Shown here: positions 1-64,000 of the stretch, in pieces
Layout: each line of letters starts with the position of its first letter
Position numbering within the stretch: position 1 is the first letter of the stretch
Sequence record: ON568341.1
Strand: one strand, 5' to 3'
Length of the DNA stretch: 64,000 nt
Notes under the pieces: model-generated
Told to the model about the DNA's origin: nothing
Seen by the model: only the letters and a program-made list of their open reading frames with translations
Databases searched by the model: none
Made by a program: the position numbers and the translations under genes

Positions 1-90
1 CATATGTTTTGGATACCAGAAAACCCTGGTTTATATGCGAACTGGCATTTAGAAAAACAATCAAACAATGAATATAGAAAATTGCGTTAG
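1..90 (+). CDS. 3' end of a gene entering the window (hypothetical)
   Basis: Open frame 1 to TAG at 88-90. Confidence 0.4.
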   Translation, partial: HMFWIPENPGLYANWHLEKQSNNEYRKLR

Positions 91-165
91 TGTATCTAAA
101 GCACTTGCATAAATGATTAATTCATTATATAATGATTATCATTGGTTCTAAATGAGGATAATATT

Positions 166-438
166 ATGCATTTTGAAAAATTCAACACAAGTCGTGACAC
201 ACGCATTGATGTTCTTTATGAAACACAAGACTCAATTAGTATTCGTACACGTAGTGGTGATGTATATCATGACTGCACTATTGGTTGGAAACAGGGAAGA
301 ACACGTAGTGCAGAATTCGATAATTATCGCTTCTTCCAAGATGACACCACAATCTGGCCTGAAGATGTAGAAGATATTGCAATCGAAGATGAACATAAAG
401 ATGAATTTATCAAATTTAATCCCCAAACCGAATCATAA
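166..438 (+). CDS. hypothetical protein (90 aa)
   Basis: ORF track 142..438; start moved to ATG 166 after SD GAGG. Confidence 0.75.
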   Translation: MHFEKFNTSRDTRIDVLYETQDSISIRTRSGDVYHDCTIGWKQGRTRSAEFDNYRFFQDDTTIWPEDVEDIAIEDEHKDEFIKFNPQTES

Positions 439-442
439 ATAA

Positions 443-571
<129 letters not shown>

Positions 572-575
572 AATA

Positions 576-652
576 CGGGGTATAGCACAATTGGATAGTG
601 CAAGAGAATTCTAATCTCTAGGTTGGGGGTTCAAGTCCCTCTACCTCGGCCA
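576..652 (+). tRNA. tRNA-Arg(UCU)
   Basis: Acceptor CGGGGTA/TACCTCG, arm AGAGA-ATTCTAA-TCTCT, TTCAAGT T-loop, CCA. Confidence 0.95.
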
Positions 653-675
653 ATTTTAATTAAAGGTTAAAAACC

Positions 676-1431
<756 letters not shown>

Positions 1432-1479
1432 ATTCAGTACCAAGGAGATTAATATGTTTAAAGATGAACGTCCAGATTT

Positions 1480-1520
<41 letters not shown>

Positions 1521-1526
1521 GAATTC

Positions 1527-1860
1527 CACAATCAGACGTATATGGTGTAAGCTACGTCGATGCTATCCAGAACAAGATCTCTGGTACTCTAGGAAGTGGT
1601 GAATGTTAACCTAGACGGGTTTGATAATTGGACGATAGGCAATTATTACTTGACTAGCAGGTTGAAACTAGAGGTGACAGTCCTTCACCAAACTGGAAAA
1701 CCGGATGGACTTTTATTTAAAAGGGTAAGGCGTGGAAATATGTTTACAGTAGTTACTTTTAGTAGCCTGTACGCCCCACGTTAAGGTAGTCGAAAGGCAA
1801 GTTAAAACGGGTAGTTATAAAGCTGAATTAACAGCGGCGTTTAACAGCGTCACAAAATAT
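1527..1860 (+). ncRNA. candidate approx 330-nt structured non-coding RNA
   Basis: Directly after promoter; chain of hairpins GACGTA/TACGTC, CCAGA/TCTGG, TCTAGG/CCTAGA, ATAATTG/CAATTAT, GGTGA/TCACC, GGCGT/ACGCC, GTC-GAAA-GGC, GCTG/CAGC. Confidence 0.6.
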
Positions 1861-1886
1861 ACGCATGTTGAATGAGAGGACTAGCC

Positions 1887-2141
1887 ATGATGTTTACTCA
1901 GGAACGATTAAACGAGATTGAGCAAGAACTCTTGAAGATTCAACATGAATTACAAGCCGTTGTTCGTCCTGTTAATTCAGATAATAACGTTTTATCAAAG
2001 TACGCACAGATCAAGCTGTTGGTCATGCACATAATACTCGTATATGGGTATAAGTACTTAAAGGTTATTTGGTCAGTTAGTTCAGTTGGTAGAACGCTTC
2101 ACTTCATAATGAAGAACTTACAGGTTCAAATCCAGAACTGA
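1887..2141 (+). CDS. hypothetical protein; 3' part overlaps a tRNA-like gene
   Basis: SD GAGGA, ATG 1887; last 70 nt are the tRNA-like element so the extent is doubtful. Confidence 0.4.
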   Translation: MMFTQERLNEIEQELLKIQHELQAVVRPVNSDNNVLSKYAQIKLLVMHIILVYGYKYLKVIWSVSSVGRTLHFIMKNLQVQIQN

Positions 2142-2144
2142 CCA
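2071..2144 (+). tRNA. atypical tRNA with 8-nt anticodon loop CUUCAUAA (Met/Ile-derived, possibly pseudogene)
   Basis: Perfect acceptor GGTCAGT/ACTGACC, D arm GTTC-AGTTGGTA-GAAC, CTTCA/TGAAG stem, TTCAAAT T-loop with two A-A mismatches in T stem; ends ACAA. Confidence 0.75.
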
Positions 2145-2151
2145 CAAAAAA

Positions 2152-3849
<1,698 letters not shown>

Positions 3850-3883
3850 AATATTCTCCTGAATTTGCTAAAAGTTATAATAA

Positions 3884-3889
3884 TATTTA
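3884..3889 (-). promoter_or_regulatory. T4-like late promoter core TAAATA
   Basis: Same position relative to SD as in other leftward late genes. Confidence 0.5.
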
Positions 3890-4041
3890 GTTACAATATT
3901 TATGAAATAGATTAAAAATTTGAAATGTGTTCAAAAATATTATAATAAATTTATAAAAAAAAATAAATGATTTTTTTTGAAACGGTTCAAAAAAATGTGG
4001 TATAATATATATGTTGTTCACGGAAAGATTAAGCGGGGATG

Positions 4042-4107
4042 CATGAGTTTGCTTAACGGAGATGATTGCAAATCCGATGTTAGTGGGTTAGAATCCCACA
4101 CTCACTG
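4042..4107 (+). pseudogene. decayed tRNA-Cys(GCA)-like remnant
   Basis: TTGCAAA loop followed by TCCG, T-arm GTGGG-TTAGAAT-CCCAC, partial acceptor TGAGT/ACTCA; D arm missing. Confidence 0.4.
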
Positions 4108-4108
4108 T

Positions 4109-4206
<98 letters not shown>

Positions 4207-4207
4207 C

Positions 4208-4257
<50 letters not shown>

Positions 4258-4330
4258 CTTTTTAATTTAAAAGTACTTTACTGTAGTGTTTAGTACCGTA
4301 TAATGTAAACAAAAGGATAAAATAAAACTC

Positions 4331-4855
<525 letters not shown>

Positions 4856-4878
4856 TTAAAAAAATCAGTACTTTATTA

Positions 4879-5263
<385 letters not shown>

Positions 5264-5280
5264 TTCACATGATATAGGGA

Positions 5281-5542
<262 letters not shown>

Positions 5543-5550
5543 GAATTTAA

Positions 5551-5952
5551 ATGAAAAAGAATGACTTGATCAAAATGCTTCAAGAAATTGACGGCAATCC
5601 AGAGATTGTTATTTGGAATGGATACGTCGATGATTATATGAACATCGAAAAAGGCTTGACTAAAATCACTCTAGTCAAAGAAACCGAACAGTTTCTTCAG
5701 AGTGCATTAGAGCACGAATGGTGTGAACGTAACAATACATTCGACATTCCAGAAGACCAACGAACCAAGATTGCAGAACGTGCTAAAGAACTGCATAAGA
5801 AACGCGAATACGATTTCCAGAACCCATATGTCACTGAAGACGAATTCAATCGCTGGTACGGTAAAAAGAAATTGACAAAGTATGTCCTTTCACCTAAACT
5901 ACGTGGTAAGACTTCACTTGGTGTATTCAACGCCGCAGACTTAAACTACTAG
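5551..5952 (+). CDS. hypothetical protein
   Basis: ORF with SD AGGA; N-terminus similar to next gene (MKxxDLIKxLQ). Confidence 0.85.
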   Translation: MKKNDLIKMLQEIDGNPEIVIWNGYVDDYMNIEKGLTKITLVKETEQFLQSALEHEWCERNNTFDIPEDQRTKIAERAKELHKKREYDFQNPYVTEDEFNRWYGKKKLTKYVLSPKLRGKTSLGVFNAADLNY

Positions 5953-5961
5953 CGGGTATTA

Positions 5962-6508
<547 letters not shown>

Positions 6509-6510
6509 TA

Positions 6511-6753
<243 letters not shown>

Positions 6754-6774
6754 TATCTTACTTTTAAACAAACT

Positions 6775-6848
6775 GCCTCAATAGCAAAATTGGTAATGCA
6801 CACGATTTGTAATCGTGAGATTTTTCCGTTCGAGTCGGAATTGGGGCA
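6775..6848 (+). tRNA. tRNA-Thr(UGU)
   Basis: GCCTCAA/TTGGGGC, CACGA-TTTGTAA-TCGTG, TTCCG-TTCGAGT-CGGAA; ends ACAA. Confidence 0.92.
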
Positions 6849-6864
6849 CAAATAAAGGCACATT

Positions 6865-7290
6865 ATGAAATACAACATCGTTGAAATGGTGAACTATGTA
6901 TTAAAAAACAACGCATGGTCACTGCATGATGTACAATTAGAAGATATTGGTGAAGTTAGAGTATTTTGCTATGATCCAGAGTTGAATCAAACCACAGATT
7001 TGAGTAAATGTTTTAATATTTTTCTTGGTTATGAATTCAATAATCATTTTTATTCATTTGATGTGTATTTTGAAAAAGTTATATTCAGAAGTTATGAATG
7101 TGATAATGAAGATTATGATTATGATGACGAATCAATTGAATTGAATGTTAACGACATTGATACTGAAGAAAAATTCTTCCAGTACTGCCTCGTTAACAAC
7201 ACATTAGGATTGTCATTTAAGGACATTGAATCTATACTTAAAGTTCAAAAGTTGATTCCAGAAGAGGTACTAAATCCATTAAATGACTAG
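6865..7290 (+). CDS. hypothetical protein, EExxFQxS-motif family
   Basis: DTEEKFFQYCLVNN. Confidence 0.85.
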   Translation: MKYNIVEMVNYVLKNNAWSLHDVQLEDIGEVRVFCYDPELNQTTDLSKCFNIFLGYEFNNHFYSFDVYFEKVIFRSYECDNEDYDYDDESIELNVNDIDTEEKFFQYCLVNNTLGLSFKDIESILKVQKLIPEEVLNPLND

Positions 7291-7648
7291 TCTAATAGTA
7301 CGTATAATGCAAGATGTTTGTAATAACCTTTATACAGGTAATTTTGACGATCCGAACATAAAAATATTATGTTATGATGGTTTTACAATGGTACATCCAG
7401 CCTATTCAAATAATATCTACGTAGCATATACAGGTGAAAATCTATTGTATCAATTTGATATATATAGTACAATGACAAAGATAATTTTGGATGCATCTAA
7501 ACCAGCAATTATTATTGCTTCTCATGATTATCATTACACTGAAGAATCACTATTTCAGTACTCAATGATTAATGACATTGGTGGGTTGACATTGGATGAG
7601 GTTAATGCTATACTAGCTGTCTCACGTTTGGTTAAAACTCACAATTAG
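7283..7648 (+). CDS. hypothetical protein, EExxFQxS-motif family
   Basis: YTEESLFQYSMIND. Confidence 0.85.
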   Translation: MTSLIVRIMQDVCNNLYTGNFDDPNIKILCYDGFTMVHPAYSNNIYVAYTGENLLYQFDIYSTMTKIILDASKPAIIIASHDYHYTEESLFQYSMINDIGGLTLDEVNAILAVSRLVKTHN

Positions 7649-7657
7649 GAGATTCAT

Positions 7658-7849
7658 ATGTTCTGGAATTTATTATGCTTGTTTGGTCGCACATTAGTTC
7701 TTGCAATTATTCATACACCTGGCATTCGTAATTATGTTTCTTATGAATTTAAGAAAGATTATCACAACGGTACTGAAGCACGTGCTACTAAAATGTGCAA
7801 AGACTTCAATGTATCAGTACCACCATTTAAGAAATACGAGGATGAATAA
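7658..7849 (+). CDS. hypothetical protein
   Basis: SD AGGAG; hydrophobic N-terminus. Confidence 0.75.
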   Translation: MFWNLLCLFGRTLVLAIIHTPGIRNYVSYEFKKDYHNGTEARATKMCKDFNVSVPPFKKYEDE

Positions 7850-8133
7850 TGGAATTCATTGTTGCCCCTGATGATATTAAAACATTTACGTTCAGAGATA
7901 ATAATAATTATCCTTATACAAATCATTCATTGAATTCATTACATGTTATTTCAATCATTGCATCTGAATACAGAGAAAATCCCTGTATTGATTTTAAAAC
8001 CACTGATGGTGAATATACATGGGTAATCCCAAAAGATAAATATAGTTATCAAGGGGCAGTAGAAATTCGCGACTTGATTCTAAAACAAATCGAAGATGGA
8101 AATACTCATCCTAAACTAAACACTCAGTACTGA
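7849..8133 (+). CDS. hypothetical protein
   Basis: Overlapping stop-start. Confidence 0.8.
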   Translation: MEFIVAPDDIKTFTFRDNNNYPYTNHSLNSLHVISIIASEYRENPCIDFKTTDGEYTWVIPKDKYSYQGAVEIRDLILKQIEDGNTHPKLNTQY

Positions 8134-8358
8134 AAATGTTCCCTCTGATAGCTTTTAATCAGTACTGATTTTCTCCTTATGTGTAGAAGCTATCACCATT
8201 ACAATGATATTATTATCAATTCATTATATTCTTTACCCTCCTAACAGTATCTAGATAAATTTATATTAGATACTGTGATTTTAGAAGTTGCATTTTAACT
8301 TCTTTCCTGTTATACTTAAGGCTGATTCATGTTCGAATCGGCCTTTTTTCTTATATAG

Positions 8359-8784
8359 GTGAATACAATGAATGATTTGTTTACTTTGATCGATAAGTAT
8401 GTTGACATTGTATACCATCAAGTTGGTAGTGATACGTTTGAAACAAAAAACCCAATTAGAGATGGCAATTTTGATGTTGTCGTTGGTTCATTTTTGAATG
8501 GATACACCGAGACATTATACAATAGTAATAATATTTTTATTTCAGTTCAATCCAGACATACATCAGACTATTCTGTTAGCATTGATATTTGGGAAAATAA
8601 TATAGAAATAGATATAACGGAATCTACTAATATTTGTGTTGATGATTCATTTAATCAATTAACTGAGGAAATGTACTTGCAGTTGAATTTTGTACATGAT
8701 CTTACAAATATCAGTTATAAAACATTAAGGAAAATATGTTTTCTTAGTGGGGTGATACGTAGTAATATGAATAAGGATGATTAG
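8359..8784 (+). CDS. hypothetical protein, EExxFQxS-motif family
   Basis: LTEEMYLQLNFVHD; promoter TTGCAT-17-TATACT upstream. Confidence 0.8.
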   Translation: MNTMNDLFTLIDKYVDIVYHQVGSDTFETKNPIRDGNFDVVVGSFLNGYTETLYNSNNIFISVQSRHTSDYSVSIDIWENNIEIDITESTNICVDDSFNQLTEEMYLQLNFVHDLTNISYKTLRKICFLSGVIRSNMNKDD

Positions 8785-9205
8785 AGAAATGATAAAAATT
8801 CCACCTGATTCACTAACACATCTTATTGAATGTGGTGTAAAATTTTGCGAAGGAGATATCTCATCTTATACATCAGTTGATGAACCTTATAAATTTTTAT
8901 ATCAATCTTATAAAAATAATTCTAAAGTTTCTTGTAGAGAGGCTGACAACATATTAATTGATGTTTCGTTACATAATGTACCTAAATTTTATATTGATAT
9001 CTTTGGTGATTCTTTAACAATTCGAACATATGATTATTTTATTAATAAAGATCTCTTGAATCTTTCAATCGATCATGATACTATAGATTCAGAACTTTTC
9101 TTTCAACTATCAACGGTTTCTGATTTACAGGGTTTAACTGTTGAACAGTTGAATGGTCTGTTTGAGATTTCAAGAAACATACGAAGTAGGAACACAAATG
9201 TCTAA
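8777..9205 (+). CDS. hypothetical protein, EExxFQxS-motif family
   Basis: IDSELFFQLSTVSD. Confidence 0.85.
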   Translation: MIREMIKIPPDSLTHLIECGVKFCEGDISSYTSVDEPYKFLYQSYKNNSKVSCREADNILIDVSLHNVPKFYIDIFGDSLTIRTYDYFINKDLLNLSIDHDTIDSELFFQLSTVSDLQGLTVEQLNGLFEISRNIRSRNTNV

Positions 9206-9614
9206 TATTTTAAATGAAAAAACAGTTGATGTTGTCATTGATGTACTTGAGAACAGTAATACATTTGAGAAAAAATACAGAACAGTATACTTTGGTGAAT
9301 ATTGTTGGCTAAATTATACTTCAGAAAATTTATTTATAATTCGTGTTGAAACGGATGATATTGGATTAACTATACATAATGCACTTAATAAAAGTGGTAA
9401 GAAAATAACTATTATTTTGGATAAATCAAGTACATCTTCTTTCTGTGATAGAATTGATGATTGTGAACACTTCACGTCAACATTTTATGATACCGAAGAA
9501 GAACATTTTATGGCTAGTACTGTTAAAGAATTACCTATTCCATTCAAATTGATGAAAGCGACAAGGGATTTTATCTTAAAATATAAAAAATCAGGAGTTT
9601 ATAATGACATTTAA
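9198..9614 (+). CDS. hypothetical protein, EExxFQxS-motif family
   Basis: DTEEEHFMASTVKE; start moved to ATG 9198. Confidence 0.85.
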   Translation: MSNILNEKTVDVVIDVLENSNTFEKKYRTVYFGEYCWLNYTSENLFIIRVETDDIGLTIHNALNKSGKKITIILDKSSTSSFCDRIDDCEHFTSTFYDTEEEHFMASTVKELPIPFKLMKATRDFILKYKKSGVYNDI

Positions 9615-10053
9615 TGGTAATGTTTCTAAAGTTGGTTTAGTTTTTGAAAATTGTGAATTTGTTGAGATTGATGTAGAGAATGTTTTATGGATGCATATTG
9701 CTGATGAAAAGACACTTTGTAGTCGTTTTTCAAATGGACTGACAATTAATACTGGTATCGGTGAGTTTGGTATTGCATTACGTAGCAATACACCATCTGA
9801 TTTCATGGACAACTCTACATTATTGGAACGTTTGAAAATGCGTGACGTGACACACGTTTATCTTTATGATACTAACGGTGTTATTCAACGTTATGTAGTT
9901 GAATGGGCTGATTACAACCTTAATGGTCAATATTCCATCAACCAGCGTGTTCAACTGACACCTGGTGGTAATATTGTGTTTGTTAGTTCAACTGGTAAAT
10001 TAATCAGTGTAGATGATAAAAATATTGATCTGTTCACTTCATACAATCAATAA
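9604..10053 (+). CDS. hypothetical protein
   Basis: SD AGGAG. Confidence 0.85.
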   Translation: MTFNGNVSKVGLVFENCEFVEIDVENVLWMHIADEKTLCSRFSNGLTINTGIGEFGIALRSNTPSDFMDNSTLLERLKMRDVTHVYLYDTNGVIQRYVVEWADYNLNGQYSINQRVQLTPGGNIVFVSSTGKLISVDDKNIDLFTSYNQ

Positions 10054-10086
10054 GATGTTATTCTTCATTTAGGTTGAGGGTAAAAG

Positions 10087-10449
10087 ATGAGCTTTATAAC
10101 ATTTACGATTATTTGTTGCATCACTATTGTACTTTGTCGTCTAATTCATGCATACTCATATCACAAAGCGTTACGAATTGAGCAAGAGACTTATATTGAA
10201 AACCAACCAAAGAAAAAACCACCATCACCTTATGGATTAAAGCGTGAGATGCACTCTCAAAGTAAAGAGTGGGGGTATGCAATCACAAAACATGGTTACA
10301 TTTATACAGCAAGTAATGGTTATTTTCAAATTCATCACAAGTTAGATGTAGCTGTTAAGATTTTGTGGGAGATGGAGGATATTGGTGGTTATGAGCGTAC
10401 TAAGTTTGAATTCATATCAAATGATACAGGAACTTCACCAGAATCATGA
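10087..10449 (+). CDS. hypothetical single-TM protein
   Basis: N-terminal hydrophobic segment, SD GAGG. Confidence 0.8.
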   Translation: MSFITFTIICCITIVLCRLIHAYSYHKALRIEQETYIENQPKKKPPSPYGLKREMHSQSKEWGYAITKHGYIYTASNGYFQIHHKLDVAVKILWEMEDIGGYERTKFEFISNDTGTSPES

Positions 10450-10594
10450 TATAATTATTGATATTAATAAGAAGGAAGTTGTGATGAAAAAGGAAGTATA
10501 CCGTATGTTAGAAGACTTCCATTTAAAAGCATTTATAATGAAGTTCTGTACAGATGAACATCTTACGGGACGAGTAATACGTAAGGAGTTGTAA

Positions 10595-10936
10595 ATGAAC
10601 TTAAGTTCAACAATTCAGTTCTTGAGCAATAATTTCGAGAAAATTATTTCTCGCGGTGGAATGATTGTACATCCAGACACAGATGAAATGTACATCATTG
10701 GATTTGATAAAAATTCTTATGATCAAGTACTTGTAATTTCAAAGTTAGAACGTTATAATGAAGTGGTTCAGTTTTGTTGTACCGAATTTGGTATATACAT
10801 CAAAGACGCTGAAACAAATACCATTTCACATTATTTTTACCATACGCTGATGGGTACTAAAGACTTTGGATTGAAGTTTGATGATTTAGTGCAATGTCAT
10901 TATATGTTTAAAACCTTTCCTGCTAGTGGATACTAA
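10595..10936 (+). CDS. hypothetical protein
   Basis: SD AAGGAG. Confidence 0.8.
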   Translation: MNLSSTIQFLSNNFEKIISRGGMIVHPDTDEMYIIGFDKNSYDQVLVISKLERYNEVVQFCCTEFGIYIKDAETNTISHYFYHTLMGTKDFGLKFDDLVQCHYMFKTFPASGY

Positions 10937-10949
10937 GGAGTATTTCAAT

Positions 10950-11735
10950 ATGAACAACATTTTCTTCAAAACTATTTCTTTCAAAAAATCATCTTATTCT
11001 TACGCATATGTTGATGGTAAAGTACTCAATATTGTTCTTGATGGGGTTGATGTACCAGTCCAATTCAATTCACATGAAGAAGCAATTGATGGAGCAAAAG
11101 AATTGAATTCCATTCTTAATGGGGAAGTAAGTCTAAAACAAAATGTAAAATCTGATTTAGATGTACTTTTGGAAAAAATTAAAAGTGGGGAAGTTCTAGA
11201 AATTTTGGAAAATTGCAATGAAAAGTTATCTAATGTAGTAAATAATGTCCGTGAACATATTCAAGAAAAAGCACTAGACCAAGCATTCAAACATGTATCA
11301 AAGAAAGCTGAATCACGCATCGATAGTATGGTTAAAAATATTGATGATGTTCTATCCCATCTCTTTACTAAAGAATATGAACACGAAACCGAAGAACCAA
11401 AAGAAGAAGTCAAAAAAGAAAAACGTAGTTTTGGTTCAGGTGATGATGTGTTTGGTTTCACTAATGTACGAACAAGTTCAGATGAACCAAAGGAAATCAG
11501 TGAAATGCTTATTGGTGATATGACAACTACACAACTTCGTAAAGAAATTGATAAGTTTGTAACCACTTCGGTTCAATCAGAACGTGCACAAAATATGTTT
11601 AAAAGTATTAGTGATAATTTTGGACCAGAAGCAACTGAACAAGCACTAACTGCATTTAAAGAATTGATTTATAATGTAGCTATTCGTAATCCAGAAAAAA
11701 CGCTTGAAGAAGTACTGCGTGATAATTTCAAATAA
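10950..11735 (+). CDS. hypothetical charged helical protein
   Basis: SD AAGGAG; start moved to ATG 10950. Confidence 0.85.
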   Translation: MNNIFFKTISFKKSSYSYAYVDGKVLNIVLDGVDVPVQFNSHEEAIDGAKELNSILNGEVSLKQNVKSDLDVLLEKIKSGEVLEILENCNEKLSNVVNNVREHIQEKALDQAFKHVSKKAESRIDSMVKNIDDVLSHLFTKEYEHETEEPKEEVKKEKRSFGSGDDVFGFTNVRTSSDEPKEISEMLIGDMTTTQLRKEIDKFVTTSVQSERAQNMFKSISDNFGPEATEQALTAFKELIYNVAIRNPEKTLEEVLRDNFK

Positions 11736-11747
11736 TTAGATAAAATT

Positions 11748-11775
11748 AAAGCCACTACAATGTAGTGGCTTTTTT
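11748..11775. terminator. bidirectional intrinsic terminator
   Basis: AAAGCCACTACA-A-TGTAGTGGCTTTTT between convergent genes. Confidence 0.85.
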
Positions 11776-11776
11776 A

Positions 11777-12931
11777 TTATTCGTTATAGCCAACAATAAC
11801 TACTGAGCAGTCAAGTGGTTCACCAACTTTTACAATTACGTTATCATCTTCATCAACTTGTAAATCACTATGAATTACCTGTTTATCAGAAGAATACAAT
11901 TGAACTTGTGGAAGTGCTTTACCATGTTCAGTTGCAGGAATGGATAGAGAATACATTGAGTCTTCATCATGTTTCCAATCACTTAACGCATATTCCTTGT
12001 GGAACGGTGTAGTATGTAGAGTTTTACCCATAATACGTAAAGATATAGGAGAATTATCAGTTTGTTGTACTGTAATATTACCTTTATCATCAACTGACAT
12101 ATCAACGCCTATTTGATGGGAATCCCCATTATATGTTTGGAGAACCAATTTATGTCCACGTTTATGAACATCATATGGTACTACAGCAGAGAATGCACCA
12201 TCAGGTGATGGTTGAAAATCTGACAAGTGAACAGGTGTAACAAAATCTACATCTTCACCATGTTCCTGAACATCAAACTCAACAACTTTAGTATTATAAT
12301 ATGGAGAAGTTAGGGTAGCAGTACCTTTTCCTTTTTGTGTAATTGCATCAACTTGGATTGTAAATGTATCACCAGCAAATTGAGTAGTAGTGTATTCTGT
12401 TCCTTCAGGTAAAACAATTTTGATTTCCATTGAATTGGTATCAATTTCGGAACCAGCATTGAATAACTTACCACTAATTGATTTGTCACCAACAAATACA
12501 GGTGAAATAATAATATTATCTATATCACGATCAATAATACTACATTCAGGTGTGTACATATTGTAAAGAGTTTTTGAACTTCCTAATATTGTTTTATGTA
12601 ATAGGAATTTATATACAAAGCCAGTATCAGCCTCTTGATGGTCATCCGAATGTCCACGAACAAAGAAACTATTTTTATTAATTTCACTTAATAGTTCGTC
12701 AGTTGATTTACTATAATTTAATAGATAACCTTTATTATCTTTTGTTGTTAATTGGACTTTACGATAGATTATATTAGTTCTAGGATCAACTAAATCATAT
12801 AATTTATGACTTCTCTGACGATAGATTCTAATATTTTTTAGTTTAGATCCGTCATTAAGAATCGCACCATCAACGATATAACCACATTCACCAAACTTAT
12901 ATCTTCCAGCCGCTGCAATTGATCTTGACAT
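11777..12931 (-). CDS. putative late/virion protein with repeated beta-rich C-terminal domains
   Basis: SD GGAGG, TAAATA at 12963-12968 on minus strand; two similar internal units (H..G...VQ.Y.......I..D..VD...N..V). Confidence 0.7.
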   Translation of the reverse strand: MSRSIAAAGRYKFGECGYIVDGAILNDGSKLKNIRIYRQRSHKLYDLVDPRTNIIYRKVQLTTKDNKGYLLNYSKSTDELLSEINKNSFFVRGHSDDHQEADTGFVYKFLLHKTILGSSKTLYNMYTPECSIIDRDIDNIIISPVFVGDKSISGKLFNAGSEIDTNSMEIKIVLPEGTEYTTTQFAGDTFTIQVDAITQKGKGTATLTSPYYNTKVVEFDVQEHGEDVDFVTPVHLSDFQPSPDGAFSAVVPYDVHKRGHKLVLQTYNGDSHQIGVDMSVDDKGNITVQQTDNSPISLRIMGKTLHTTPFHKEYALSDWKHDEDSMYSLSIPATEHGKALPQVQLYSSDKQVIHSDLQVDEDDNVIVKVGEPLDCSVVIVGYNE

Positions 12932-13047
12932 TTATTCCTCCATTGATATAATTATTATAGCGTATTTATTAGGTATATCAAAAAAGTGCTTGACTGGTGC
13001 ATAACAAAGTGCTACTATATAGTGAATGAATAAATGAGGCGTTTTTT

Positions 13048-13632
13048 ATGAATGTTATTGACGATAGATTAGTACTGAAAAATGGAAAAATGACAGTTAA
13101 GTTATACAAAGACGAAGCTGATTCATTTATGGCAAAAGCTATTGAGAAATCAGAGCGATATAAACTACTAGCACCTGCAAGTAGATCACCCTACGGTTTT
13201 AATCATGCACATAGTCATTTTGTTGGTATGGTGTGTGAACATGCATCTTTAGTACTTTTTAATGAAATAGAAAATAATACCGGTATTAAACTTAACATCG
13301 ATGCAGCATTTCAGAATGAAGCACGTGATGGTGAATGTGATATTAAAGTAAACAATCTTCGCATAGAAGTTAAAGGTATTAAGTATAAATCTTGGACGGA
13401 CTTTGGACCATGTGTTAGTACTCGACAACTAAAAAATATTCAGAAAAAAGCTGACGTGATTCTATGGGTGTTGTATAATGAGAAAAAACAAGAGTTCACA
13501 TTTGAAGGATTTAACTATGTAAAAGATATTAGTTCTATCCCTGTTATTCTTACTGGTGTTCCTGGGCGACCAATGATTGAAAATCACCCAGTGCTAAGTA
13601 TTATGAAACCACTACAGGAGTTACCATTATGA
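13048..13632 (+). CDS. hypothetical protein, possible PD-(D/E)XK nuclease fold
   Basis: GECDIKVNNLRIEVKG resembles D..E-x-K catalytic motif; promoter TTGACT-17-TACTAT. Confidence 0.5.
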   Translation: MNVIDDRLVLKNGKMTVKLYKDEADSFMAKAIEKSERYKLLAPASRSPYGFNHAHSHFVGMVCEHASLVLFNEIENNTGIKLNIDAAFQNEARDGECDIKVNNLRIEVKGIKYKSWTDFGPCVSTRQLKNIQKKADVILWVLYNEKKQEFTFEGFNYVKDISSIPVILTGVPGRPMIENHPVLSIMKPLQELPL

Positions 13633-13856
13633 TTACTGCAACTGTATATCAGGATATTAATGAAGAATTTAATTCTAAAATTGCTTTTTTGTCATTTCCA
13701 GTACTACCCGAAATTGGTTCATCTTTAAATTTAAAAATTTGTGGGTTTGAAAAATATTATGAAGTAATAGATATTGAGTACTGTGCTGATGTTTATTCAT
13801 GTAATAGTGAATTTGCCATTCCGGTATCAATCGATATTATCGTAAAAGAGGTTTAA
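13629..13856 (+). CDS. hypothetical protein
   Basis: ATGA overlap, SD GGAG. Confidence 0.75.
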   Translation: MITATVYQDINEEFNSKIAFLSFPVLPEIGSSLNLKICGFEKYYEVIDIEYCADVYSCNSEFAIPVSIDIIVKEV

Positions 13857-13859
13857 AAT

Positions 13860-14315
13860 ATGTTTAAAAATTTTATTGTTATTGTAGCAGTGCTTTTTGG
13901 TGTATCATATTTTATTTCCCCTGTACATGCAGAAGAACAACGACAAACAATTAAAACAATAGGTACTGGGAAAACTCCACCTAAACGCACTGCTGAAGAA
14001 TATATGCCTGAGATGCGTGAACGTTATCGCCAGACATATAGAGAAAAACATGCAAATGATAAACCAATCAAGAAACACAAATGGGAAGTCGTTAAATCAC
14101 CTTCATTTTGTGCTGGGTATGCTAAAGTAAAAGTTGAGCAACACAAAAACCAGTACTACAAAGATATGTATTATTTCTATAACTCCAGAATCTCAGACAC
14201 TGATATGATGGCAGGGAAAGTTAACAAAGAAGAGTTTCTTCAAGGTTATGATATGATGGATGATGATAAGATTATGGAATGTGTGGAAGTATATGAGAAA
14301 TACAGAGGGTTCTAA
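13860..14315 (+). CDS. hypothetical exported protein
   Basis: Signal peptide ending PVHA; two Cys. Confidence 0.8.
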   Translation: MFKNFIVIVAVLFGVSYFISPVHAEEQRQTIKTIGTGKTPPKRTAEEYMPEMRERYRQTYREKHANDKPIKKHKWEVVKSPSFCAGYAKVKVEQHKNQYYKDMYYFYNSRISDTDMMAGKVNKEEFLQGYDMMDDDKIMECVEVYEKYRGF

Positions 14316-14788
14316 TGATAACAATGGTATTATTTTCAAGCCCGTTTGCTTATTTTATTCTGTATAATATTTTTAGTAATGCTCATCATTTTAAATACGC
14401 ACAAACAATTGCAAAACATGAAGGATTTTGGAATTTTTTCCCAGCGTTATTATGTTCCTACCAATATCATGAACGCTATTTTATATTTCCAGAATATCAA
14501 AAATATGGATATGATTCTAAAGTAAATGCACTAATTGAGTACTGTACACGAAACTATTTGAATAATAGTAATGATAATGTTCAGATACTAATAGGGAATG
14601 GAAGGATTCCAAGAATAGTTTTTATATCTGATATACAAGACCCGATTTACTTATATCTATATGAATATTGTATCAAGGCTGGTGGTTCTATGCACGGAAG
14701 TAGGTCCATGTATGAATACTTCATATTGCCACCAACGCATATCAGGCTAATAGAAAAATACTTAAAAAATATTGACAAAAATGATTAG
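14315..14788 (+). CDS. hypothetical membrane-anchored protein
   Basis: Hydrophobic N-terminus. Confidence 0.75.
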   Translation: MITMVLFSSPFAYFILYNIFSNAHHFKYAQTIAKHEGFWNFFPALLCSYQYHERYFIFPEYQKYGYDSKVNALIEYCTRNYLNNSNDNVQILIGNGRIPRIVFISDIQDPIYLYLYEYCIKAGGSMHGSRSMYEYFILPPTHIRLIEKYLKNIDKND

Positions 14789-14832
14789 TAGTATTATAAT
14801 CATAATACCATCTAACCAAAGAGGAATGGAAA

Positions 14833-15291
14833 ATGGACGTATTAGCTACCAACTTCAAACGCAATACTGAAGAACGTGAAGGGTATCTTAGTATTAATGA
14901 TGTTGTTGCCGACAATTTTAAACAATACATTTTTAATAGTGCAATTAAATTAAAATGCACAAAAGATGCACCTGACCGTAGTTTTACTAAATGGATTGCA
15001 TACTGGGAAGATTCCCCTGTTGCAATTGAAATGACAGTCATTACTACTGTTCTTGAAACTGGTTACATTAAAGCAATTGTAGTTGATAAAAAAGTTCACA
15101 CACTAGATGAAATTAATCCATATCCTGCACGAAATTCTAAAGTTTTTGGTGTATTAGTTGATGGTAAATTTATGGTAGAAAAAGATGCAAAAGAATATGT
15201 AATTAACAAACTTCAATCTACGGCAGAAAAAAAAGAAGTGGTGGACCAAAATTCAGTGGATGCAATTAAAAAAGCATGGGGATTGAACTAA
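14833..15291 (+). CDS. hypothetical protein
   Basis: SD GAGG. Confidence 0.85.
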   Translation: MDVLATNFKRNTEEREGYLSINDVVADNFKQYIFNSAIKLKCTKDAPDRSFTKWIAYWEDSPVAIEMTVITTVLETGYIKAIVVDKKVHTLDEINPYPARNSKVFGVLVDGKFMVEKDAKEYVINKLQSTAEKKEVVDQNSVDAIKKAWGLN

Positions 15292-15292
15292 T

Positions 15293-15712
15293 ATGTTCAC
15301 ACTAAGTAATACAAAATATCTTTTTCTTATTAGTATTATTGGTTGGGTTATGGCTCCAGTGCTAAATGCACTGGGGTTTTCAGATGAACACAAACTTGTC
15401 ATCGTTTCAGGCGTAATTCAGGGTATTTCATGGTATACATTGATTATATTTTCAGTGTGTATCAATACCTTTGCCCGTGATTATCGACGTTTTTTATATC
15501 TGAAAGTATTCGGTACTACGCGATACAGTTTTGTTTATACTTTTATTTTAGTACCGTGCATGTTATATGCATTTGTATTTGATTACTATACATACCTATG
15601 GGTATGTGGAACTATGTTTGTCATGTTAGAATACATCAGAACAGTACAAAACTCATATGCTGACGAGTATTATGATTTAGAAGTTAAACGACAATTAACG
15701 GAGATAAACTAA
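15293..15712 (+). CDS. hypothetical membrane protein (about 4 TM)
   Basis: Four hydrophobic stretches. Confidence 0.8.
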   Translation: MFTLSNTKYLFLISIIGWVMAPVLNALGFSDEHKLVIVSGVIQGISWYTLIIFSVCINTFARDYRRFLYLKVFGTTRYSFVYTFILVPCMLYAFVFDYYTYLWVCGTMFVMLEYIRTVQNSYADEYYDLEVKRQLTEIN

Positions 15713-16137
15713 TGAGAGCGTATAATAAGATTTGTATTTTTGTATTTTTAGTTTGTGCATTCAATTCATTTGGATACTACTGCGTTGAAAACAACATTTC
15801 ATATGGTTTAAATCCGTTATGGTTTTCAATTGCCAATGTAGTTCAAATTGGTATTGCTGTCATGTCCGCACTTATGTTCTGTCCAATTGTCACGATAGAT
15901 AGTGAATATGAAAAGCTTGGATTTCTACGTGATACGGGAGATGAACCTTACAATAGATTGATCGTATTGTATCCATTTTTAATGATGTTAGGTATTAATA
16001 TTCAACTAGGTGCAACAACCAACAGTATTACATCAGCAGCCATTGCTGTATTTGCATTCACATTTTTAACGATTCACCGCTCTATAAGTCATTGGTACAT
16101 TGCAAAAATGGCAGAGGAAGGTACTCAAAATACTTGA
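15712..16137 (+). CDS. hypothetical membrane protein (about 4 TM)
   Basis: Four hydrophobic stretches. Confidence 0.8.
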   Translation: MRAYNKICIFVFLVCAFNSFGYYCVENNISYGLNPLWFSIANVVQIGIAVMSALMFCPIVTIDSEYEKLGFLRDTGDEPYNRLIVLYPFLMMLGINIQLGATTNSITSAAIAVFAFTFLTIHRSISHWYIAKMAEEGTQNT

Positions 16138-16199
16138 CATAATTTAGTATTTTATATATAATTATTTCATAAAAAAAAAGAAATTTGAGTGAGGAACTT

Positions 16200-16451
16200 A
16201 TGAACATTGATAAGGTCAAAGAAATTAGTGCTGCACTAATTAAAAATGAAGAGGTTTGTGAAGAACTTCGCAGTACTATCAAATTTGAGTACGCGAGATT
16301 GCAAAGTATGCTTCAAGAATCTGAATGGGTAGTAACTAAATCTATCGAAGCAATCTATAAGGATATCGAATCCCTTTTCAACAAGAAAAGTAAGATTGAA
16401 TCTGATTCATACAATAAGCGTAAAGAATTAAATTCGGCACTCGGTATTTAA
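16200..16451 (+). CDS. hypothetical coiled-coil protein
   Basis: SD GAGG; start moved to ATG 16200. Confidence 0.8.
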   Translation: MNIDKVKEISAALIKNEEVCEELRSTIKFEYARLQSMLQESEWVVTKSIEAIYKDIESLFNKKSKIESDSYNKRKELNSALGI

Positions 16452-16525
16452 AATTCATTTGACATAATAAAAAACATGGAGTACAATGTACTCCTAATTT
16501 AATTATAAGATAAAAGGAAATAGTT

Positions 16526-16795
16526 GTGAAATCTATTCTTGTAGCAGTTAATCTCATTGCTTCCCCATCTTTTAACTTCAAAAAAGTTGTTGCTGATAAT
16601 CTGAAGAAGATCTGCCCAAACGCTGAATTGACTTTTTGTGTGTTTGATTCAGAAAAAGTAACTAAAGTTGATTTGAACTATATTTTGAACGATGTACAAT
16701 GTATTTCAGGTGAAAGCAACTTAAAAGTTCTTCGTGAGATTGCAGACGATTATGATGACACTTTAGTAATTTCGGAGAAAATCCAAATCAAATGA
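16526..16795 (+). CDS. hypothetical protein
   Basis: GTG start, SD AAGGA. Confidence 0.75.
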   Translation: MKSILVAVNLIASPSFNFKKVVADNLKKICPNAELTFCVFDSEKVTKVDLNYILNDVQCISGESNLKVLREIADDYDDTLVISEKIQIK

Positions 16796-17211
16796 TTAGA
16801 TTCATTCAGTACTTAATCATTAAATTTTTTGGCTGTTATACGATTGAAGGAAAAGCCACACTTGCACATAAAATTTTTGTAGCATTATGTACAGGTGATT
16901 ATGACGTATTGAATAAGTACTGTAAATCTCAAGCATGTATTGATATAATGGCACTTCGTATCTATGAGTGCCAGTTCTTTAGATACAATTTTTACAAGTA
17001 CAGATTTGATAAACAAGAATTTGATAGTTTTGAAATGTTAAAAAATTTATGTAACAATAAAAAGAATATGCATATATCAGAATTTGTTGCTTTGTATTTT
17101 TATTTAAAAAGTTCATTGTTTATGAACACGAGTAAACTTTTTGATACTAGATTTAATGTATTCGAAGGTAAAGAATTTTACATATATGATAAATTCTTAG
17201 ATAAGGTGTAA
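16792..17211 (+). CDS. hypothetical protein
   Basis: ATGA overlap. Confidence 0.75.
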   Translation: MIRFIQYLIIKFFGCYTIEGKATLAHKIFVALCTGDYDVLNKYCKSQACIDIMALRIYECQFFRYNFYKYRFDKQEFDSFEMLKNLCNNKKNMHISEFVALYFYLKSSLFMNTSKLFDTRFNVFEGKEFYIYDKFLDKV

Positions 17212-17212
17212 T

Positions 17213-17710
17213 ATGACAACTGTTTATATTGATAAACGATTAAATTTGTTGATTACCGATTCTAGAGTTACATCAACTATACCACGAAACTTATTTGGTC
17301 TTTTTCCACTAAGACCAAAATATCAATATGGAGTTGTTAATCAAAAAACTTTATATGTACATGACCGTTTATTCAGTGCTAGTGGATCAGTAAGTGAAAT
17401 TGATAAAGTACTTAATTGGTTGATTAATAAAGTATCAATTATTCCTGACAGAAAATTAAGTTGTCATTGTATTTTACTTTCCAAAGATTATATCATTCAT
17501 TTGATTTTATCTAATGGTGAGTTTACTAAAAAACTTGAGTATCTACATAAAGACTACACATTCTTTATGGGAAGTGGTGGAGAATACATGATAGATGCAG
17601 CTATTCATGAAGAGTATACAACTTTATATGATAAAGTACTTAGAACTTTTATGGATGTGCATAATCATGATTGTTTCACCGATGATAATATTAATGTATA
17701 TCGTTTTTGA
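17213..17710 (+). CDS. HslV/proteasome-beta-like Ntn-hydrolase peptidase
   Basis: N-terminal MTT nucleophile, ITDSRVT, SASGS and MGSGG motifs. Confidence 0.65.
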   Translation: MTTVYIDKRLNLLITDSRVTSTIPRNLFGLFPLRPKYQYGVVNQKTLYVHDRLFSASGSVSEIDKVLNWLINKVSIIPDRKLSCHCILLSKDYIIHLILSNGEFTKKLEYLHKDYTFFMGSGGEYMIDAAIHEEYTTLYDKVLRTFMDVHNHDCFTDDNINVYRF

Positions 17711-17732
17711 TTTTTTTCATTAGGAGACGTAA

Positions 17733-18686
17733 TTGAAAAAACTAGATTTGAATGCAATTGCAGATGAAGTACTGGACGAATGTTTTTCTAATGAAGAAGT
17801 CAATACACTTGATGCATTAGATTCAGTACAAGATGAAGATAAAGTTCAAAGTAATTTCAAGTTTAATATTAGTCTTAAGCGTCCACATAATGTAACAAAT
17901 GAAGATCTAATCCGTGATATTCAAGCTGGTATCAATGTTAAGAAAAACACTGAACTATTAGTTCGTTATAATTATGGACTAATTGTTGATGTTGCAAGTA
18001 AATGCACGTGTTATATCCCATTTGAAGATAAGATATCATATGGTATTGAGGGATTCATGCGAGCACTAAAAACATTTGATCTTAGTAAGAATGTTAAGTT
18101 CGTTACATACGCATCTTCCAGCATTTATATGACAGTATACAATGAAAGTTCAGATGCCAATCATCTGGTACATTTTCCACGCTATATGAGTGTTAATAAG
18201 ATACAAGTTAAACGCTTTTGTCATGAATATGAGCGTAAGCACGGTTGTCGTCCAACACCTGAACTAATTTCAGAGGGGACGGGAATTGAAATTCAACATG
18301 TAAAGAATTGTTTGTTATTCCAAAGTGAATATACTGCATTGGATGCACCATTGGATGGTGTTTCGGATGGTACGTTAAGTGATATTCTTCATACATCTGA
18401 TTGCGATTACAATCTTAATGTTGATAGTATTCGTGCACCTTTGCGTTATGTCATTAATGATCTAACACATGAATTGAGTACGAAAGAACGTGAAATTATC
18501 CAGCGTGTTCATGGTTTAGGTGAATTTAATCCTGAATCACTTCGTGAAATTGCTGATAGTGGTTTTGTTGATGACAATGGCAAATGTGTTAAATCAAGAT
18601 CATCTGTACACCGTAAATATAGTGAAGCTATAAAAAAACTTAAGAAATTAGTACTTGAAAAAGGGTACGAATACGAAGATTTCTAA
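17733..18686 (+). CDS. phage sigma70-family RNA polymerase sigma factor
   Basis: Region 2 (NYGLIVDVASK, GIEGFMRALKTFD..KFVTYA), region 3 (PTPELISEGTG, ALD), region 4 (LSTKEREII..SLREIA..SRSSVHRK..AIKKLK); TTG start, SD AGGAG. Confidence 0.9.
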   Translation: MKKLDLNAIADEVLDECFSNEEVNTLDALDSVQDEDKVQSNFKFNISLKRPHNVTNEDLIRDIQAGINVKKNTELLVRYNYGLIVDVASKCTCYIPFEDKISYGIEGFMRALKTFDLSKNVKFVTYASSSIYMTVYNESSDANHLVHFPRYMSVNKIQVKRFCHEYERKHGCRPTPELISEGTGIEIQHVKNCLLFQSEYTALDAPLDGVSDGTLSDILHTSDCDYNLNVDSIRAPLRYVINDLTHELSTKEREIIQRVHGLGEFNPESLREIADSGFVDDNGKCVKSRSSVHRKYSEAIKKLKKLVLEKGYEYEDF

Positions 18687-18691
18687 AGAAC

Positions 18692-18720
18692 AAGGGTTGA
18701 CTTAGGTCAACCCTTTTTTT
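18692..18720 (+). terminator. GGTTGAC-GTCARCC family terminator
   Basis: AGGGTTGAC-TTAG-GTCAACCCT plus T7. Confidence 0.85.
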
Positions 18721-18721
18721 A

Positions 18722-18750
18722 TGGGACAAATTATAAAGTTATGATATACT
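18722..18750 (+). promoter_or_regulatory. TGGGACA-type promoter of large ncRNA
   Basis: GGGACA 18723-28, 16 bp ending TGA, TATACT 18745-50. Confidence 0.7.
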
Positions 18751-18756
18751 TATTAT

Positions 18757-19225
18757 GTACAATCCTGTTGAATGCAGAAATGCATATAAATGAGAACCTG
18801 ATCCTATCGAAAATGTAGATGGCAGATGAGCAGTTCAACAGTGCGATGAGCAGAAGAAACCCGTCAGATGTGGGCATAGTTTGAACCCCTCACGGCAATG
18901 CGGCTCAATAAAGAACCATGTTAGGATAGCTGATGGTTCCTTGATAGACATATAAGGATAACACCTTACGAATTATCTAAGGGAGAGTACTCAAATTTTG
19001 TACAAGAAAGTTGCGTCCAAAATTTGAGTACTCACATTAAGTATTTGATTGCATAGATACTTAATGAAGATACACTATGTTTAAAAGTGTAGACCGTCAT
19101 ATGAAACTGAAGTAGAGAGAAACAGGATGACCCGCTTTCGCACTCGTTATGAGTAATCTTCAATGCAATAGCTCTGATACCATCAGCGTCAAATTTCCCT
19201 CCGCAGTGGGGGGAAGAAAAATCAC
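18757..19225 (+). ncRNA. candidate approx 470-nt multi-stem non-coding RNA
   Basis: No ORF of 60 aa or more; perfect 16-bp stem 18985-19000/19018-19033; 13-bp stem 19035-47/19054-66; long-range GCTGATGGT 18929-37 with ACCATCAGC 19179-87; CTGTTGAA/TTCAACAG; GAAA tetraloop. Confidence 0.75.
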
Positions 19226-19348
19226 CTCCTCAAATCCCGTCAATATTAAAAGTCCTTGACAGTTATTAATCATTCGCGTAGAATACGTAGTATTAGAAGC
19301 GAACAGACATCTCGAAGAGATGGATGATTAACTATTGAGGAATTTCCA

Positions 19349-19558
19349 ATGAATTCAGTAATCTTTTTAGTAGTCGCTCTTTCAATTCAATCCGGTGTAC
19401 AAATTACCCCAATGAACTCAATGAACCAATGTTTTTCAGTACGTGACAGTACTTATGAACAAGTAAACCACATGTCACTTATGACAGTTAGTAAAGAAAG
19501 TATGTGGTGTTACAATAGTAATACTAACACAAAGCTTATTGTAGGACAAAATCAATGA
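19349..19558 (+). CDS. small exported two-Cys protein
   Basis: Signal-like N-terminus; own promoter TTGACA-17-TAGAAT at 19256. Confidence 0.75.
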   Translation: MNSVIFLVVALSIQSGVQITPMNSMNQCFSVRDSTYEQVNHMSLMTVSKESMWCYNSNTNTKLIVGQNQ

Positions 19559-19785
19559 GTTATGGTGTTCGTTTTGAGATTCGTTCTATTATTATCAATG
19601 GCGAGAAACAAGCATCGTTGGATGGAGATATACGAGAAAAATATCTATCATGTATCCGTGCAAAATCTGAAGCAGATGCATTAGCACAAATGTATAGTTT
19701 TAACTTTTTTCATGGATACCATTTGGTACGAGTTATCGAAGTTACAAAAATAATTATAGATTGTAGCATGGAAGGATTAATGTAA
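19555..19785 (+). CDS. hypothetical protein
   Basis: IRAKSEADA motif shared with 23824/24049/24260. Confidence 0.75.
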   Translation: MSYGVRFEIRSIIINGEKQASLDGDIREKYLSCIRAKSEADALAQMYSFNFFHGYHLVRVIEVTKIIIDCSMEGLM

Positions 19786-19786
19786 A

Positions 19787-20575
19787 ATGAGCACTATAGA
19801 TGAACTGATTCGACGGAATTCAAAATACTACAAACCATCAGAAATTGTAGGTAACATTACCAAATCAGAGTTTGGTCCAAATACTCGAAAACTAATTCAT
19901 GTAATGTCACGTGATGGCTTTAAATGTGATTGTTGTGGTGAATCCAATGTGGTATTCACTTTGCATAAGCACAGTACTAAAGACCGTTATAAATTCAGAC
20001 CTTATGTACTTAAAGGGAAACGCCTTGTACGCATGACGTTAGACCATAATGTACTGGACTGTCTTCAGGGTGGTAATGATAAAGAGAACATGACTGCATT
20101 ATGTGAAGATTGTAACGCATTACGCCAACATAAGTTTGCTGAGTACAGTGAGTTTAAACACTGGTATCATAATGCGGAACGTTCAATCGAGCCGGACGTT
20201 AACTACTGCTTCATTGAGTACATTAAGAATGCTAAAGATACATATATTCTTAAATCTATGGAACCAATTACCGTGTTTCCAATGAACCTATTCACTACAT
20301 TAAAGAATAGTTTTATGGTAGGTGATATTGATGCATTCAAGTATTTTGACAAAGGTGCAAAACATTTTGAAGTTCAATGTCTTAGTACTGCACTATGTGA
20401 ACTTATTAAAATTTACATAAAAGATTATTTGGGTATTGACAATGTACGCGTACCAGAGTATACTTTTTCTATTGATTTCGATTGTGAATCAATCAAAGAG
20501 TTTGGGATTCTTTTCAATAAACAAATAGAACTTGCAATTCAAAACGAAATCAAGTACTATAATACTAACATTTAA
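19787..20575 (+). CDS. HNH endonuclease with CxxC zinc ligands
   Basis: CDCCG..MTLDH..GGNDKENMTALCEDCN. Confidence 0.85.
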   Translation: MSTIDELIRRNSKYYKPSEIVGNITKSEFGPNTRKLIHVMSRDGFKCDCCGESNVVFTLHKHSTKDRYKFRPYVLKGKRLVRMTLDHNVLDCLQGGNDKENMTALCEDCNALRQHKFAEYSEFKHWYHNAERSIEPDVNYCFIEYIKNAKDTYILKSMEPITVFPMNLFTTLKNSFMVGDIDAFKYFDKGAKHFEVQCLSTALCELIKIYIKDYLGIDNVRVPEYTFSIDFDCESIKEFGILFNKQIELAIQNEIKYYNTNI

Positions 20576-20590
20576 TCAGAGGAAATTATT

Positions 20591-20773
20591 ATGCAAATCA
20601 TCATTCTTATCGTAGGTATCATTCTTGGTGTATATGGTCACTCCTGGATGAACGAGAAGTTCCCTAATACCCGTCCTGAGTATTGCAGTACTAATGTATT
20701 TCAGAATGGTGAGAAACCAAAGGAAAGTATTGGTAAAAAGCTGGACAAAGTACTTGATGTGATCAATGAATAA
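20591..20773 (+). CDS. small membrane protein
   Basis: N-terminal TM, SD GAGG. Confidence 0.75.
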   Translation: MQIIILIVGIILGVYGHSWMNEKFPNTRPEYCSTNVFQNGEKPKESIGKKLDKVLDVINE

Positions 20774-20984
20774 GGGCCATAAAATGTTTAAACCGAATTC
20801 AAATGTTGGTAAGAAAGTCCAATTACTTGAAGATGTATCCACTATGAGTGGAACCTTCACTAAAGGCCACATCATGACTATTATTGCCGAAACATCCCGT
20901 GGTTGGGACTTGGAAGATGCTGATGGTAATCGCATCCTTGAGGCTGGTTTTTATGGTCATCGTGAATATAAAATCATCGATTAA
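20766..20984 (+). CDS. hypothetical protein
   Basis: ORF in gene run. Confidence 0.8.
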   Translation: MNKGHKMFKPNSNVGKKVQLLEDVSTMSGTFTKGHIMTIIAETSRGWDLEDADGNRILEAGFYGHREYKIID

Positions 20985-20993
20985 GGATATAAA

Positions 20994-21077
20994 ATGATGT
21001 TAGAGGCTATCTTTGGTATTGTCAGTTTAGTCATCTGTGTTGGTTGGTTTGGGTATCTGATGATTTTTGGTGATTAA
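20994..21077 (+). CDS. 27-aa single-TM peptide
   Basis: MMLEAIFGIVSLVICVGWFGYLMIFGD; SD AAGGA. Confidence 0.6.
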   Translation: MMLEAIFGIVSLVICVGWFGYLMIFGD

Positions 21078-21080
21078 TAC

Positions 21081-21108
21081 TTGACATAAGATATCAGTAC
21101 TGTATAAT
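21081..21108 (+). promoter_or_regulatory. sigma70-like promoter with CAGTACTG box
   Basis: TTGACA-16-TATAAT. Confidence 0.8.
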
Positions 21109-21138
21109 GTTTATATCAAACGAAATCCACTTTAACAA

Positions 21139-21432
21139 ATGATAGGAAATATTATGTCTTTTTCTAAAGAAGAACGTGACCTTATTAAAAAAGCAATCTG
21201 GTTTTATGCTAATGAAGGGAAGTGCGATGAAGAAAAAGCACGTGAACTGTGTAATATCTTTGAGAAGAAACAAGATCTGAAAGTGTATCGTATCCGTGAT
21301 TTGGATGAAGGGGATCGTATTGTCCTAGCTGAAACAAAAGAAGAAGCAGAACAAATCTTCACTGATAAAAACGAAAATCCACATTGGATGGAAGAAGTCT
21401 GTGATGTTAAAAAAGGTACTTATATCGATTGA
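21139..21432 (+). CDS. hypothetical protein
   Basis: Start at 21139 or 21154. Confidence 0.8.
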   Translation: MIGNIMSFSKEERDLIKKAIWFYANEGKCDEEKARELCNIFEKKQDLKVYRIRDLDEGDRIVLAETKEEAEQIFTDKNENPHWMEEVCDVKKGTYID

Positions 21433-21549
21433 CAGAACTGAATAATAGCAGTATAATGTTTATATCAAAGGGAATGCAGTGAAAGGAAAGACAGCATAAT
21501 CGTACTCGTCACTGCGTTTCCAACCTATTAATTAAATGAGGAATTAACT

Positions 21550-21858
21550 ATGTTTCAAACTAACACTCAAGGTTTTGTAATCATAGATTTGAATCAAAAC
21601 AGCGGTTATTGGATGAAACCTACTGACGCATGTATGCAGTTTGATTTCTTAGGTTACAGAATTAGTGTAAGTACTGGTGCTTCTGTACTGAGAGGTGGTT
21701 GTATCGTTGAACATCTGGTAACTGATCCAGAAGGTCGTGAGTATGAAATCGCAGGTTCAGTACAAGATGCCATTATGTTTGTATGTCAGCGTGAAATGAA
21801 TGGTTCGAATTCAAATGCACTGACTCATGCTCTTTCTCAAGAAGTGGAGATTCGTTAA
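21550..21858 (+). CDS. hypothetical protein
   Basis: SD GAGG; promoter at 21429 and leader hairpin GGAATGCAGTGA/TCACTGCGTTTCC. Confidence 0.85.
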   Translation: MFQTNTQGFVIIDLNQNSGYWMKPTDACMQFDFLGYRISVSTGASVLRGGCIVEHLVTDPEGREYEIAGSVQDAIMFVCQREMNGSNSNALTHALSQEVEIR

Positions 21859-22109
21859 TGAAATACATTGTAGCAGTACTCGTCGCATTTTTACTCACTG
21901 CATGTGATGCTTCAACCAAAGAACGCACAAGTGATTTTGAACTCCCTACTGAATTAAAAGAAGCAGGATGTAAGATTTATCGTATGCAACAGGAAGGTGC
22001 TGGTGCAACGTTGTATACAGTTTATTGTCCTAATGCAAACACCAGTACTGGATACACTAGTGGAAAAACACGAATCAACACTTCAGTGATTAATGGAGTA
22101 CAACAATGA
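21858..22109 (+). CDS. putative lipoprotein
   Basis: Lipobox LTAC after hydrophobic signal. Confidence 0.8.
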   Translation: MKYIVAVLVAFLLTACDASTKERTSDFELPTELKEAGCKIYRMQQEGAGATLYTVYCPNANTSTGYTSGKTRINTSVINGVQQ

Positions 22110-22474
22110 GCCTTGATACAACCCGTGCAACAGATTTATTAACTCGTCTGAATGATGAAGAGTATCTTGCTGAAATAAAATACAAGCTTGATAAACTGGT
22201 TCGAAGTGCTGAAGTAATTGAAGTTGAAGGTCACTTACCAATGGATCAATTCCATACGTTCAACGAAGATATGGTTTATTATCCTAATGAAATTTGGATT
22301 GAGTGGCAACATTGGACTGGTAAAACACTACGTATTGAAGGGTATTGTGTGAAGTATGAACGTGATCCTGGTTATGTGACAAAAACTTTGTCAATTTGGT
22401 GTACAAAAACACATGAACTCGTTGAGGTGAATTTGAATTATATGAATGGCTTCCGTTGGGGTGATGTTAAATGA
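22106..22474 (+). CDS. hypothetical protein
   Basis: ATGA overlap. Confidence 0.8.
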   Translation: MSLDTTRATDLLTRLNDEEYLAEIKYKLDKLVRSAEVIEVEGHLPMDQFHTFNEDMVYYPNEIWIEWQHWTGKTLRIEGYCVKYERDPGYVTKTLSIWCTKTHELVEVNLNYMNGFRWGDVK

Positions 22475-22746
22475 TTAAAAAACTCTTGACGGTGTTCTTT
22501 GTATTCAGTATAATGTTTCTTACCGCATGTAATGACGATGGCACGTTAAGTGCAAAAGACTTAGCTCGATATGATTGTACATTCACAGGTAAGTCTTTTA
22601 TTAACGAATATGAAATATGTACACAAGCAGGACGTATCTGTGGTGGTTGGGAGAAACGTCAAGAGAAGTTGTATGTATACGAATGTCCCGGAAAACACAA
22701 TAAAGTTCTAAGTAAACAAAAACTTGTTTATGATAAGGTTGAATAA
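22471..22746 (+). CDS. putative lipoprotein
   Basis: Lipobox LTAC; four further Cys. Confidence 0.8.
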   Translation: MIKKLLTVFFVFSIMFLTACNDDGTLSAKDLARYDCTFTGKSFINEYEICTQAGRICGGWEKRQEKLYVYECPGKHNKVLSKQKLVYDKVE

Positions 22747-22961
22747 TGACTACCAATGAAATGATGCAGGTTATTTGGGATAAAGGATGTGATATTAAAA
22801 TCACTAGCACTGATGTTCGTGTGTTCAAAACTGAATACCTAGAGTACTTGGACCTTGATACTTATAATAATATTGTATCAATTGAACACAAAGGTGCAGT
22901 ACTTGAAACTATTGATGTGGTTCTGAAGAAAGCAACAGACCTATTAGGTGCGTCAGTGTGA
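22746..22961 (+). CDS. hypothetical protein
   Basis: Overlapping stop-start. Confidence 0.8.
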   Translation: MTTNEMMQVIWDKGCDIKITSTDVRVFKTEYLEYLDLDTYNNIVSIEHKGAVLETIDVVLKKATDLLGASV

Positions 22962-23103
22962 ATAATAAAGAGTGGGAAGAATATAGAAAAAATGCCGAGA
23001 GTTTGATAAAGAACTAACTGGTACTATTAATGCAATAATGGGTGTATCTGTTTTTATTGCAGTTGTGTCATTATTTTCTGTTATTATTAATAAATTTTTA
23101 TAG
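22958..23103 (+). pseudogene. small membrane-protein gene interrupted by frameshift in an A6 run
   Basis: One extra A at 22987-92 would join NNKEWEEYRK to KCREFDKELTG..VFIAVVSLFSVIINKFL. Confidence 0.45.
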
Positions 23104-23111
23104 GAACTCCC

Positions 23112-23309
23112 ATGTTTACTTTATATCTTGCAGTGGTTCTTACTAATGGTGACATAACTCGAACTATTGGTGAAGGTGTATATAAAACTCCTGAGCAATG
23201 TTACTCTGCTACACATTGGCCTCGTGATAGTGATGATACTCGTACCGAATTTAAATGCATGAAAGTAAAAGGTGATTTTGTTAACCTTAAAGTTATCGAG
23301 GCTAAATGA
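23112..23309 (+). CDS. small exported two-Cys protein
   Basis: Resembles 19349 (hydrophobic start, xxQC..C). Confidence 0.75.
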   Translation: MFTLYLAVVLTNGDITRTIGEGVYKTPEQCYSATHWPRDSDDTRTEFKCMKVKGDFVNLKVIEAK

Positions 23310-23827
23310 TGAATATTAATGAGTTGTTAATATTATTGTTTAATCGTGAACGCCGCGATACAAGACCAATTGAATATCAAGATGTGATACGTATTGAAAC
23401 GGATTTCTGTTATGGTAAAACAACTCATGATCTTTTGAATCCATCTGGAAAACGCTATGCTGATGTTTGTTTTTCTGAAAGAAGTGATGGTTCAGAAATA
23501 ACAAGTACTGAAATTGTGTTTTATGATAGATCCTCGGCAGGTTCGTATGAAATAGAACTTATATATTGTCCTTGTTCAGAAACACACAATAAACATCAGA
23601 TATTATATGATGTTTATTCACCCCCAGGTATTGCTGAATATTTTGTTATTGATTACAGTACTGAAGAAAGTGTGTTTCAACAGAGCTTGATTCATAACTT
23701 CCAGTTGAATGATCCATTAGTACCGAAGATTTTCAAACTACTTGACACAATCGATGTTGATTTTGAATTTGTTATGTGCATTAGAACTTCTTTATTCAAT
23801 GAATTCATGGAACTTTTTAATATATGA
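23306..23827 (+). CDS. hypothetical protein, EExxFQxS-motif family
   Basis: STEESVFQQSLIHN. Confidence 0.85.
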   Translation: MMNINELLILLFNRERRDTRPIEYQDVIRIETDFCYGKTTHDLLNPSGKRYADVCFSERSDGSEITSTEIVFYDRSSAGSYEIELIYCPCSETHNKHQILYDVYSPPGIAEYFVIDYSTEESVFQQSLIHNFQLNDPLVPKIFKLLDTIDVDFEFVMCIRTSLFNEFMELFNI

Positions 23828-24045
23828 ATAGATACTATGTTGTGTATGAACACGTTTCTGAATTTAATAACATACGAGGTTATTCCAGAGTTGTCACAAA
23901 GATGGATGTATTCATTCGTGCTCTTAGTGAAGTAGATGCACTGTTTAAATTGTTTGATGAAATTACAAAGTATAACACACCCAAAACACACCGCTATGTG
24001 GAAACTGTACATAGCATTATGCTAACTGAAAGTGATGAGGAATGA
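23824..24045 (+). CDS. hypothetical protein
   Basis: IRALSEVDA motif. Confidence 0.75.
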   Translation: MNRYYVVYEHVSEFNNIRGYSRVVTKMDVFIRALSEVDALFKLFDEITKYNTPKTHRYVETVHSIMLTESDEE

Positions 24046-24048
24046 TAA

Positions 24049-24267
24049 ATGAATTTATATCTTGTTGAAGGATTGGTACAAGTCTATAAACTTGAATGTG
24101 AAGGGCAGCGTTTTTCACACGTAGAAGATTTTAAGTACGTTGTAAAGGCATCTTGTCAAAACGATGTTGAAATTCAAGTTCGAGAATCATTTCGTAATAA
24201 GAATGCAATTGGAAAATTCAAATATCAGCACTTACAATTCAAAGTATGGCCTAGCATAAATGACTAA
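24049..24267 (+). CDS. hypothetical protein
   Basis: Similar in size and pattern to neighbours. Confidence 0.75.
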   Translation: MNLYLVEGLVQVYKLECEGQRFSHVEDFKYVVKASCQNDVEIQVRESFRNKNAIGKFKYQHLQFKVWPSIND

Positions 24268-24475
24268 GATGTGGTGGTGTCATGGTGTCTATAACGTGTA
24301 TGTAAATGGTCGATATAAAATGTCTAGTACCTATGCTAGACGTGTTCATGCGAAGAATAAAGTTGATGCGGCGTGTGATATCATTGAGTGGTATGCTGAG
24401 TTTAATACATTTGACTATATGTACGAAATAGTTACAATAAATGTTGTACAAATTGACACGTCTCTGATACAATAA
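24260..24475 (+). CDS. hypothetical protein
   Basis: VHAKNKVDA motif. Confidence 0.7.
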   Translation: MTKMWWCHGVYNVYVNGRYKMSSTYARRVHAKNKVDAACDIIEWYAEFNTFDYMYEIVTINVVQIDTSLIQ

Positions 24476-24508
24476 CTACATCAAAAAACAACTGCAACTG
24501 AGGATACT

Positions 24509-25171
24509 ATGTTAGTAAATCTTAATTTCATCACTTCTCCTGATTGGGCATTACGTGGTGTTTCTTTGAACTTTAAAGAAACTAATTTCGACTACATTGG
24601 GGATTGTACTTTAGTTAATGCTACATTTGATCCTCATCATCCTTTTTGGGCTAAGATTCATGATCCTAATGTAAACAATAGTGTATCTGTTATGACTATT
24701 GTACAGACGAAATATCCTGGCATTCTCGCAGGAGAACATCCTAAAGTTGCAATTAATCATTTCACTGATTATGATGTAGTAGATGAGTATCCAATGATTC
24801 ATAAAGATGGAAGTTTATACACATCTGAAGACGTTCGTGCTATCTTTAATAGTACTGATGATATTCTACCAAGTGGACGAACACGTCCTAAGTCTTATCT
24901 TATGCATTCATCTTATGGTGTAGCAGATACGCTTGAGCAGATTATGAAGAAGTACAAGAACCTAATTGAAGGTCCAGAAGAAGTTGTCATGTGCTATTAT
25001 CCAGTACTGAAATCAGACCAGCCAAAGAGTGGTGGGTGGCGTTGGCATAAAAACGGTGAGTACATTGGAAATAAACGTAGCAAAGAACGTTTTGAGTACT
25101 TGTATGATGAACCCGATATTGATGTTGTTTTGTGTTATAACTTCCTTAAGGTGAAAAAGAAATGTATCTAG
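24509..25171 (+). CDS. hypothetical phage protein
   Basis: SD GAGG; GWRWHKxGxYIG motif. Confidence 0.85.
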   Translation: MLVNLNFITSPDWALRGVSLNFKETNFDYIGDCTLVNATFDPHHPFWAKIHDPNVNNSVSVMTIVQTKYPGILAGEHPKVAINHFTDYDVVDEYPMIHKDGSLYTSEDVRAIFNSTDDILPSGRTRPKSYLMHSSYGVADTLEQIMKKYKNLIEGPEEVVMCYYPVLKSDQPKSGGWRWHKNGEYIGNKRSKERFEYLYDEPDIDVVLCYNFLKVKKKCI

Positions 25172-25398
25172 TATTGAGTATTGTAACTGCACTATTGTTT
25201 ATGTTTTACCCTACACTAGTAGCACTAGTTACAAGACGAACTGTTGGAGATATCACTACAGTATTCTTGTTAAACGTGGTTCTGGCACTAGTGTCTATTA
25301 AAATCCCAGTAACCCCCACTGTTATTGATACGGTAACAGTATTTCTCTTTGTTTTCAGTTATCTTATGCTTATCGATGAGAAACCTGTTGACAAATAA
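25162..25398 (+). CDS. small membrane protein, superinfection-immunity (T4 Imm)-like pattern
   Basis: FYPTLVA..R......VFLLN resembles the Imm F.P..IA..R....IF.LN pattern. Confidence 0.45.
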   Translation: MYLVLSIVTALLFMFYPTLVALVTRRTVGDITTVFLLNVVLALVSIKIPVTPTVIDTVTVFLFVFSYLMLIDEKPVDK

Positions 25399-25457
25399 TC
25401 TTAGTGCTGTATAATAATTCTTGAAATGTAAAAAACTTAAACATGAGGGTATAAAAT

Positions 25458-25778
25458 ATGTTATCAGTATTGTTTTCAATTCCATCTTTAATTCTAATTT
25501 GGATTATTGTGTATGAATGTTTTATTGTAGATGATACGGAGAAAAAAGAATTCAATGAGTTATTCATGCTTGATACGCCAGTTGTCCGCATTTTCTATTC
25601 TGTAGTTATCGTTTCAGTACTTGCATGGATTGTAAGTTTTATCTTCCCAATGGGTGCAATCATTAATGTATTGAATTTGGTTGAAAACACTATTGCTATT
25701 CTATGGCTTATCAAAGCGTGGTATGTAGGAAATGTTAATATTTGGATTGATATTGTTAAATCTAAATTTACAAAATAA
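25458..25778 (+). CDS. membrane protein (3 TM)
   Basis: Hydrophobic segments; promoter TTGACA-16-TATAAT at 25388. Confidence 0.8.
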   Translation: MLSVLFSIPSLILIWIIVYECFIVDDTEKKEFNELFMLDTPVVRIFYSVVIVSVLAWIVSFIFPMGAIINVLNLVENTIAILWLIKAWYVGNVNIWIDIVKSKFTK

Positions 25779-25870
25779 GATGTAATAAGTAATAGTGAAA
25801 CAACCTAGATATGATTAAATACTTCTGTACATACATATAGTACAGAAGTATTTCTTAGTAGAGGTTTGTT

Positions 25871-26230
25871 ATGAATACTTATATAAAATTAATAGCACTT
25901 ACTTGCTTGTTATTGTCTTTTTTTAGTTACGGTTCGTCATCTGAAACACAATGTCGTAGTACTAATGGAACGATGTATTCATTAACTAACGATCCGGGAA
26001 ATGGTAAAAATATTGTTATTGATGGTGAAACTTATCGTTTTAAAGTACAAAGCACTATTGGTAATAAAAAGATAACGACTTATATTAATGATTCTGGAAC
26101 ACTTGCAAATGTTATATTAATTGTTAATCCAAAAACAGGTCGTGGTGATATCTATATAGTAATTTATTTAGATTCAGCACAACAACGAGAATTAGATATA
26201 GATGAATTAAATCTTCATTGCAAAATATAG
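25871..26230 (+). CDS. exported two-Cys protein
   Basis: Signal peptide; IDGETYRF..TIG shared with 26615. Confidence 0.8.
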   Translation: MNTYIKLIALTCLLLSFFSYGSSSETQCRSTNGTMYSLTNDPGNGKNIVIDGETYRFKVQSTIGNKKITTYINDSGTLANVILIVNPKTGRGDIYIVIYLDSAQQRELDIDELNLHCKI

Positions 26231-26240
26231 GGTATAAAAT

Positions 26241-26618
26241 ATGATAGATTCTATTGTAATTGGGTTGATAAGTATTCCATTTATTTTGTCTTTTATAATT
26301 TCCATATGCATGATTGTGTATTTTATATTTGCTGGAATGTATTTTGTTTTAACAAACAAGTATATTTTTATTTCTAAGCTTGATTCAATATTTGCATGTG
26401 AAACTTTAGCTTACAACTTATGGATAATCTGCTCTAGTATTATGGGGTTGACTTACCTTTTATATAAATTTGATTTTATTAATGTAAATATTGTATATAT
26501 TAGTGCTGGATTAGCATTATATCCTGCTACATGGTACTTGATTTATGTTGTGGACATATGGTATAGTACTTACAAAGAATACCAGTGTAAGAAATCATTA
26601 AAAGTTGAGAGGAATTGA
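26241..26618 (+). CDS. 3-TM membrane protein
   Basis: Same layout as 32.3-33.4 kb and 38-40.7 kb paralogs. Confidence 0.75.
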   Translation: MIDSIVIGLISIPFILSFIISICMIVYFIFAGMYFVLTNKYIFISKLDSIFACETLAYNLWIICSSIMGLTYLLYKFDFINVNIVYISAGLALYPATWYLIYVVDIWYSTYKEYQCKKSLKVERN

Positions 26619-26971
26619 TTATGAAAATTATTTTATTTTTTGTATCTATGTTATTGAGTGGATTTGTATATGCTGAACCACTTGAAGGTTTAGTTTGCAC
26701 AGACGGACACATCAAACATATCTATCAAGGTGATAGTTATGATCATGATATTGTTTATATTGATGGTCAACAATATAACTTTGTTAAAGAGCATACTATT
26801 GGCGACATTAGCTTCAATGAGTTTTCAAATGATGAAGATCCTAACGCCTTGGCATTTATGGAAGTTGATTTGTATGAAGATAGTAATGGTACACAATATG
26901 CTAAACTTGTTATGATGCGTCGTGGTGCTAAAGAAACAAGTTTCGGTGGTTTATGTAAATATAAGGATTAA
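26615..26971 (+). CDS. exported two-Cys protein
   Basis: Signal peptide ending VYA; IDGQQYNF..TIG. Confidence 0.8.
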   Translation: MIMKIILFFVSMLLSGFVYAEPLEGLVCTDGHIKHIYQGDSYDHDIVYIDGQQYNFVKEHTIGDISFNEFSNDEDPNALAFMEVDLYEDSNGTQYAKLVMMRRGAKETSFGGLCKYKD

Positions 26972-26976
26972 TTATT

Positions 26977-27168
26977 ATGCTGATTTATAAATGTGATAAT
27001 ATTCGTGTTCTACAACATCCTTATCTTCAAATCTTTGATGTGCAGATGTTCATGGAAGGTGATAATCCGAGAACCTATGGACGTAAGTATGATTATTTCA
27101 CGGTCAAGCAGTGCAACAACATTGATGAAGTACGACGATTAGTACATGAACTCCAAAACAAAGGTTGA
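26977..27168 (+). CDS. hypothetical protein
   Basis: SD AAGGA. Confidence 0.75.
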   Translation: MLIYKCDNIRVLQHPYLQIFDVQMFMEGDNPRTYGRKYDYFTVKQCNNIDEVRRLVHELQNKG

Positions 27169-27194
27169 CTTCGGTCAGCCTTTTTTGTTATAAT
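27163..27194 (+). promoter_or_regulatory. terminator-promoter hybrid cassette
   Basis: GGTTGAC-TTCG-GTCAGCC-T6 containing TTGACT-18-TATAAT with TGn extension. Confidence 0.75.
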
Positions 27195-27222
27195 TATTTT
27201 ATATTCTAATGGATTTTAAATT

Positions 27223-27663
27223 ATGTTAGTATATCGTTTTGAACTTAAATTTAGTTACATTGAACCTGATTTGAAACCAGCAACAAATGTTGGTCCATTT
27301 GCACGGTATTCTTCAAAATACAGTACTAAAAATGGTTTTGACCGTTTGTATATGTCTACGCCTACGCAGTTCCAACCTGAACCAACTGATGATGGAATCT
27401 ATTCAATCAAATATGGATGGGCATTTGGCTGTCAAAGTTTGAATGATTTGTTTCGGTTCTTTACTATGGACTTGGGTAAATTACATCGTGCTGGGTTTGC
27501 TATTTCCGTATATGATGTACCTGATAATCATGTGGATATTGGTCGTAATCAGGTTCAGTACTATTGCGGTAGTGCAACATTGGTTCGTATCATGTCAGTT
27601 AAGGATGCAAAGGTGGAGTACAGTCAAAGTAAAAGAGTAATACATGAGGCTATATATGGATAA
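27223..27663 (+). CDS. hypothetical protein, possible ADP-ribosyltransferase-like fold
   Basis: VYR first strand, FGCQS, late QV motif; weak pattern match only. Confidence 0.35.
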   Translation: MLVYRFELKFSYIEPDLKPATNVGPFARYSSKYSTKNGFDRLYMSTPTQFQPEPTDDGIYSIKYGWAFGCQSLNDLFRFFTMDLGKLHRAGFAISVYDVPDNHVDIGRNQVQYYCGSATLVRIMSVKDAKVEYSQSKRVIHEAIYG

Positions 27664-28000
27664 GACACAAATAGAATTGAAAAAATTTGTATCATTCTAT
27701 CTACCAAATGATCCACGTACTTCACAAAAAGATTTTGAATATTATAATATTCTAAGTAAACAGTTAATGAGAAAGTTTCAACAGTGTTTAAGTATATTCA
27801 ATACCGATGGTAGACGTAGATACCGAATCATTTCAATGAATGATGAAAACGCAAACTACTTTGATTATGATGTTGTTTTTAGAGCATATAATGATGACCG
27901 AATTAAATTAAATTATGATCAAATAATATTTGATCTAAGTGCTATATCTGTTATAATCACGCATATCGCCGAGATTAATGGTTTTAAAGAGTGGTATTGA
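27644..28000 (+). CDS. hypothetical protein
   Basis: ORF in gene run. Confidence 0.7.
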   Translation: MRLYMDKTQIELKKFVSFYLPNDPRTSQKDFEYYNILSKQLMRKFQQCLSIFNTDGRRRYRIISMNDENANYFDYDVVFRAYNDDRIKLNYDQIIFDLSAISVIITHIAEINGFKEWY

Positions 28001-28014
28001 TTAGAGGACAACAT

Positions 28015-28281
28015 ATGAAGCTTAAATTGCAATATAACGGATTTACTTTACGTAATGATACTGAGTTTGTAAATCGTTCACCTGGTGCTGAACTTTTTTT
28101 GCGAGAGATGAACATTCCTTTCATTGTCACCACTGTTGGGGATCGTGAAGTTTTACAATACGCAGAGCATCCTATTATTGATGTTCCTTGGTATTCTGAA
28201 CATATGTACATGGATATGGCACGTCGCTACAACTGTAAGTTCATAGTAGAAGGTGATAAAATTACAGTACAATTTAAATGA
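28015..28281 (+). CDS. hypothetical protein
   Basis: SD GAGGA; start moved to ATG 28015. Confidence 0.8.
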   Translation: MKLKLQYNGFTLRNDTEFVNRSPGAELFLREMNIPFIVTTVGDREVLQYAEHPIIDVPWYSEHMYMDMARRYNCKFIVEGDKITVQFK

Positions 28282-28346
28282 TGTGAATTGAAATGAACAG
28301 TACTACACTCAATTTAAGCATCATCGCAAATGTAGAAATATAATAT

Positions 28347-28379
28347 AAAAAGGGAAATCATATATGGTTCCCCCTTTTT
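28347..28379 (+). terminator. intrinsic terminator
   Basis: AAAAGGGAA..TTCCCCCTTTTT. Confidence 0.6.
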
Positions 28380-28421
28380 CTTATTACGTACAATTAAGTA
28401 CATATATTAATTGAGGAAATT

Positions 28422-28994
28422 ATGAATCGTAAAGGCCGTTTTAAGGTATCAAAGAAGAATAAGAGTTCTAGGTTTAAACCTATAGTGTTAACAGTTAAAG
28501 CTAAAGAAGAATTAACTGCACTTAGTAAAAAGATCATTTCATCTAAGATCAAAATATCATATATAAATTCAGTAAAATATCAAAATGTAAAACCACGAGA
28601 TCAACTTATTTCACTTATATTTGAACGTAATGATTTTGAGATATCAGTAGATGATTATAGAGCCTATAATGCTGGCTTCATTAATGTTACTTGTAATAAA
28701 GAACTAACTGCATTAGAAAATTTGTCATGTATAATAAATCTAGATAAAGGTGTTGTGAAATACCATTTTGTACATTTCACTAATATCAATAATGGAATGG
28801 GCGTAGAATCCAGACCTATAGTGCCTACGTGTGATGTTACTAAATTAGCAAAACTCAATGATGAAGAATATTTTCAAGAAAGCATTGTAACTGAGCATTT
28901 AGATGATATAATAGCAACTTACAAAGAATGCATATGGGTTTTGAATGCCATTAAGCCTAAATTGTGTTTAATGAATATTGTTCGTGATTTATGA
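28422..28994 (+). CDS. hypothetical protein, EExxFQxS-motif family with basic N-terminus
   Basis: LNDEEYFQESIVTE. Confidence 0.85.
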   Translation: MNRKGRFKVSKKNKSSRFKPIVLTVKAKEELTALSKKIISSKIKISYINSVKYQNVKPRDQLISLIFERNDFEISVDDYRAYNAGFINVTCNKELTALENLSCIINLDKGVVKYHFVHFTNINNGMGVESRPIVPTCDVTKLAKLNDEEYFQESIVTEHLDDIIATYKECIWVLNAIKPKLCLMNIVRDL

Positions 28995-29007
28995 ATGGGA
29001 AATTAAA

Positions 29008-29451
29008 ATGGGTTGGGTAAATGTAAATAGTATTGAACTTAACGAACAAGATATTTTTGCATTTGTGAATTTGACCAATAATACAGTACTGAAAGGGCGT
29101 TTGTTCAGAGCGAGTGATGGATATAAATGGATCTCTTTGATGGATGATTGTGGTGTGATTTATAATGCAATGCAATTGCCACAGTGGGTATATAGTAATA
29201 CTTCTGACGATGTTCTTGCCGCTGTTATGCGTGAGTTTGAAAAACTACCAGGTGGTGATATGAAAAACAAAGTTTTTAATGCAGAACGTCATAATTATAC
29301 AGCACAGCAATTGGAATCACTTGCCATTGCTGCATATCAAGCTGCTATTAAGAAGCCAGAGTGTGTTATTCTTAAGTACGTCCCAGACTTAAAACTCACG
29401 TTGGAAGATATGGATGCATTCATTTTTACATCTGAACTTGAACAGTACTGA
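29008..29451 (+). CDS. hypothetical protein
   Basis: Start probably ATG 29008 (track start 28978). Confidence 0.8.
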   Translation: MGWVNVNSIELNEQDIFAFVNLTNNTVLKGRLFRASDGYKWISLMDDCGVIYNAMQLPQWVYSNTSDDVLAAVMREFEKLPGGDMKNKVFNAERHNYTAQQLESLAIAAYQAAIKKPECVILKYVPDLKLTLEDMDAFIFTSELEQY

Positions 29452-29459
29452 TTTAACTT

Positions 29460-29488
29460 TGGGACAAACTTTTCTATAATGATATAAT
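29460..29488 (+). promoter_or_regulatory. TGGGACA-type promoter
   Basis: GGGACA 29461-66, 16 bp ending TGA, TATAAT 29483-88. Confidence 0.7.
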
Positions 29489-29522
29489 TTTCTTGTCTGA
29501 TTATTTAAATGACATGTTGAAG

Positions 29523-29530
29523 TATAAATA
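29523..29530 (+). promoter_or_regulatory. T4-type late promoter TATAAATA
   Basis: Exact gp55 consensus 35 nt before start. Confidence 0.7.
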
Positions 29531-29565
29531 TTATTGTAAAGTTATCTCTTATAGGAGTTATAAAA

Positions 29566-29949
29566 ATGGTTGATAAATGGAATAAGAAAGATCCATCCCA
29601 TGATGTTGATATTTCTGATCTAGATGATGCACATAAGCATAAGTATCTAGATTCACTAGGTCTTCTCAAACCGGACCAAAGTCTTGCACACGAACGCCCA
29701 TCACGTGAAAAAGCATTCAGTCTAGAATCACTTGGTCATGAGCTAAATCGTGTGTTTGAAGAACACCCAATTTATGTACGTGATATTATTGAGAAACTTA
29801 AAGTAACTCCTAAAGAGCACTTTAAAGCAACTGTACATTCTGCATTCCGTGCATTGCATGATTCTCTCAAGAAAACTCATAATCTTCGTAAAATTCATGA
29901 TGAAATTGTGAATGCAATCGAAAGTGAAAAGCATAAGTTCAAGAAGTAA
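29566..29949 (+). CDS. late charged protein, paralogous to part of 30039; possible internal head protein
   Basis: KYLDSLGLL vs RYVNSLGLL; shared ..PKE..KA helix. Confidence 0.8.
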   Translation: MVDKWNKKDPSHDVDISDLDDAHKHKYLDSLGLLKPDQSLAHERPSREKAFSLESLGHELNRVFEEHPIYVRDIIEKLKVTPKEHFKATVHSAFRALHDSLKKTHNLRKIHDEIVNAIESEKHKFKK

Positions 29950-29958
29950 TAGAAAATG

Positions 29959-29997
29959 GGTTGACTTCGGTCAGCCTTTTTTTATATACTATAAATA
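29959..29997 (+). promoter_or_regulatory. terminator-promoter cassette plus TATAAATA late promoter
   Basis: GGTTGAC-TTCG-GTCAGCC-T7, TTGACT-18-TATACT, TATAAATA 29990-97. Confidence 0.7.
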
Positions 29998-30038
29998 TAG
30001 TCATAGAGAAAAACATGAAATCTATGGAGAGAAATCAA

Positions 30039-31289
30039 ATGCCAAGTAATTTTACTGATAAAAATGGTGGTAACATGGCAGGTCACTCGGATAAATGGAG
30101 TGAACGCAACCGCCGACCAAATAGTTACCAAGCAGGTCAAGGTTCTCGTGGCTCCAGAAACCAAGGAACTGGTCTAGCTGGTAAAGCAAATGCTGAACCT
30201 GGTGAAGTTAAAAGTACTGAGAACATGACTGAGCTAGAAAAACTACGCTACGTTAATTCATTGGGACTTCTTAATGCTACACAAAAACAACGTCTAGCTG
30301 ATATGGAACGTGAAGAAAAAGAAAAGACTGCTCCTGCGAAAGAAGAACCAAAACAAGAAGCACCAAAGGCGGTTAACCCTGTCAAAGAACTGTCTGATAA
30401 GTTAGGTAAGATCTTTGCAAATAAACCCCAACTTATTCAAGGTATTGTCAAAGAATTGCAATCTGTACCTAAAGAAGAATTAAAAGCCAAAGCACAAGCT
30501 GTTCTGGATGCAATGAAAGGAAATACCAGTACTGAACCAACCGAAGTATTCAGTACTATTATGCGTGCACTGGAAGGTAAACAACAAGGTGAAGAACGTG
30601 GTGATGAAGTAAGTCTTGAACGTGTTCTTAAAACATTTGATAGTATTGGGAAAGAAGACCGTGTTAATGCACAACAGGTTAAAAATGTACTAGCAAAATT
30701 GGAAAACCGTCTAGAAGGTAAAGATGATAAGATTAAATTGGTATCCGATGCAGTTGAAAATGCACTTAAATCTTATGTACAAGGTGAAAAGAGTCGTTTT
30801 GTAACTGCTATGGATGCTGCATTCAATACTATGAAAAAGTACGAAGCGGATCATGGAGAGAAGGTAACACGAGATGGTTATTTAATGCGTGATGATGAAG
30901 AAGGTGCAGTGGAACAGAATGATGCTCATTCTGACGAAGATATTGATGACATGGAAGCAGAACTGTCACAGGACCGCCAAATGACTGAAAAATCTCACAA
31001 TGAACTACAGAAATTAATGCAGTGGGTTGCAGAAGTAGGTGAAAAGGCTGGTGAAGATAAGAAGAGTATCAACCGAAACCTAAGTTGGATTAAAGATAAG
31101 GTTGGTAATAACGCTCGTAAACTACAAAAAGCATGGACTGATGTAGTGAATGGTGCGGTAGATATTGATGTTGAGTCTGGTGAAGCATATGATTATGCAT
31201 TGACTACACTTGATGATTCTTTTCGTGACTACGAAAAAGGAAACGTTACTCCTTGGGAAAAGGACATAATGAGTAAATATGGTAAATGA
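30039..31289 (+). CDS. late charged helical protein; possible internal head protein
   Basis: SD GGAG before ATG 30039; the TTG start at 29961 lies inside the terminator. Confidence 0.85.
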   Translation: MPSNFTDKNGGNMAGHSDKWSERNRRPNSYQAGQGSRGSRNQGTGLAGKANAEPGEVKSTENMTELEKLRYVNSLGLLNATQKQRLADMEREEKEKTAPAKEEPKQEAPKAVNPVKELSDKLGKIFANKPQLIQGIVKELQSVPKEELKAKAQAVLDAMKGNTSTEPTEVFSTIMRALEGKQQGEERGDEVSLERVLKTFDSIGKEDRVNAQQVKNVLAKLENRLEGKDDKIKLVSDAVENALKSYVQGEKSRFVTAMDAAFNTMKKYEADHGEKVTRDGYLMRDDEEGAVEQNDAHSDEDIDDMEAELSQDRQMTEKSHNELQKLMQWVAEVGEKAGEDKKSINRNLSWIKDKVGNNARKLQKAWTDVVNGAVDIDVESGEAYDYALTTLDDSFRDYEKGNVTPWEKDIMSKYGK

Positions 31290-31298
31290 TAACAAAAA

Positions 31299-31330
31299 GG
31301 TTGACTTCGGTCAGCCTTTTTTGTTATCAT
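31299..31330 (+). promoter_or_regulatory. terminator-promoter hybrid cassette
   Basis: TTGACT-18-TATCAT inside and after the terminator. Confidence 0.7.
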
Positions 31331-31355
31331 AGCTTTCCTAACTACAAAGGATGAC

Positions 31356-32000
31356 GTGATGACTAAGCAAGAAATATTCAAAACATTAATTGACATTTTA
31401 CGTTCATCTAAAACTCGTTGTGCAATGGAGTTTGATATTCCTTACGCTGAACGAGTCATCTTTCCACAAGTAAAAGCGGCAGGTCTTACTTTACTTGGTA
31501 TGGGGATGTACTCTGTAGTAGTTGAACATAAAAACTATCCAGGTCGTGCATTTAAAGTAACCACGTCACGATGGGATGGTTTTCGTGCTTATGCAAAGTA
31601 CTGTATTGATAACACAGGAACTAAGTTTCTTCCTGTAATATACAGTGCAAATGAACAAGGAAACTTTGGATGGTATGAAATGGATAAGTACTACCCTATC
31701 ATTAAACAAAAAAATAATTATGATGACTTTGTTAGTACTAAAATTGGAGATTTGTATTCGTATGCACATGCTGGTCAGTACGCAACTTCAGTGAATGAAC
31801 TGCGTGGAAATTCAGAAGAGATTGCCATTGCAACTGTTGCAGCTAACATAATGAAAGAGTTTCATGGTCGTTTTGTACCAGACATTCATTCCAGTAATGT
31901 GATGATGGATAAAGATGGAAATTTATTCATCACTGACCCTATTTCGTGTGATGTACGTCGAGAAATACCAATCACTGAAGAAGACCCAATTTTTTATTGA
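31356..32000 (+). CDS. Ser/Thr protein kinase, T7 gp0.7 kinase-domain-like
   Basis: LLGMGMYSVV..FKV, DIHSSNVM, FITDP match T7 0.7 motifs LLGxGxFS, DMHSGNIM, ITDP. Confidence 0.85.
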   Translation: MMTKQEIFKTLIDILRSSKTRCAMEFDIPYAERVIFPQVKAAGLTLLGMGMYSVVVEHKNYPGRAFKVTTSRWDGFRAYAKYCIDNTGTKFLPVIYSANEQGNFGWYEMDKYYPIIKQKNNYDDFVSTKIGDLYSYAHAGQYATSVNELRGNSEEIAIATVAANIMKEFHGRFVPDIHSSNVMMDKDGNLFITDPISCDVRREIPITEEDPIFY

Positions 32001-32063
32001 CAGAACTTGTGTTCTGGTGTATATTAAGTGAATTATAAACAAATTGTGACACAGGATTAAATC

Positions 32064-32345
32064 ATGCGTTCATTTGAAAACTTAATAGGTAAACTTCTTT
32101 TATCTGAAATTGAAGAAGACGTTAAGGAATTATGCAAATCAAAAAGTTACATTCATTTGGATGAACTGTTTGTTAAGTACGGAGAGATTAGTTTTAAATC
32201 ATTATTTGTTTTTACTATGAAAGTACATAGTTTAAAGCACTTCGATTTAAGTTATAAAAATGATCAACCAAATCTATATCATATGTATTATCTCAAGAAT
32301 ATAGAAGAAGCTCATGCATTATTTTCTGAATATCTGAAGGTATAA
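32064..32345 (+). CDS. hypothetical protein
   Basis: SD AGGA. Confidence 0.75.
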   Translation: MRSFENLIGKLLLSEIEEDVKELCKSKSYIHLDELFVKYGEISFKSLFVFTMKVHSLKHFDLSYKNDQPNLYHMYYLKNIEEAHALFSEYLKV

Positions 32346-32346
32346 A

Positions 32347-32685
32347 ATGGAACAATATTTTGAATTAATTAATAAAGTGTCATTCTATGTAGTGTCATTG
32401 ATGTGGGTTTATTTCATGTTTTGCTACATTATTGCATTCTTCCGATACACTACTTTATATGAACGTATCTATTATGATGCACCGATTTCATTCTTGGTAT
32501 TCTGTGCGTGTACGTGGGGAATATTAGAAGTACTGATATGTGGATATAGTACTGATGAATTAAATCTGGTATCGGTATTGACTGGGTTATCACTTGGCGT
32601 TATGATATCTTTCTTTCCAGTATGGTTGTTCTTTGAGCTGTTCCATCGCATTGATGTATGGCGTTCTAATATCCCTGAAAAATAA
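32347..32685 (+). CDS. 3-TM membrane paralog
   Basis: TM-YF..Y..P-TM-TM; tail RSNIPEK. Confidence 0.85.
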   Translation: MEQYFELINKVSFYVVSLMWVYFMFCYIIAFFRYTTLYERIYYDAPISFLVFCACTWGILEVLICGYSTDELNLVSVLTGLSLGVMISFFPVWLFFELFHRIDVWRSNIPEK

Positions 32686-32688
32686 GGA

Positions 32689-33036
32689 TTGATAATGATT
32701 TATTACACTAACGTGTTTGCCTATGCTGTTGCTTGCATTTACATTGTTTACTTCTTATTTGGTGGAGTGCTTTACTTCTTTAAGTACAAAACACTGTTTA
32801 ATAGGATGTATCCAAATCACCCTATCGTAGTTGTACTTTTGATTCTTTCTGTTTCCCAAATAATCGTTGAAACTACAATGGGTATCAGTAGTGTACATTA
32901 TAGCTTCGGTACTATAGTAATTATTACTATGCTTATTGCATACATTTTAGTACTTGGATATGGTATATTTGGTAATGTTGGAATGAAAATGTATCATCGA
33001 ATTAAAACCTTACGTGATAATCTACCGGAGCGTTAA
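32689..33036 (+). CDS. 3-TM membrane paralog
   Basis: Tail LRDNLPER. Confidence 0.85.
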   Translation: MIMIYYTNVFAYAVACIYIVYFLFGGVLYFFKYKTLFNRMYPNHPIVVVLLILSVSQIIVETTMGISSVHYSFGTIVIITMLIAYILVLGYGIFGNVGMKMYHRIKTLRDNLPER

Positions 33037-33037
33037 T

Positions 33038-33382
33038 ATGTATAATTTAAACCTAATCTCATATATTATAACAACACTGTTTACATTCTATGCCTTTGTT
33101 GGTATAATCCTACTGTACTTTAAATTTTATAAAGTGTTTAACCGTTTCTATCCTTCAATGGAGAATGAGTTTTTCTTTGTGTTGTACGTAGGTTACACAT
33201 TAATGGCTACATGTTTCACTGTAGCCGATGGTGTCATCGGCATTAAAACTGATGCACCAAATGGTAGTACGCTGGTTGCATTTATTCTTACCGGATTCCT
33301 TGCAACTTATATTGCCTTCATTACAACATGGTCAGTAGTTGAATTTCTCTTGCGACTACGTAAGAATATGCCGAATCGATAG
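33038..33382 (+). CDS. 3-TM membrane paralog
   Basis: Tail LRKNMPNR; start moved to ATG 33038. Confidence 0.85.
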   Translation: MYNLNLISYIITTLFTFYAFVGIILLYFKFYKVFNRFYPSMENEFFFVLYVGYTLMATCFTVADGVIGIKTDAPNGSTLVAFILTGFLATYIAFITTWSVVEFLLRLRKNMPNR

Positions 33383-33391
33383 GAGACATAT

Positions 33392-33646
33392 ATGTTTGCA
33401 TTGCGTAATAAAGACACTAAAGAATTATTATGTATTGATACCGTATGGGATTGTGCGGGTTCAACTACTGTTCTTGAAGAAGGAACTGGTTGTTGTGTGT
33501 TTGTTGTTCAAGATAAGAATATTCTCGAATCATTACTTGCTGAGTTCAATGCTGGTGATAATCCTAATAGTACTGAATACCCTGAGATTATCAATCCAGC
33601 ACCTCCAGGTTCTTATGAAATCCTACCACTATGGGTGTTGAAATAA
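33392..33646 (+). CDS. hypothetical protein, paralog of 35519
   Basis: MFALRNKDTK vs MYALYNKEKK; YEI near C-terminus. Confidence 0.8.
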   Translation: MFALRNKDTKELLCIDTVWDCAGSTTVLEEGTGCCVFVVQDKNILESLLAEFNAGDNPNSTEYPEIINPAPPGSYEILPLWVLK

Positions 33647-34026
33647 TGCGACAAATGTACAAAGTAACCGAGCTAAACAAGCGTCTGGTTAAACAATCTA
33701 TGTTTGAGGATAAAGAGTCTTACTATAACTTTAAACGTGCTGTAGAGGCTGCTATCCACATTCAGAAGCTTAAAGAACGTGGTTTTATTATTCTGGAAAA
33801 TGGTTCGGAAGTTGTAACGGATGACTTTAGTGTAGCGTTTGATGTTTCACCTGATGGCACGCTATCAATGCCCCGCTTAGGAACTGGAAACATGACTGTT
33901 TGGGTTGGCTTCACTATGGGGAATGTACCTGGTACTGTGTACGTAGATGATGCGGAATTGAAAGACAGTTTCAAAAACTTATCTTATCTGGAACCACAAT
34001 ACGCACATGAAATGAATTTATTTTGA
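33646..34026 (+). CDS. hypothetical protein
   Basis: Start ATG 33646 overlapping previous stop. Confidence 0.8.
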   Translation: MRQMYKVTELNKRLVKQSMFEDKESYYNFKRAVEAAIHIQKLKERGFIILENGSEVVTDDFSVAFDVSPDGTLSMPRLGTGNMTVWVGFTMGNVPGTVYVDDAELKDSFKNLSYLEPQYAHEMNLF

Positions 34027-34027
34027 G

Positions 34028-34055
34028 TTGACAAACACATTCAGTACTGTATAAT
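34028..34055 (+). promoter_or_regulatory. sigma70-like promoter with CAGTACTG box
   Basis: TTGACA-16-TATAAT; leader hairpin GGGATGA/TCATCCC. Confidence 0.8.
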
Positions 34056-34102
34056 GTTTATCAAGGGGATGAACTTCTCATCCCTACAATCGAGGAACGA
34101 CC

Positions 34103-34657
34103 ATGATTACTTTTAAGAAAACTGCTAACCACATCCATGAAATCTACATTAACGGTCACAAAGCTGGCCTTCTTCGTTTACTCAGCCATCATCCTGATGT
34201 TACTGTATCTGATAATGAACCTAAAGATTGGCGTGTCTTTTTCTTTGGGAAGTACAGTGATTTTCAAGTATCAAACCTGAAGAACATTCGTTCAGTATGC
34301 ACGTTAACTGAAATTAAAGAAAAGTTAGTAAAAGCATTGAAAACTAATCCAGATGCAGTTCTTCCACCAGATAATTTTGTAGAGAAAGGTTATGCCTTAG
34401 CTCATTTCAAAGATGGCACTATTCAATCTATCAGTACTGCATATGAATATCAATGGACTGAGTACTTCACTTATGGCTCCCGTGAAACTTTGATGGCTTC
34501 ACGTAGTAAATTGGAAGAAGTAATAACTATTATAAATGAACGTGAACGTCATTTATATGATAAACCTGAAATGTGGAGTTCAACTTACATTGACCGTATT
34601 GACTATGTTATTATGTCTCCAATCTTTGACACTGCTTACTATGATTCTTTGAAATAA
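34103..34657 (+). CDS. hypothetical protein
   Basis: SD GAGG. Confidence 0.85.
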   Translation: MITFKKTANHIHEIYINGHKAGLLRLLSHHPDVTVSDNEPKDWRVFFFGKYSDFQVSNLKNIRSVCTLTEIKEKLVKALKTNPDAVLPPDNFVEKGYALAHFKDGTIQSISTAYEYQWTEYFTYGSRETLMASRSKLEEVITIINERERHLYDKPEMWSSTYIDRIDYVIMSPIFDTAYYDSLK

Positions 34658-34668
34658 GGATAACTTAT

Positions 34669-34845
34669 ATGAAACTTCGTACTCGCAATCGTTTGATGGA
34701 TGCACTGTACCACGAACAATGTACATTGAATGACACAAAGCGTCAGTTAATGTATACATATCAGTTACCAGCCCGTGCTGCGAAACAACGTGCCAAAGAA
34801 TTACTAAAAGAAGCTATCGAGTACTGGGAATCTGATTCGTACTAA
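34669..34845 (+). CDS. hypothetical 58-aa protein
   Basis: Manual translation MKLRTRNRLMDALYHE..; SD AAGGA. Confidence 0.7.
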   Translation: MKLRTRNRLMDALYHEQCTLNDTKRQLMYTYQLPARAAKQRAKELLKEAIEYWESDSY

Positions 34846-34884
34846 TATTACGTGAAATGTCACGTTAATTAATTGAGGCGATAA

Positions 34885-35136
34885 ATGAAAATTTTATTAG
34901 TTCTAATACTACTAGTTGTTTTACCATTTACTTTAGTATCACCTGAACTTGCATGGAATGTGTTTGTGTACTTAGTATGTACTATTGTAGTAAATGGTAT
35001 CTTGTTCTTAGTTCTATTCATAAATGGAATAGGACACGGTGGAGGATGGACCAATACTGCTGATATTGTACATAAAACCACTATGTCTTTATTTGTTGTG
35101 TGGAATTTATTCTGGACTTGGTTTGTGTTCTTCTAA
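34885..35136 (+). CDS. membrane protein (3 TM)
   Basis: Hydrophobic segments, SD GAGG. Confidence 0.8.
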   Translation: MKILLVLILLVVLPFTLVSPELAWNVFVYLVCTIVVNGILFLVLFINGIGHGGGWTNTADIVHKTTMSLFVVWNLFWTWFVFF

Positions 35137-35145
35137 TTAAAAAAT

Positions 35146-35517
35146 ATGAATATAGATTTGAAAGGTGCAACCCGAACTGTTATTCTCATTGGGGAATACG
35201 CTATCAAGATTCCAACTTTCAAAAGCTGGAAGTTATTCTTAACGGGAATGATAGCTAACCTAAATGAACGTTCGTGGATGCAGTACTCCAATCGTAGTGA
35301 CAGTAGTATCTGTCCTACGTTGTGGTCATCATGTACTGGACTAGTAACTGTACAGAAACGTTGTAAGCCAATACATCATAGGGGTTTATTTTGGGTGGAG
35401 TTGTGTGCTTTAGCATTGAATTCAGAGTTAAGTGCTGACTTCTTCTATTCAGATGCGAAGCCAGAAAACTTTGGGTATCTGGGTGGTAAGTTAGTTAAAC
35501 TTGATTATGGAGATTAA
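35146..35517 (+). CDS. minimal protein-kinase-like protein (123 aa)
   Basis: GATRTV..YAIKIP, ANLNE, DAKPENFG, KLDYG in kinase order. Confidence 0.7.
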   Translation: MNIDLKGATRTVILIGEYAIKIPTFKSWKLFLTGMIANLNERSWMQYSNRSDSSICPTLWSSCTGLVTVQKRCKPIHHRGLFWVELCALALNSELSADFFYSDAKPENFGYLGGKLVKLDYGD

Positions 35518-35518
35518 T

Positions 35519-35788
35519 ATGTACGCACTGTATAATAAAGAAAAGAAACAATTTGCTAAGGTTGAAATTTCGATTGATACATTTGATATGTTGGAGTACT
35601 GTATTGTAACGGACCCATATGCTAATTTGTATTACGTTCATGATGACACATCAGTACTGCAACGATTGCTTGAGAGTTCAAAAAGTCAATGTCAGGGAAT
35701 CCATGATGGTTCATCCTATGAAACTCCTGAGTGTTCATATGGCTGTCTGGATGGATATGAGATTGTTAAGTTGGGGATCGTTGAATAA
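35519..35788 (+). CDS. hypothetical protein, paralog of 33392
   Basis: SD GGAG; start moved to ATG 35519. Confidence 0.8.
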   Translation: MYALYNKEKKQFAKVEISIDTFDMLEYCIVTDPYANLYYVHDDTSVLQRLLESSKSQCQGIHDGSSYETPECSYGCLDGYEIVKLGIVE

Positions 35789-35794
35789 AGAAAA

Positions 35795-35827
35795 GGGTTG
35801 ACTTTGGTCAGCCCTTTTTGTTATAAT
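35795..35827 (+). promoter_or_regulatory. terminator-promoter hybrid cassette
   Basis: GGGTTGAC-TTTG-GTCAGCCC-T5; TTGACT-18-TATAAT. Confidence 0.75.
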
Positions 35828-35855
35828 TTTTTCATCGAAACGTGAGGATGAATAC

Positions 35856-36371
35856 ATGACACGCATTAACTTAGTACACGTTAAAGAACTTGCAGACCAA
35901 CATCTGATGGCTGAATATCGTGAACTACCACGTGTATTTGGTGCTGTACGAAAACACGTTCACGCACGTAAGCGTGTACGTGATTTCAAAATTAACAGTA
36001 CTTATCTGTTAGGTTCAGGTCATGTGACCTTCTTTTACGACAAGTTGCTGTACTTACAGAAGCGTCATATCGATATTGTCAACGAATGTTTGCGTCGTGG
36101 GATGAAGATTCAAAATACTGAAGTAAACGACATTAGCAGCTTCCCTGCTGAGTTTTGTAATGACTATGTACCATCGGAGTCAGAGATTAAAATGTCTCGT
36201 GATCGTTTGATTGAGAAGCTCCAGATGAAGCCTACGTGGTATAAGTTTACTGACGTTGAACGTCCACAGTACGTTAAAGATATTCAGGACGTAAGTAGTA
36301 ATATAGAATCTAGTACGGATATGTTAGACGAAATTGAAGAACAAATCAAAAATGAAATGAATAATTATTAA
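35856..36371 (+). CDS. denV: pyrimidine-dimer DNA glycosylase/AP lyase (T4 endonuclease V)
   Basis: [40 protein letters not shown]...ECLRRG. Confidence 0.95.
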
Positions 36372-36409
36372 AGGAAAGGATTGACTTCGGTCACATAAAG
36401 GAACATAAC

Positions 36410-36604
36410 ATGTTATTAGTATATTCAAAGCGTTTCTGGATTTCTTTTATTGTACTATCGCTAATCGGCTTCGGTGTGAGTATGCTCTTTTCGTGGAATG
36501 AATTGGGCACATGGTATTATGAAGTCCCGTGGTACATGAAGATAGCTCCTTGTTACGCGGCTTTGTTCGTATCATTCCTTATTGTTGTCTTCAGCGAGGA
36601 TTAG
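36410..36604 (+). CDS. small membrane protein (2 TM)
   Basis: SD AAGGA. Confidence 0.75.
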   Translation: MLLVYSKRFWISFIVLSLIGFGVSMLFSWNELGTWYYEVPWYMKIAPCYAALFVSFLIVVFSED

Positions 36605-36711
36605 TTGATGTAGTATGTTCTACATCAAAAGTATTTGGATATTTGAGATATAAACATTGACACATGTTCTATCTTTCTGTATTATGTACATCACCAAATG
36701 AGGAATACAAC

Positions 36712-37071
36712 ATGGCATCTTTAAGTGAAATCGCGGAATACAATCCACTAACAATCTCAACAATTCAACGTACAAAAACTTTTTATTTCCGTCCTGTTGA
36801 TGGATGGAAACGTGGAATGAATAGTGACTATCGAGTACTGGAAGATTCACTCATCGAGCGTATCAACTCTGAACTACAGAAGTATGAAGGTGTTAAAGTT
36901 GTACGTTCAACTTCTCGTTATTTTGAGTACTATATTGAGTCTTTAACAGTAAATGAAAACTCATCATCATCTGTGGATAACACTGATATTCTTCGTAATG
37001 CAGTTGGTCTGTTATGCAACATTGCAGAAGAAATGGGATTAACTATCACAACAATGAGTGAAATAGAATAA
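36712..37071 (+). CDS. hypothetical protein
   Basis: SD GAGG; start moved to ATG 36712. Confidence 0.8.
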   Translation: MASLSEIAEYNPLTISTIQRTKTFYFRPVDGWKRGMNSDYRVLEDSLIERINSELQKYEGVKVVRSTSRYFEYYIESLTVNENSSSSVDNTDILRNAVGLLCNIAEEMGLTITTMSEIE

Positions 37072-37078
37072 CAAAAAA

Positions 37079-37111
37079 GGGTTGACTTTAGTCAGCCCTT
37101 TTTGCTATAAT
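37079..37111 (+). promoter_or_regulatory. terminator-promoter hybrid cassette
   Basis: GGGTTGAC-TTTA-GTCAGCCC-T5; TTGACT-18-TATAAT. Confidence 0.75.
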
Positions 37112-37139
37112 CATTTCATCAACTGATGAGGATAACGAA

Positions 37140-37913
37140 ATGAACCGTACAGAGAAAGCACTCCAAATTGAAAAGAACTTCAACTCCATGATGGCAGCAC
37201 TGGAATGTCTTCTTGATACACAAACTAACTCGATCAACTCGCTGATCGTTTCTGGTAAAGGTGGTGTTGGTAAAACTTACAATGTTGACCAACGGTTACA
37301 GAAAGCTGATGACAACTTTGAAATCGACTACAAGAAAATCAGTGGTAAAGTAACTACTGTAGGTCTGTACGAAGCACTGTATCGTTCACGTCATGCTGCT
37401 TCAGTACTGTTACTTGACGACGTTGATATCTTCTCTGATGAAACGAATATTGATTTGCTTAAAGCTGTATTGGATACTTCTGAGAAGCGTGTAGTGTCTT
37501 ATGCTACATCTGCGAAGTACCTGGAACAGCAGGGTATCCCTAAACAGTTTGAATTCCGTGGTAAAGTAATCTTTCTGACTAACAAAAATCTGTCACAGAT
37601 TGCTAAAGGTAAAAGCAGTTTAGCACCACACATTGATGCACTGATTACTCGTAGTATCTTTGTTGACCTGCAACTGTTCACCAACGAAGAAGTTATGATT
37701 CACATTGAGAATATCATGAACAAAACTAACATCCTTGAGAACAATGGTGTTAACAAAAATGGTTGTAAAGCAATTTTGAACTGGATGTTGAGTAATGAAG
37801 ATCGTCTGCGTTCACCTTCACTGCGTATGCCAGTACTGATCGCTGGACTGTATAATAAATTCCCATATGATTGGGAGTCAATGGCAGAGAATATGTTCCT
37901 TGAGAAAATTTAA
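37140..37913 (+). CDS. AAA+ family ATPase
   Basis: Walker A GKGGVGKT, Walker B LLLDDVD, sensor-1 VIFLTN, ALITRS arginine-finger region. Confidence 0.88.
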   Translation: MNRTEKALQIEKNFNSMMAALECLLDTQTNSINSLIVSGKGGVGKTYNVDQRLQKADDNFEIDYKKISGKVTTVGLYEALYRSRHAASVLLLDDVDIFSDETNIDLLKAVLDTSEKRVVSYATSAKYLEQQGIPKQFEFRGKVIFLTNKNLSQIAKGKSSLAPHIDALITRSIFVDLQLFTNEEVMIHIENIMNKTNILENNGVNKNGCKAILNWMLSNEDRLRSPSLRMPVLIAGLYNKFPYDWESMAENMFLEKI

Positions 37914-37966
37914 TTTCCATATTGACAGTACTAACAATGTGTAGTATTATACACTGGAGACACCTG

Positions 37967-38308
37967 ATGCGTATATTTTTTGAATCTAATATAATGCTTG
38001 GTATTACACTGATATACATGTTTGTATTCTTGTTTTATCATTCAATTGTAATTAGTCTTTGGTATTTTAAAAGGAAAATGGTTTTTAAATTATATTCGTA
38101 TGATAATGTATTCTTAGTTGTATATAGTATCATACAAGGTGGATTTGTTCTATTTGGTGTTATGACGTATGTGATTTATAGATTACAAATTGATAACACA
38201 CCATACATTACACAGTATGTTGTGTTCACAGGACTAATCGTATGGTTGTTGGTGTGTATCATGTATTTCATAATTAAAGCTCGTGATAGAATTAAAGGGG
38301 AGTTCTAA
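37967..38308 (+). CDS. 3-TM membrane paralog
   Basis: SD GGAG; start moved to ATG 37967; very similar to 38308. Confidence 0.85.
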   Translation: MRIFFESNIMLGITLIYMFVFLFYHSIVISLWYFKRKMVFKLYSYDNVFLVVYSIIQGGFVLFGVMTYVIYRLQIDNTPYITQYVVFTGLIVWLLVCIMYFIIKARDRIKGEF

Positions 38309-38646
38309 TGTTAGAATTTTTTAAATCAGATGTGATGCTTAGTATTACATTGATTTATATGTTTGGGTTTTTATTTTATCATATACTAGTTGTAGTTCTA
38401 TGGTATTTTAAAAAGAAAATAGTTTTCAAACTGTATCCACCTAGTAATATTTTATTGTTTCTTTACACACTTATTCAAGGTATGTTTGTGATTGTTGGTG
38501 TTATCACTCACTTAATTTATTGTACTAATCCACATTTAAACTCGATAACACAATATGTTGTTTTCTTTGGGTTGTTCATTTGGTTAGTTGTATACTTAAT
38601 CCATCTCATTATTCATGGTAGAGATAAAATTCGCGGAGACTTCTAA
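38308..38646 (+). CDS. 3-TM membrane paralog
   Basis: LWYFKKKIVFKLY..ITQYVVF.GL..RDKIRGDF shared with previous gene. Confidence 0.85.
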   Translation: MLEFFKSDVMLSITLIYMFGFLFYHILVVVLWYFKKKIVFKLYPPSNILLFLYTLIQGMFVIVGVITHLIYCTNPHLNSITQYVVFFGLFIWLVVYLIHLIIHGRDKIRGDF

Positions 38647-38993
38647 TGTTTGAAGCTTATCTTGAGTTTTTAAGGAGTAGTCCAGTTGCACATTCACTTG
38701 CAGGGATTATTCTAACAACTTATGTAACATTTTGGGTAGTTATGTTTATAGGATGGTATTTTAAACGACAATTCTATAAACGTAATGTTGAAGATTTTAT
38801 GAATTCTGCAATTAATCAATCGTTGTTTGCATCAACATTTATTGCATGTATTGTAGCAACACTCACAGGAAAGGTACTACCAGCTTTTTCCGCAGTTTAC
38901 GGTACACTTGGGATGATATGTTTAACTTTTATATTGACCATTAAAATTTGTTGTGTTATGATTGAACTTCGAAACAAGATACCGGAGGAATGA
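38646..38993 (+). CDS. 3-TM membrane paralog
   Basis: GWYFKR; tail LRNKIPEE. Confidence 0.85.
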   Translation: MFEAYLEFLRSSPVAHSLAGIILTTYVTFWVVMFIGWYFKRQFYKRNVEDFMNSAINQSLFASTFIACIVATLTGKVLPAFSAVYGTLGMICLTFILTIKICCVMIELRNKIPEE

Positions 38994-39328
38994 TGGAGTA
39001 CTTTATTGATTTACTACCGTGGTATATGAAAGTTAGTACTTTGTACTATATTATTAGTGCTGGATTCTATTTCCTGATGTGGTTCTTTAAACGACCAATT
39101 TCAGTATTCATCTCTGACAACCTACTGCAATTAAAATTACACGCATGGTTTGGTATGTCCATGATTATGCCAATTATTCATTACTCGATGATTAGTAATG
39201 GTTTTCGTTCTAGTGGTGAGCCAGTTGTAATTGTATTTTATTGGGGTTCAACTATAGTATATGTCGGTTTTCTATTGTTCCCGATCATTCATAAATTACG
39301 TGCTAAAGTTCCTGATGCGAGGTACTAA
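38990..39328 (+). CDS. 3-TM membrane paralog
   Basis: MWFFKRP; tail LRAKVPD. Confidence 0.85.
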   Translation: MMEYFIDLLPWYMKVSTLYYIISAGFYFLMWFFKRPISVFISDNLLQLKLHAWFGMSMIMPIIHYSMISNGFRSSGEPVVIVFYWGSTIVYVGFLLFPIIHKLRAKVPDARY

Positions 39329-39642
39329 TGGATATAGTAACATTGATTTACACGTTGTATTCATTCTATTTTATTATGTGTTGGGTTGGATTTGTATTTG
39401 TACTCAAGATGTTTGATTATGTTGAAAGACAGATAAAAGATTTTTGTATTCCTTTTATCGGTTCAACCATTATTAGTGTTTCTTGTGTGTATTTTTTGGT
39501 GTTTGATCCACCAGATAACACTGCGATGATTGACTTCATGTTACTACCAACCACTATTATTTTTTTATGTAGTCTGATGCCACCTATTAGTCGTGGATTG
39601 ACTGAATTTAGACGCAAACAAAAGCGTAAAAGAGGGATGTAA
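39328..39642 (+). CDS. 3-TM membrane paralog
   Basis: Basic tail RRKQKRKRG. Confidence 0.8.
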   Translation: MDIVTLIYTLYSFYFIMCWVGFVFVLKMFDYVERQIKDFCIPFIGSTIISVSCVYFLVFDPPDNTAMIDFMLLPTTIIFLCSLMPPISRGLTEFRRKQKRKRGM

Positions 39643-40010
39643 TGGAAATTGCTCTTATTATCTTAACTGCTATGCTGTTTATTAGTACTGTGGTTATAAT
39701 TGGTAAATTCTTTTGTGTATCATTTTTAGAAACGGTATACGATGAAATTGCTGATGATTATGAATTACAAGCCGGATTTTTTATTACGTATTGGCTTAGT
39801 TTATTTTGTCTAGTCATTGCTTGGATTTTGCATATCTTTAAATGGGGTATGGTAGATGGTGATCCTGTCATGGGAATTATTGTTCTAGTGTTTGGTATCC
39901 TTGGTGGTGCAGTGCATAATCTGATGGTTATCTGGCAAACTGTTCAATATGTTTTGGTTCCCTATTTTGAAAAGATGCACAGTACAATTAAAAAACGTAA
40001 ACGAGGTTAG
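39642..40010 (+). CDS. 3-TM membrane paralog
   Basis: IGKFFC..Y; tail HSTIKKRKRG. Confidence 0.8.
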   Translation: MEIALIILTAMLFISTVVIIGKFFCVSFLETVYDEIADDYELQAGFFITYWLSLFCLVIAWILHIFKWGMVDGDPVMGIIVLVFGILGGAVHNLMVIWQTVQYVLVPYFEKMHSTIKKRKRG

Positions 40011-40011
40011 T

Positions 40012-40374
40012 ATGAACGGGATAGAATTATCTTTCATTGGTCAATTACTAGTAATGGTGAATACTTTCATTTTCTCATTTATTGCATTGATGTGCATTGG
40101 AAAGTATTTCCACAAACGACCATTATCAAATTTATATGATGTAATAAAAAAGAAATATAGTCCAGCACACACTGTACTTATTAGTAGTTTCAATTTTGGG
40201 TTTGTTGTATTAATAATTGGATTGTTAACATCAACGTCGAATGTACTAATCTTCGGTCTTATGATTTGTTCATTGGTATTAGCAGCAATTATATGTTGTT
40301 TAGTACTGCACCTTGTAGTACTATTATATATAAAGCTCGTTGAAATCCATCAACGTTTAGGGATGAGGAAATAA
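40012..40374 (+). CDS. 3-TM membrane paralog
   Basis: IGKYFHKRP..LY; start moved to ATG 40012. Confidence 0.8.
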   Translation: MNGIELSFIGQLLVMVNTFIFSFIALMCIGKYFHKRPLSNLYDVIKKKYSPAHTVLISSFNFGFVVLIIGLLTSTSNVLIFGLMICSLVLAAIICCLVLHLVVLLYIKLVEIHQRLGMRK

Positions 40375-40375
40375 T

Positions 40376-40747
40376 ATGAGTTACCGTGAGATATTTTCCA
40401 TTATTTCAATTATTATGTTCAGTACTGGAACATTGGTGTGGGTATTATATTTTTTCTGTGTAGCACCAGTGTATAATATGTTATGTAATATTAAATCAAG
40501 TGCTGGATATATTACTTTTATGGTCTTTATGGGATATTATTGTCTAAGCATTTTAGGTGTTGTTTTGGTTGTTATATTAGATGTTGGACCGAATAGGGAT
40601 GGTCTGAAAATGTATGAGTTATTAACTATGTTTGGGTGTATGATACCAACAGCACTAATGTTTGTAGCTATTGGTGGTGGATGCATAAAGTTATACAATT
40701 ATTTAAAATCTATTCATCATTCCATTCACAATAAGCGTATGTCATAA
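40376..40747 (+). CDS. 3-TM membrane paralog
   Basis: LYFFCVAPVY; tail HHSIHNKRMS. Confidence 0.8.
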   Translation: MSYREIFSIISIIMFSTGTLVWVLYFFCVAPVYNMLCNIKSSAGYITFMVFMGYYCLSILGVVLVVILDVGPNRDGLKMYELLTMFGCMIPTALMFVAIGGGCIKLYNYLKSIHHSIHNKRMS

Positions 40748-40788
40748 TAAAAATCCAGTACTGAATAGTACTGGACTAATAAGGAGTT

Positions 40789-41439
40789 ATGATGAAATCA
40801 AAATTAGGTTTGTTTTATGGAAACTACTTCATTAAACAGCGTAAATTCATAAAAAAATACTTCTCTACAGAGAAATCTAGTCCTCTAATTTTTAAAAGAC
40901 CAAAATATAATTTTTACTTAGCTGGTGCTAAACAGTCTAAGAAATTCATTACATTTTTAAATAAAAACAAAATTAAAGCTTCTTATGTTGAAACCAGAAA
41001 GAACTCATCAATAATTCCTGGTGATTTTATTGAATACGGATGTTTCAATATTAAGCACAATGATAACACATACTTTATGGATATTGATTGTAATACATCA
41101 AATCTTTTTAACATTGTAATAAATCCATCAAAACAATATAATGTTTATGGTGATTCAATTATCAAATTAATAAGAAACAAAGATTGGTTTGATTTTGAAA
41201 TAAATGTTTTAGATGAAAACTTTGATGAAGTTCCAGTTAATCCTGAAATATGTGATATATTAAACAGTTTAAAAGGTAGTAGCTACAATATACCATCTGA
41301 TTTAATGTTCCAGTACTCATTAATCCATAAAGATATTGAACAGTACATTATGTGTGCTAAAATCTTGAATTATCTGTATGATGAATTTAAAATGAGTTCT
41401 AAAATAACAGCATATACTCTTTATAATATTTCTATATAA
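40789..41439 (+). CDS. hypothetical protein, EExxFQxS-motif family with basic N-terminus
   Basis: IPSDLMFQYSLIHK; SD AAGGAG. Confidence 0.8.
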   Translation: MMKSKLGLFYGNYFIKQRKFIKKYFSTEKSSPLIFKRPKYNFYLAGAKQSKKFITFLNKNKIKASYVETRKNSSIIPGDFIEYGCFNIKHNDNTYFMDIDCNTSNLFNIVINPSKQYNVYGDSIIKLIRNKDWFDFEINVLDENFDEVPVNPEICDILNSLKGSSYNIPSDLMFQYSLIHKDIEQYIMCAKILNYLYDEFKMSSKITAYTLYNISI

Positions 41440-41480
41440 TTTAAAATATTAAAGCCAGCACAAGAGCACTGGCTTTAATA

Positions 41481-42626
41481 TTATTTTTTCCAAGGAAGTA
41501 ACGAAGTTGGAATCTTGATAGGTATATTTGATGCAGCAACATCAGGAAAATTTGCATCTCCACAAACATACAAATTATCGATTTCGTCAATCAATAATGT
41601 ATAGTTGTAACTTCTACAAAAACCGCTTAAGCCTCTTCCCTCTAATGCAGATAAATTCATTTCAGTGAATTGAGTTATATATGTTTCATTTGAACCAACA
41701 CCACATTGACCATTAGCATTTATACCACAAGTAAGCAATTTATTATTGTTTTGAATTACACATGATGGTCCAGCAAGGTTCGTACCTAGTTCACCTACAA
41801 CATTAACTTCACCTTTTAATGATAAATTTTGGATCACTGTACTCATAGGGACACGCGATGTATTTCCAACACCTGCTTGTCCTGAGCCATTAGTGGATGC
41901 AACTTTAACAGTACCGTCATTAAGAAAAATATAAGATGTTTCGATGGTATTAACTGCTTGTGTAGCTGTTGTTATTGTCGTATCCTGCTTGAATTTAAGT
42001 ACATTTGTTGTTGTTGAACCAGATATAAATGTAGCACCTGCGTACCAATAGGTTCCATCTTGAAGTACTAAACCAGTACTTCTAATTGAACACCCTGCAC
42101 TGCGAACATTTTCTATATGACTATATGTAAAGGTTGATACGATTGAAGATTCACCATTACCGAACACCCCACCAGTACCTGCACCACAGAAAAACCATTT
42201 ACCGTTTTTCAAAAATACACGCATACAAGCAGAAATAACCACACTATCAATATCACTTGCAGCTACACCAAAATCGGTAAAGAAATGAGTTATATCAATC
42301 CAATTACCACCAGTATTTGATGGGAGATGGGGAATTACAACTCTAGTCCCTGTGTACCAGATTGTATCATCATCTTTAATAACAAGAGTACCTTGAACAC
42401 CACCCCAATACCTTGTTACATTTGTATTAACAAGCCTCCACTCAGTAGATGATTCAGTGGAGCCATTACCACCTTGACCATAAGATGATGAGCCGTGCCA
42501 GTATAAATTTCCATTTTTATCTAAATAAAATTTTGCATCAGCCGAACATTGCAATCTGTATTTGAATACGGTTTTTGGTGCTGGTGCAATATTTGCATAT
42601 TTTAGCATTCTACCAAAAGGTAACAT
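41481..42626 (-). CDS. MLPF-array protein 9, RCC1/BLIP-II-like beta-propeller
   Basis: MLPFGRMLKYAN; repeats HGSSSYGQGGNG, GINANGQCGVG. Confidence 0.8.
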   Translation of the reverse strand: MLPFGRMLKYANIAPAPKTVFKYRLQCSADAKFYLDKNGNLYWHGSSSYGQGGNGSTESSTEWRLVNTNVTRYWGGVQGTLVIKDDDTIWYTGTRVVIPHLPSNTGGNWIDITHFFTDFGVAASDIDSVVISACMRVFLKNGKWFFCGAGTGGVFGNGESSIVSTFTYSHIENVRSAGCSIRSTGLVLQDGTYWYAGATFISGSTTTNVLKFKQDTTITTATQAVNTIETSYIFLNDGTVKVASTNGSGQAGVGNTSRVPMSTVIQNLSLKGEVNVVGELGTNLAGPSCVIQNNNKLLTCGINANGQCGVGSNETYITQFTEMNLSALEGRGLSGFCRSYNYTLLIDEIDNLYVCGDANFPDVAASNIPIKIPTSLLPWKK

Positions 42627-42704
42627 AATTTTTCTCCTTCATTCATTATACTGTATTTAATCCAATTAAGAAAAGCTAGTATCAAGTACTGGCATTTAAA
42701 AGAA

Positions 42705-43880
42705 TCAAATTGTCGGAAGTGGGAATTCTTTCATCACCGATGAACTGTTTGCTGCAATATTATCAGGAGATTTACCAGCGTAGTATAATTTATTATTAAT
42801 AAACATATATAGCGTTGCATCGTTCCCTGCTACAAGAGAATTACTTTTCTTAAAAATAACCCCTGGGGGTAAAATAGCTTCAACAAATGAACCTGATTCT
42901 CGTGTTGAATTGTTTGCCAATTGACCATTATTATTATAACCAGTACTATAAATTTTACCTGAACTATAATACACAAGACCACGTGTACTAATGTTTTCTA
43001 TACGAATGAATTCACTATCGTCCGGTACTGTAGTTGATAGAACTGGGTATAACTTATAAGCTGATGTTACATTATTATTACCCAATTGACCATAACCTTG
43101 AAAGCCTAGTGCATACATAGGACATGATTCTGGTGTACCTTTTGTTATAATACCAATATAATTCGAACTACAAAAAATATCCACTGCTTCTACAACATTT
43201 GTACCCTTATATTGAACCCAAGGAAATACATATGATTGTTGTTTGCCATTACCCAAAACACCGGAAGTTGTTGTACCTGTACGCCACATTGTATCATCAA
43301 GTTTAATAATCCAGTTAGCAGTTGTTATAGTTGAACAGAATTTTTTAACATTATCAACCAAGTATGTAAATTTATTATAATATGATGCAGTGTTTATTCC
43401 AAATTTAGCACCAGTATTGTCACCTAACAAATATAAACTATTATCTGTACCTAAAATCAAAACATAATCATGACCCACGTATATCTTTTTGATTTTTGAA
43501 ATACCAAATTGTGTAAAATAGCTGGTACATTCAGTGAATATTGTTACATGATTTGATGTATTATTACCTAGCCATTTATCTAAACCACTATAAAAGAACC
43601 TATCATCATTTGTGCGTATTAGACAAAAAGAATTATTTGTACTGCACCAGAAATCTTTGACATTACTATATATTTTTGTCCATTCAGTTACTTGATTAGT
43701 ATGACCTAAACCAAAAATTCCACCATTTTGTAGTCCCATAGCCCATATTGAACCATTTTTATCAAGAAGCATTGTGCATGTAAATGAATACCCACACGCT
43801 GGAGTAACTAATTTAACAAAATTGGGAATATATGGTAAAACTTTATTCCCATAATTCACCATTCTTCCAAAAGGTAACAT
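42705..43880 (-). CDS. MLPF-array protein 8, RCC1-like
   Basis: MLPFGRMVNYGN; GFQGYGQLG, GYNNNGQLA. Confidence 0.8.
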   Translation of the reverse strand: MLPFGRMVNYGNKVLPYIPNFVKLVTPACGYSFTCTMLLDKNGSIWAMGLQNGGIFGLGHTNQVTEWTKIYSNVKDFWCSTNNSFCLIRTNDDRFFYSGLDKWLGNNTSNHVTIFTECTSYFTQFGISKIKKIYVGHDYVLILGTDNSLYLLGDNTGAKFGINTASYYNKFTYLVDNVKKFCSTITTANWIIKLDDTMWRTGTTTSGVLGNGKQQSYVFPWVQYKGTNVVEAVDIFCSSNYIGIITKGTPESCPMYALGFQGYGQLGNNNVTSAYKLYPVLSTTVPDDSEFIRIENISTRGLVYYSSGKIYSTGYNNNGQLANNSTRESGSFVEAILPPGVIFKKSNSLVAGNDATLYMFINNKLYYAGKSPDNIAANSSSVMKEFPLPTI

Positions 43881-43953
43881 ATTCTCTCCTTATTCATTAT
43901 AATATATATTTAATACAAATAATAATGCCAGTACTCAAATACTGGCATTATTA

Positions 43954-45144
43954 TTACAATTGTCTAGGTGTATCCAGAACATATCTATTTGTGCTAGGAC
44001 CGCCATCATCATAAGTTCCGGTTGAATATATATTTTTCATATCAGCAGTTAGAAATGTACGATACGAACCTCTATATATTTTTATTTTATCATACATATT
44101 ATATGTAATTTGTGCTGGCATTGGACATATAGTAAATCTTCCAATAGTCCCCACTGAACCTACCCCCAATGAGCCAGCATAACTACTCGCATTTAAACCA
44201 GTTGCATATACACCAGAACTCGTAACTAGTATACTAGATTGTGATGGGTATCCAGTATGAATTGAATACAAAGTTCCAGGTGGTAATGTCGTACTATTTC
44301 TCCCTAATACAGCAAGTGCCGAACTGGATGTGGTATTATTACCCCATGCACCATTACTTGCTAAACCACCAACTAGGAACTGACGTACACCCGTACTTGG
44401 ATTTTCCACCAAAGCACTGACTGAACCCATTGAGCATCCAGTGTATTGTAACGTTTTTGTGTATGTTGTACTTGGCTGATATAAAGTATATTCATTATAT
44501 AAAGTCCATGTAGTACTGGAACTTATACCGGATGTACCACCACCAATATATAAATTATTTTGTTTATCAAACAACATTACACAGTTATTTGTTGACATTA
44601 TTTGTGCAATATCAACATTAGGTGTTACTGCTTTTACAAATGAACCATCTGTTATTTGTTGAGTTTTTCCAGTACCATCAGCGAATTGTCTAGCCCCACT
44701 CCAACCAGTACTCCATATTGTATTATTATCCATTAAGAAAGTAAACCACGTAGTACCTGCATACATCTGTTTAATTGAAGTACTTGAACTTTGTTTGTAC
44801 AAATTTTCAATATATTGGTTATAACTTAAAAATGATGTAGTACTGGTTGGTAAACCAATATGACTACCAAATCCACAATAGAAATAATTTAAGTCATTAT
44901 CTTGAACTAACAAAGTTCCTTGTGTGATCCAGCAATCATTAACGTTTTCTCTAATTAATGTCCATGTTCTTAATGCAGTGTTGTTTCCTCTCCCAAACTG
45001 CCCAAAACTATTATTACCTCGTGCATATAGTTGACCATCAGTATAAAGTACAACAACATCAGTATCGGTTGTTAGTATTTTCTTAATTTGAAGTGGGATA
45101 GGTACAATATTCCCGTACTTAACCATTCTTGCAAAAGGTAACAT
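43954..45144 (-). CDS. MLPF-array protein 7, RCC1-like
   Basis: MLPFARMVKYGN; LYARGNNSFGQFGRG. Confidence 0.8.
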   Translation of the reverse strand: MLPFARMVKYGNIVPIPLQIKKILTTDTDVVVLYTDGQLYARGNNSFGQFGRGNNTALRTWTLIRENVNDCWITQGTLLVQDNDLNYFYCGFGSHIGLPTSTTSFLSYNQYIENLYKQSSSTSIKQMYAGTTWFTFLMDNNTIWSTGWSGARQFADGTGKTQQITDGSFVKAVTPNVDIAQIMSTNNCVMLFDKQNNLYIGGGTSGISSSTTWTLYNEYTLYQPSTTYTKTLQYTGCSMGSVSALVENPSTGVRQFLVGGLASNGAWGNNTTSSSALAVLGRNSTTLPPGTLYSIHTGYPSQSSILVTSSGVYATGLNASSYAGSLGVGSVGTIGRFTICPMPAQITYNMYDKIKIYRGSYRTFLTADMKNIYSTGTYDDGGPSTNRYVLDTPRQL

Positions 45145-45215
45145 ATTTTCCTCCTTTATTCATTATACTATATTTAATCAAAAAGAAAAGCCAGTATCAA
45201 GTACTGGCCTATATT

Positions 45216-45953
45216 TTAGACTGAATTGTTAGGATAATATCTCCCCCTTCCCCATATTATTCGCACAGCACCACCACCAGCAGCCGTATAAGAAGAATTA
45301 TCCCATATACTACCACCACCACCATACCTCTTACCAGCACCACCACTACCAGCACCACCATTATATGAACCACCGTAGCTACCACCAATACCATTAGCAC
45401 CTTGAACAATGATACCAGTACCACCACCCGTACCAATGAACGAGGTACTATAGAATGTACCACCCCCACCGCCGCCACCAGCACCATTTTCACCAGTGAT
45501 TGCATCTCCGTTACCACCTTTACCAGTGTAGCCACCAGCACCACCACCAATGACTGCACCACCACTTACACCAGTGTTGCCACCATTACCACCACCATCA
45601 TTAATAGCGTTAGCAGCTTTTCCACCTAGTCCACCAACCGTATATGCACCAGTGAAGCTAACACATAGTTTTTCAGTTCCACGATATAAACCGTTTTCAA
45701 CTGCTGTAGTAGTGTTGGGATGTGTAAGAGAAACACTTAAGTACTCACCACCAGAAACCGGAATATTATTACGCCACGATAAGCCGCCACCAGCACCACG
45801 TTGACCACCCGGCGAAATAACACATACTGATATTTCGGTAACGCCAGCAGGAACTGTAAATTGTGTTGTTCCTATTGTCGTGATTAATTGTTCACCATGT
45901 GGCTTATATTCAATTTTATTCCCGAACTTAACCATTCTTCCAAAAGGTAACAT
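45216..45953 (-). CDS. MLPF-array protein 6, glycine-rich tail-fibre-like domain instead of propeller
   Basis: MLPFGRMVKFGN then FTVPAGVTEISV..GAGGG and AGGGAVRIIW. Confidence 0.8.
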   Translation of the reverse strand: MLPFGRMVKFGNKIEYKPHGEQLITTIGTTQFTVPAGVTEISVCVISPGGQRGAGGGLSWRNNIPVSGGEYLSVSLTHPNTTTAVENGLYRGTEKLCVSFTGAYTVGGLGGKAANAINDGGGNGGNTGVSGGAVIGGGAGGYTGKGGNGDAITGENGAGGGGGGGTFYSTSFIGTGGGTGIIVQGANGIGGSYGGSYNGGAGSGGAGKRYGGGGSIWDNSSYTAAGGGAVRIIWGRGRYYPNNSV

Positions 45954-46024
45954 AATTCCCTCCTTTATTTGTTATACTATATTTAATACAAAAAGAAAAG
46001 CCAGTACTCAGTACTGGCATAATG

Positions 46025-47167
46025 TCAATAAGTATCCCAAGGTAATGGTGTCTTCCTAAATCCATACCTGGTTGTGCTCGCACCATCACCAGCAATGTAT
46101 CTACCTATACCACATTGGTATAACTCTGTACTACTACATATAGCACCACCTATAGTACCACTACTCCACTGAATTATATTAGAATATGTTATTGGTAAAT
46201 CACTACATTTAGTATATACAGCAACGGTAGAAGCACCACTAATACCACCAAACATACTTCGCTTAGCACCAGTGTAATATATACCATCTGGACTCATAAA
46301 TGCAGAGGTGTAAGTTGTACTGCAATCCACTGGACTTCTTATTGTATTAAGATCGCCTGGATATGTTCTGACACCAAAGGTGTATACATTACCATCAGTT
46401 GTAATACCATTACCTAACTGCCCACTGTTTTGTCCACCACATGTAAGCAACGATGCAGAACCAGAAACAATTGCAGTAGCATTATACGAAGTGCCCATTG
46501 CAATAGAAGCACCAGACAATAGTTTTGGAGTAACAATAGCTGTTGTATTACCCTGGCCTAATTCACCATTTGTGTTTCGTCCCCATGCGTATATGGAAGT
46601 AGTATCCAACCTACATAGTACTGAACCATAACTAAACGTATATCGCATGTCAATTACCGCAGAAGGCAAATTAACCTTAGTTGCAACACTAATAACACCA
46701 CCAGTAACACCACTGTTTGCGTTCATGTTACGACCATATGCATATAAAGAACCATCTGAAGTTTTAATATGCATCATACCATCTGTACAATATAATGCAT
46801 CTATACTCTCCACCGCAACCGGACCCATACTGGTAGTTATATCGGTCCACCCAAGAGTAGTAGTACTAGAAATTAAGTTATTTCCTGCGTATAGTATTCT
46901 ATTATTATTAGTAACTACAACTGTATATCTGGCAGTAACACCAATTAATCGAACATCAGTATATATCTTAGACCACGCACCTAATGAATTGGTGTTTGCA
47001 TCCAAAAAGCCCAACTGCCCATCTGTATTGTATCCAATGCCCCATACATCACCTGCACTGTCCAATAACACTTCATGTGAAAATCCAATCTTAAAATCTT
47101 TTATTGTAGGAACTACCGGATCTGGTGCAATATTCCCGTACTTAACCATTCTAGTAAAAGGTAACAT
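46025..47167 (-). CDS. MLPF-array protein 5, RCC1-like
   Basis: MLPFTRMVKYGN; WGIGYNTDGQLG, WGRNTNGELGQG. Confidence 0.82.
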   Translation of the reverse strand: MLPFTRMVKYGNIAPDPVVPTIKDFKIGFSHEVLLDSAGDVWGIGYNTDGQLGFLDANTNSLGAWSKIYTDVRLIGVTARYTVVVTNNNRILYAGNNLISSTTTLGWTDITTSMGPVAVESIDALYCTDGMMHIKTSDGSLYAYGRNMNANSGVTGGVISVATKVNLPSAVIDMRYTFSYGSVLCRLDTTSIYAWGRNTNGELGQGNTTAIVTPKLLSGASIAMGTSYNATAIVSGSASLLTCGGQNSGQLGNGITTDGNVYTFGVRTYPGDLNTIRSPVDCSTTYTSAFMSPDGIYYTGAKRSMFGGISGASTVAVYTKCSDLPITYSNIIQWSSGTIGGAICSSTELYQCGIGRYIAGDGASTTRYGFRKTPLPWDTY

Positions 47168-47240
47168 AATTCCCTCCCTTATTCATTATAATATATTTAA
47201 TACAAAAAAGAAAAGCCAGTACTTGAGTACTGGCATTATG

Positions 47241-48350
47241 TTATTTTGGTAAATCAATTTTAGTAAAGACTGCAACATCCTCGCTTGCCCCAGGAATGGC
47301 GTAATACGATCCAGTACTATATACATCTCCGTCTTTGGTTAATATTGATGTTAAACCATCACTAAAAAGAACATCCCTAATCTCACTAACTTCAACGGGT
47401 AATTGTAAATTAGTAGCACTATATATTGCACCAGTTTGAGAATTGTTTAATCCCAAACCACGGTTCGCCCCAACACCCTTCTGATATGTACTAGTAATTA
47501 TCATTTGTGTAGCAGTATTTAAGGCAGGTGAATTCGTCATAAACAACGGAGAACTATTAGGCAAAGTACTTGCAGGAACTGCACGAAATGAAGTTGTATC
47601 TGAACTAAGAAAGTTTGGCGTTTGACCACATACGAAATATGATGTACCATTATAGTAATTAAATGCATTACCACCAATGACTGCATCGATTACACCAGAG
47701 CTACGTAATCCCCACGTGTTAATTTGTGTTCGGTTCCCCGTGCCATGCTGACCCCTGTCATTCCACCCAGAACTATATAACTTATTATCTAATGTAATAT
47801 ACATACTGTCATTTGCATTCGTCATTACTTTACGCACATTAGTAGCACATTGAGTTAATGTGTAAATTGATGATGAACCAATACCTAAAGCACCACGATA
47901 TCCATTAGCTCCTGCACCATAGAGTACTGAACTAGTGCTAAGTACAAATATTAAACCATACGAACATACAATATTAGCAATTTCACTCACTGGTATAGCA
48001 CTGGTAAACCAATTAGTTCTTTCAACTAATACTGTGCTGTAAGAAGTAGTTGTAGACGATGTGAACCAATATGTTTCCCCTGATGTCCATATAGTATTAT
48101 CATTTTTAATAATAACAAGTGCACGATCACCTACGAAAAAATTAGAAACATCTGCACTTACTAATATCCATGAAGATACCGTGTTTTTATTACCATTTCC
48201 AGATTCACCACCTTGATTTCTACCTATGTAATATAAATCATGTGAATCAGTTAATAAGAATTGACCCTGTGTAGATGCACCAACTTTAATTATATTTTTA
48301 GGACCAGGTACAATATTCCCATAATCAAACATTCTTACAAAAGGTAACAT
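47241..48350 (-). CDS. MLPF-array protein 4, RCC1-like
   Basis: True start MLPFVRMFDYGN at 48350; GWNDRGQHGTG. Confidence 0.8.
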   Translation of the reverse strand: MLPFVRMFDYGNIVPGPKNIIKVGASTQGQFLLTDSHDLYYIGRNQGGESGNGNKNTVSSWILVSADVSNFFVGDRALVIIKNDNTIWTSGETYWFTSSTTTSYSTVLVERTNWFTSAIPVSEIANIVCSYGLIFVLSTSSVLYGAGANGYRGALGIGSSSIYTLTQCATNVRKVMTNANDSMYITLDNKLYSSGWNDRGQHGTGNRTQINTWGLRSSGVIDAVIGGNAFNYYNGTSYFVCGQTPNFLSSDTTSFRAVPASTLPNSSPLFMTNSPALNTATQMIITSTYQKGVGANRGLGLNNSQTGAIYSATNLQLPVEVSEIRDVLFSDGLTSILTKDGDVYSTGSYYAIPGASEDVAVFTKIDLPK

Positions 48351-48425
48351 AACTAAAATCTCCATATAATAATTATAATGTATTTACAAAAAAATACCAG
48401 CACATATTTCAGTACTGGTATAATG

Positions 48426-49607
48426 TTATGGTAAAATAATAGCTTGTAACGAACTCATACCCAATGTTGGAACACTCGCCTGTGGTGCTGGAGAATTCAA
48501 TTTTGGTGATGAAACCGCATATGACATTCCTGAACCCAAATCTGGATCAAAAACTACAGCACAATAATTCCCACTATATATAAGTCCATTCTTGTATCCT
48601 TGTGCACTTTGAATGCATTTCGTGAACGTACCAATATCTGTAGTGGCATTTATTAAGTTCCTCCCACGATAACCGCAGGTGTATATGAAATTATCATCGC
48701 CTATGTACATACTAGAATCCCCAGAAGAACTACATAGATACGACATATAAGCACGCATGTTTTTAGGAGCAACTGACAATGTACCTGCATAGAATTTATT
48801 ATTCGAACCCGTAATATTACCATCACCCAATGCACCAAAACTTCCCCAGCCAGTACCGTAATATCTCTTATCACTCAAAAATATAATACAGTTGTTATTA
48901 CACATCTTGATTTGATATATCAATGAAGGATCAATCCCAGGGAATGATTCAGTGAATGTTAGAACAGCCGGATCAGTACTAGCATTACATTGATGATATG
49001 TATTAGTACCAGCGGACAAGATTGTTCCATTAGCTAACAGAATTCTCGCAGTACCAGTACCAGCAGTACAAGCAACTGCACTTCCTGCACTTCCGGTGTA
49101 TATTTGTCTGAAAGTAAAGAAACCAACAGTTTTACTTCCCTGCCCACTCCAACCAGTATTATCAACTCCACACGCCCATACTGAACCATCTTGCATGATC
49201 ATCATTACACCAAAGCGTTCTATTGAAATATAAACAATCTTCGTTGTATCAACTGCACTAAATCTAGAAGTTATATCAGTCCATACCTTAACACTTACCG
49301 CCGTCGCACTGGAAGTAGGATCTTCACCAGCTATCATTATCCTCCCATTGTTAGTAAGATACATTGTCTGACTATAACCAGTACTACAAAACTTAACACT
49401 ATCAGTCTCTGGAACTTTTAACCACTCGTTGTAACGTGTTACGTTAGTGTTATTACCTAACTGATAATAGTTATTCATCCCAGATACATATAACACACCA
49501 TCCTTTATTAAACTATAAGTCGCACTATAGTCACTACAGGTATAACGTGTACCCACAGGTGGCTCAACGACGTTCCCGTACTTAACCATTCTCCCAAAAG
49601 GTAACAT
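48426..49607 (-). CDS. MLPF-array protein 3, RCC1-like
   Basis: MLPFGRMVKYGN; SGMNNYYQLG. Confidence 0.8.
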   Translation of the reverse strand: MLPFGRMVKYGNVVEPPVGTRYTCSDYSATYSLIKDGVLYVSGMNNYYQLGNNTNVTRYNEWLKVPETDSVKFCSTGYSQTMYLTNNGRIMIAGEDPTSSATAVSVKVWTDITSRFSAVDTTKIVYISIERFGVMMIMQDGSVWACGVDNTGWSGQGSKTVGFFTFRQIYTGSAGSAVACTAGTGTARILLANGTILSAGTNTYHQCNASTDPAVLTFTESFPGIDPSLIYQIKMCNNNCIIFLSDKRYYGTGWGSFGALGDGNITGSNNKFYAGTLSVAPKNMRAYMSYLCSSSGDSSMYIGDDNFIYTCGYRGRNLINATTDIGTFTKCIQSAQGYKNGLIYSGNYCAVVFDPDLGSGMSYAVSSPKLNSPAPQASVPTLGMSSLQAIILP

Positions 49608-49680
49608 AATAAAATCTCCGTAATTAAATTATATAGTATTTACAAAAAATACCAGTACATATTTCAGTACTGACCTATTA

Positions 49681-50802
49681 TTAAAAGGGCAACGGTAACT
49701 CAGTAAAAGTACTTACGTCCGGTAAACCATACATTAAATTAGCATCACCACAGTAATACCACTTCGTAGAATCATGTACCACCGATAAACGCTGTGCACA
49801 TAACACTTCCTGTATGTCATTAAACACCATCGGGACTAACTCATATGTATCTGCAAATGAAGATTCACTACCACTCGCATGAAAAGTATTTGTCCCAGCA
49901 TAAAATAACTGATTAGTGTTCTTACCCACAGCAAATGTTATCAAAACCCCATCATTCTCCCATAAAGAAGAAAACTTATCAACACTACCAGAAAGCTCTG
50001 TGTAAGTACTCGTAATGGCACTCGCCGCCGCCGCATTACCCATCTGTTTATTCAAGTTCTGTCCAGCAATAAAATATCTCGTTCGTGCACTAGAATCAGT
50101 ATATAATAACCCAGTGTTCGTAGTCATCATTCCAATGTCCTTAATCGTCATATCAGTCTGTGAATAACTTAGATACGAAGTTAAATTAACATTATTACCC
50201 AACGAACCGTTAGAACTCATGCCACAACGATGTAATATACCACTTGTATCAACGTAGATAGTACTAACTAAACTCGTATACAACTCTTGTACATTATTCG
50301 CAATAAACACAGCAGTCGCCTTATTACTAACCCCACCAAATGATAGGTTATTATCAAATCCCTTAGCGTATAATTGATTATTAGTAGTCAATAATCCAAT
50401 CGTGTAATAAGACATTTTCATATCCCTTACTGTACTCAAATCTACTGCCCCAAATTGATACGTAACATCTGTCCATTTGAAAATCTGTGCACTACCAACA
50501 CCACCCGTTTCAAACCATTTGTCACCACAGTACAATATGCGATTATCCTTAGTAAAGATAACTGTTAACAATCCACTACCACACGCAAACTTTACATCAC
50601 TTCTAACCTTCGTCCAATCAAGTACATAGGTAGTGGTGTTATTACCTATACCTAACTTGCCATAACGGTTATAACCACGCACCCATAAATCACCACTCTT
50701 AGTAATTAATAGTAATGCGTCTCCTGTACTTATTATTCGAAATCCCGAACTAGGATCAGGGGCAATATTCCCGTACTTAACCATTCTCCCAAAAGGTAAC
50801 AT
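49681..50802 (-). CDS. MLPF-array protein 2, RCC1-like
   Basis: MLPFGRMVKYGN; WVRGYNRYGKLGIG. Confidence 0.8.
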   Translation of the reverse strand: MLPFGRMVKYGNIAPDPSSGFRIISTGDALLLITKSGDLWVRGYNRYGKLGIGNNTTTYVLDWTKVRSDVKFACGSGLLTVIFTKDNRILYCGDKWFETGGVGSAQIFKWTDVTYQFGAVDLSTVRDMKMSYYTIGLLTTNNQLYAKGFDNNLSFGGVSNKATAVFIANNVQELYTSLVSTIYVDTSGILHRCGMSSNGSLGNNVNLTSYLSYSQTDMTIKDIGMMTTNTGLLYTDSSARTRYFIAGQNLNKQMGNAAAASAITSTYTELSGSVDKFSSLWENDGVLITFAVGKNTNQLFYAGTNTFHASGSESSFADTYELVPMVFNDIQEVLCAQRLSVVHDSTKWYYCGDANLMYGLPDVSTFTELPLPF

Positions 50803-50875
50803 ATTTTCCTCCTTTATTCATTATACTATATTTAATACAAAAAGAAATGCCAGTATCAAGTACTGGCATATTAAT

Positions 50876-52024
50876 TCATTGTATAAATGACATATCTACT
50901 TCTGTATAATTAAGAACGTTCTGTCCAGAAATACCACCCATTACTACTATTGCAAGGCCACAATAATATAATTTTCCAGTATCCGTAAGTATAAGTGATC
51001 CAGATGGACTGCGTACCAAATCACACGAACTATTAAAAGAAGTATAAGAAGGAGTATAGGAGTACTGATTATTATTATTACCAACACCTAATTGCCCAAA
51101 CCCATTCGATCCAGAAGCATATAGAACTTCATCTGCTTTGACAATATGTGATGCCATGTTACCAACACAAGTATATAGAGTATAAACTCCTGAACTCAAT
51201 AATGTCGGAGTTTTATATTGTATATCTGTAGATGTAGAAGTACCACCTGTACCAAATTCGTTCCCATATTGTGCACCGAACTGTTTGCCACAAGCGTACA
51301 AATTATTATCCGATTTGATAAAAAATGTACTCTGATAACTTACATTAAAATCTATAACATCCGAAGAAATCATCGTCACCCCAGTAATAGAAGTTTGATT
51401 ACCCGTGCCCAACTGGTAGTAATAGTTAAAACCACAACCCCATAAAGTATTATCTTCTCGCAAATAAATGTTACCAACTGCCTTTTTAACCGAAGTTATA
51501 GTATCTACTCTTTTGAATGTGTTAAAAGAATTAATGTTTGTACCATCACCAAATGATGATATGTTCGATATATTGTTAACTCCACAACAATACAATGTAC
51601 CATCTTTTGTTATCAAATTCACCTTCATATCATAAAAACTACTCATGTATTTTATATCAGAAACATTAACACCACTTGATGTTATCCACGTAGTACAGTC
51701 CGTCCACAAAGTTTTTCTATCAGTTACACCAGTGAATGCCTTCGTGTTACCAGTGATAAAAACTTTTCCAGTACCTTTCTCTTCATACAATTGACAATCA
51801 CTACTGTTATCTTCCAATAGAACTCGTTTAACATTCTCCGCACAAAGAATAAATTTACTCGATGCTACACCTGTACCAGTACCCCAATTCGTCGCAGAAG
51901 ATGCATACAACTTATCAGTATAAGTATCATGAAGATACATAGAATCACTGGAATATATTTTAAAACGCCCTTCTTTCTCAGGTATAATATTCCCGTACTT
52001 AACCATTCTCCCAAAAGGTAACAT
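50876..52024 (-). CDS. MLPF-array protein 1, RCC1-like
   Basis: MLPFGRMVKYGN; WGCGFNYYYQLGTG, SGSNGFGQLGVG. Confidence 0.82.
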   Translation of the reverse strand: MLPFGRMVKYGNIIPEKEGRFKIYSSDSMYLHDTYTDKLYASSATNWGTGTGVASSKFILCAENVKRVLLEDNSSDCQLYEEKGTGKVFITGNTKAFTGVTDRKTLWTDCTTWITSSGVNVSDIKYMSSFYDMKVNLITKDGTLYCCGVNNISNISSFGDGTNINSFNTFKRVDTITSVKKAVGNIYLREDNTLWGCGFNYYYQLGTGNQTSITGVTMISSDVIDFNVSYQSTFFIKSDNNLYACGKQFGAQYGNEFGTGGTSTSTDIQYKTPTLLSSGVYTLYTCVGNMASHIVKADEVLYASGSNGFGQLGVGNNNNQYSYTPSYTSFNSSCDLVRSPSGSLILTDTGKLYYCGLAIVVMGGISGQNVLNYTEVDMSFIQ

Positions 52025-52066
52025 ATTCCCTCCTTATTCATTATATCATATTTACCCAAAAAACAC

Positions 52067-52095
52067 TTGACACCCTTTCAGTACTGTTGTACAAT
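52067..52095 (+). promoter_or_regulatory. sigma70-like promoter with CAGTACTG box for small-gene array
   Basis: TTGACA-17-TACAAT. Confidence 0.75.
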
Positions 52096-52120
52096 AGAAG
52101 GAATATTAGGAGAACTACAT

Positions 52121-52348
52121 ATGACAAATACCCTTAAGTACTACCTCAATACTCTGCCCGACCTAGAGTACGGGAAGTTTCTCGCAGATAGTTCGTGGCT
52201 GATTGAGCTAAAAAAATATAATAGTCCCGGATGCACCCTTATGATGAACAATGCAATTGATACCCTTATAGTGAGTATTTTACATAGCAACATCTACGGG
52301 GATAACAATAAACAATTAACAAAAATCTTAGTACTGCTATCTCTATGA
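52121..52348 (+). CDS. small helical paralog 1
   Basis: SD AGGAG; MTNTLKYYLNTLP. Confidence 0.7.
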   Translation: MTNTLKYYLNTLPDLEYGKFLADSSWLIELKKYNSPGCTLMMNNAIDTLIVSILHSNIYGDNNKQLTKILVLLSL

Positions 52349-52557
52349 ACACTATGAGCACTGAACAGTTCTACATCAATGCACTACCAACTAAAAGTCT
52401 TCAAGAAAGCTTACTGTATACACAAAAGAATTTTAAAAACTTCAAACGTTGCCCTAAACTACTGAACTCGTACAGGAATAATATTATAAGAAATGTTTTA
52501 CAAGGAGAAGAAAGTATGCAATACTATCACATCCTTATACTTATATTGGAGTACTAA
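52345..52557 (+). CDS. small helical paralog 2
   Basis: EQFYINALP..YYHILILILEY. Confidence 0.75.
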   Translation: MNTMSTEQFYINALPTKSLQESLLYTQKNFKNFKRCPKLLNSYRNNIIRNVLQGEESMQYYHILILILEY

Positions 52558-52558
52558 T

Positions 52559-52768
52559 ATGAATACTGAACATAAAGAATTCTACACCAAATACCTCAGT
52601 AACGAAGAACAATTGTTTCTAAGAAGTGTATCACCGGTAAGTACCAATACTCAATTCGGTAGAGATTGCTTTAATAATTGTATACGTAGTACCCTAGAAG
52701 CAATCGAATATAATAACAAAAATATTATGTACTCAGGTTTAATAGGACTAATATTCTTCTATGAATAA
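52559..52768 (+). CDS. small helical paralog 3
   Basis: MNTEHKEFYTKYL; start moved to ATG 52559. Confidence 0.75.
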   Translation: MNTEHKEFYTKYLSNEEQLFLRSVSPVSTNTQFGRDCFNNCIRSTLEAIEYNNKNIMYSGLIGLIFFYE

Positions 52769-52955
52769 TCATAAAGATTTCTATGGTAGTAAACTACACA
52801 AACATGAACAGCTATCATTCTCTTTAGCACCACCTATGAGAAAGGATAATCTATATTATAATTACGATTTCAGGATGGCGACACGTTATGCAATAGAACA
52901 TCAGTTCCCTGAAACTAAGTACCGCTCTATCCTGAACCTCATCTTTAAGTTCTAA
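52761..52955 (+). CDS. small helical paralog 4
   Basis: MNNHKDFYGSKL. Confidence 0.75.
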   Translation: MNNHKDFYGSKLHKHEQLSFSLAPPMRKDNLYYNYDFRMATRYAIEHQFPETKYRSILNLIFKF

Positions 52956-53002
52956 AAACAGCACCAGGGTCCGAGTACTTTAACATAGTAAGGCTAATTA
53001 CA

Positions 53003-53188
53003 ATGAATCATATACGCTACTATTACCAACAACTATCCGACAGGGACAAGTACAGCCACAATTCCCATGTATGGTACTACAAACGCGGCAGTATAAGAGA
53101 CAAACAACATTACTTCTGTATTTCTATTAAAGAAGCACTAACAACTAAGTACACGTACAGAGCAGTACTTAAACTAATCTCTATCTAA
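53003..53188 (+). CDS. small helical paralog 5
   Basis: MNHIRYYYQQL..YRAVLKLISI. Confidence 0.7.
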   Translation: MNHIRYYYQQLSDRDKYSHNSHVWYYKRGSIRDKQHYFCISIKEALTTKYTYRAVLKLISI

Positions 53189-53196
53189 GGAATACT

Positions 53197-53376
53197 ATGC
53201 AAGAATTCTATATAGAACATATAACCATAAAAGACCGTTTCATGTACCACACCTTCGTGAAATACTACAAACTGGGAACAAAAAGTACTAAAAATATTAA
53301 TCTCAATAGCTGCATTCATTCTGCACTAACAAAAGATAATCCCTTCAGGGAAATCCTCGCACTAGCATCTGTATAA
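53197..53376 (+). CDS. small helical paralog 6 (59 aa)
   Basis: Manual translation MQEFYIEHI..; SD AAGGA. Confidence 0.7.
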   Translation: MQEFYIEHITIKDRFMYHTFVKYYKLGTKSTKNINLNSCIHSALTKDNPFREILALASV

Positions 53377-53386
53377 AGGAAACCAA

Positions 53387-54046
53387 ATGAAACTTAATGC
53401 ACACAGCAAACAATACCTTAAGCACTTTAAGTACCTCAACAGTATTCAAGCAGAATCTTTTACACCAGCATATACGTATCACCCTAATGTACTAAAGAAA
53501 CGAAATAAAAAGAAAAAATCCAGAAATGTTCTCGTATCTAAGAACCTCAAATCGTACTTGAAGAAAAATAATATAGCTCTTGCTTTTATTAATATCTATA
53601 ATACTGATTTAAAAGTATTGAGTACTAATACCAGCACAAAAGCACTAAAGAATGCATCTATCTATATACACATGGATAATATCCCGTGCACTATAATTCT
53701 ATCTTCCGGGAATGTATACTTCTTCGGGAATTGTAATAGCACCCATGATATCAGTACTGCACAATTCCAAATCGGAGATATGTACTGCATGGGTTCAGAA
53801 AAAATACACGATAATATGCACTTCTTCCAAAAGCAACGTACTAACGAAACTGATACAGTACTGCAATTCCTCAAAGAACTAGAACACAAAGAATTATCCG
53901 AGGAAGAAGAATTCATGTACAGTACTGTAATCGATAATCCAGGACTCTATAAAAACGCGTACAAACTAACAAAACATGTACAGGAACTTATCAGTACTGA
54001 TAAGAAAATTCATCACCTCATTACGTATATTTCAAACTATGTATAA
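53387..54046 (+). CDS. hypothetical protein, EExxFQxS-motif family with basic N-terminus
   Basis: LSEEEEFMYSTVIDN. Confidence 0.8.
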   Translation: MKLNAHSKQYLKHFKYLNSIQAESFTPAYTYHPNVLKKRNKKKKSRNVLVSKNLKSYLKKNNIALAFINIYNTDLKVLSTNTSTKALKNASIYIHMDNIPCTIILSSGNVYFFGNCNSTHDISTAQFQIGDMYCMGSEKIHDNMHFFQKQRTNETDTVLQFLKELEHKELSEEEEFMYSTVIDNPGLYKNAYKLTKHVQELISTDKKIHHLITYISNYV

Positions 54047-54221
54047 AGAATACTACATAGAGAAACTCCCAATGCATCTACAACACCATATACCAAACGT
54101 TGCATTGGGCATAACCGAGCACGCAAAGATAATGTTCCAACAATGTACTAAGTACACGCTCATATACGATGATAATCCATATATGCTGTACTACGTAGTA
54201 ATGCTAACATTCAGGTACTAA
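54039..54221 (+). CDS. small helical paralog 7
   Basis: MYKEYYIEKLPMHLQH; start ATG 54039. Confidence 0.75.
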   Translation: MYKEYYIEKLPMHLQHHIPNVALGITEHAKIMFQQCTKYTLIYDDNPYMLYYVVMLTFRY

Positions 54222-54222
54222 T

Positions 54223-54402
54223 ATGAATACTTATAAAGAATTCTACCTCTCGTACCTTAATTCCGATATAGTAACATCCAATACATTCAGTACTAAAATT
54301 ATCTATAATGAAGTAATGAAAGAATGTATTAAAGGTGCTATTAACCCTAAAGATACGTATGACTTGTACTATGCAGTACTAACCCTTGTTTTCACGAAAT
54401 AA
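54223..54402 (+). CDS. small helical paralog 8 (59 aa)
   Basis: Manual translation MNTYKEFYLSYL..YYAVLTLVFTK. Confidence 0.75.
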   Translation: MNTYKEFYLSYLNSDIVTSNTFSTKIIYNEVMKECIKGAINPKDTYDLYYAVLTLVFTK

Positions 54403-54410
54403 CACATAAT

Positions 54411-54602
54411 ATGAATAACCACAAAGAATACTACATAGAGAAACTCCCAATGTATCTCCAACACCTTCTACCAACAGAACCATTGCGTATAGAAAAAAAC
54501 TACGAAAAAGACTACTTCATTCAGTGCACTAAATCCTCGATATATATTGAAGACTATAATCGAGTACTGTATCACATCCTTTTACTAATATATAAGTACT
54601 AA
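54411..54602 (+). CDS. small helical paralog 9
   Basis: MNNHKEYYIEKLPMYLQH. Confidence 0.8.
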   Translation: MNNHKEYYIEKLPMYLQHLLPTEPLRIEKNYEKDYFIQCTKSSIYIEDYNRVLYHILLLIYKY

Positions 54603-54603
54603 T

Positions 54604-54792
54604 ATGAATAACCACAAAGAATACTACACACAATTTCTCCCCAGCATTTTGGAACAATACGCCAGATATAAAGTCCCCCTCGATAACGATTTGGCAGTAC
54701 TGGGATTCAATAACTGCATAGAACGAAGTATAGAAAATAGTAATAGCTATGAACAATTATATAACACTATCCTACTTATATTCAGGTACTAA
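54604..54792 (+). CDS. small helical paralog 10
   Basis: MNNHKEYYTQFLP. Confidence 0.8.
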   Translation: MNNHKEYYTQFLPSILEQYARYKVPLDNDLAVLGFNNCIERSIENSNSYEQLYNTILLIFRY

Positions 54793-54793
54793 T

Positions 54794-54982
54794 ATGTATA
54801 AAGAATACTACGCAAAATATTTCCCAATGTATCTCAGAACTAATCTATTAGATAAACCTCGCGATATCAATGCACAAAACGATAAAGTGTACTTTATTAT
54901 GTGCACTAAAGCATGTATACTAGATCATGACAGCTACCATCGAGTACTGTATCATACACTGTACCTAGCTTTCGTATACTAA
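54794..54982 (+). CDS. small helical paralog 11
   Basis: MYKEYYAKYFPMYL; start ATG 54794. Confidence 0.8.
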   Translation: MYKEYYAKYFPMYLRTNLLDKPRDINAQNDKVYFIMCTKACILDHDSYHRVLYHTLYLAFVY

Positions 54983-54983
54983 A

Positions 54984-55040
54984 ATGTACTCCGGTTTAAT
55001 AGGACTAATATTCTTCTATGAATAATCATAAAGATTTCTA
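54984..55040 (+). repeat. 57-bp duplicate of 52727-52783 (gene-junction relic)
   Basis: 56/57 identical; encodes orphan MYSGLIGLIFFYE plus start of next gene. Confidence 0.9.
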
Positions 55041-55197
55041 CATAAGCCATCTGGATATAAACTCCCAAATGCTTATACTACTAAACACAATAGATTTCAA
55101 GGATAAGAAAAAGATCCAACAATTCATTGACCATACGGACCGTGCTGTGAACCAAAATTATATGTACTACATTCTCGCCCTAATATACAGGTACTAA
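55018..55197 (+). CDS. small helical paralog 12 (59 aa)
   Basis: Manual translation MNNHKDFYISHL..YYILALIYRY. Confidence 0.75.
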   Translation: MNNHKDFYISHLDINSQMLILLNTIDFKDKKKIQQFIDHTDRAVNQNYMYYILALIYRY

Positions 55198-55198
55198 T

Positions 55199-55384
55199 AT
55201 GCATAGAGAATACTATATACAATTTGTTAAAGAAAACTACAAACACGCCGTCCCCGTAAACCCTTTAAATTCTAATGACCCAAGTACTATATTCTTGTTC
55301 CATGACGCAATACGTACAGTACTCAATACTAAAGATGAACAAGTGCAGTACGTATTCTTACTTTTACTTATATACAGACACTAA
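55199..55384 (+). CDS. small helical paralog 13
   Basis: MHREYYIQFV..YVFLLLIYRH. Confidence 0.75.
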   Translation: MHREYYIQFVKENYKHAVPVNPLNSNDPSTIFLFHDAIRTVLNTKDEQVQYVFLLLLIYRH

Positions 55385-55397
55385 AGCACTAACTAAT

Positions 55398-55598
55398 ATG
55401 AATAAAGAATATAAAGACTTCTATATAAGTAAACTAAAAGAAAATGAACAAGCATGGATTCAACCACTAATAATACTTCCATTTAATAGATATTCATTGA
55501 ACCGATGTACCGAGATTGCTATAGACCCTTGTCCTATTAAAGAGAATGTACAATACAATCAGTACTACTATATCTTAATGCTTATATATAGGAAGTAA
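55398..55598 (+). CDS. small helical paralog 14
   Basis: MNKEYKDFYISKL..YYYILMLIYRK; start ATG 55398. Confidence 0.75.
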   Translation: MNKEYKDFYISKLKENEQAWIQPLIILPFNRYSLNRCTEIAIDPCPIKENVQYNQYYYILMLIYRK

Positions 55599-56199
55599 TT
55601 AAACACATATAGACAGGGGAAGCTCCGTAGTGGAAGCATTATACAGGCTTTAACATATGTTGCATATGTTAAAATTCAGCCTGGACAAATGCGATCACTA
55701 GGATTCTCCCCAGGCTAAACCCCGTAACTCTACAGAGAAGCCAATAGCTTCTCTTTGTCATAGGTAGTCATAAGTAATCATATATAAACATTTAAGTAAT
55801 CATTCATACGCACGGTAGTGATTAGTATTGAGTACTAGAGTACAGGAATGTTCACGTTTAATCAAGAACGTAGCAGTACTGCCCCAAAAGTATTCAGTAC
55901 TGAAGGTGTCGATATCCCACTAAGTAGGCAGAGGAAGTCTGCCGTACTTTGTAGTTTCCAAGCTCCTTTTCCATTTTTCAAATTACATCAAATGTATTCA
56001 AAAGTAATCACGTAATGATTAGTACTGAATTATTACTTTCACCTTAATTCCAAATACTCTTTTACCCTTCGGGGAAAATCCCATTACCCCTTGAGGCTCC
56101 AGCAAAAAGTTGGAAAGTACTCCATCGTAAATCTGGATCGTAAAAATTTTGGAGTACCTATGAAATAAAAGTTGGATCTTCGAAAGTTGAAATTTACGT

Positions 56200-56228
56200 T
56201 GGGACATATAGGATTGATGGGATATAAT
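56200..56228 (+). promoter_or_regulatory. TGGGACA-type promoter
   Basis: GGGACA 56201-06, 16 bp, TATAAT 56223-28. Confidence 0.6.
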
Positions 56229-56319
56229 GAGTTTTGTAGAGATACAGATTATACGATTTCAGTACTGAATAATGAAAGAAAGCTATTGACTTTATGATTC
56301 AGTACTGTATAATGTTCTA

Positions 56320-56420
56320 TATAGAGAGATGAGTTGCCGCAAACAATTCATTCACTCTACCTCCTGTCGTGAGACAGTACAGAAAAGATAGTTCCTCCTA
56401 TGGGTGGTACATCTTTTTAT
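56320..56420 (+). ncRNA. candidate approx 100-nt small RNA
   Basis: Promoter TTGACT-16-TATAAT at 56286; hairpins ATGAGTTG/CAATTCAT, CTGTC-GTGA-GACAG, AAGAT/ATCTT plus T-run. Confidence 0.45.
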
Positions 56421-56675
56421 AACCTCTTTTTTCGTAATATAAACAGTACTGATATTAACAGAATGGTGTCAGTACTGATTTTAATCTAATACAATACACC
56501 CACCAGCTTGTGCTGGTGGATTATCCACTAACAGTATTCAGTACTACATGATAGTCTTCATCCTCCTAGGGTAACATAGTGAGGGCTATTGTGGGAGTAC
56601 TGAATACTCCTTTCACAAGATAGATCTATGGTATAGTACTGACGGATTTTGGGCGTAGTAAGCCTAGGTTAAATT

Positions 56676-56830
56676 TAGACGTAGAGATGTCTAGACCTCC
56701 AGATGGTTGGAAGTAAAGATGGCTATCCCTCTAGGCGGCTGGATGGCTAGATTTCTAGATGGCTGTACTGCTAGACGTTTGGACGGCTAAACGGCTAGAT
56801 GGTTACACGTCTGGAAGTATAGACGGCTAA
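56676..56830 (+). repeat. about 12 iterated copies of RGAYGGCT-like 8-9-mer
   Basis: e.g. AAGATGGCT, GGATGGCT, TAGATGGCT, GGACGGCT, AAACGGCT, TAGACGGCT. Confidence 0.7.
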
Positions 56831-56849
56831 ATCAAAATTTTTATTCTGT

Positions 56850-56923
56850 TTTTTCCAATAGTTCCCCTACCGCGTGAGGATGTTTTTCCCCGCAGTATCT
56901 GGTGTTAGATTTTTCTGAATCTG
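56850..56923 (-). ncRNA. two-hairpin sRNA family member G (degenerate)
   Basis: TTGACA-17-GATAAT (56957-56929); AGATT-CAGAAA-AATCT. Confidence 0.4.
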
Positions 56924-56997
56924 GAATCATTATCTAATAAACTGGGGGCAATGTCAACGGCCTGGATGAATATTTTTAAAAAATAATCTAGTACTAA

Positions 56998-57049
56998 ATT
57001 TTGGGCGTAACTATGCACCCGGTGGGCTTGAGTCTTTCTCGACTTGATG
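56998..57049 (-). ncRNA. two-hairpin sRNA family member A
   Basis: TTGCTT-17-TATAAT; GTC-GAGAAA-GAC..CCC-ACC-GGG-TGC. Confidence 0.6.
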
Positions 57050-57149
57050 AAATAATTATATCAGTACTGGAAAAATAAAGCAATACCATGGAAGCAAAAA
57101 AGTTTTAATTAATTTGCTTGCTATCCTGGGCCGGACTATGGTACTATAT

Positions 57150-57205
57150 TTCAGTACTGAGAAAGTGCGTTTACCTGCTAGGGTGCGGGAGTGTATCCTT
57201 TTTTT
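57150..57205 (+). ncRNA. two-hairpin sRNA family member C
   Basis: TTGCTA-18-TACTAT; GTAC-TGAGAAA-GTGC..CCTGCTAGGGTGC. Confidence 0.5.
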
Positions 57206-57215
57206 ATATCTTGAA

Positions 57216-57266
57216 TTTTGGGCGTAATTCCGCACCCTCTGGGGTTTCCGCTTTCTCGCGTCTATG
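57216..57266 (-). ncRNA. two-hairpin sRNA family member B
   Basis: TTGACT-16-TATAAT; CGC-GAGAAA-GCG..CCC-AGA-GGG-TGC. Confidence 0.6.
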
Positions 57267-57327
57267 TAGTAATTATACGCTTTTTTAGTACTGAGTCAAT
57301 AGCCAAAAACAAAATAATTGAAAATAA

Positions 57328-57430
57328 TTTAACGCGTTTAAACGGCCTGTAAAGCCCTGAAATGATTAGAATGGTGCAAATGTATAGCTTAGGTGTATTA
57401 ATGCGTTAGAATGCGTCTGAGGCCGTTTTA
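57328..57430. repeat. approx 100-bp imperfect palindromic element, related to 62930-63030
   Basis: AAACGGCCT/AGGCCGTTT arms; TTAATGCGTTAGAAT 57398-412 is the reverse complement of 62944-58. Confidence 0.55.
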
Positions 57431-57451
57431 CGTGGTATAGGGATGATTTAG

Positions 57452-57548
57452 TGGATTGATTCAGTACTGAATAATAGTACTCCTATATAGAAAGATAGTT
57501 CCCCTGGATTGATTCAGTACTGAATAATAGTACTCCTATATAGAAAGA
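57452..57548 (+). repeat. 44-bp direct repeat x2
   Basis: 57452-95 = 57505-48 (TGGATTGATTCAGTACTGAATAATAGTACTCCTATATAGAAAGA). Confidence 0.95.
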
Positions 57549-57661
57549 AAACTATTTTAAAAGTATTTGTAGAAAGTACTTGCACAGTACTGAAAAAAGC
57601 GTATAATGTTTTACATCGAGAGCGGGAACACTTCCCTACTCACTTTTAAGAGATTAAAACG

Positions 57662-58024
57662 ATGGCGACTCAAATCACTAAAATCATTGCTAACCTGGTT
57701 AACTTCCGCGACGATATGAAAGATCTTCCGGCGGCAACGGTTAAAACTCACATTGACGCATACCGCGAACTGATTAAAATGTTGCCGCTTAAGCGTGAAC
57801 AATACGCCGCTAAACTGATGCTTGATGCGATGATCCATAAGATGATCGCCAGTGATTTGACGATGGTTTATCAGTATATGGGCGAAAATTTCGCGGTGTA
57901 TAGTAAACCAGTACCAGGAATGGAAAGTACAGAAGTATTACACGGTTTAAATTTAAAACAAGATGCATGGGATAATATGCCTCGTTTCCTGGTATGGGCT
58001 GACAGTGGCAAAATTTACGAATAA
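57662..58024 (+). CDS. early hypothetical protein
   Basis: Own promoter and leader hairpin. Confidence 0.85.
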   Translation: MATQITKIIANLVNFRDDMKDLPAATVKTHIDAYRELIKMLPLKREQYAAKLMLDAMIHKMIASDLTMVYQYMGENFAVYSKPVPGMESTEVLHGLNLKQDAWDNMPRFLVWADSGKIYE

Positions 58025-58116
58025 GTTAAAAATTAGTTTGACAGTACTGAATAAAAGCGTATAATGTTTTACATCAGGTGGGGAATAGTTCCCCACTATA
58101 TAAGAGGATTAAAAAA

Positions 58117-58356
58117 ATGGCTAAATCAAAAATGTTCTTAGGTCACAAAAACAAAACTCATTGGAATGTAAGCCTGTGGATTAATAACGATGAGGGATTG
58201 TATCGGTTGGCCCTGGACTTTATTGCCGCCCATACTAATCGCAATGATGCGGCCCGTCATATGATGTTATTTTTAGAACAGACTGGACAAGATAAAACAC
58301 CGGACGGATTCAAATATAGCACTACTGCGATCCGTGCGGCGATGGTTGGAATGTAA
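58117..58356 (+). CDS. early hypothetical protein (WNVSLWINN family) copy 1
   Basis: SD GAGG; start ATG 58117; paralog of 60157. Confidence 0.85.
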   Translation: MAKSKMFLGHKNKTHWNVSLWINNDEGLYRLALDFIAAHTNRNDAARHMMLFLEQTGQDKTPDGFKYSTTAIRAAMVGM

Positions 58357-58442
58357 TAGAATTTATTTAAAGTACTATCATTTTTTTGCGATAGTACTTT
58401 ATAATAGTGTTTTATTCATACACCAACGATAAGGGCAACAGC

Positions 58443-58709
58443 ATGAATATTAAGTATTTTGCGACGCGTGAACAAGCTCGGATCGCCGCACGCCAGGACG
58501 GGGCAACGTTTAAAGATATGGGCGTACAATCGGAACGTGGTAAACGTTGGGCCATTGTAAAGCGTAGTACCGCCAGATCATTACAGTACTGGTTAGCGGC
58601 CTTAAAAAGTCCCGATAGTGTATCGCGTCGAGTGGTAGAAATAAAGCTCGACCGAAAGGGCAACCGCGTGACTGTGTACCGTACTAAAAAGATTGCAGTA
58701 CTTGAATAA
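58443..58709 (+). CDS. early basic hypothetical protein
   Basis: Start ATG 58443; Arg/Lys-rich. Confidence 0.75.
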   Translation: MNIKYFATREQARIAARQDGATFKDMGVQSERGKRWAIVKRSTARSLQYWLAALKSPDSVSRRVVEIKLDRKGNRVTVYRTKKIAVLE

Positions 58710-58796
58710 AAAGTACTTGCAAACTATGTTTAAAGGCGTATAATGTTTTACATCGAGAGCGGGAACTCTTCCCGCCTATAACCTGGAGTAATAAAA

Positions 58797-59027
58797 ATGA
58801 CTAATATGTATATGACTGAAGTTAAAACCGTAAAAGATACTACCACGAATAAAACTACTTACTTACAGCGGATCTGTGGTGTATGGCAACGTATCAGCAA
58901 ATCAAAGTACTTTAAATTAACATCATATGCAAACCGTTCGGATTCATTCAGTACTGAAATAAAAGGTAATAAAGTACACCAATACGGCACTTATTATTAT
59001 TACAGCCTGGACGCGATTGCAGTATAA
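58797..59027 (+). CDS. early hypothetical protein
   Basis: SD GGAG; own promoter. Confidence 0.8.
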   Translation: MTNMYMTEVKTVKDTTTNKTTYLQRICGVWQRISKSKYFKLTSYANRSDSFSTEIKGNKVHQYGTYYYYSLDAIAV

Positions 59028-59094
59028 TCATATTTTTTGAAAAATTTACAATTGCCGGTATTGACTTATTTTGTCAGTACTGGCATAATGTATT

Positions 59095-59140
59095 CATTGG
59101 CAGATAAGCCGTAGCCCATAGGGTGCGGGAGTGTATCTAT
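59095..59140 (+). ncRNA. two-hairpin sRNA family member D
   Basis: TTGACT-17-CATAAT; GGC-AGATAA-GCC..CCC-ATA-GGG-TGC. Confidence 0.6.
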
Positions 59141-59164
59141 AGAAAAATTAGTTTAGTATAGTTA

Positions 59165-59200
59165 CAATTGTGCACCCGGTGGGTTAGCTGTTGTCATGGG
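59165..59200 (-). ncRNA. two-hairpin sRNA family member E
   Basis: TTGACA-17-CATAAT; CCC-ACC-GGG-TGC, first hairpin weak. Confidence 0.5.
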
Positions 59201-59311
59201 GTATATTATGCCAGTACTTGATAATGCTGTCAATACTTTTTTTACTATTCAGTACTGAAAACTATTTTTAAAAAGTACTTGCTAACTATGTTTAAAGGCG
59301 TATAATGTTTT

Positions 59312-59386
59312 ACATCAGGACGGGGAACGAAATAAGTAACCCCGTTAAGTAGTCCAGGAGTAAGACATACGAAAAACTCCCCTGAT
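59312..59386 (+). ncRNA. stand-alone 75-nt structured RNA with 14-nt loop motif
   Basis: Promoter 59279, no ORF; ATCAGG/CCTGAT, ACGGGG/CCCCGT, GGAGT-AAGACATACGAAAA-ACTCC. Confidence 0.65.
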
Positions 59387-59454
59387 AAAATAGTTTGACA
59401 AATGTTTTTAAAAGCGTATAATACTTACATCAACTACTGAATGAGGGTTACAAA

Positions 59455-60066
59455 ATGAAAACTATCACTACTACTACTTTTGTTATGGCTTTTTCTGAAC
59501 TGAACGCAGAACAAAAAACGGCGGCTATCGAACTGGTTCGGGATCGTGAGCGTTCATGTGAGGATAATTTCTTTGCTGAGGGCGTTATCGAGTACTATAA
59601 AGAAACAGTACTACCAGAATACGGCATAGATGAAGCTGAATTGCAATACAGTGGTTTTTGGTCGCAAGGTGACGGTGCATCAATCAGTACTGACAGCGTG
59701 GACGCGGAGAAGTTTTTACGCAAGATTAAAGCGTTAACGAAATATCGTTCTATCCGTCACTTGTTGAATGAAGATGATTTGGCAATGAGTGTAGAACGTT
59801 CACACTCTCGCTACGCACACGAAAACACGGTAAGCGGTTGCGTTGATACTCGCTACACTGATTTAACTGTAAAACAAGCGGCACTTGCTGATGACCTGGA
59901 AAACTTACTGACTGATGCGATCCGTGAATTATCTCGTAAGTTGTACCGTGATTTAGAGAATGCATATGAGGATCAATTCACTACTGAAAACATTACTGCA
60001 CTGATTGAGGGTAACGAATATCAATTCAATGTTATTGATGGCGTAGTGGAATCAATCGAATATTAA
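59455..60066 (+). CDS. early acidic hypothetical protein
   Basis: SD GAGG; YSGFWSQGDGAS motif. Confidence 0.85.
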   Translation: MKTITTTTFVMAFSELNAEQKTAAIELVRDRERSCEDNFFAEGVIEYYKETVLPEYGIDEAELQYSGFWSQGDGASISTDSVDAEKFLRKIKALTKYRSIRHLLNEDDLAMSVERSHSRYAHENTVSGCVDTRYTDLTVKQAALADDLENLLTDAIRELSRKLYRDLENAYEDQFTTENITALIEGNEYQFNVIDGVVESIEY

Positions 60067-60156
60067 TTCAAAAAGTACTTGTAAACTAAGTTTAAAAGCG
60101 TATAATACTTTACATCAAGGCGGGGAGTGGTTCCCCGCTCAAACGAGGATTTAAAA

Positions 60157-60396
60157 ATGGCTAGTACTAAAACTTACAACGGACACAAAAACAAAACTCA
60201 TTGGAATGTAAGCCTTTGGATTAATAACGGTGAGTCATTGTATCGGCTTGCACAAAGTTGCATCGCACAAAGTAGAACTAAAGATATTGCTGCGGAATGT
60301 ATGTACCGCAGATTAAAAGCCAACGGTACTACTACAACACCGGACGGATTCAAATATAGCACTACTGCGATCCGTGCTGCAATGGTTGGAATGTAA
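60157..60396 (+). CDS. early hypothetical protein (WNVSLWINN family) copy 2
   Basis: Shares long identical DNA blocks at both ends with 58117. Confidence 0.85.
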   Translation: MASTKTYNGHKNKTHWNVSLWINNGESLYRLAQSCIAQSRTKDIAAECMYRRLKANGTTTTPDGFKYSTTAIRAAMVGM

Positions 60397-60453
60397 TATT
60401 CAGTACTGAGATAATGGCGGGTAATAGTTCCCGCCTTTACTGAGGGTTATCTA

Positions 60454-60714
60454 ATGAGTAAAGTAATTAGCTATACAGCACTAAGCAAGACATTATCTAT
60501 TAGCCAGTGCACCGATGGTTATTGGCTATTTGATGAAACGCGTGGCATGAATTTAGCCATGCGTGCAAAAACTGCTGAGGCGGCGTATCTTGAAGCATTG
60601 GAATACTACCAGGAACGTTTAAAGGAAGTAGAAGAAGATTATAAAAGCCTCAAAGCGAAAGTAGATCATTTCGTCGGTCAATTCATCGAGGAAGACGACG
60701 ACAAACAATATTGA
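60454..60714 (+). CDS. early hypothetical protein with coiled-coil tail
   Basis: SD GAGG. Confidence 0.85.
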   Translation: MSKVISYTALSKTLSISQCTDGYWLFDETRGMNLAMRAKTAEAAYLEALEYYQERLKEVEEDYKSLKAKVDHFVGQFIEEDDDKQY

Positions 60715-60800
60715 AAAAGTACTTGCAATTAGTTTTCAGTACTGTATAATGGTTTACATCAAAGGGAGAAATGGTTCTCCCTGGTAATGAGGAAAATAAA

Positions 60801-61022
60801 ATGGCTAATATCACTACTCTTTCCCAACTGGAAGCACTGGTGAAATCTATGCGGGAACATGCCGACAAAATCGGCGTACAAGATCCAGCCGTTTGCTTCT
60901 GCGACGAATTGAATGATGATACACTGGTAATAGCAGAAGTCCAGGACGTTTCTAACTATTCCTCGCGTTACACTGGCGGCGTAGCAAATAAAGGCGACTT
61001 CTGTTTATACCTTACAAAATAA
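60801..61022 (+). CDS. early hypothetical protein
   Basis: SD GAGG; start ATG 60801. Confidence 0.8.
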   Translation: MANITTLSQLEALVKSMREHADKIGVQDPAVCFCDELNDDTLVIAEVQDVSNYSSRYTGGVANKGDFCLYLTK

Positions 61023-61079
61023 CAACGCGGGGAGATAATAACTCCCCGTTACTTTTTCAGTACTGAATCATTTAATAGA

Positions 61080-61124
61080 CGGATCTCGGCACCCGGTGGG
61101 TTAGTGACTGTTTCGTCTTGATGT
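61080..61124 (-). ncRNA. two-hairpin sRNA family member F
   Basis: TTGACA-17-CATAAT; GAC-GAAACA-GTC..CCC-ACC-GGG-TGC. Confidence 0.6.
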
Positions 61125-61265
61125 AGTAATTATGCCAGTACTGGATGCACTTGTCAACAACTATTTTTCAAATACTTTTTATTAAAATACTTGCAATTAG
61201 TTTTTAAACGCGTATAATGTTTTGCATAGGGGGAGCGGTTCCCCTGGTAACTAAGGAATAAGAAA

Positions 61266-61502
61266 ATGCTCGAACAAATCAAATCAACGTCTGCGAATGT
61301 AACGGGAACTGTATCACACTTTACTAGTGATGAATCGCGTGGTGTTCCTTATTGTGCTGTACATGTAAACACTGATGGCAACTACTGGTTTACGGTTTAC
61401 GGATCATATTCATTTGGTCGGCCAGGACATCAAAAAATCCTGGATAAAGTACAGCCAACGGGTAAAAATATCACTGCTGAAATGTTTTATAAAAAATCAT
61501 AA
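61266..61502 (+). CDS. early hypothetical protein
   Basis: SD AAGGA; own promoter. Confidence 0.8.
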   Translation: MLEQIKSTSANVTGTVSHFTSDESRGVPYCAVHVNTDGNYWFTVYGSYSFGRPGHQKILDKVQPTGKNITAEMFYKKS

Positions 61503-61586
61503 AGTACTTGATAATAGTTTTTAGTACTGTATAATATTTTACATCGCAAGGGGGAGCGGTTCCCCCTGGTAACTAAGGATAATAAA

Positions 61587-61886
61587 ATGAAAATTGCAAT
61601 CATCGCCCTGGCTTTATCTGTTTCCTCTTTCGCTGTTAATGCGTCATTAGATGTAAGTAGTGAAAAATTCATTCAGTGCACTGTTGCAATGACCGATGAA
61701 AGTACTGGCGAGATTGTATTAAAGGATTTAGAGATCCAGCCGGAAGCATTTAAAAACGGCCCGTTCCATGAAGAAGACGAAAACGGTAGCACATCAATTT
61801 ATTATGATGCCAGTACTAAACGCGGTTCGGTCACTGTAATGGATACTGAGAAAGTAACGCATACCGGCGTTATTAATTGCCGTTGA
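61587..61886 (+). CDS. early exported two-Cys protein
   Basis: Signal peptide ending VNA. Confidence 0.85.
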   Translation: MKIAIIALALSVSSFAVNASLDVSSEKFIQCTVAMTDESTGEIVLKDLEIQPEAFKNGPFHEEDENGSTSIYYDASTKRGSVTVMDTEKVTHTGVINCR

Positions 61887-61907
61887 TAGATACTACGGGG
61901 TAACATC

Positions 61908-62138
61908 ATGACTAAGCGAATTGTTTTACTTAACGAAAGCAGTACTACACAACTACTTAACGCCGTGCATTATGATATTGAAACGAGCGTTAATCTTATC
62001 AGTACTGTAGTACTGTTGGACACTGGAAAGGTCGCCAATGATAAAGCGATTGCAGGTATATTAACGGATCTTGAGCCTGGTAGCAGTGCACCAATAACGT
62101 TAAATGGTAAAGTGTTTAATATTTTACTCACTGATTAA
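61908..62138 (+). CDS. early hypothetical protein
   Basis: SD GGGG. Confidence 0.75.
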   Translation: MTKRIVLLNESSTTQLLNAVHYDIETSVNLISTVVLLDTGKVANDKAIAGILTDLEPGSSAPITLNGKVFNILLTD

Positions 62139-62144
62139 GTACAT

Positions 62145-62166
62145 AGCCCACCTGGTGGGCTTTTTT
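62145..62166 (+). terminator. intrinsic terminator
   Basis: AGCCCACC-T-GGTGGGCT plus T-run. Confidence 0.85.
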
Positions 62167-62253
62167 GTTTTTGTAGTATCGTAGTACTGAGATACTTTGA
62201 AAATAGTTTTAAGAAAGTAGTTGACATTACCGCAGAAAAGCGTAGAATGTATT

Positions 62254-62328
62254 ACATCAAGACGGGGAGCACTAAGTAGACCGCCAGTAAGTCGAACGAA
62301 AAACTGGACACGTCGAGAAAACTTTGAT
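62254..62328 (+). promoter_or_regulatory. structured 5' leader sharing the 14-nt-loop motif with the 59312 RNA
   Basis: CCAGT-AAGTCGAACGAAAA-ACTGG. Confidence 0.65.
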
Positions 62329-62371
62329 ACACTAATAAACGTAAACTAAACTTTAATTGAGGATTTATAAA

Positions 62372-62854
62372 ATGGCTAATGTAAAATCATTTCTGAAAGC
62401 ACTGATTTCTAACGACACTGCTATTGCGGCTGAATTGCTGGCGGATCTGGATAGCGATACCATGAAAGCAGTACGCAACAATTTTAACATTGCGTACAGT
62501 GAAGCTAAAGAACTGCAAGCCAAAAAGATAGCAGAACTGGAAGAACAGAAAAAAGCCCGTGAAGAAGAACTACAAGCAACGATTGAAAGTATTCAGGCGG
62601 CGGTTGCAGGGTTGGATCTGGAAGTAGTTATTGAAATGGCACATAAAGCACTGGCAGTTAAGTACGGGGAAGATAAGCCAGTAACTAAACCTAAAAAATG
62701 GATTCAGGAACGCGTAACGGTTGTTCTTGATAATGGCGAGGAACATTTAATTCCCGTGCGTGGTAACTGCATTGCGGTAGTTCTGGATGCTATCAAAGAA
62801 AGCGGATTGACTCGCGAGGAATGGATCGAAGCTCACCGCAAAATTGAAGCATAA
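62372..62854 (+). CDS. H-NS-like nucleoid protein (divergent)
   Basis: N-terminal coiled coil, linker, C-terminal VLDNGEEHLIPVRGNCIAVVLDAIKESGLTREEW aligning by eye to H-NS [34 protein letters not shown]; start ATG 62372. Confidence 0.55.
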   Translation: MANVKSFLKALISNDTAIAAELLADLDSDTMKAVRNNFNIAYSEAKELQAKKIAELEEQKKAREEELQATIESIQAAVAGLDLEVVIEMAHKALAVKYGEDKPVTKPKKWIQERVTVVLDNGEEHLIPVRGNCIAVVLDAIKESGLTREEWIEAHRKIEA

Positions 62855-62875
62855 CAATTAAAGTACTGAATCACT

Positions 62876-62902
62876 AGCCCACTTCTTATAGTGGGCTTTT
62901 TT
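62876..62902 (+). terminator. intrinsic terminator
   Basis: AGCCCACT..AGTGGGCT plus T-run. Confidence 0.85.
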
Positions 62903-63129
62903 GTGTTTATCGTTTACCAGTCCACTAGCACCGCCTAGAATCGATTCTAACGCATTAAACTGATTATCTGATGAATAGCCCTAGCTGGTGGCGTTAATGC
63001 CGTTAGAAAGCGATTGAGGACGTTTAAAGTATTTTGCAAAAAGTAATAAAAAGTACTTGCACGATTAAGAGATTAGAGTATAATTAATTACATCAAGACA
63101 AGACACCTTAACTAACTGAGGATATAAAG

Positions 63130-63282
63130 ATGAATACTTATGAACTGGATTGTTTCACTTTACAAGTAATGTCAGTATGCAGTAAAAAAGATTGGTCATC
63201 AAAGGAATTTAAAGCAGTTATTGCGTGTGCAAAACACGGCAAGACTATCAATGAAACGGCATCAATCATTGATAAACTTTAA
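63130..63282 (+). CDS. early hypothetical 50-aa protein
   Basis: Manual translation; SD GAGG; own promoter. Confidence 0.7.
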   Translation: MNTYELDCFTLQVMSVCSKKDWSSKEFKAVIACAKHGKTINETASIIDKL

Positions 63283-63354
63283 AAAATAGTTTGACAATAG
63301 TTTTAAGTACTGCGATAATACATACATCAACTACTGAATAGGAATAAAAAAACA

Positions 63355-63582
63355 ATGGCTATCATCATTACTTACGTATCTGGTACTACTGGCACTGCTT
63401 CAACTGTTGCTGTAATTACTAATAAGAAAGGAGCGGAATTACATTTTGCAATGGATAATTGGGCCGTGAAGGAGTTCGGACCGTGGGCAAGTGTAGCATA
63501 CATTGAAACCTATCAAGTGCCATCGATTAGCTTAACTGATTTAGGTGTAGATCGAATCTTATGCCTGGATGAATTAATTTAA
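63355..63582 (+). CDS. early hypothetical protein
   Basis: SD AGGA; own promoter. Confidence 0.8.
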   Translation: MAIIITYVSGTTGTASTVAVITNKKGAELHFAMDNWAVKEFGPWASVAYIETYQVPSISLTDLGVDRILCLDELI

Positions 63583-63668
63583 AAAAGTACTTGCAAAGTA
63601 AATCGAATAAAGTATAATACATTACATCAAGGGGAGAAAATGGTTCTCCCCACTAAGAGGAAACTAAT

Positions 63669-63812
63669 ATGAAAACTTGTCAATGTGGTAAAAAATCTAT
63701 TACTGGTTTGAAACGGGGCGTTGCACTTTGCCAGTACCATTATAATTTACAAGTATGGGGTAAAGAATGGGCCGATCAAGTGGAAGCAATTAAGAAAGCA
63801 AAAAGTAAGTAA
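63669..63812 (+). CDS. early 47-aa putative zinc-binding protein
   Basis: MKTCQCG..LCQYH; SD GAGG. Confidence 0.7.
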   Translation: MKTCQCGKKSITGLKRGVALCQYHYNLQVWGKEWADQVEAIKKAKSK

Positions 63813-63893
63813 AAATATTATCACAGTACTATTGACATAGATTGATAGTACTGGCATAATAGATTTTATCAAGACAACTAAGAGGAAATTAAA

Positions 63894-64000
63894 ATGGCTA
63901 ACATCAATACTATAGCAGCACAAAATATTAACCTGTCTTCTGTTGAAGTTGTACACATTGCCGCCCGGCGTTGGTTCCAGGCGTCTTATGGTAATACTTA
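63894..64000 (+). CDS. early hypothetical protein, truncated by window end
   Basis: SD GAGG; MANINT..RRWFQASYGNTY. Confidence 0.75.
   Translation, partial: MANINTIAAQNINLSSVEVVHIAARRWFQASYGNT

Follow-up and report, generated by a model that had tools for sequence, protein, structure and literature searches.

In the genome of Escherichia phage UE-S1, we found a gene for what is very probably a real, structured RNA of a previously undescribed family. The window that we analysed, a stretch of 64,000 nt (ON568341.1), is part of the 358-kb genome of this phage (Asteriusvirus). The RNA gene is a conserved, non-coding, structured block of ~490 nt at positions 18757-19244 on the plus strand, the strand of the terminator, promoter and RNA elements described below. 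It was delimited by nhmmer profile matches, which cover 18759-19192, and by a conserved 3' hairpin and tail that extend the block to 19244. The initial annotation of the window, made from the sequence alone, had placed the RNA at 18757-19225. Its start was retained and its end was moved ~20 nt further, to ~19244, because the G+C-rich hairpin (19194-19216) and the tail (19226-19244) belong to the conserved block. The transcript ends at 18757 and 19244 are predicted ones. The fold of the RNA is better than chance (MFE -128.5 kcal/mol; z = -3.2 compared with dinucleotide-preserving shuffles).

The initial annotation had noted no ORF in this region, and the ORFs that we found agree with it. The longest plus-strand ORF within the UE-S1 element comprises 24 aa, and the short ORFs that overlap the element on either strand comprise only 36-48 aa. 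Across the copies of the element, the longest plus-strand ORF ranges from 22 to 53 aa and its position differs between copies and is not conserved; further, the indels in the family alignment are not multiples of three. The lack of a shared ORF position and the non-triplet indels rule out a protein-coding gene. In the helices, G.U pairs outnumber A.C pairs by 51 to 4, and the plus strand is therefore the RNA strand. Because the covariation is strand-specific and rich in G.U pairs, it indicates a folded RNA rather than a role at the DNA level. In existing annotations of Rak2-like phage genomes, the RNA gene is overlaid with spurious small "hypothetical proteins".

The signals that the initial annotation had read on both sides of the RNA, namely an insulating terminator, a TGGGACA-type promoter and a following TTGACA promoter, were all present. 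The upstream gene (17733-18686) is of the sigma-70 family, with Sigma70 regions 2 and 3 above the Pfam cut-offs and region 4 scoring under its cut-off. Its intrinsic terminator (18692-18715; a 10-bp stem and a T-run) is predicted to insulate the RNA gene against transcription from upstream. A dedicated promoter follows at 18723-18750, with GGGACA at 18723-28 as the -35 element, a 16-nt spacer and TG-n-TATACT at 18742-50, and transcription is predicted to start near 18755-18757. The RNA polymerase of the host, with sigma-70, should be able to use this extended -10 promoter. Most of the 23 representatives of the family, and the copy in E. coli described below, are preceded by TG-n-TATA(A/C)T with the motif GRRAC/TGRRAC ~14-17 nt 5' of it. 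Within the window, tRNA-Ser at 444 and two protein operons also have a promoter of this type on their 5' side.

The 3' extension (19194-19244), comprising the G+C-rich hairpin and the conserved tail, which carries the second YCGUCAR motif, follows the representatives for which downstream sequence was available, and also the E. coli copy. The G+C hairpin motif is unique in the window, where none is expected by chance. The duplicated YCGUCAR motif is altered in parallel in one lineage (L096). A search for helices between the 3' tail and the core gave none that was supported. In some copies, a terminator-like hairpin and a U-run are inserted ahead of the 3' extension, and some copies possess a 5' leader hairpin. 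No canonical terminator was found after the tail of the copy in the window (c1), and transcription may therefore run on into the next operon; the next promoter, a near-consensus TTGACA-17-TAGAAT at 19256-84, lies 12 nt past this tail. These features strongly support the conclusion that each copy is a small gene of its own, with its own promoter and a conserved 3' G+C hairpin and tail.

Helix statistics were calculated from 23 sequences that were less than 95% identical. Thirteen helices were 91-100% canonical in this set. When the partner columns were shifted, all but one of the 12 variable helices gave control values of 13-68%; in the exception, the 3-bp PK-d, the controls reached 99%, and those of the invariant P6 were uninformative. 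The initial annotation had named stems conserved without compensatory changes as evidence against its reading. We observed the opposite: 39 of the 60 pairs in the RNAalifold consensus showed compensatory changes, and 11 helices covaried, whereas 30 permutations of the column order gave 0.33 on average and never more than 2. The support from covariation is thus strong even at 23 sequences. The alignment strongly supports a predicted architecture of two pseudoknotted domains, 16 or more helices and ~100 invariant nucleotides, many of which fall in junctions and loops. It also supports four putative pseudoknots, three of them strongly.

The RNA begins with P0, a peripheral 5' hairpin at 18772-18785, the sequence and length of which differ between copies. 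The hairpin forms in most of 22 representatives with differing stem sequences, and its loop in UE-S1 is the GAAA tetraloop (18777-80) that had been reported. P1 (18803-18822) is a hairpin of 5 pairs with the near-invariant loop GAAAAUGUA; it is 99% canonical and shows double changes at 5/5 pairs. The junction of the 5' domain (18830-18907) is built from P2 (18830-32/18842-44), P3 (18847-51/18903-07) and P4 (18861-64/18892-95), all 100% canonical, with double changes at 2 pairs of P2 and 3 pairs of P3, and contains the conserved strands GCARAAGAAACCCGU and CACGGCAAUGCGGCU. The region 18913-18982 holds P5 (18913-18/18934-39), a local hairpin with double changes at 6/6 pairs, and P6 (18964-67/18979-82), the stem of which is an invariant CCUU/AAGG. 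Their loops form PK-a, a 4-bp loop-loop kissing pairing of L5 (18924-27) with L6 (18975-78), which is 96% canonical compared with 13-38% in the shifted controls and occurs in the family in 7 or more distinct complementary versions. Further, AUG at 18898-900 may pair with CAU at 18949-51 in a 3-bp tertiary contact, PK-d (18898-18951). A joint change to ACA/UGU in the c3 copies and TH47_c, which count as one representative among the 23, hints at this pairing.

An optional hairpin module at 18984-19034 accounts for the perfect 16-bp stem noted earlier. This A/U-rich stem (18984-99/19019-34) closes a 17-nt loop, UACAAGAAAGUUGCGUC, which is conserved across genera and occurs once in the 64-kb window. 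The module is missing in c2 and doubled in c3 and in some metagenomic copies. The region that follows (19035-19091) comprises P7 (19035-44/19057-66), with double changes at 10/10 pairs, and P7.1 (19071-76/19086-91), a hairpin found in nearly all copies with differing stems. The 13-bp stem of the initial annotation corresponds to P7, at 19035-47/19054-66 when wobble pairs are counted. The P7 loop (19048-54) pairs with a 3' strand (19163-69) in the 7-bp pseudoknot PK-b (19048-19169), which is 99% canonical with double changes at 6/7 pairs (shifted controls, 20-45%). The core of the 3' domain (19096-19162) is formed by PK-c (19096-100/19127-31; 100% canonical, 3 covarying pairs), P8 (19108-12/19158-62; double changes at 5/5 pairs), P9 (19115-19/19135-39; 100% canonical) and P10 (19142-45/19151-54; double changes at 3/3 pairs), and contains the invariant sequences GACCGU, AGAAAC and AACCCGCUU. 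A terminal hairpin, P11 (19174-19186), is CUGAU/AUCAG in UE-S1 and leads into the first YCGUCAR motif; it is present in nearly all copies, with changes of register and sequence.

The initial annotation had also proposed a switch or pseudoknot in which a long-range helix (18929-37/19179-87) competes with the local hairpin GAACCAT/ATGGTTC. Both elements are present in the sequence, but the long-range helix is not conserved. All 9 pairs of the 9-bp helix are formed only in two c1 orthologues, and over the 23 members the helix is 54% canonical, a value inside the 13-68% range of the shifted controls. A switch between this helix and P5 is therefore not supported, the helix being confined to one orthologue group.

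The Infernal/Rfam search that had been suggested as a check was run with Rfam 15, at the gathering score for the whole window and 13 homologous loci and at E ≤ 10 for 18600-19400. It returned only tRNAs and chance hits far under threshold; the RNA matched no known family. Further, we found no published description of this RNA in the literature. The initial annotation had been unable to match it to tmRNA, RNase P RNA or 6S RNA, and our searches concur: ARAGORN predicted 7 tRNAs and 0 tmRNA, Rfam gave no match to tmRNA or RNase P RNA, and 6S RNA was matched neither at the gathering score nor at E ≤ 10, the consensus being multi-helix and pseudoknotted. A group I intron was rejected, with no match at E ≤ 10 and with flanks that consist of a terminator and promoters and contain no split ORF. 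The GOLLD and ROOL models were unmatched in the window and the 13 homologous loci. A phi29-type pRNA was likewise unmatched in Rfam, and the present RNA is ~490 nt, multi-copy and encoded by jumbo myoviruses. An origin or primer transcript of the T4 or ColE1 type was rejected as well, there being no switch of strand composition at the copies: in phage ECO103, 0/4 copies lie in a 5-kb bin with a sign change of GC skew, the nearest such change is ~6 kb from copy 2, and the skew tracks gene orientation. Several local resemblances were not upheld by the family alignment, in which the necessary invariant or covarying positions are not preserved: short hammerhead-like and group-I-like strings, a sequence in P6 that resembles an anti-Shine-Dalgarno, and a possible pairing between the loop of the optional module and the strand immediately 5' of P6. 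The proposal of a new large RNA class is supported by the strong covariation, the lack of a match in Rfam 15 and the predicted independent transcription.

The homologue collection recommended by the initial annotation was carried out using BLAST and yielded 62-70 records of Rak2-like jumbo phages, mostly with 3-5 places per genome. Whole-genome profile scans of ECO103 and TH47 (Asteriusvirus) identified 4 full-length, dispersed and diverged copies in each, and a more diverged copy (85.8 bits) is present in Klebsiella phage K64-1. Pattern searches, which included IMG/VR, showed that uncultivated jumbo-phage contigs of ~350-370 kb also carry the RNA. There is no further copy inside the 64-kb window; the paralogues are elsewhere in the genome. 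The copies are dispersed, share the orientation of their neighbours and have no protein-coding neighbour in common. When bacterial and archaeal species genomes were scanned with the conserved pattern, six stretches were obtained, 0 of which were true homologues. As judged from these searches, the RNA appears to be restricted to Rak2-like jumbo phages and to a single family of islands in E. coli.

The E. coli copy is intact (298.5 bits) and lies in the cargo slot of an integrative island, an integrase island at ffs, which also carries the candidate defence genes PDC-M45 and PDC-S16. Within this island, the RNA module alone matches phages. In related islands, a type III restriction subunit occupies the same slot. 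Related islands contain no more than a decayed remnant of the RNA. The island copy is rare, occurring in 2/5,426 complete E. coli genomes; LR-29-1 and EEC_W5 are carriers. A 303-aa protein encoded upstream of it was rejected as a partner, as an 81%-identical homologue is present in an island without the RNA.

With low confidence, we suggest that the RNA functions as an abundant trans-acting RNP scaffold or decoy in phage-host conflict. The RNA would be needed early in infection and in large amounts, and would act stoichiometrically, either by providing an RNA-protein complex with its folded core or by serving as a decoy for a protein whose gene lies elsewhere. It would take part in phage-host or phage-phage conflict, in which the island copy would compete with, or replace, the phage's own copies. 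We regard this mechanism as a tentative possibility; when it is blended with the identity of the RNA, a stable trans-acting ncRNA of an undescribed family, the combined reading is evenly poised between right and wrong. Against a scaffold or decoy, the intricate pseudoknotted core and invariant junctions are more typical of ribozymes or RNA-only assemblies, and CsrB, 6S and other known sponge RNAs have a simple architecture. Against a role in conflict, the rare island copy (2/5,426) could be a neutral hitch-hiker, and related islands hold a decayed remnant. A more doubtful form of the idea is that the RNA might be an autonomous, protein-independent conflict module, that is, an RNA-only exclusion or defence element or decoy, of which the phages keep 3-5 diversified copies and the island captured one into a restriction-gene slot.

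Two other readings start from the architecture of the RNA. Its size, four pseudoknots and ~100 invariant positions are marks of known large ribozymes, and the pseudoknotted core could be a catalytic centre that acts on RNA, another substrate or the RNA itself; the 3' YCGUCAR motifs, whose duplicated copies vary in parallel in lineage L096, might be processing sites. We consider such a new large ribozyme fairly unlikely, given that the RNA resembles no ribozyme model in Rfam, that its hammerhead-like AGAUGAG lacks the invariant positions of that core across the family, and that many strongly promoted copies suggest a stoichiometric rather than a catalytic need. A high dosage would also fit a structural role, in which PK-a, and perhaps PK-b, would pair between molecules to give an RNA-only or RNA-dominated homo-oligomer, a ring or cage like those of ROOL, GOLLD or phi29 pRNA. 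PK-a suits this arrangement, being a loop-loop pairing of 4 bp for which no fewer than 7 complementary variants occur, and covariation does not separate intramolecular from intermolecular pairing. However, the loops are near enough in the secondary structure to pair inside one molecule, and the Rfam models of ROOL, GOLLD and pRNA are unmatched, which leaves the homo-oligomer an unlikely explanation.

The remaining readings depend on neighbouring genes. In Asteriusvirus (UE-S1, 121Q, ECO103 and TH47), as in Klebsiella phage K64-1, the gene for the phage sigma factor is followed directly by a copy of the RNA; in Serratia phage BF and an XbC2-like contig, a copy lies 3-4 kb downstream of this gene. 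Synteny by itself hints at a link with sigma or RNA polymerase, such that the RNA, like 6S or Ms1, might sequester the holoenzyme or modulate the phage sigma factor; the multiple copies and strong promoters would fit titration of an abundant target. This is improbable, in that the remaining 2-4 copies per genome are away from the sigma gene (near an SbcC-like gene, DUF7325 and a Dam methylase), the synteny could reflect a common phage gene order, and the fold is multi-domain and pseudoknotted, with no 6S match and no rod with a promoter-like bubble. It is still less probable, indeed very unlikely, that the RNA is a cis-acting leader, attenuator or riboswitch for the operon downstream of each copy. 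The lack of a canonical terminator past the c1 tail and the terminator-like hairpins and U-runs inside the unit in some copies favour such a role, but the genes downstream are unrelated from one copy to the next and the families on the flanks also vary, transcription at c1 is predicted to be restarted by the promoter 12 nt past the tail, the module moved alone into the E. coli island, and ~490 nt with 16 helices is far above the size of known cis-regulators. The initial annotation had mentioned, as a weaker alternative, an RNA-protein nuclease partnership of the HEARO/OMEGA type, citing an HNH gene ~560 nt downstream; in this reading, the RNA would be a guide for the HNH protein. This partnership is rejected. 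An HNH-like ORF of 262 aa is indeed present at 19787-20575; however, it has no Pfam match and no RuvC domain, it is missing from ECO103, which retains the RNA, and the gene downstream of the Serratia phage BF copy is not homologous to it. In 121Q, no HNH or RuvC match was obtained for any ORF that flanks the other three copies, the HEARO model is unmatched, and the variable segments P0, P7 and L7 pair inside the RNA, leaving no free guide. Membership of the HEARO/OMEGA family is thus refuted, and a guide RNA of this general kind is scarcely credible. No conserved neighbouring protein partner was found across the copies.

Large, highly structured RNAs without an assigned function are rare, and OLE, GOLLD, ROOL and raiA each opened new biochemistry. 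The occurrence of several copies within one genome is unusual for an RNA of this complexity. The RNA is present in cultivable E. coli phages (121Q, PBECO4, UE-S1, phAPEC6 and Sharanji on K-12), and genetics and biochemistry are therefore feasible at once. Further, because the island copy occupies a cargo slot in an island that also bears candidate defence genes, it provides a concrete, testable hypothesis of a role in phage-host conflict, and most orphan large RNAs are without a comparable one. If the RNA were an autonomous, protein-independent conflict module and were also catalytic or self-assembling, it would represent a new class of ribozyme or RNA nanostructure with a first functional handle.

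Several known RNAs share some of these properties. Among relatives of phi29, the pRNA has two loops whose 4 complementary bases covary. The present RNA is likewise phage-encoded, with its own predicted promoter, and PK-a is such a covarying 4-bp loop pair, a likeness in one feature only. The phi29 pRNA is ~120-174 nt and single-copy and occurs in small podoviruses with protein-primed genomes; to our knowledge, no RNA requirement for packaging is known in Rak2-like myoviruses. 6S RNA is a ~180-nt rod with a central bubble, and 6S and Ms1 are abundant trans-acting polymerase-binding RNAs. The synteny of one copy with a sigma-factor gene recalls them; unlike 6S, the RNA described here is ~490 nt with two pseudoknotted domains, has no Rfam match, and most of its copies are far from the sigma gene.

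GOLLD and ROOL are large ornate RNAs that are often borne by phages or prophages. ROOL and GOLLD form homo-oligomeric complexes, seen as cages by cryo-EM (PMC12286853). The UE-S1 RNA is similarly phage-borne, longer than 400 nt, intricately folded and highly conserved, and is a stand-alone gene with no fixed protein partner; in principle, its covarying loop-loop contact could also form between molecules. In contrast to GOLLD and ROOL, it is present mostly as 3-5 diverged copies per genome in Rak2-like jumbo phages of Gram-negative hosts, does not adjoin tRNA genes (the nearest is ~12 kb off) and does not match their Rfam models. The OLE and raiA motif RNAs are encoded in single copy on the chromosomes of Gram-positive bacteria, and OLE forms the centre around which an RNA-protein complex is built. 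They are comparable to the present RNA in complexity and nucleotide conservation, with no homology in Rfam, and the mode of OLE is the one that we tentatively favour. ncRNA002 of phage PA5oct is 451 nt in length and accounts for 1-5% of phage reads by RNA-seq (PMC7318152). It resembles the present RNA in its length and in having no ORF, and PA5oct, itself a jumbo phage, is a relative of the Rak2 group; compared by sequence alone, the two differ in that nhmmer with all filters off detected no similarity. The high expression of PA5oct ncRNA002 shows that such phages make abundant large ncRNAs.

When phage genomes were searched with BLAST, the RNA element was detected in 62 Rak2-like jumbo-phage records, in most of them at 3-5 places per record, and more diverged queries raised the number of records to 64-70. 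The hosts of the phages carrying it are Escherichia, Salmonella, Erwinia, Yersinia, Serratia, Cronobacter, Pectobacterium, Xanthomonas and Klebsiella. Klebsiella phage K64-1 (Alcyoneusvirus) possesses a more diverged full-length copy (85.8 bits), and pattern scans of IMG/VR and metagenome contigs revealed further copies on uncultivated contigs of ~350-370 kb. An exact-pattern scan of one genome per bacterial or archaeal species yielded six stretches, none of which was a true homologue. Copy number was determined by scanning two whole un-annotated genomes, ECO103 4-12-1 and TH47. Each contained four full-length copies, those of ECO103 4-12-1 at ~18.5, 128.6, 208.4 and 261.9 kb, all on the same strand. 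Within the 64-kb window, no paralogue of the RNA gene was found.

A stretch of 611 bases around the element is 100% identical to Escherichia phage UE-S1 (ON568341.1; Asteriusvirus, 358 kb). In the UE-S1 annotation, part of the element is marked just "repeat_region". In K64-1 (gp305-gp308; 518-1260 of the K64-1 locus) and several Asteriusvirus records, "hypothetical protein" mini-ORFs are annotated over the RNA gene on both strands; these tiny ORFs are very probably spurious. The 5' halves of the window's own copy, c1, and the ECO103 paralogue c2 are 91% identical (window 18759-18985; 30595-30822 of locus L004), whereas their 3' halves are ~70% identical, which suggests gene conversion or recombination between the two copies. 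Each flank of copy c2 of phage 121Q (~550-650 nt; 1077-1722 and 2225-2781 of its locus) lacks a + strand ORF of at least 60 aa and could contain more non-coding elements.

An nhmmer profile confirmed ~55 hits, which collapsed to 23 representatives under 95% identity, and these were aligned. RNAalifold predicted 60 pairs from this alignment, 39 of which showed at least one compensatory double change, and a separate helix search added three pseudoknots. Helices P1-P10 and pseudoknots PK-a, PK-b and PK-c were 91-100% canonical. When the 3' partner was moved by 1-3 columns as a control, the canonical share fell to 13-68% in 11 of the 12 varying helices. P6 is invariant; it shows no covariation and the shifted controls are uninformative for it. 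In PK-a, the loops of P5 and P6 kiss through 4 bp, and at least seven different complementary loop pairs occur. PK-b (7 bp) joins the P7 loop to a 3' strand with double changes in six pairs, and PK-c (5 bp) joins an upstream strand to the P9 loop. PK-d is a weaker 3-bp contact (AUG/CAU; ACA/UGU in c3 copies) that was canonical in up to 99% of cases at one partner shift. When column order was permuted with the composition and phylogeny of each column kept (30 trials), a mean of 0.33 and a maximum of two helices covaried, compared with 11 observed. Further, hairpins P0, P7.1 and P11 recur across copies with differing stems, and one hairpin module, whose 17-nt loop is conserved, is an optional part (missing in c2 and doubled in c3). 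Some 100 columns of the alignment never vary, and many of these fall in loops and junctions.

The 16-bp stem, the 13-bp stem and the GAAA loop reported earlier were all found in the RNA gene of the window, as were the 9-bp long-range complementarity (18929-37/19179-87) and the local GAACCAT/ATGGTTC hairpin (P5). The switch postulated between the last two, however, has no evolutionary support. The long-range helix is complete (9/9 pairs) only in the two c1 orthologues and is 54% canonical family-wide, inside the 13-68% range of the shifted controls, whereas P5 covaries at all six pairs.

The + strand of the region folds more stably than dinucleotide-preserving shuffles (z = -3.2), but the reverse strand gave z = -4.2 in the same kind of test, so folding energy alone cannot assign the strand. 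The helix cells of the alignment contain 51 G.U against 4 A.C, indicating that the + strand is the folded RNA. In the window (coordinate + 62,000 in ON568341.1), a sigma-70-family gene (17733-18686; Pfam regions 2 and 3 above their cut-offs, region 4 below its cut-off) is followed by a terminator with a 10-bp stem (18692-18715) and the promoter of the RNA gene (18723-18750; GGGACA, 16 nt, TG-n-TATACT). Another promoter, close to consensus (TTGACA-17-TAGAAT), lies at 19256-19284, and the longest + strand ORF between the two promoters is 24 aa. These signals and the lack of an ORF agree with the initial annotation, and the element itself stands. Its 3' end at 19225 does not, because the conserved G+C-rich hairpin and tail extend the conserved block by ~20 nt, so that it spans 18757 to ~19244.

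In most of the 23 representatives, a TG-extended TATA(A/C)T box is preceded at ~14-17 nt by GRRAC/TGRRAC, and in several an additional leader hairpin is present at the 5' end. The core is followed by the G+C-rich hairpin, whose motif has a single occurrence in the 64 kb of the window (0 expected by chance), and then by a tail ending in a second YCGUCAR motif; in some copies a terminator-like hairpin with a U-run is inserted ahead of them. From these conserved elements, every copy is predicted to be a separate transcription unit. The same promoter type (GRRAC, ~16 nt, TG-n-TATAAT) was also found at 444-471, 3979-4006 and 29461-29488, preceding a tRNA-Ser at 482 and two protein-coding operons. 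It is a general promoter class of phage UE-S1 and not RNA-specific, and GRRAC, conserved at the -35 position, may define a phage-specific promoter class. A further tRNA (2071-2145) was assigned a four-base anticodon, tcat, and no amino acid by ARAGORN, and is an ordinary tRNA by Rfam; its anticodon loop may be 8 nt long, or it may be a misread CAT tRNA.

Among 5,426 complete E. coli genomes, two, LR-29-1 (NZ_AP027515.1; 6960-7545 of locus L107) and EEC_W5, carry an intact copy in an identical situation (298.5 bits, E = 2e-91), with its promoter, terminator-like hairpin, G+C hairpin and tail. It lies in an integrase-bearing island adjoining ffs, together with DuOB, DUF488, mSLOG-DUF4326 and DUF2188 proteins. 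The DuOB and DUF488 proteins match the PADLOC candidate system PDC-M45, and the DUF2188 protein matches PDC-S16. The match between island and phage genomes is limited to the ~550-bp RNA module (best 80.6%, to one Eneladusvirus paralogue), and in a tree the island copy is placed, with moderate support (93/92), next to a paralogue from a Yersinia phage. Matches to parts of the region around the copy were obtained in 91 E. coli genomes. In the related island of SBF45, a type III restriction subunit occupies the same slot, and in the related element of NZ_LT883142.1 the shared block is preceded by a helicase-family gene. The RNA gene has therefore been transferred as a self-contained unit into a variable cargo slot of an island that also carries candidate defence genes. 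Just upstream of the SBF45 restriction subunit lies an apparent decayed remnant (3020-3170 of locus L108) with a promoter-like box and a terminator-, hairpin- and tail-like 3' end, its core missing, which hints at an older association with this island family. A 303-aa gene upstream of the E. coli copy was considered as a partner of the RNA and rejected, as it belongs to the island backbone. At L107 7550-8258, a ~700-nt non-coding stretch with ATCGATCG-rich repeats (~82% identity in related islands) lies upstream of a conserved 257-aa island gene and may serve the element as a replication or regulatory region.

The presence of several copies with strong promoters and end-protecting hairpins points to a need for abundance, and the capture of the RNA by the island to a part in conflict between phage and host or between phages. 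The preferred reading, held tentatively, is that it may act in trans as an abundant scaffold or decoy, which would bind a protein whose gene lies elsewhere. From its intricacy, the core could be that of an RNP, a ribozyme or an RNA assembly; a ribozyme is a somewhat doubtful reading, and an RNA-only oligomer resembling ROOL, GOLLD or pRNA by analogy is rather improbable. We consider a cis-regulator very unlikely. Of the four Asteriusvirus copies, the first follows the sigma gene, the second an SbcC-like gene, the third a DUF7325 gene and the fourth an unknown gene near a Dam methylase. No GC skew sign change occurred in any 5-kb bin holding an RNA copy.

Binding to RNA polymerase or sigma, as initially proposed, is favoured by a synteny with the sigma gene that is deeper than expected: the gene directly adjoins one copy in UE-S1, 121Q, ECO103 and K64-1, whereas in TH47 ~700 nt separate the two, and in Serratia phage BF and an XbC2-like contig 3-4 kb. 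However, the synteny is restricted to one copy per genome and could simply come from a shared gene order, and we regard such binding as unlikely. A HEARO/OMEGA-type partnership with the 262-aa HNH-like ORF (19787-20575; UE-S1, 121Q and TH47) was rejected, and a HEARO-like guide is barely credible, because the ORF has no Pfam match, shows no relationship to the gene that follows the BF copy and is missing from ECO103, where the RNA is kept. HNH-like fragments recur at many loci, and the ORF behaves like a mobile homing endonuclease.

No Rfam 15 family matched the window or 13 homologous loci, ARAGORN found no tmRNA, and neither the UE-S1 and fEgEco12 genome papers nor a full-text literature search mentioned such an RNA. 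The related jumbo phage PA5oct makes an abundant 451-nt ncRNA (PMC7318152), to which nhmmer found no similarity. The proposal of a new RNA class is upheld: the element of the window represents a real, novel, independently transcribed and highly structured RNA family, present in multiple copies in Rak2-like jumbo phages.

Follow-up and report, generated by a model that had tools for sequence, protein, structure and literature searches.

The internal proteins of phage T4, unrelated cargo proteins encoded in a hyperplastic locus, are sent into the particle by a constant stretch of some ten residues at their N-termini; the prohead protease removes this capsid targeting sequence, and the proteins are located inside the head. 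A docking peptide also opens the KP32-type secondary receptor-binding proteins (Klebsiella phages KP32, K11 and KP34; E. coli phage K1-5), where it is required for virion incorporation, does not depend on how the body folds and is kept on the mature protein (PMC13352976). The hyperplastic regions of T4-type phages contain PeSL cassettes, each composed of a terminator stem-loop and a promoter, on either side of non-essential genes; these cassettes supply the homology for modular shuffling (PMC2839356, PMC4122927). Arrays of RCC1-like genes, annotated as "DNA condensation proteins," are known from phages 121Q, PBECO4, phAPEC6 and GAP32; the two reports describing them, which are used here in excerpt, note the multiplicity of these genes, find some of the products in virions by mass spectrometry and propose DNA ordering as their function (PMC7247149, PMC5259590). 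The excerpts contain no mention of a shared N-terminal tag, of its presence on virion proteins other than the RCC1-like ones, of cassettes or of a junction logic.

Here we describe an array of this kind in Escherichia phage UE-S1, a jumbo E. coli phage of the genus Asteriusvirus, in a window of 64,000 nt (the whole stretch of DNA analysed, from ON568341.1). Nine adjoining minus-strand genes, at 41481-52024, share one 12-residue N-terminal peptide, hereafter the tag. Since tagged proteins are found in the particles of related phages, the tag most likely serves to attach interchangeable binding domains to the virion. We assign a probability of roughly 0.6 to this reading, in which a retained virion-docking peptide is carried by shuffled, interchangeable binding modules. 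Such tag-based loading is undescribed in the literature searched, and it would reach beyond the array, the tag being clade-wide and found on several folds.

A constant tag on divergent bodies

As the preliminary description had stated, all nine genes (Table 1) open with the tag in nearly identical DNA: the pattern ATGTTACCTTTTNNNAGAATG matches nine times, always at an array start, against a chance expectation of 0.01. Residues M1, L2, P3, F4, R6, M7 and N12 are invariant. Position 5 is G in six genes and A, T or V in one each; position 8 is V in seven and F or L in one each; position 9 is K in seven and D or N in one each; position 10 is Y in eight and F in one; and position 11 is G in eight and A in one. 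Mean pairwise identity is 84% over residues 1-12 and 29% over residues 13-18. Two database starts need correction: gene 4 begins at 48350, not at 48365, the open reading frame list and the GenBank record both having five extra upstream codons, and the GenBank start of gene 5 is six codons too late.

Table 1. Genes, spacers and flanking elements of the tagged array (window positions)
Feature	Coordinates	Strand	Description
Gene 1, 382 aa	50876..52024	-	Tag MLPFGRMVKYGN; RCC1-like propeller
Gene 2, 373 aa	49681..50802	-	Tag; RCC1-like propeller; WD40_RLD E 1e-16
Gene 3, 393 aa	48426..49607	-	Tag; RCC1-like propeller
Gene 4, 369 aa	47241..48350	-	Tag MLPFVRMFDYGN; RCC1-like propeller
Gene 5, 380 aa	46025..47167	-	Tag; RCC1-like propeller
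Gene 6, 245 aa	45216..45953	-	Tag MLPFGRMVKFGN; glycine-rich body of the phrog_4474 family, putatively Gly_rich_2
Gene 7, 396 aa	43954..45144	-	Tag; RCC1-like propeller
Gene 8, 391 aa	42705..43880	-	Tag; RCC1-like propeller
Gene 9, 381 aa	41481..42626	-	Tag MLPFGRMLKYAN; RCC1-like propeller
Gene 1 promoter-like region and ribosome-binding site	52025..52075	-	TAAATATGATATAAT at 52040-52054
Cassette, genes 1/2	50803..50875	-	Hairpin with T-run, -12 kcal/mol; TAAATATAGTATAAT at 50820-50834; ribosome-binding site
Cassette, genes 2/3, second subtype	49608..49680	-	Weak hairpin 49640-49683, -8.1 kcal/mol
Cassette, genes 3/4, second subtype	48351..48425	-	Hairpin, -15.1 kcal/mol
Cassette, genes 4/5	47168..47240	-	Hairpin, -13.2 kcal/mol
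Cassette, genes 5/6	45954..46024	-	Hairpin, -12.4 kcal/mol
Cassette, genes 6/7	45145..45215	-	Hairpin, -12.6 kcal/mol
Cassette, genes 7/8	43881..43953	-	17-bp stem, -21.1 kcal/mol; promoter-motif spacer two bases longer
Cassette, genes 8/9	42627..42704	-	Degenerate hairpin 42660-42707, -5 kcal/mol, z -0.3; promoter motif intact
Array-closing terminator hairpin	41436..41480	.	Strong, -22.6 kcal/mol, z -8.5

The division of the bodies into eight divergent RCC1-type propellers and one unrelated glycine-rich domain, also noted at the outset, holds up in Pfam and PHROG searches, the propeller bodies being 22-29% identical in pairs. Six of the eight score above the gathering threshold for Pfam RCC1 (PF00415) or RCC1_2 (PF13540); genes 9 and 2 fall below the RCC1 threshold, the latter with an RCC1_2 match under the gathering score, and match WD40_RLD (PF25390) at E 2e-14 and 1e-16, respectively. 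The three propeller proteins scanned match phrog_4219 at E values of about 9e-94 (gene 9) to 1e-111, and a PDB sequence search returned UVR8, HERC2 and RCC1. The AlphaFold2 model of gene 5 (pLDDT 90.5, pTM 0.88) is all-beta, with about 28 strands, and aligns with viral RCC1-like models at TM 0.73-0.91, as expected of a seven-bladed RCC1-like propeller. The gene 6 protein has no Pfam match of its own with an E value of 0.1 or less; its PHROG match is phrog_4474 (E 9e-66), many of its homologues carry PF21722 (Gly_rich_2), and its homologue in phage Munch passes the threshold of that family (25.6 vs 24.3 bits). The gene 6 model (pLDDT 92.9) resembles glycine-rich domain proteins at TM 0.68-0.74, and its fold neighbours are glycine-rich phage proteins, the glycine-rich domains of ALK/LTK and, weakly, the fibre of cyanophage Pam3.

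In RCC1-type propellers, the ring is commonly closed by an N-terminal strand, and the constant peptide could in principle be such a "velcro" strand. In the gene 5 model, however, residues 1-9 have a pLDDT below 50 and the first strand begins at residue 22; the same peptide is present on non-propeller folds and looks equally disordered on the glycine-rich gene 6 model, where residues 1-9 again fall below 50. The two models thus contradict a closing strand, an explanation that we regard as scarcely credible, and in both of these high-confidence predictions the tag is disordered and separable from the fold of the body.

The database annotation, if correct, would make these proteins DNA or chromosome condensation factors that organise the packaged genome, and a DNA-ordering role was proposed by the phAPEC6 authors (PMC7247149, in excerpt). 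The name derives from homology to eukaryotic RCC1, but the homology is that of the propeller fold, a general protein-binding scaffold, and the PDB sequences that match best belong to UVR8 and HERC2 rather than to RCC1 itself. Tagged proteins are near neutral, with net charges of -3 to +6; lectin-like, Kelch and glycine-rich bodies occur under the same tag and at the same locus; and CBB, in which no RCC1 homologue was found, packages a similar genome. Genome condensation is accordingly a very unlikely function for the array.

The tag across the clade

A degenerate tag pattern, for which about 1e-4 matches per genome are expected by chance, identifies 2-11 genes per contig on contigs of 348-378 kb, including 121Q, CBB, GAP32 and Serratia BF. 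Searched with the same pattern, 596 Gb of cellular genomes gave single matches only (119 vs about 78 expected) and zero arrays. On these searches, the tag belongs specifically to the clade of RaK2-like jumbo phages. It precedes at least five kinds of body, namely RCC1 propellers, Kelch propellers, Laminin_G_3/ConA-like lectin domains, Gly_rich_2 and phrog_6409, as well as an RCC1+Kelch fusion. The Seunavirus homologues of two tagged-body families begin with a different peptide (MEEMLL, MIEMLL, MFEMML), which fits the idea that a lineage-specific adaptor may be placed on shared cargo.

A constant 5' end might also be kept for reasons unrelated to the protein: the cassette and the first 36 nt could act as DNA or RNA, be it as a recombination site, a translation-initiation region or an mRNA leader, with the peptide as a mere passenger. 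Within Asteriusvirus, the tag codons are indeed nearly frozen, codon 5 being variable, and this extends to non-preferred and rare codons (GGG in 8/8 vs a 10% background); moreover, the blocks of homology between arrays stop just past the tag. Other genera, in contrast, keep the residues while synonymous sites vary: Munch, CBB and four metagenomic relatives encode constant tag residues with variable codons, and many of their tagged genes are translationally coupled and lack a cassette. The tag is kept on these coupled genes and on the solitary CBB_144 and CBB_247, it predicts presence in the virion, and the Seunavirus relatives of the same bodies have a peptide that differs and yet is equally constant. 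We therefore consider a role at the nucleic acid level alone highly improbable; the tag is under selection at the protein level.

Cassettes and the exchange of modules

Each of the eight internal spacers measures 71-78 nt and combines a terminator hairpin with a TAAATA/TATAAT promoter-like motif and a ribosome-binding site. In six of them the hairpin is strong (-12 to -21 kcal/mol) and followed by a T-run. All nine upstream regions have TAAATA, a short spacer (3 nt in 8/9), a TATAAT-like element and a Shine-Dalgarno sequence; no -35 hexamer was found 16-18 nt away, where a sigma-70-like early promoter should have one. The TAAATA core is common to the cassettes and to the (T)ATAAATA motif that phAPEC6 has in front of its capsid, scaffold and baseplate genes, and two further minus-strand genes of virion type in the window also have the composite motif upstream. 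The array is probably expressed late, and from these motifs we infer both the terminator and promoter activity of the cassettes and the class of the promoter. Upstream of gene 1, the promoter part is present and the hairpin only decayed; this region faces a sigma-70-like promoter for small plus-strand genes at 52067-52095. At the other end, the closing terminator serves the array and a convergent plus-strand gene (40789-41439) in common.

The preliminary description had assigned every gene its own terminator-TAAATA-SD cassette of about 70 bp and viewed each gene as a self-contained unit. The motif and Shine-Dalgarno part of this claim stands for all nine genes, whereas the hairpin is decayed at gene 1 and weak or degenerate in two spacers; self-containment describes Asteriusvirus but is better seen as an elaboration of that genus because most tagged genes elsewhere are without a cassette.

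Four arrays were compared (UE-S1, 121Q, phAPEC6 and fEgEco12). Together they hold 19 body types, six of which are common to all four, and gene order is permuted between Asteriusvirus genomes. Gene 2 has an orthologue in fEgEco12 (97% identity) and none in the 121Q or phAPEC6 arrays; gene 3 has one in fEgEco12 only; for gene 8, the other three arrays offer no orthologue exceeding 35% identity; and the orthologue of gene 9 occupies position 4 in 121Q. Homology blocks between the arrays mostly start 1-9 nt past the upstream stop codon and end 35-55 nt inside the next gene. The block boundaries and permuted order, together with the array contents that the preliminary description had suggested comparing, support its proposal that cassette plus tag would form the junction of module exchange.

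The cassettes resemble PeSLs in their stem-loop terminators (six of eight strong with a T-run, two decayed) and as sites of shuffling. PeSLs, however, lie beside unrelated ORFans, and their early promoters are strong and sigma-70-like, whereas the UE-S1 cassette is devoid of a -35 element and its core resembles the late motif of the clade. Unlike a PeSL, the UE-S1 repeat also reaches 36 nt into the coding sequence, and every exchanged gene therefore retains the tag. We posit that each Asteriusvirus module lies between a terminator and a promoter-like element with the TAAATA core of structural genes and that the repeat of about 110 nt, comprising cassette and tag codons, could provide the homology for the gain, loss and reordering of modules by recombination.

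Tagged proteins in virions

Published mass spectrometry, which reports association with purified particles rather than position or stoichiometry, detected 9 of the 11 tagged proteins of CBB among 55 of 554 ORFs (PMC5259590, in excerpt), an enrichment with a hypergeometric P of 2e-8; tagged proteins 550 and 554 were absent from the detections. In phAPEC6, 8 of 11 RCC1-like proteins, by the count of the excerpted paper, are among the 62 of 551 proteins detected, at a low coverage of 3-17% (PMC7247149); the enrichment has a P of 2e-6, and all eight are tagged. GAP32 gp001 is likewise tagged and detected in virions, and all six structural proteins that CBB has and GAP32 lacks carry the tag. Members of the UE-S1 array have close counterparts in these sets: gene 1 is 98% identical to phAPEC6 gp549 and gene 5 is 83% identical to gp005, both virion proteins, the former by mass spectrometry, and the tagged gene 6 homologue CBB_144 was found in the virion by mass spectrometry. 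Presence of the tag thus predicts detection, as a correlation. The preliminary description had expected these proteins in virions and had named their absence as grounds for giving up a docking role; such absence was not seen in the relatives, tagged proteins having been detected in CBB, phAPEC6 and GAP32.

The CBB virion peptide report lists the tag-internal tryptic peptides LFEYANVIIPPNYK, YANVIVEYATK and LLQYGNK, one of which spans an L-x-E site. The report has no peptide from tag residues 1-6, a fragment probably too short for detection. At least residues 7 onward therefore survive in mature CBB virions, and the tag is not a cleaved propeptide.

This survival bears on the most serious alternative, in which the tag is a T4-type capsid-targeting signal that takes the proteins into the prohead core and thus inside the head, from which they would leave together with the DNA. 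In that case, the array would encode a variable set of binding proteins for injection into the host, such as inhibitors of its defence enzymes. The resemblance to T4 internal proteins in logic (a constant N-terminal peptide, unrelated bodies, a hypervariable locus), and specifically in a short constant peptide on unrelated virion proteins, is considerable; the clade encodes a T4-type prohead core protease and scaffold, the presence of tagged proteins in virions agrees with it, and hypervariability between close relatives suits an arms race equally. In addition, phAPEC6 has an inner body, for which its authors suggested the RCC1-like proteins (PMC7247149, in excerpt). However, (i) the tag-internal peptides in mature CBB virions, including the one across L-x-E, differ from the T4 signal in showing no T4-style removal, and no acidic residue is conserved at the tag end; (ii) the near-neutral charge is unlike that of DNA-binding core proteins, and the low coverage in phAPEC6 would be unexpected of a body of many megadaltons; (iii) 40-kDa propellers would presumably need unfolding to exit through the tail; and (iv) other phages have lectin-like and propeller folds distally on their fibres and baseplate proteins, and the predicted folds of the tagged bodies point to surface binding, in contrast to the T4 internal proteins. 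On balance, a T4-type signal seems unlikely, though far from negligible.

A proposed docking peptide and its cargo

Docking of the KP32 type offers another parallel: both systems have a short constant N-terminal peptide before interchangeable, unrelated distal domains (PMC13352976), and the conserved tag appears separable from the fold, being disordered in two models and present on at least five folds. The two differ in detail, the KP32-type peptide having 29 residues, occurring on one protein per phage, carrying trimeric depolymerases and partnering with a T4gp10-like branching domain, whereas the UE-S1 clade has 12 residues on 9-15 tagged proteins per genome with propeller, lectin-like or glycine-rich bodies; there is no sequence similarity between the peptides.

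In the docking mechanism that we favour, the first 12 residues would be a virion-incorporation peptide kept on the mature protein and joined by a flexible linker of about eight residues to the folded body. The bodies would constitute a repertoire of interchangeable beta-rich ligand-binding modules, to which related phages would add Kelch propellers, ConA-like lectin domains and others. If the tagged proteins all compete for one type of acceptor site on the particle, each virion would therefore carry a mixture of them. The acceptor would most likely be on the outside, either on the capsid or on the tail, and the bodies could from there bind structures of the host surface. That the tag docks, what and where its acceptor is, and that the bodies bind ligands are all inferred; a Pfam search for an acceptor in two large baseplate-region proteins of phAPEC6 gave nothing.

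An outside location for the bodies is most likely, but an internal one matches the same data nearly as well. A connection with the hair-like fibres of related phages, raised in the preliminary description, is at most tentative: CBB virions are hairy, yet no RCC1 homologue was found in CBB (PMC5259590, in excerpt), while the literature searched, partly in excerpt, holds no report of hairs on GAP32, although GAP32 has tagged proteins. In fold comparisons, solved fibre structures gave weak matches (TM 0.2-0.3). Outside the tagged proteins, such bodies form outward-facing parts: the gene 6 fold is shared by proteins annotated as baseplate component, tail fibre or minor tail, RCC1-like propellers are found inside the tail-fibre proteins of Pseudomonas phages, and giant virion and baseplate proteins resemble a ConA-like tagged body in their C-terminal regions.

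The array and its tag

The region from 41481 to 52024 is filled by nine minus-strand ORFs, every one of which opens with the same 12-residue peptide, MLPFxRMxx(Y/F)(G/A)N, hereafter the tag; GC skew flips here, as fits a minus-strand island amid plus-strand small genes. The window is identical (100%) to the record of Escherichia phage UE-S1 (ON568341.1, genus Asteriusvirus; record coordinate = window coordinate + 62000), and arrays related to this one are found in 37 Escherichia coli and Salmonella jumbo-phage records. A 21-nt pattern spanning codons 1-7 matches nine times, only at array gene starts, against 0.01 matches expected by chance; the nine-gene array with a constant tag, as the preliminary description had it, is thus real and non-random. 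Mean pairwise identity is 84% over residues 1-12 and 29% over residues 13-18, and the eight propeller bodies behind the tag share 22-29%. Pfam, PHROG, and PDB sequence searches identify the eight long proteins as RCC1-like, and homologs place the 245-aa protein in the Gly_rich_2/phrog_4474 family, bearing out the split into eight RCC1-type bodies and one glycine-rich body.

Array spacers measure 71-78 nt and run from a hairpin with a T-run through TAAATA, a short spacer, and TATAAT to a Shine-Dalgarno sequence. The claim that each gene has its own terminator-TAAATA-SD cassette stands for the motif and the Shine-Dalgarno sequence, but only in part for the terminator, as six of the eight hairpins are strong and the other two are, respectively, weak and decayed. 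No known RNA family was found by Rfam in the array region or its cassettes. Hairpins with the array-terminator stem CCAGT...ACTGG also lie outside the array (Table), and the phage may use stems of this kind as terminators in general.

By the tag, gene 5 starts at 47167 and gene 4 at 48350; the public record has 47149 and 48365, so that the annotated start of UES1_208 lies six codons downstream of the tag-based one, and that of UES1_209 five codons upstream. A 201-aa ORF antisense within gene 5 is without support and probably spurious. In the phAPEC6 record several tagged ORFs are unannotated or shortened and were thus possibly absent from its mass-spectrometry database. One tagged gene of the 121Q array (L036) is a truncated copy of 68 aa; phAPEC6 has the same body at its full length of 391 aa. 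We counted the 121Q gene as one broken copy.

Table. Coordinates of features in the window and in stretches of other phages (L handles)
Feature	Location	Strand	Remarks
Array-closing hairpin, strong	41436-41480		
Hairpins with CCAGT...ACTGG stem	40752-40777; 15356-15374		Outside array
Antisense ORF in gene 5	46647-47252	+	201 aa
phrog_10468 virion structural protein	11777-12931	-	384 aa, untagged; TAAATA-N3-TATAAT at 12954-12968, as in array
Protein with tail-fiber and hydrolase PHROG matches	2152-3849	-	565 aa; composite motif at 3939-3953, one mismatch
phAPEC6 tagged ORFs, unannotated or shortened	L003 2360-3506, 5992-7716		
CBB_144	L008 7001-7765		Tagged Gly-rich virion protein
4MG_167 (phage 4MG, Seunavirus)	L046 2450-3100		phrog_6011-body homolog
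SPLA5a ORF between tRNA genes (Seunavirus)	L047 2456-3094		Unannotated; phrog_6011-body homolog
PVP-SE1 gp19 (Seunavirus)	L009 6998-7840		Gly-rich-body homolog
Major head protein with tag-like start	L012 8262-9320; L020, L022, L015		352 aa, phrog_264

Tagged proteins in virions

The phAPEC6 virion study lists eight "DNA condensation" proteins (gp003, 005, 006, 007, 009, 010, 549, and 551; PMC7247149). All eight begin with the tag, and two of them match UE-S1 genes 1 and 5 at 98% and 83% identity. Phage CBB, described as having no RCC1 homolog (PMC5259590), has eleven tagged genes by our search (CBB_144, 247, 536, 537, and 548-554), and nine of their products are among the 55 proteins detected in virions out of 554 ORFs (PMC5259590 Table 4; hypergeometric P 2e-8 for tag versus detection). 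Tags are also carried by all six of the structural proteins reported by the CBB authors to be missing from GAP32, and by GAP32 gp001, whose detection is reported. Published proteomes of three relatives thus confirm that tagged proteins are in virions; the interpretation offered in the preliminary description points largely in the right direction and, with this support for virion association, can be stated more generally. CBB_144 stands by itself, far from any structural cluster, flanked by the genes for anaerobic ribonucleotide reductase and its activase.

The tag is kept on the protein rather than cleaved off: tryptic peptides within the tags of CBB_536, 548, and 553, namely LFEYANVIIPPNYK, YANVIVEYATK, and LLQYGNK, are listed in the CBB peptide report (supplement 6); residues 1-6 are not covered, their fragment being so short that its absence is uninformative.

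The arrays and their detection in virions were already published (PMC7247149 and PMC5259590), and a full-text literature search found, in the text available, no mention of the shared N-terminal peptide, its non-RCC1 structural carriers, or the cassette logic. What is accessible for Sharanji and fEgEco12 and of a 2026 jumbo-phage review says almost nothing about array genes or promoters; for fEgEco12, two of the proteins are noted to differ from those of phage Ecwhy_1. The misleading names "DNA condensation protein" and "regulator of chromosome condensation" can now give way to a testable model that covers 13-16% of the virion-detected proteins of two jumbo phages, ties together structural proteins treated as unrelated in the original papers (the six CBB-specific ones, for example), and narrows the search for the components of hairs, capsid fibers, or the inner body.

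The tag beyond the array

The tag predates the array and extends beyond it. About 15 tagged genes, with the start M-I-P-F-x-R-[I/M]-x-x-Y-[G/A]-N, occur in Salmonella phage Munch, and most of them overlap the preceding gene and lack a cassette. In IMG/VR, a scan with a degenerate back-translation of the tag hit 34 stretches, 27 of them from 348-378 kb contigs or a fragment of one; these large contigs include 121Q, CBB, GAP32, and Serratia phage BF and hold 2-11 tagged genes each, and the other seven stretches are at the level expected by chance. Across 596 Gb of genomes from bacteria and archaea the same pattern gave 119 single matches (about 78 expected) and no tagged-gene array, and we set these cellular matches aside as chance-level. 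A tag-like start, MLPFTPLDGYGN, also heads a 352-aa protein of 20-72 kb phage contigs; this protein is a major head protein, and we treat the likeness as chance.

In genera other than Asteriusvirus the residues are kept while the codons vary, which points to clade-wide selection on the peptide at the protein level; in Asteriusvirus the codons are almost frozen, rare ones included, and the tag DNA is additionally held uniform. The tag can serve as a simple sequence rule for predicting virion proteins and for correcting start codons throughout the clade.

Among 88 tagged ORFs collected, propellers are in the majority; the remainder, about ten families, comprises Kelch propellers, an RCC1+Kelch fusion, several ConA-like (Laminin_G_3) bodies including phrog_6011, Gly_rich_2, and phrog_6409. 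AlphaFold2 models of the gene 6 and gene 5 proteins (pLDDT 92.9 and 90.5) both drop below 50 at residues 1-9 and are intermediate over the next ten, and the first strand of the gene 5 propeller begins at residue 22. In these models the tag is predicted to lie outside the body fold, and on both of them we rejected the reading of the tag as a velcro strand.

Homologs of two of the tagged body families in Seunavirus phages, phrog_6011 and Gly-rich, carry another head: 4MG_167, the SPLA5a ORF, and PVP-SE1 gp19 start with MEEMLL, MIEMLL, and MFEMML, and many metagenomic Gly-rich homologs start in this style. Shared bodies behind a lineage-specific peptide are what would be expected if the peptide were an adaptor fitted to a partner specific to that lineage, and the Seunavirus peptide may be a second, independent address system.

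Exchange at the cassette and tag

When the UE-S1 array is compared with those of fEgEco12 and 121Q, most homology blocks start 1-9 nt past the stop codon of the gene upstream, though two internal blocks begin further into the spacer, at +33 and +74. With one exception the blocks end 35-55 nt within the next gene, so that neighboring blocks overlap on the cassette and tag. Gene order is permuted as well: UE-S1 has 380/Gly-rich/396 where fEgEco12 has 380/396/Gly-rich, and the counterpart of UE-S1 gene 9 is at position 4 in 121Q. Both observations agree with the proposal that genes are swapped by way of these repeats, of which there are 5-17 copies per genome in 36 Asteriusvirus-like records. Array content also differs across isolates: at 60% identity, the arrays of four genomes comprise 19 body types, of which six recur in every genome, and UE-S1 gene 8 is without a partner. 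The shuffling behavior is that of PeSL cassettes (PMC2839356), whereas the promoter class is different and the repeat reaches into coding sequence. In this mode of module exchange, a gene arrives together with its address.

Location in the particle

Tagged proteins could be displayed on the virion surface or, by analogy with T4 internal proteins, the tag could send them inside. The formal analogy with T4 is close, and these phages encode a T4-type prohead protease and a scaffold. The T4 prohead protease prefers (L/I)-x-E; one detected CBB tag-internal peptide spans such a site, and we count tag retention for the outside. The inner body of phAPEC6, without assigned composition (PMC7247149), would also suit an internal role. 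On the side of the surface, tail-fiber proteins of the Pseudomonas phages PollyC and Littlefix contain RCC1-like propellers, ConA-like bodies match giant virion and baseplate proteins in their C-terminal parts, and the charge of tagged proteins is near neutral. The Gly-rich model, too, counts for the outside: Foldseek gave it weak matches to a cyanophage fiber (Pam3), the Bxb1 tail tip, and the ligand-binding glycine-rich domains of ALK/LTK, and it also matches proteins named baseplate component, tail fiber, or minor tail. In sequence searches of the PDB, neither the Gly-rich protein, used as a single query and as a profile of 76 sequences, nor two tagged bodies of CBB found a meaningful match, and the polyglycine sandwich proposed for the Gly-rich body, like that of the T-even tail-fiber adhesin, found no confirmation in PDB sequence or Foldseek searches. 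Overall, we favor the surface over the interior by roughly two to one.

We posit, at a probability of about one in four, that all RaK2-like jumbo phages share one virion acceptor that reads the 12-residue address and loads any tagged protein, that each particle thus displays a mixture of 9-15 binding modules (propeller, lectin-like, and Gly-rich), possibly stochastic in its makeup and perhaps at capsid and tail "hairs", and that the cassette-plus-tag repeat reshuffles this repertoire between phages. If true, this would be a natural combinatorial display system, giving populations variety in what their virions stick to; alternatively, on the same evidence, the address could load an injected arsenal of binding proteins. 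Pfam scans for an acceptor in the 3323-aa and 1153-aa phAPEC6 baseplate-region proteins gave nothing. The link to hair-like fibers raised earlier is neither supported nor excluded by CBB, which is hairy yet has no RCC1 homolog, and GAP32, which has tagged proteins yet no reported hairs.

Promoter class and timing

In CBB and GAP32, ATAAATA lies ahead of structural genes; the CBB authors compare it with the late promoter of T4, and a gp55-like sigma factor is encoded as well (PMC5259590). In phAPEC6 we find (T)ATAAATA upstream of the genes for capsid, scaffold, and baseplate; in the array cassettes, TAAATA is preceded by T or G and followed by TATAAT. The motif shared with structural genes, the sigma factor, and recurrence of the motif at two other minus-strand genes of the window (Table) make late expression of the array likely on sequence grounds. 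The first of these two is a lone minus-strand gene amid plus-strand small genes; proteins related to its product carry structural annotations in GAP32 and in jumbo phages of Erwinia and Xanthomonas. The second looks like a third late-type island within an early-type region.

Follow-up and report, generated by a model that had tools for sequence, protein, structure and literature searches.

The long direct terminal repeat (DTR) of RaK2-like enterobacterial jumbo phages holds a family of short units that is confined to this repeat, each unit being formed by a predicted sigma-70-type promoter and a module some 50 nt long, with the promoter placed for transcription to start a few bases ahead of the module. 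We tentatively interpret the units as abundant immediate-early small RNAs that would act in trans and share one partner, probably a protein, an interpretation that we prefer while judging it somewhat short of probable. The window, that is, the whole stretch of 64,000 nucleotides that was analyzed, comes from Escherichia phage UE-S1 (Asteriusvirus), a giant E. coli phage, and its units lie within the first 5 kb of a DTR of about 21 kb. In RaK2-group jumbo phages, several of which are phage-therapy candidates, the terminal repeats measure about 20 kb and are full of uncharacterised early genes.

The pattern CCCNNNGGGTGC occurs six times in the 64 kb, against 0.04 occurrences expected, and five of the six are in units A, B, D, E and F, which are located where the first-pass annotation had placed them (Table 1). 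These five are full members of one family according to R1, a covariance model based on the window units and their orthologues, which gives them 50.7-59.2 bits (E 1e-10 to 1e-12), and a scan of the window with the filters off gave nothing beyond them below E = 0.1. The six or seven members originally proposed are hence reduced to five, with unit C as a degenerate copy and unit G outside the family; the tails shared by A and B and by C and D were confirmed, as were the convergent pairs B-C and D-E.

Table 1. Units and associated features in the window; promoters are predicted and their matches are given as x/12.
Feature	Position	Strand	Promoter	RNA module	Stem 1	Remarks
Unit A	57001..57083	-	-35 57083-57078, -10 57060-57055 (9/12)	57053-57001	GTC/GAC	R1 57.9 bits; loop GAGAAA, core, helix P3
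Unit B	57218..57299	-	57299-57272 (11/12)	57270-57218	CGC/GCG	R1 55.9 bits; convergent with C
Unit C	57118..57206	+	weak (8/12)		GTAC/GTGC	degenerate copy; R1 partial, 3' half only: 15.4 bits, E 0.2-0.5
Unit D	59061..59140	+	59061-59089 (10/12, extended -10)	59089-59140	GGC/GCC	R1 50.7 bits; convergent with E
Unit E	59158..59233	-	59233-59205 (11/12)	59209-59158		R1 55.3 bits
Unit F	61075..61157	-	61157-61129 (11/12)	61127-61075	GAC/GTC	R1 59.2 bits
Bidirectional terminator hairpin	61016..61049	both				terminator-like site and fold of 61012-61124
Unit G	56865..56957	-	56957-56929			not a family member; AGATT/AATCT hairpin, second G/C hairpin

The module starts with a short hairpin with an A/G-rich loop, followed by a linker of 4-5 nt, an invariant 12-nt core (CCC, A, two free bases and GGGUGC, each column kept at 95-100%) and a downstream strand. 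The hairpin stem, stem 1, takes 36 different forms covering all Watson-Crick types, and for each of its pairs 27-34 sequences are changed on both sides; its covariation score of 0.437 compares with 0.243 in shuffles, none of 500 reaching it, and with at most 0.125 in slid controls. A second helix, P3, is formed by GGGUGC and the downstream strand, which is held to pairing purine/pyrimidine classes, so that each of pairs 1-5 can form in 93-100% of the 112 units. G-U pairs occupy 298 of 672 cells of P3 (44%), and since these would be A-C mismatches on the other strand, the formation of P3 is limited to the promoter-sense strand. Together, the covariation of stem 1 and the abundance of G-U pairs in P3 support the earlier proposal that the units work as RNA, or at any rate through their sense strand. 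The CCC/GGG stem (P2) of the originally described unit turned out to be invariant and gains no support from covariation in the larger alignment, in contrast to stem 1. P2 competes with P3, the core having two mutually exclusive folds of similar stability, each only marginally stable alone; in the two cases of a double change, CCT with AGG, the inverted repeat is preserved at the DNA level as well. Folding energies of single sequences do not stand out (z -0.2 to -2.7). As the RNA and the displaced non-template strand are identical in sequence, covariation cannot separate the two.

The individual units illustrate how the stems change. The fold of unit A contains P1 and P3 (z -2.25 with the downstream flank). 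In the tail of unit B two positions are changed in the orthologues of WPEC3 and UB, the pairing of GGGUGC being retained, and stem 1 of unit D is replaced by ATTG/CAAT in 121Q and by GCC/GGC in UB, while orthologues of unit F have the same stem with variant loops. Unit E is without stem 1 in UE-S1, has lost it in most Asteriusviruses and has GAC/GTC in the WPEC3 orthologue; UB is without the unit. The core of unit C is altered to CCT, a 4-base loop and GGGTGC, and its P3 is followed by a run of seven T in a terminator-like arrangement (site 57180-57199). Unit G has no core and no R1 match (fold z -2.7) and is conserved within Asteriusvirus.

That the family is multicopy was borne out by a covariance model search in related phages, which had been suggested as a check and gave 82 matches below E 1e-3 in 10 loci. 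A wider set contains 117 copies in 20 loci, 112 of them distinct, hosted by DTRs of Asterius-, Mimas-, Alcyoneus- and Eneladusvirus and relatives. The family is common to all enterobacterial relatives, in at least four genera and with at least 8-13 units per repeat. No members were found outside DTRs: the model scan gave none in the 56 kb preceding the DTR of UE-S1, the 22,456-bp repeat of CBB contains 12 units and the 3.5 kb that follow contain none, and the 19,736-bp repeat of Kae01 contains nine, again with none in the 6 kb that follow. The DTR of UE-S1 holds about ten copies, five in the window and four more just past its end, the latter on the gene strand and co-directional with genes. 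In the repeat of PA5oct, a Pseudomonas relative, the model found no member (best E about 1). A 27-nt core pattern has 45 sites in 25 viral-contig stretches, almost all of them belonging to jumbo-phage contigs 345-378 kb long. From one genus to another the units occupy syntenic positions, and the DNA identity of homologous units is only about 73-86%. Separate lineages of stem 1 persist from genus to genus, and both ends of the DTR have conserved convergent pairs nearby. In most relatives no unit is annotated as a gene, and no description of the RNA family was found in the searchable literature.

A sigma-70-like promoter with 8-12 of 12 matches is present at all 82 scored units, its -10 element ending in most of them 10-12 nt before stem 1. 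In the window near-consensus promoters precede A, B, D, E, F and G (9-11/12), as had been claimed for every unit, and only unit C falls below this. The units are indeed without open reading frames: none with a ribosome-binding site lies downstream, the next gene having its own promoter or the unit being antisense. Five units had been noted to run against the early genes, which proves to be a sampling effect, given the four further copies and a family-wide proportion of about two thirds co-directional with genes and about one third against. Minus-strand single units have intrinsic terminators 25-45 nt downstream, and these copies would be small RNAs of about 100 nt ending at the terminator of the neighbouring gene. 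The hairpin at the end of unit F is common to it and to the plus-strand gene 60771-61022, and the F RNA would end at about 105 nt; F, RaK2 8777 and Kae01 11001 have small RNA-like ends, with a promoter, an A/U-rich spacer and a U-tailed terminator. Plus-strand units, about two thirds of the family, follow directly after a terminator and precede the next gene, which has a promoter of its own some 45-110 nt further on, with no terminator before that promoter; those past the window have the -35 element inside the terminator hairpin of the upstream gene. Plus-strand units could therefore be leaders rather than free small RNAs, and would need processing or also serve as leaders. No expression data for these phages were found in the searchable literature. 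The related phage PA5oct has its highly transcribed early region in the terminal repeat, which contains highly expressed RNAs without open reading frames (PMC7318152), and by analogy we infer that the units are expressed early.

According to the interpretation that we favour, the host RNA polymerase would transcribe the units as soon as the DNA enters, with no need for translation, from about ten copies per repeat and hence about twenty per genome. The RNAs would act in trans by presenting an identical core between variable helices to one common partner, of host or phage, and would either titrate it or form a complex with it. This partner would most likely be a protein, because both folds of the core are marginally stable alone and no complementary RNA target was found: complementary 10-nt sites in the window are zero against 0.7 expected, and 7-nt complements are at chance level. 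Action independent of orientation is supported by the third of the units that oppose genes. The distinct stem 1 lineages count against a pure dosage decoy, which does not require them, and the conserved convergent pairs are left unexplained by a small RNA acting in trans.

No partner was identified, and all neighbouring early proteins are uncharacterised. With Rfam 15 at gathering scores, the tRNAs at 482-6849 were the sole matches in the window. At E up to 10, a threshold at which any CRISPR-repeat and type III antitoxin families in Rfam were covered too, there were three weak matches attributable to chance, and none of them coincides with a unit core. The core pattern has no counterpart among 185,579 bacterial species genomes, enterobacterial ones included, so no host RNA to mimic was found. 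A type III antitoxin mimic (pseudo-ToxI) is not supported, the units being dispersed with their own promoters, in no tandem array, and having no Rfam match and no bacterial counterpart. An RNA anti-CRISPR or solitary CRISPR repeat is likewise not supported, with no Rfam match at E up to 10 and the core absent from enterobacterial genomes. The RNAs may, as the first-pass annotation had it, be decoys that titrate a host factor. In a bolder version, to which we give a small share of our belief, they would be an RNA-only first line of host takeover or counter-defence, in which some twenty strong promoters per genome would flood the cell with one RNA fold in the first minute, before any translation. 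The core would then capture a factor conserved across Enterobacterales (a defence effector, RNase or RNA chaperone) as an RNA sponge without a host RNA as model.

The nascent module could also act in cis on its own RNA polymerase, as a put/nut-like element, a pause stabilised by a hairpin or a P2/P3 attenuator, setting terminator read-through from unit promoters in the early region. The constant location of the module within a few bases of the transcription start and the co-directional two thirds, after a terminator and before the next gene, are in favour of this possibility, as are the two alternative folds of the core and the terminator-like P3 plus T-run of C and a few relatives. Nevertheless, we consider it unlikely, as one third of the units oppose all genes, many of them meeting a terminator after about 50 nt with nothing beyond, and every gene already has its own promoter. 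Moreover, convergent pairs would collide, P3 is not followed by a T-run in most copies, and the units match no Rfam cis-regulatory family.

Elements recognised as DNA have a low probability in our estimate, be they an operator or roadblock, an R-loop formed by the promoter and its G-rich transcript for replication priming, comparable to T4 oriF and oriG, or a recombination cassette like the promoter-early stem-loops (PeSLs). An operator would be the inverted repeat of the core (four bases, a 3-base spacer and four bases), situated some 30 bp past the start and recognised by a protein dimer, and the never-varying CCC and GGG, together with the double changes that preserve the DNA inverted repeat, agree with it. 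The sequence of the displaced non-template strand, shared with the RNA, the confinement to DTRs and the convergent pairs near both their ends also fit this level of action. However, neither the stem 1 covariation nor the restriction of the P3 3' strand to G-U-compatible bases is accounted for by a protein site in duplex DNA. R-loop priming is disfavoured because early sigma-70 promoters would fire before replication proteins exist, as in T4. Against a recombination cassette, all six breakpoints between related phages (58052-58112, 58719, 59258, 60070-60144, 60398-60416 and 60701-60715) are at gene-promoter cassettes and none is on units A-F; the true PeSL-like elements of the window are these gene promoters.

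It is quite improbable that the units are sibling small RNAs whose linker and core would be a common seed for host or phage mRNAs, with the terminator hairpin and A/U stretches serving a chaperone. The layout of the minus-strand copies, with a conserved 5' region, an A/U-rich spacer and an intrinsic terminator, resembles that of chaperone-dependent small RNAs, and an invariant stretch between variable helices would suit a seed, but the window has no site complementary to it and P2 or P3 takes up half of the candidate seed. Finally, promoter cassettes without a function of their own, as duplication relics or spare strong promoters, are very improbable, since the degeneration of C, the stem 1 losses in E and the absence of E from UB are outweighed by a nearly invariant core, compensated stems and syntenic positions maintained across divergent genera.

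The family has over 100 members, shows compensatory changes and contains a helix specific to one strand, which places it among the better supported new phage RNA motifs, and it makes a sizeable part of the early programme of RaK2-group DTRs non-coding; the R1 model is an immediate handle for annotation. If the RNAs work by titrating a host factor, they would represent a new type of takeover or anti-defence device that needs no translation; if they work in cis, they would represent a new leader that modifies the polymerase.

Multicopy or promoter-proximal RNAs have been described in several systems. The bacterial RNAs CsrB/CsrC, 6S and the Qrr type are protein-titrating or multicopy sibling small RNAs, and the units are similar to them as paralogous genes with their own promoters, one conserved recognition element and variable scaffolds. 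They differ in having one element per RNA instead of a dozen or more, in that the GGA motif needed by CsrA is not invariant in either loop, and in being phage-borne and confined to a terminal repeat. The put (HK022) and nut (boxA/boxB) sites of lambdoid phages are promoter-proximal antitermination RNAs which, like the units, follow an early promoter directly with roughly two hairpins in 50-70 nt, a small purine-rich-loop hairpin lying beside a conserved linear stretch. Element order and sequence are different, the units occur in many copies and both orientations with downstream genes that have their own promoters, and no N-like protein was identified. Phage RNA decoys that copy a host RNA include pseudo-ToxI, RNA anti-CRISPRs and solitary repeat units, those of pseudo-ToxI type being tandem direct repeats of a 34-45 nt unit resembling the host antitoxin RNA. 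They share with the units the lack of open reading frames and the potential to act ahead of phage protein synthesis, whereas the core of the units has no host counterpart and the copies are not in tandem. PeSL cassettes were described in T4-type phages (PMC2839356, PMC4122927), only distantly related to those studied here. Both kinds of element pair a stem-loop with a strong, sigma-70-like early promoter, occur in many copies, are concentrated in plastic early regions full of small uncharacterised genes and, in the plus-strand units past the window, form a composite terminator/promoter. However, PeSLs are directly upstream of open reading frames and their stem-loop is a terminator without fixed sequence, while the units lack a downstream reading frame, have two constrained helices beside a core that does not vary, and are antisense in a third of cases. 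A parallel in location is found in PA5oct, whose ncRNA001 and ncRNA002, of 236 and 451 nt and annotated without known promoters, are abundant from early infection onward (PMC7318152). Like the units, which are predicted from sequence, they are non-coding transcripts in the long terminal repeat of a related jumbo phage.

The first-pass annotation had described six or seven promoter-driven units of about 50 nt in the early region, and the pattern behind that description is real, since CCCNNNGGGTGC occurs six times in the window against 0.04 expected, five of the six copies being inside units. A covariance model of the family, R1, was built from the window units together with orthologues from eight relatives. 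Units A, B, D, E and F score 51-59 bits under R1, and within Asteriusvirus they are retained in six of eight relatives; with filters off, the only other match to R1 in the whole 64-kb window was the 3' half of C (15 bits). Full membership stands for these five; C, with its weak promoter and altered core, is a degenerate copy, and G does not belong. Unit E lacks the covarying 5' hairpin (stem 1) in UE-S1, and its WPEC3 orthologue has it. Near-consensus promoters were located where they had been claimed upstream of A, B, D, E, F and G, and no ORF with start codon and ribosome-binding site lies within the units, as had been stated. Lacking the core, G is a different thing from the unit family; its transcripts would cross a run of short-word repeats toward the left end of the terminal repeat (see the table).

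The covariance search of related phages suggested at first pass extended the family well beyond this genome: R1 matches 82 units in ten loci and, in a larger search over twenty loci, 117 units, of which 112 are distinct. By R1 count UE-S1 carries nine units and the degenerate C; four of the nine, H-K, lie on the gene strand just past the window end. Pectobacterium phage CBB carries 12, Cronobacter phage GAP32 13, Klebsiella phage RaK2 seven, Erwinia phage pEa_SNUABM_47 and Yersinia phage fHe-Yen9-03 ten each, and Klebsiella phage fENko-Kae01 nine, with additional units in metagenomic jumbo contigs. In IMG/VR, matches to the 27-nt core pattern are nearly all on jumbo contigs of 345-378 kb. Among 185,579 bacterial and archaeal species genomes the pattern gave 77 single scattered matches, none of them in Enterobacterales, and the bacterial loci reached at most 28 bits under R1 although they had been pre-selected for the pattern; host mimicry was rejected on these grounds.

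The window sequence is identical to ON568341.1, 62001-126000, of Escherichia phage UE-S1, a jumbo phage of the genus Asteriusvirus belonging to the 121Q/PBECO4 group, and the stretch homologous to its unit region lies at 888-3920 of the annotated 21.5-kb direct terminal repeat (DTR) of vB_Ec-M-J. The fEgEco12 repeat is 20,993 bp, as restriction digests confirm, and the paper describing it casts doubt on the length of 8.3 kb published for the UE-S1 repeat (PMC13070987). The vB_Ec-M-J annotation and the fEgEco12 repeat together place the units within the first 5 kb of a UE-S1 DTR of ~21 kb, starting near window 55,900, whose remainder is a series of small genes with products without assigned function, each gene inspected having its own promoter and G-rich 5' hairpin. 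Every unit of CBB (22,456-bp repeat) and Kae01 (19,736-bp repeat) is inside the annotated DTR bounds, no units being found in the flanking DNA searched outside these repeats or in the 56 kb of the UE-S1 window preceding the repeat.

A sigma-70-type promoter with 8-12 of 12 matches is present at all 82 units scored. In most units 10-12 nt separate the end of the -10 element from stem 1, so that transcription would begin 2-5 nt ahead of this hairpin. Stem 1 has 3-5 bp and 36 different sequences, the commonest loops being GAGAAA (26 units), GCGAAA (14), AGATAA (13) and AGAACAA (8); at least three pairs form in 81% of units against 40% of shuffles. In the model alignment 27-34 sequences are changed on both sides at each of the four pairs, and the covariation score exceeds those of 500/500 shuffles and all slid controls. 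Of the covarying stems announced at first pass, stem 1 is thus borne out by compensatory changes, the CCC/GGG stem being invariant. In the linker, the three columns before the core are U in 95/111, A in 98/111 and A or G in 102/111 units. A pseudoknot between the stem 1 loop and the tail, possible in D, H, I and J, was dropped because 121Q D, A, B, F and K do not retain the pairing.

The 12-nt core, CCC-A-NN-GGGUGC, begins with C, C and C in 111/111, 111/111 and 106/111 units, followed by A in 109/111 and two free bases, and each of the six positions of GGGUGC is 96-100% conserved. Two folds compete for it. The CCC/GGG hairpin, P2, shows no covariation because it never varies; RNAalifold chooses P2 alone, with a covariation term near zero, and two independent double changes (CCT with AGG) keep it while one GGA variant breaks it. 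In the helix P3, GGGUGC pairs with six bases after a 6-nt loop, pairs 1-5 being standard in 97, 100, 93, 100 and 99% of 112 units. Variation of the P3 3' strand is confined to the purine or pyrimidine class still able to pair, the loop and the adjoining column varying freely, and the rare changes of the 5' strand fit pairing: there are four changes of G to A, each opposite U, and four of C to G, of which three face C. G-U pairs fill 298 of 672 P3 cells, so P3 could form only on the promoter-sense strand. The folds are mutually exclusive and about equally weak (mean -3.4 kcal/mol for P2 and -2.7 for P3, which is the more stable in 54/112 units). The core may use either fold, switch between them, or need a protein.

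About two thirds of the units are co-directional with genes and one third run against them. In H-K the -35 element is within the terminator hairpin of the upstream gene, and no terminator separates the unit from the next gene's own promoter, which lies within about 45-110 nt. Single units against genes have the neighbour's bidirectional terminator 25-45 nt past the module, so that their RNAs are predicted to be about 100 nt long. The other units against genes converge with a plus-strand unit across a gap fixed at 34 or 52 nt; such pairs are conserved ~1 kb and ~3.5 kb from the repeat's left end, and CBB and GAP32 have an extra one near its right end.

That stem 1 covaries, that P3 is strand-specific, that the core is invariant and that a promoter is always present speak for function as RNA; the mixed orientation, and the sRNA-like ends of minus-strand copies, speak for action in trans. 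Our favoured reading, held tentatively, is that the units give rise to small RNAs, immediate-early and abundant, which have a single partner in common, most probably a protein; the early timing is inferred from the kind of promoter and from published RNA-seq on the related Pseudomonas phage PA5oct, whose DTR is the early, highly transcribed region (PMC7318152). The decoy proposed at first pass may be one version of this reading, and the unit RNAs copy no RNA found in our searches. A cis-acting leader working on polymerase is unlikely. DNA-level roles are quite improbable, and sibling small RNAs acting by base pairing deserve about as little credence, no site complementary to linker plus core having been found in the window. 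That the units are relics is very improbable.

No described family or publication was found to cover the units: they match no Rfam family at gathering scores or at E up to 10, and the literature searched on Asteriusvirus, RaK2, GAP32, CBB, phAPEC6 and fEgEco12 does not mention their RNAs. They are not tRNA-like, ARAGORN placing the window's tRNAs only at 482-6849 and no phage tRNA starting with the core hexamer. Nor is unit J coding, the annotated UE-S1 CDS over it (UES1_266) being the next gene read from an extended GTG start; the annotated start is inside J, and the gene starts ~135 nt further on, with its own promoter and ribosome-binding site ahead of the downstream start. A partner was sought among neighbour proteins, none of which has a functional assignment; the 203-aa protein after D/E has no detectable relation to the CBB 225-aa protein after the first pair, and no relative with a solved structure was found for it.

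The palindrome CAGTACTG (core AGTACT, often within TTCAGTACTGAA) occurs 53 times in the window against 0.8 expected. Its copies stand in unit-promoter spacers, just ahead of gene-promoter -35 elements and, for most units, 10-25 nt past the unit; they may serve as small hairpins or as operators bound by a phage regulator. The octamer GCTGGTGG, probably the E. coli Chi site, occurs eight times against about 0.2 expected, and one inverted pair forms a hairpin close to where the terminal repeat has its left end. Copies also follow units I and K at a short distance.

Coordinates of features in the window, beyond it in UE-S1 (L009) and in PA5oct (L016)
Feature	Coordinates	Remarks
Unit G	56865-56957 (minus strand)	conserved leftward promoter, two hairpins, core absent
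Gene-promoter cassettes (examples)	57575-57640, 58038-58105, 58717-58785, 60079-60145, 60723-60790, 61191-61255	
CAGTACTG (examples)	57062, 57152, 57462, 57515, 59075, 61136	
Perfect 44-nt direct repeat	57452-57495, 57505-57548	between B/C pair and first early gene; AGTACT palindrome twice per copy
GCTGGTGG	14678, 45281-45794 (four copies), 56500-56519 (inverted pair), 62984; L009 15140, 20430	
Short-word repeats	56680-56850	dense words of the ggctagatgg, tagacggcta kind, adjoining terminal repeat start; not resolved by Tandem Repeats Finder
tRNA (ARAGORN)	2071-2145	specificity undetermined, four-base anticodon (tcat); in cluster of seven phage tRNAs
Paralogous 79-aa early proteins	58117-58353, 60157-60393	Pfam DUF7249
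UES1_266	L009 18141-18497	
ORF-less regions of PA5oct	L016 8263-8498, 21951-22401	in 39-kb terminal repeat; highly transcribed (published RNA-seq)

Two known systems invite comparison. The ORF-less regions of PA5oct are analogous to the units in position and not homologous to them, no homology with its DTR ncRNAs and no R1 unit in its DTR being found. In T4-type phages many strong early promoters are combined with terminator stem-loops as promoter-early stem-loops (PeSLs), which stand upstream of orphan ORFs and are sites of recombination breakpoints (PMC2839356, PMC4122927). The ORF-less units are unlike PeSLs both in lacking the ORF and in that breakpoints fall elsewhere, and a recombination role of this type was rejected for them. 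The small early ORFs inspected in 57570-64000 all share one cassette, in which an A/T-rich stretch and AGTACT are followed by a -35 resembling TTGCAA and a consensus -10; then come a fixed leader, a G-rich 5' hairpin and the ribosome-binding site. It is these early-gene cassettes that are PeSL-like, all breakpoints between relatives falling on them.

Follow-up and report, generated by a model that had tools for sequence, protein, structure and literature searches.

A predicted pseudoknotted RNA domain is shared by the early promoter cassettes of jumbo, T7-like and other phages

Two copies of an RNA motif in a jumbo coliphage genome belong, on comparative sequence evidence, to a widespread family of predicted pseudoknotted RNA domains, which appears to be built into strong sigma-70 early promoter cassettes of phages of Enterobacterales and Aeromonas. 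The window analyzed here, 64,000 nucleotides of sequence record ON568341.1, comes from an Asteriusvirus, a 121Q-like jumbo coliphage. An earlier note on this DNA had read copy 1 as a stand-alone sRNA and copy 2 as the leader of a gene for an H-NS-like protein, the two forming a small regulatory circuit. On balance, we favor a different reading, in which early promoter cassettes carry the domain as a structured leader RNA directed at the host, rather than as part of a circuit specific to the H-NS-like gene.

Two copies in the window

All of the sequence items listed in the earlier note were found in both copies where it had placed them (Table 1). The string ACATCA(G/A)GACGGGGA heads copy 1 (59312) and copy 2 (62254); the leading ACATCA is present in both but is not specific to the motif, as it is shared with a promoter cassette that occurs in nine copies. 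The TAAGTA element, the ATCA../..TGAT closure and a 5-bp stem capped by the 14-nt loop AAGnCnnACGAAAA are likewise common to the two copies. Between them the loop stem changes on both strands, and this double compensatory change proved to be one case among the extensive covariation revealed by a comparative alignment, the covariance search in relatives having been proposed in the note as a check.

An exact search with the 20-nt core pattern returned two sites in the window, namely copies 1 and 2, and a repeat search aligned 59346-59378 with 62273-62305 at 79% identity. The core covariance model (CM) matched both copies with E about 1e-13, while the best other match in the 64 kb scored 7.7 bits, leaving only two strong matches in the window. 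The MFE fold of copy 1 has an energy of -21 kcal/mol (z -2.56). Copy 2 is without hairpin A and its MFE fold retains both inner helices; taken alone it folds no better than shuffled sequence (z 0.12), which counts against a structured leader, and the whole copy-2 leader also folds no better than shuffles (z 0.38).

Table 1. Features of the two motif copies and their surroundings in the window.
Feature	Position	Strand	Details
Promoter P1 of copy 1	59279..59306	+	TTGCTA-16-TATAAT; member of 9-copy early promoter cassette
Copy 1 RNA domain (predicted)	59314..59386	+	CM 51.4 bits, MFE fold, covariation
Copy 1 closing helix	59314-19 with 59381-86	+	ATCAGG/CCTGAT; fold and covariation
Copy 1 hairpin A	59320-25 with 59340-45	+	
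Copy 1 junction	59346-52	+	UAAGUAG (TAAGTAG)
Copy 1 pseudoknot	59352-54 with 59364-66	+	G-U-C with G-A-C; covariation
Copy 1 hairpin B (loop stem)	59357-61 with 59376-80	+	GGAGT/ACTCC; covariation
Copy 1 A-rich strand	59367-75	+	
Promoter P2	59395..59422	+	TTGACA-16-TATAAT, 12/12; 9 nt 3' of copy 1
Gene after copy-1 cassette	59455..60066	+	203 aa, phrog_5162, function unknown
Terminator-like hairpin and T run	62145..62161	+	Closes upstream unit
Copy 2 promoter	62221..62248	+	TTGACA-16-TAGAAT, 11/12
Copy 2 RNA domain (predicted)	62256..62328	+	CM 52.4 bits, covariation
Copy 2 outer helix	62256-60 with 62324-28	+	ATCAA/TTGAT
Copy 2 closing helix	62261-64 with 62311-14	+	GACG/CGTC; MFE fold
Copy 2 junction	62273-79	+	UAAGUAG (TAAGTAG)
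Copy 2 pseudoknot	62279-81 with 62291-93	+	G-A-C with G-U-C; covariation
Copy 2 hairpin B (loop stem)	62284-88 with 62303-07	+	CCAGT/ACTGG; covariation
Copy 2 A-rich strand	62294-62302	+	
Weak promoter-like site	62324..62352	+	TTGATA-17-TAAACT, 9/12
160-aa protein gene	62372..62854	+	SD GAGGA at 62359-63
Terminator-like hairpin 3' of 160-aa gene	62876..62897	+	

Comparative structure

Family members share a signature, matched by both window copies, in which an invariant junction UAAGUAG-N-C is followed by a 5-6 bp hairpin with the loop (A)UAAG-N-C-NN-ACGAAAAA. The predicted fold combines a closing helix around the junction with an H-type pseudoknot made up of hairpin B, a 3-bp junction/loop helix and the A-rich ACGAAAAA strand. 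Hairpin B is paired in 93.6% of cells, with both sides changed in four of its six pairs, a score reached by 0 of 500 shuffles; slid controls gave 31-39%. The 3-bp pseudoknot (G-N-C/G-N-C) is 100% paired while its center pair varies (AU 23, UA 4, CG 2), being U-A in copy 1 (59353/59365) and A-U in copy 2 (62280/62292). At least 10 complementary versions of the closing helix exist across the family. This helix was scored by an anchored script, the MAFFT column alignment not holding across subfamilies, and in T7-likes it is 99.4% paired at fixed anchors versus 0-49% when slid. Five versions are T7-like (GUCAA/UUGAC, GUCAUC/GAUGAC, GAUUAG/CUAAUC, GUCGGU/ACCGAC and GUCAC/GUGAC) and jumbo phages add further ones, though the 4-5 bp closing helices of single jumbo-phage sequences could have arisen by chance given the freedom of the search.

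G-U pairs, which make up 11 of 29 at one position, are compatible with the sense RNA only; the element is specific to the transcribed strand. About 20 unpaired bases are invariant, and loop and junction bases are kept across unrelated phages. T7-likes have a second pseudoknot (S1 around the closing strand). Both window copies resemble the rest of the family in having a closing helix, sense orientation and a sigma-70 promoter close upstream, and they score 51-52 bits against model R1, where the range for genuine members elsewhere is 47.8-68.4 bits and noise does not exceed 27.5 bits.

Distribution across phages

The copy-1 type of motif was found in 45 records, Justusliebigvirus included, and the copy-2 type in 51 records, plus T7-like matches. 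The element is present in about 488 T7-group records, where it lies between host promoters A1 and A2, in 11 LIMEzero/Pectobacterium/Aeromonas records and in four jumbo-phage groups (Asteriusvirus, the Munch group, Hallingskeid and K64-1). Each Asteriusvirus genome has three motif copies, those of 121Q being at L001:3300, L001:5909 and L002:2539. The onset of the element is 1-55 nt from the start site of a strong promoter (predicted; annotated in T3 and EcoDS1), and a second promoter almost always follows on its 3' side after a gap that varies from 0 to about 45 nt. Across subfamilies the core is constant and the flanks have diverged. In both 121Q and phage muut the P1-motif-P2 unit sits before unrelated genes; it is a portable cassette, independent of the gene downstream. 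Among 27 records there is no difference in the copy-2 leader (100% identity), while in many of those phages identity of the protein is only about 81%.

Few phages have been studied as thoroughly as T7, whose A1 promoter region serves as a standard template for transcription. Judged by its sequence, the T7 A1-A2 spacer is a member of the family, and in annotated records of T3 and EcoDS1 the element lies between these same host promoters. In T7 a further hairpin precedes the domain, whose start is about 40 nt in from the 5' end. In the T7 mutant clone T7_1t3 the core and A2 are missing and the phage is viable; an engineered T7 without A0-A3 and genes 0.3-0.7 is also viable and was reported to be comparable to wild type, with about 2-fold kinetic defects in its best-optimised version (bioRxiv 10.1101/2021.08.23.457391). 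Since T7 is viable without the element, any role would be accessory. BoxA is functional in T7 (PMC3709561). In the LIMEzero group it is 16-31 nt 3' of the motif, in most T7-likes 116-356 nt; no boxA (GCTCTTTAACAA-like) was found within 600 nt downstream of the window copies or of any jumbo-phage copy.

The family is new relative to Rfam 15 and the searchable literature, having been found in neither. At gathering thresholds, Rfam 15 returned only 7 tRNAs from the whole window, and at E<=10 both copies and the T7 leader gave noise only (15.1 bits versus 60; 12.5 bits versus 167). Literature searches, literal sequence strings included, led to papers that print the T7 A1 template without a functional description. 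A pattern scan of 185,579 species genomes yielded chance-type matches in unrelated taxa and no enterobacterial copy, and BLAST against 5,426 E. coli genomes found no motif copy. The genome scan also gave one T7-like fragment.

Promoters and transcripts around the copies

The nine-copy promoter cassette (AAAAAGTACTTG..TATAATnnnnTACATC) stands in front of the majority of the small genes in the 57.5-62.3 kb region. Its sister cassettes have simple GGGGA-N4-TCCCC hairpins where the motif copies have their domain, and the closing helix of either window copy begins within 1-3 nt of the predicted start site. Copy 1 indeed has no ORF, as the earlier note stated, but it is not free-standing, for P2 and the gene at 59455-60066 follow with no terminator-like site on the + strand between 59386 and 61027. 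Its reading as a stand-alone sRNA thus does not agree with the sequence: it has its own promoter, yet it lacks a terminator and sits between two tandem sigma-70 promoters. Two contigs assembled from RNA runs (59372-59967 and 59356-59549) extend from copy 1 through P2 into the gene, with DNA carry-over possible; coverage by such contigs is patchy and possibly DNA-derived, and none lies over copy 2. Copy 1 is probably the 5' part of a long-leader form of the 59455 mRNA. A possible sequestration of the SD in copy 1, by pairing of GUAACCCC with GGGUUAC (59444-50) in a long fold, was rejected as it is not kept in 121Q or muut. The downstream genes and SD sequences of those two phages differ from those of the window.

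The terminator-like site at 62145..62161 ends the upstream unit, so that copy 2 would begin a new transcript, and copy 2, too, is probably a 5' leader, in this case of the 160-aa gene in the window phage. The weak promoter-like site 3' of copy 2 occupies the position of the strong second promoter in relatives.

Possible roles of the domain

In the host-directed reading, transcripts started at the first promoter of each cassette would carry the RNA at their 5' side from the very onset of infection, and its conserved bases would be read by a component common to the hosts of these phages, be it RNA polymerase, some RNA-binding protein, an RNase or a small ligand. As the same bases are conserved across otherwise unrelated phages, we infer that the reader is something shared, and hence a host component and not the H-NS-like protein. 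Our tentative preference is for action in cis on the polymerase or transcript that carries the domain, which could take the form of a put/nut-like modification of elongation or of shielding from Rho or from 5'-end-dependent decay. A cis role on the downstream gene is weakened by the second promoter, whose transcripts are motif-free, and a nut-like role by the lack of boxA at the window and all jumbo-phage copies.

Nearly as likely as action in cis, though still doubtful, is a decoy or sponge acting in trans, in which the released domain would titrate a host RNA-binding factor or a defence sensor early in infection, having been cut out by RNase III at R0.3 in T7 and, in jumbo phages, by RNase E acting within the AU-rich spacer. 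The conservation of loop and junction bases across unrelated phages, the three copies per Asteriusvirus genome and the independence of the cassette from the downstream gene all fit such a decoy, and so does its dispensability in laboratory T7, which it shares with other accessory early functions. However, neither window copy is followed by a terminator or a mapped processing site, and the RNA-run contigs continue from copy 1 into the gene, a weak objection given the possible DNA carry-over.

The position of the closing helix next to the predicted start, together with the simple hairpins of the sister cassettes at that site, would suit a purely protective 5' structure against RppH and RNase E, an enlarged version of the GC-rich 5' hairpins on other early mRNAs. 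We consider this unlikely, as a simple hairpin would be enough, which leaves the roughly 20 invariant unpaired bases and the covarying pseudoknot unexplained, and in T7 the domain lies well behind the 5' end. Quite unlikely, too, is a new riboswitch-like ligand sensor or small self-cleaving ribozyme. Its appeal lies in the compactness of the H-type pseudoknot, which has a third strand rich in A and is enclosed by a closing helix, in the second pseudoknot of T7-likes and in the pairing of variable stems with invariant unpaired bases, but there is no visible expression platform (terminator or SD sequestration) and no match to an Rfam class even at E<=10. A hammerhead, suggested by CUGAUAAG...CGAAA in T7, was rejected, the window copies having no CUGA, no stem II and no Rfam match, as was a likeness between the tmRNA tag region and the T7 loop, where the similar positions are variable or pseudoknot positions.

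The circuit of the earlier note, in which the H-NS-like protein would bind the motif as an operator for translational autoregulation and copy 1 would serve as titrating decoy, is in our judgment decidedly improbable. The designation H-NS-like has only a weak fold match behind it; Pfam gave no match to the 160-aa protein at E<=0.1, the H-NS domain model included. The protein model (pLDDT 70.6) has a long N-terminal helix and a small beta-hairpin/helix C-terminal domain. In a Foldseek search of AlphaFold Swiss-Prot models, 16 of the top 18 matches were H-NS and StpA, with probabilities falling from 0.99 to 0.84, E from 3.5e-3 and a TM of only 0.31-0.35. These alignments cover about 144 collinear residues at 17-25% identity, and the best H-NS matches reach the 25%. 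The other two were H-NS homologues of Buchnera and Haemophilus (probability 0.47). The PDB gave no match by sequence or Foldseek. The H-NS loop is QGR, in place of which the 160-aa protein has, by eye, RGN/SGN.

What speaks for the operator is that copy 2 does precede the SD of the 62372 gene and forms its main 5' leader in the window, that in four jumbo-phage genera (Asteriusvirus, Munch group, Hallingskeid and K64-1) a homologue of this gene has a motif of the copy-2 type on its upstream side, and that H-NS and StpA, the best fold matches, bind nucleic acids. However, homologues of the protein were found by tblastn in jumbo phages only (51 records) and not in the T7-like, LIMEzero-like and Justusliebigvirus phages that carry the motif. 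Motif and protein thus do not track each other across genomes, and of the proposed protein-binding RNA element a sense-strand structured RNA stands, with conserved unpaired bases such as a binding partner could recognise, while the 160-aa protein drops out as its general partner. At the orthologous loci of Munch, Hallingskeid and K64-1 the stretch from motif to gene includes one or two strong promoters, so that much of the gene's mRNA there would be motif-free. The domain of copy 2 ends at 62328, about 30 nt before the SD and without overlap, and its leader has no significant SD-occluding fold (z 0.38); with the intervening promoters of relatives, this argues against the proposed translational control. 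The titrating decoy fares no better, as copy 1 is not a discrete transcription unit, having P2 9 nt on and no terminator, and its cassette precedes unrelated genes.

An explanation at the level of DNA, with the motif as a UP element, an operator for the promoter that follows or simply a relic of horizontally transferred promoter DNA, is very improbable, for although the T7 loop has an A-tract where the proximal UP subsite of A2 would be and its 3' closing strand is the -35 hexamer of A2, the stems covary rather than hold sequence, the G-U pairs are strand-specific and the core stays constant while flanks diverge. The varying gap to the next promoter rules out an UP element, and covarying stems with G-U pairs rule out a dimeric protein operator on DNA.

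Significance and relation to known systems

These observations suggest that the T7 A1-A2 spacer encodes a pseudoknotted RNA conserved, with compensatory changes, in hundreds of phages of unrelated families. It would be among the earliest RNAs of an infection, a position that points to a so far unrecognised contact, at the level of RNA, between phages and a conserved host component. For annotation, the 'tandem early promoters' of these phages would be cassettes with an RNA element and not mere promoter repeats. It is conceivable, if short of an even chance, that the family is a new class of phage structured RNA that binds or senses a conserved enterobacterial component, or a new ribozyme or riboswitch fold. 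If so, a class common to T7-like podoviruses, rV5-related myoviruses and several jumbo phages would have been overlooked until now in the T7 A1-A2 spacer. Its RNA would appear within seconds of the DNA entering the cell and could serve RNA-based host takeover or counter-defence, with RNA polymerase, RNases, chaperones, defence sensors and signalling nucleotides all being candidate targets.

Several known RNAs share some of these features. Like the leader pseudoknots of T4 gene 32 and the E. coli alpha-operon S4 site, the element in the window phage precedes the gene of a putative nucleic-acid-binding protein, but it is not bound to one gene family and leaves the ribosome-binding site untouched. 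The preQ1-I and SAM-II riboswitches are similar in having a short hairpin whose loop pairs with a flank, an A-rich third strand and invariant unpaired bases; in the element, however, it is the 5' flank that pairs with the loop, giving another strand order, and there is neither an Rfam match nor a visible expression platform. The lambda nut and rrn leaders (boxA and boxB hairpin) are also hairpin-containing, and boxA does lie downstream of the element in the LIMEzero group and T7-likes. Unlike them, the window and jumbo-phage copies have no boxA within 600 nt, and the loop of the element is 14-17 nt long and pseudoknotted, in contrast to a GNRA-like pentaloop, with no N-like protein implied.

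The put RNAs of HK022 are cis-acting antiterminator RNAs just 3' of the early promoters PL and PR, and consist of two stem-loops without a pseudoknot. A pseudoknot is predicted in the element only, and position and orientation are the features that can be compared; in the window, moreover, the element is followed by another promoter and not by terminators to override. Like put, it is a structured sense-strand RNA, about 60-75 nt long and placed directly downstream of strong early promoters for the host polymerase, and a role that, as in put, needs no phage protein would suit its distribution.

Two copies of one RNA motif in an array of early genes

The motif that occurs twice in this Asteriusvirus DNA is a self-contained pseudoknotted RNA domain that is conserved with compensatory changes, and transcripts that start from the first promoter of tandem early promoter cassettes carry it at their 5' end or close to it. 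All features that the earlier note had described in the two copies were found in place, and the stem switch between them, from GGAGT/ACTCC to CCAGT/ACTGG, is real. The ACATCA start is also common to both copies, yet it is merely the generic start region of a promoter cassette. The two cores (59346-59378 and 62273-62305) are 79% identical, and the 20-nt pattern AGTAAG-N4-ACGAAAAACT has exact matches in the window at these two sites only. A covariance model of the core scores the copies at 51.4 and 52.4 bits (E about 1e-13) and finds no third copy in the 64-kb window, where all other matches reach 7.7 bits or less.

Coordinates of the motif copies and of features around them
Feature	Position	Strand	Description
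Motif copy 1	59314-59386
Motif copy 2	62256-62328		leader of 62372-62854
P1, promoter 5' of copy 1	59279-59306	+	10/12 consensus match
P2, promoter 9 nt past copy 1	59395-59422	+	perfect 12/12 match
Gene after the copy-1 cassette	59455-60066	+
Terminator upstream of copy 2	62145-62161
Promoter of copy 2	62221-62248
Weak promoter-like site between copy 2 and gene 62372	62324-62352		9/12
47-aa ORF downstream of the gene labelled H-NS-like	63669-63812		CxC...CxxH pattern (zinc-finger-like)
Two paralogous DUF7249 genes (phrog_871)	58078-58356, 60157-60396		2040 nt apart
Repeated intergenic element	59205-59243, 61129-61167		near-consensus minus-strand promoters, TTGACA-17-CATAAT with TG
Palindrome CAGTACTG, example sites	59075-59082, 59250-59257, 60737-60744, 61058-61065
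Cluster of seven tRNA genes	482-6848		left end of the window

Copy 1 had been proposed to be a stand-alone sRNA, a reading that its surroundings contradict: it is flanked by two sigma-70-type promoters (P1 and P2), a gene follows P2, and no terminator-like site occurs on the + strand after copy 1 before 61027. Since P2 and the gene come after copy 1 without an intervening terminator, copy 1 is predicted to form the 5' portion of a longer mRNA of that gene made from P1 rather than a terminated sRNA. Expression on the window was judged from assembled contigs of RNA runs. Two such contigs (59372-59967 and 59356-59549) extend from hairpin B of copy 1 through P2 into the gene, which is consistent with read-through, DNA carry-over being another possible source; these patchy contigs give no coverage of copy 2. 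Copy 2 begins a new transcription unit, with a terminator and then a promoter upstream of it. About 30 nt separate its end from the Shine-Dalgarno sequence of 62372-62854, and the weak site listed in the table is the sole promoter-like sequence in that interval.

The 3.7-kb stretch around both copies is 98% identical in Escherichia phage UE-S1 and 88-95% identical in other 350-kb Asteriusvirus phages (121Q, PBECO4). From 57.5 kb to its end the window is filled with small genes in series, most of them preceded by the same ~50-nt sigma-70 promoter cassette, AAAAAGTACTTG...TATAAT-N4-TACATC, of which there are nine copies between 57.5 and 62.3 kb (57566-62257). A GC-rich 5' hairpin usually comes next, after most cassettes of the type GGGGA-N4-TCCCC, and then a short gene. 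The early region is thus built of repeated promoter-hairpin-gene units, and in several relatives the corresponding region lies inside annotated direct terminal repeats.

Other repeats were observed here as well. The palindrome CAGTACTG occurs 53 times in 64 kb (0.79 expected), adjoins or falls within sigma-70-like promoters at the inspected sites, and is also found in the motif-side promoters of Salmonella phage Munch and Klebsiella jumbo phage K64-1; a role as a regulator site, or as the mark of a promoter class in these jumbo phages, is possible. The minus-strand promoters of the repeated intergenic element are directed away from the + strand genes. Near this element GCACCCGGTGGGTTAG is also present at about 59174 and 61092, and in one DNA-like run a contig connects 59171 with 61089. 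The DUF7249 paralogues are in parts 83-95% identical at the DNA level.

The motif recurs across several phage groups

The motif is not confined to this phage; it is also found in Justusliebigvirus, T7-like phages, the group of Pantoea phage LIMEzero and K64-1. With copy 1 as query, BLAST returned 45 records, among them the 145-kb Justusliebigvirus phages muut, outra and EmilieFrey (88-94% identity). The entire P1-motif-P2 cassette is conserved in 121Q and muut, where the genes that follow it have, by eye, unrelated N-terminal sequences. Phage 121Q carries two type-1 copies and one type-2 copy, three in all, the third of which would fall about 7 kb past the right end of the window. Copy 2 as query located the core at nt 553-587 of the T7-like Yersinia phage phiA1122, and also matched Salmonella phages Munch, 7t3 and SE_PL, Klebsiella phage fENko-Kae01 and Erwinia phage Hallingskeid. 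The T7 version of the motif matched 488 phage records (T7, T3, K1F, EcoDS1, Drulisvirus KpV71, Aeromonas phages and others), and LIMEzero forms a further subgroup with Pectobacterium and Aeromonas podoviruses. In the annotated T3 and EcoDS1 records the motif lies between the early host-polymerase promoters A1 and A2, and in T3 and T7 the hexamer at its 3' end serves as the -35 of A2.

Model R1, the covariance model of the shared core, scored members at 47.8-68.4 bits (K64-1 at 50.3) and everything else in 1.1 Mb of fetched phage DNA at 27.5 or less. A pattern scan of 185,579 species genomes returned no enterobacterial copy, only chance-type matches in unrelated taxa and one T7-like fragment, and 5,426 complete E. 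coli genomes gave no match. The T7 A2-A3 spacer (fetched sequences L051, about 626-700, and L211) has a second GTCAACCGG at its start and GGTTGACA, the -35 of A3, at its end; the closing-helix design may recur there in degenerate form, but scanning the spacer with model R1 detected nothing.

Comparison defines a pseudoknotted domain

Hairpin B is paired in 93.6% of cells, with four of six pairs changed on both sides (versions include GGAGU/ACUCC, CCAGU/ACUGG, GCCUG/CAGGC, GCUUG/CAAGC and ACCUG/CAGGU). Its score was reached by none of 500 shuffles, slid controls were 31-39% paired, and RNAalifold recovered it independently. In addition to the features described earlier, a G-N-C at the end of the junction (UAAGUAG-N-C) pairs with a G-N-C in the loop, the latter containing the first 'n' of the AAGnC singled out in the earlier note. 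This pseudoknot is paired in all 29 distinct sequences, its centre pair being A-U in 23, U-A in four (copy 1, 121Q, LIMEzero and one K1F-like phage) and C-G in two (muut and the fetched sequence L032). Hairpin B and the G-N-C pairing together give an H-type pseudoknot, whose third strand is A-rich and conserved (A-C/U-G-A-A-A-A-A).

A closing helix encloses the whole domain. At fixed anchors it is 99.4% paired in T7-like phages (GUCAA/UUGAC, GUCAUC/GAUGAC, GAUUAG/CUAAUC, GUCGGU/ACCGAC, GUCAC/GUGAC), against 0-49% when slid. It is AUCAGG/CCUGAU in copy 1, GACG/CGUC in copy 2, and ACCGA/UCGGU, AACGA/UCGUU, CGGC/GCCG or GCGACG/CGUUGC in the remaining sequences outside the T7-like group; given the freedom of the search, the short helices of single jumbo-phage sequences are individually weak evidence. 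An optional extra element takes the form of a simple hairpin, A, in copy 1 and in Munch, is missing from copy 2, Hallingskeid and K64-1, and in T7-like phages is a 4-bp stem (CCGG/CCGG, CCAG/CUGG, CGGG/CCCG, CCGC/GCGG, CCAC/GUGG) that wraps the 5' closing strand, giving a second pseudoknot. G-U pairs, which only the sense-strand RNA would allow, are frequent (11 of 29 at one position).

A UP element or DNA operator of the next promoter was rejected, because the spacing to that promoter is not fixed (at the extremes, the two overlap in T7 and are about 45 nt apart in K64-1) and because covariation in the stems does not preserve their sequence. Likenesses to the hammerhead core and to the tmRNA tag region were rejected on inspection.

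A protein with weak likeness to H-NS downstream of copy 2

For the 160-aa product of 62372-62854 Pfam gave no match, and neither sequence search nor Foldseek found a PDB relative. Its AlphaFold model (pLDDT 70.6) has a long N-terminal helix and a small C-terminal domain of a beta-hairpin and two helices. Of the 18 best matches in the AlphaFold Swiss-Prot set, 16 are H-NS or StpA (probability 0.99 down to 0.84, TM 0.31-0.35; best match E 3.5e-3, with 25% identity across 144 collinear residues); Buchnera and Haemophilus supply the other two, both H-NS homologues (probability 0.47). As a label, H-NS-like is thus reasonable but weak.

Homologues occur in jumbo phages only (Asteriusvirus, Alcyoneusvirus and the Munch group, plus Hallingskeid), with a copy-2-type motif upstream in all four groups. 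In 27 records the 123-nt copy-2 leader (62250-62372) is 100% identical, whereas many of these phages share only about 81% identity in the protein. The leader is therefore under tighter constraint than the gene or was exchanged more recently: either the constraint is very strong or recombination has a boundary at the start codon. In Munch the position that corresponds to the 47-aa ORF holds an annotated zinc-finger protein, which suggests conservation of the local gene order among these jumbo phages.

Possible functions of the element

All statements on the function of the motif RNA we infer from sequence comparison. Since its invariant unpaired bases are common to phages without any shared protein, they would be recognised by a component of the host or by a ligand, with an accessory role expected for the element. 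The element is dispensable for T7 in the laboratory. In the T7 mutant clone T7_1t3, the motif core and A2 are deleted through recombination between two GTCAACCGG repeats. A T7 rebuilt to lack A0-A3 and genes 0.3-0.7 remains viable, with infectivity reported as comparable to wild type; in the best-optimised version the latent period was delayed about 2-fold and the titre gain was about 2-fold lower (bioRxiv 10.1101/2021.08.23.457391).

We favour an action in cis on the elongating polymerase or the transcript, which could be put/nut-like, anti-Rho or anti-decay, because the element has a strict promoter-proximal sense position, lacks a terminator and is associated with boxA in podoviruses. In T7, the boxA that lies beyond the early promoters functions in antitermination (PMC3709561). 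The distance from the motif to a following boxA is 16-31 nt in the LIMEzero group and 116-356 nt in most T7-like phages; none is present near any jumbo-phage or Justusliebigvirus copy, including both in the window. Nearly as likely is a processed decoy acting in trans, which would suit a multi-copy, portable and dispensable element and would fit the T7 leader, which is released by RNase III. The circuit originally proposed, in which the H-NS-like protein binds the leader as an operator and copy 1 titrates it, is unlikely as a general function, given that the motif occurs in phages without a homologue and that one or two consensus promoters separate it from the homologue gene in Munch, Hallingskeid and K64-1; such a circuit may still be a secondary function of the motif in jumbo phages.

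No Rfam 15 family matched, even at E up to 10, and we found no earlier description in Rfam or the searchable literature, a scope that leaves room for prior mention in older subscription papers on T7/T3 sequences. We place the element as a new family among the structured phage leader RNAs, a general kind already known; it would rank higher were its partner or chemistry to prove new.
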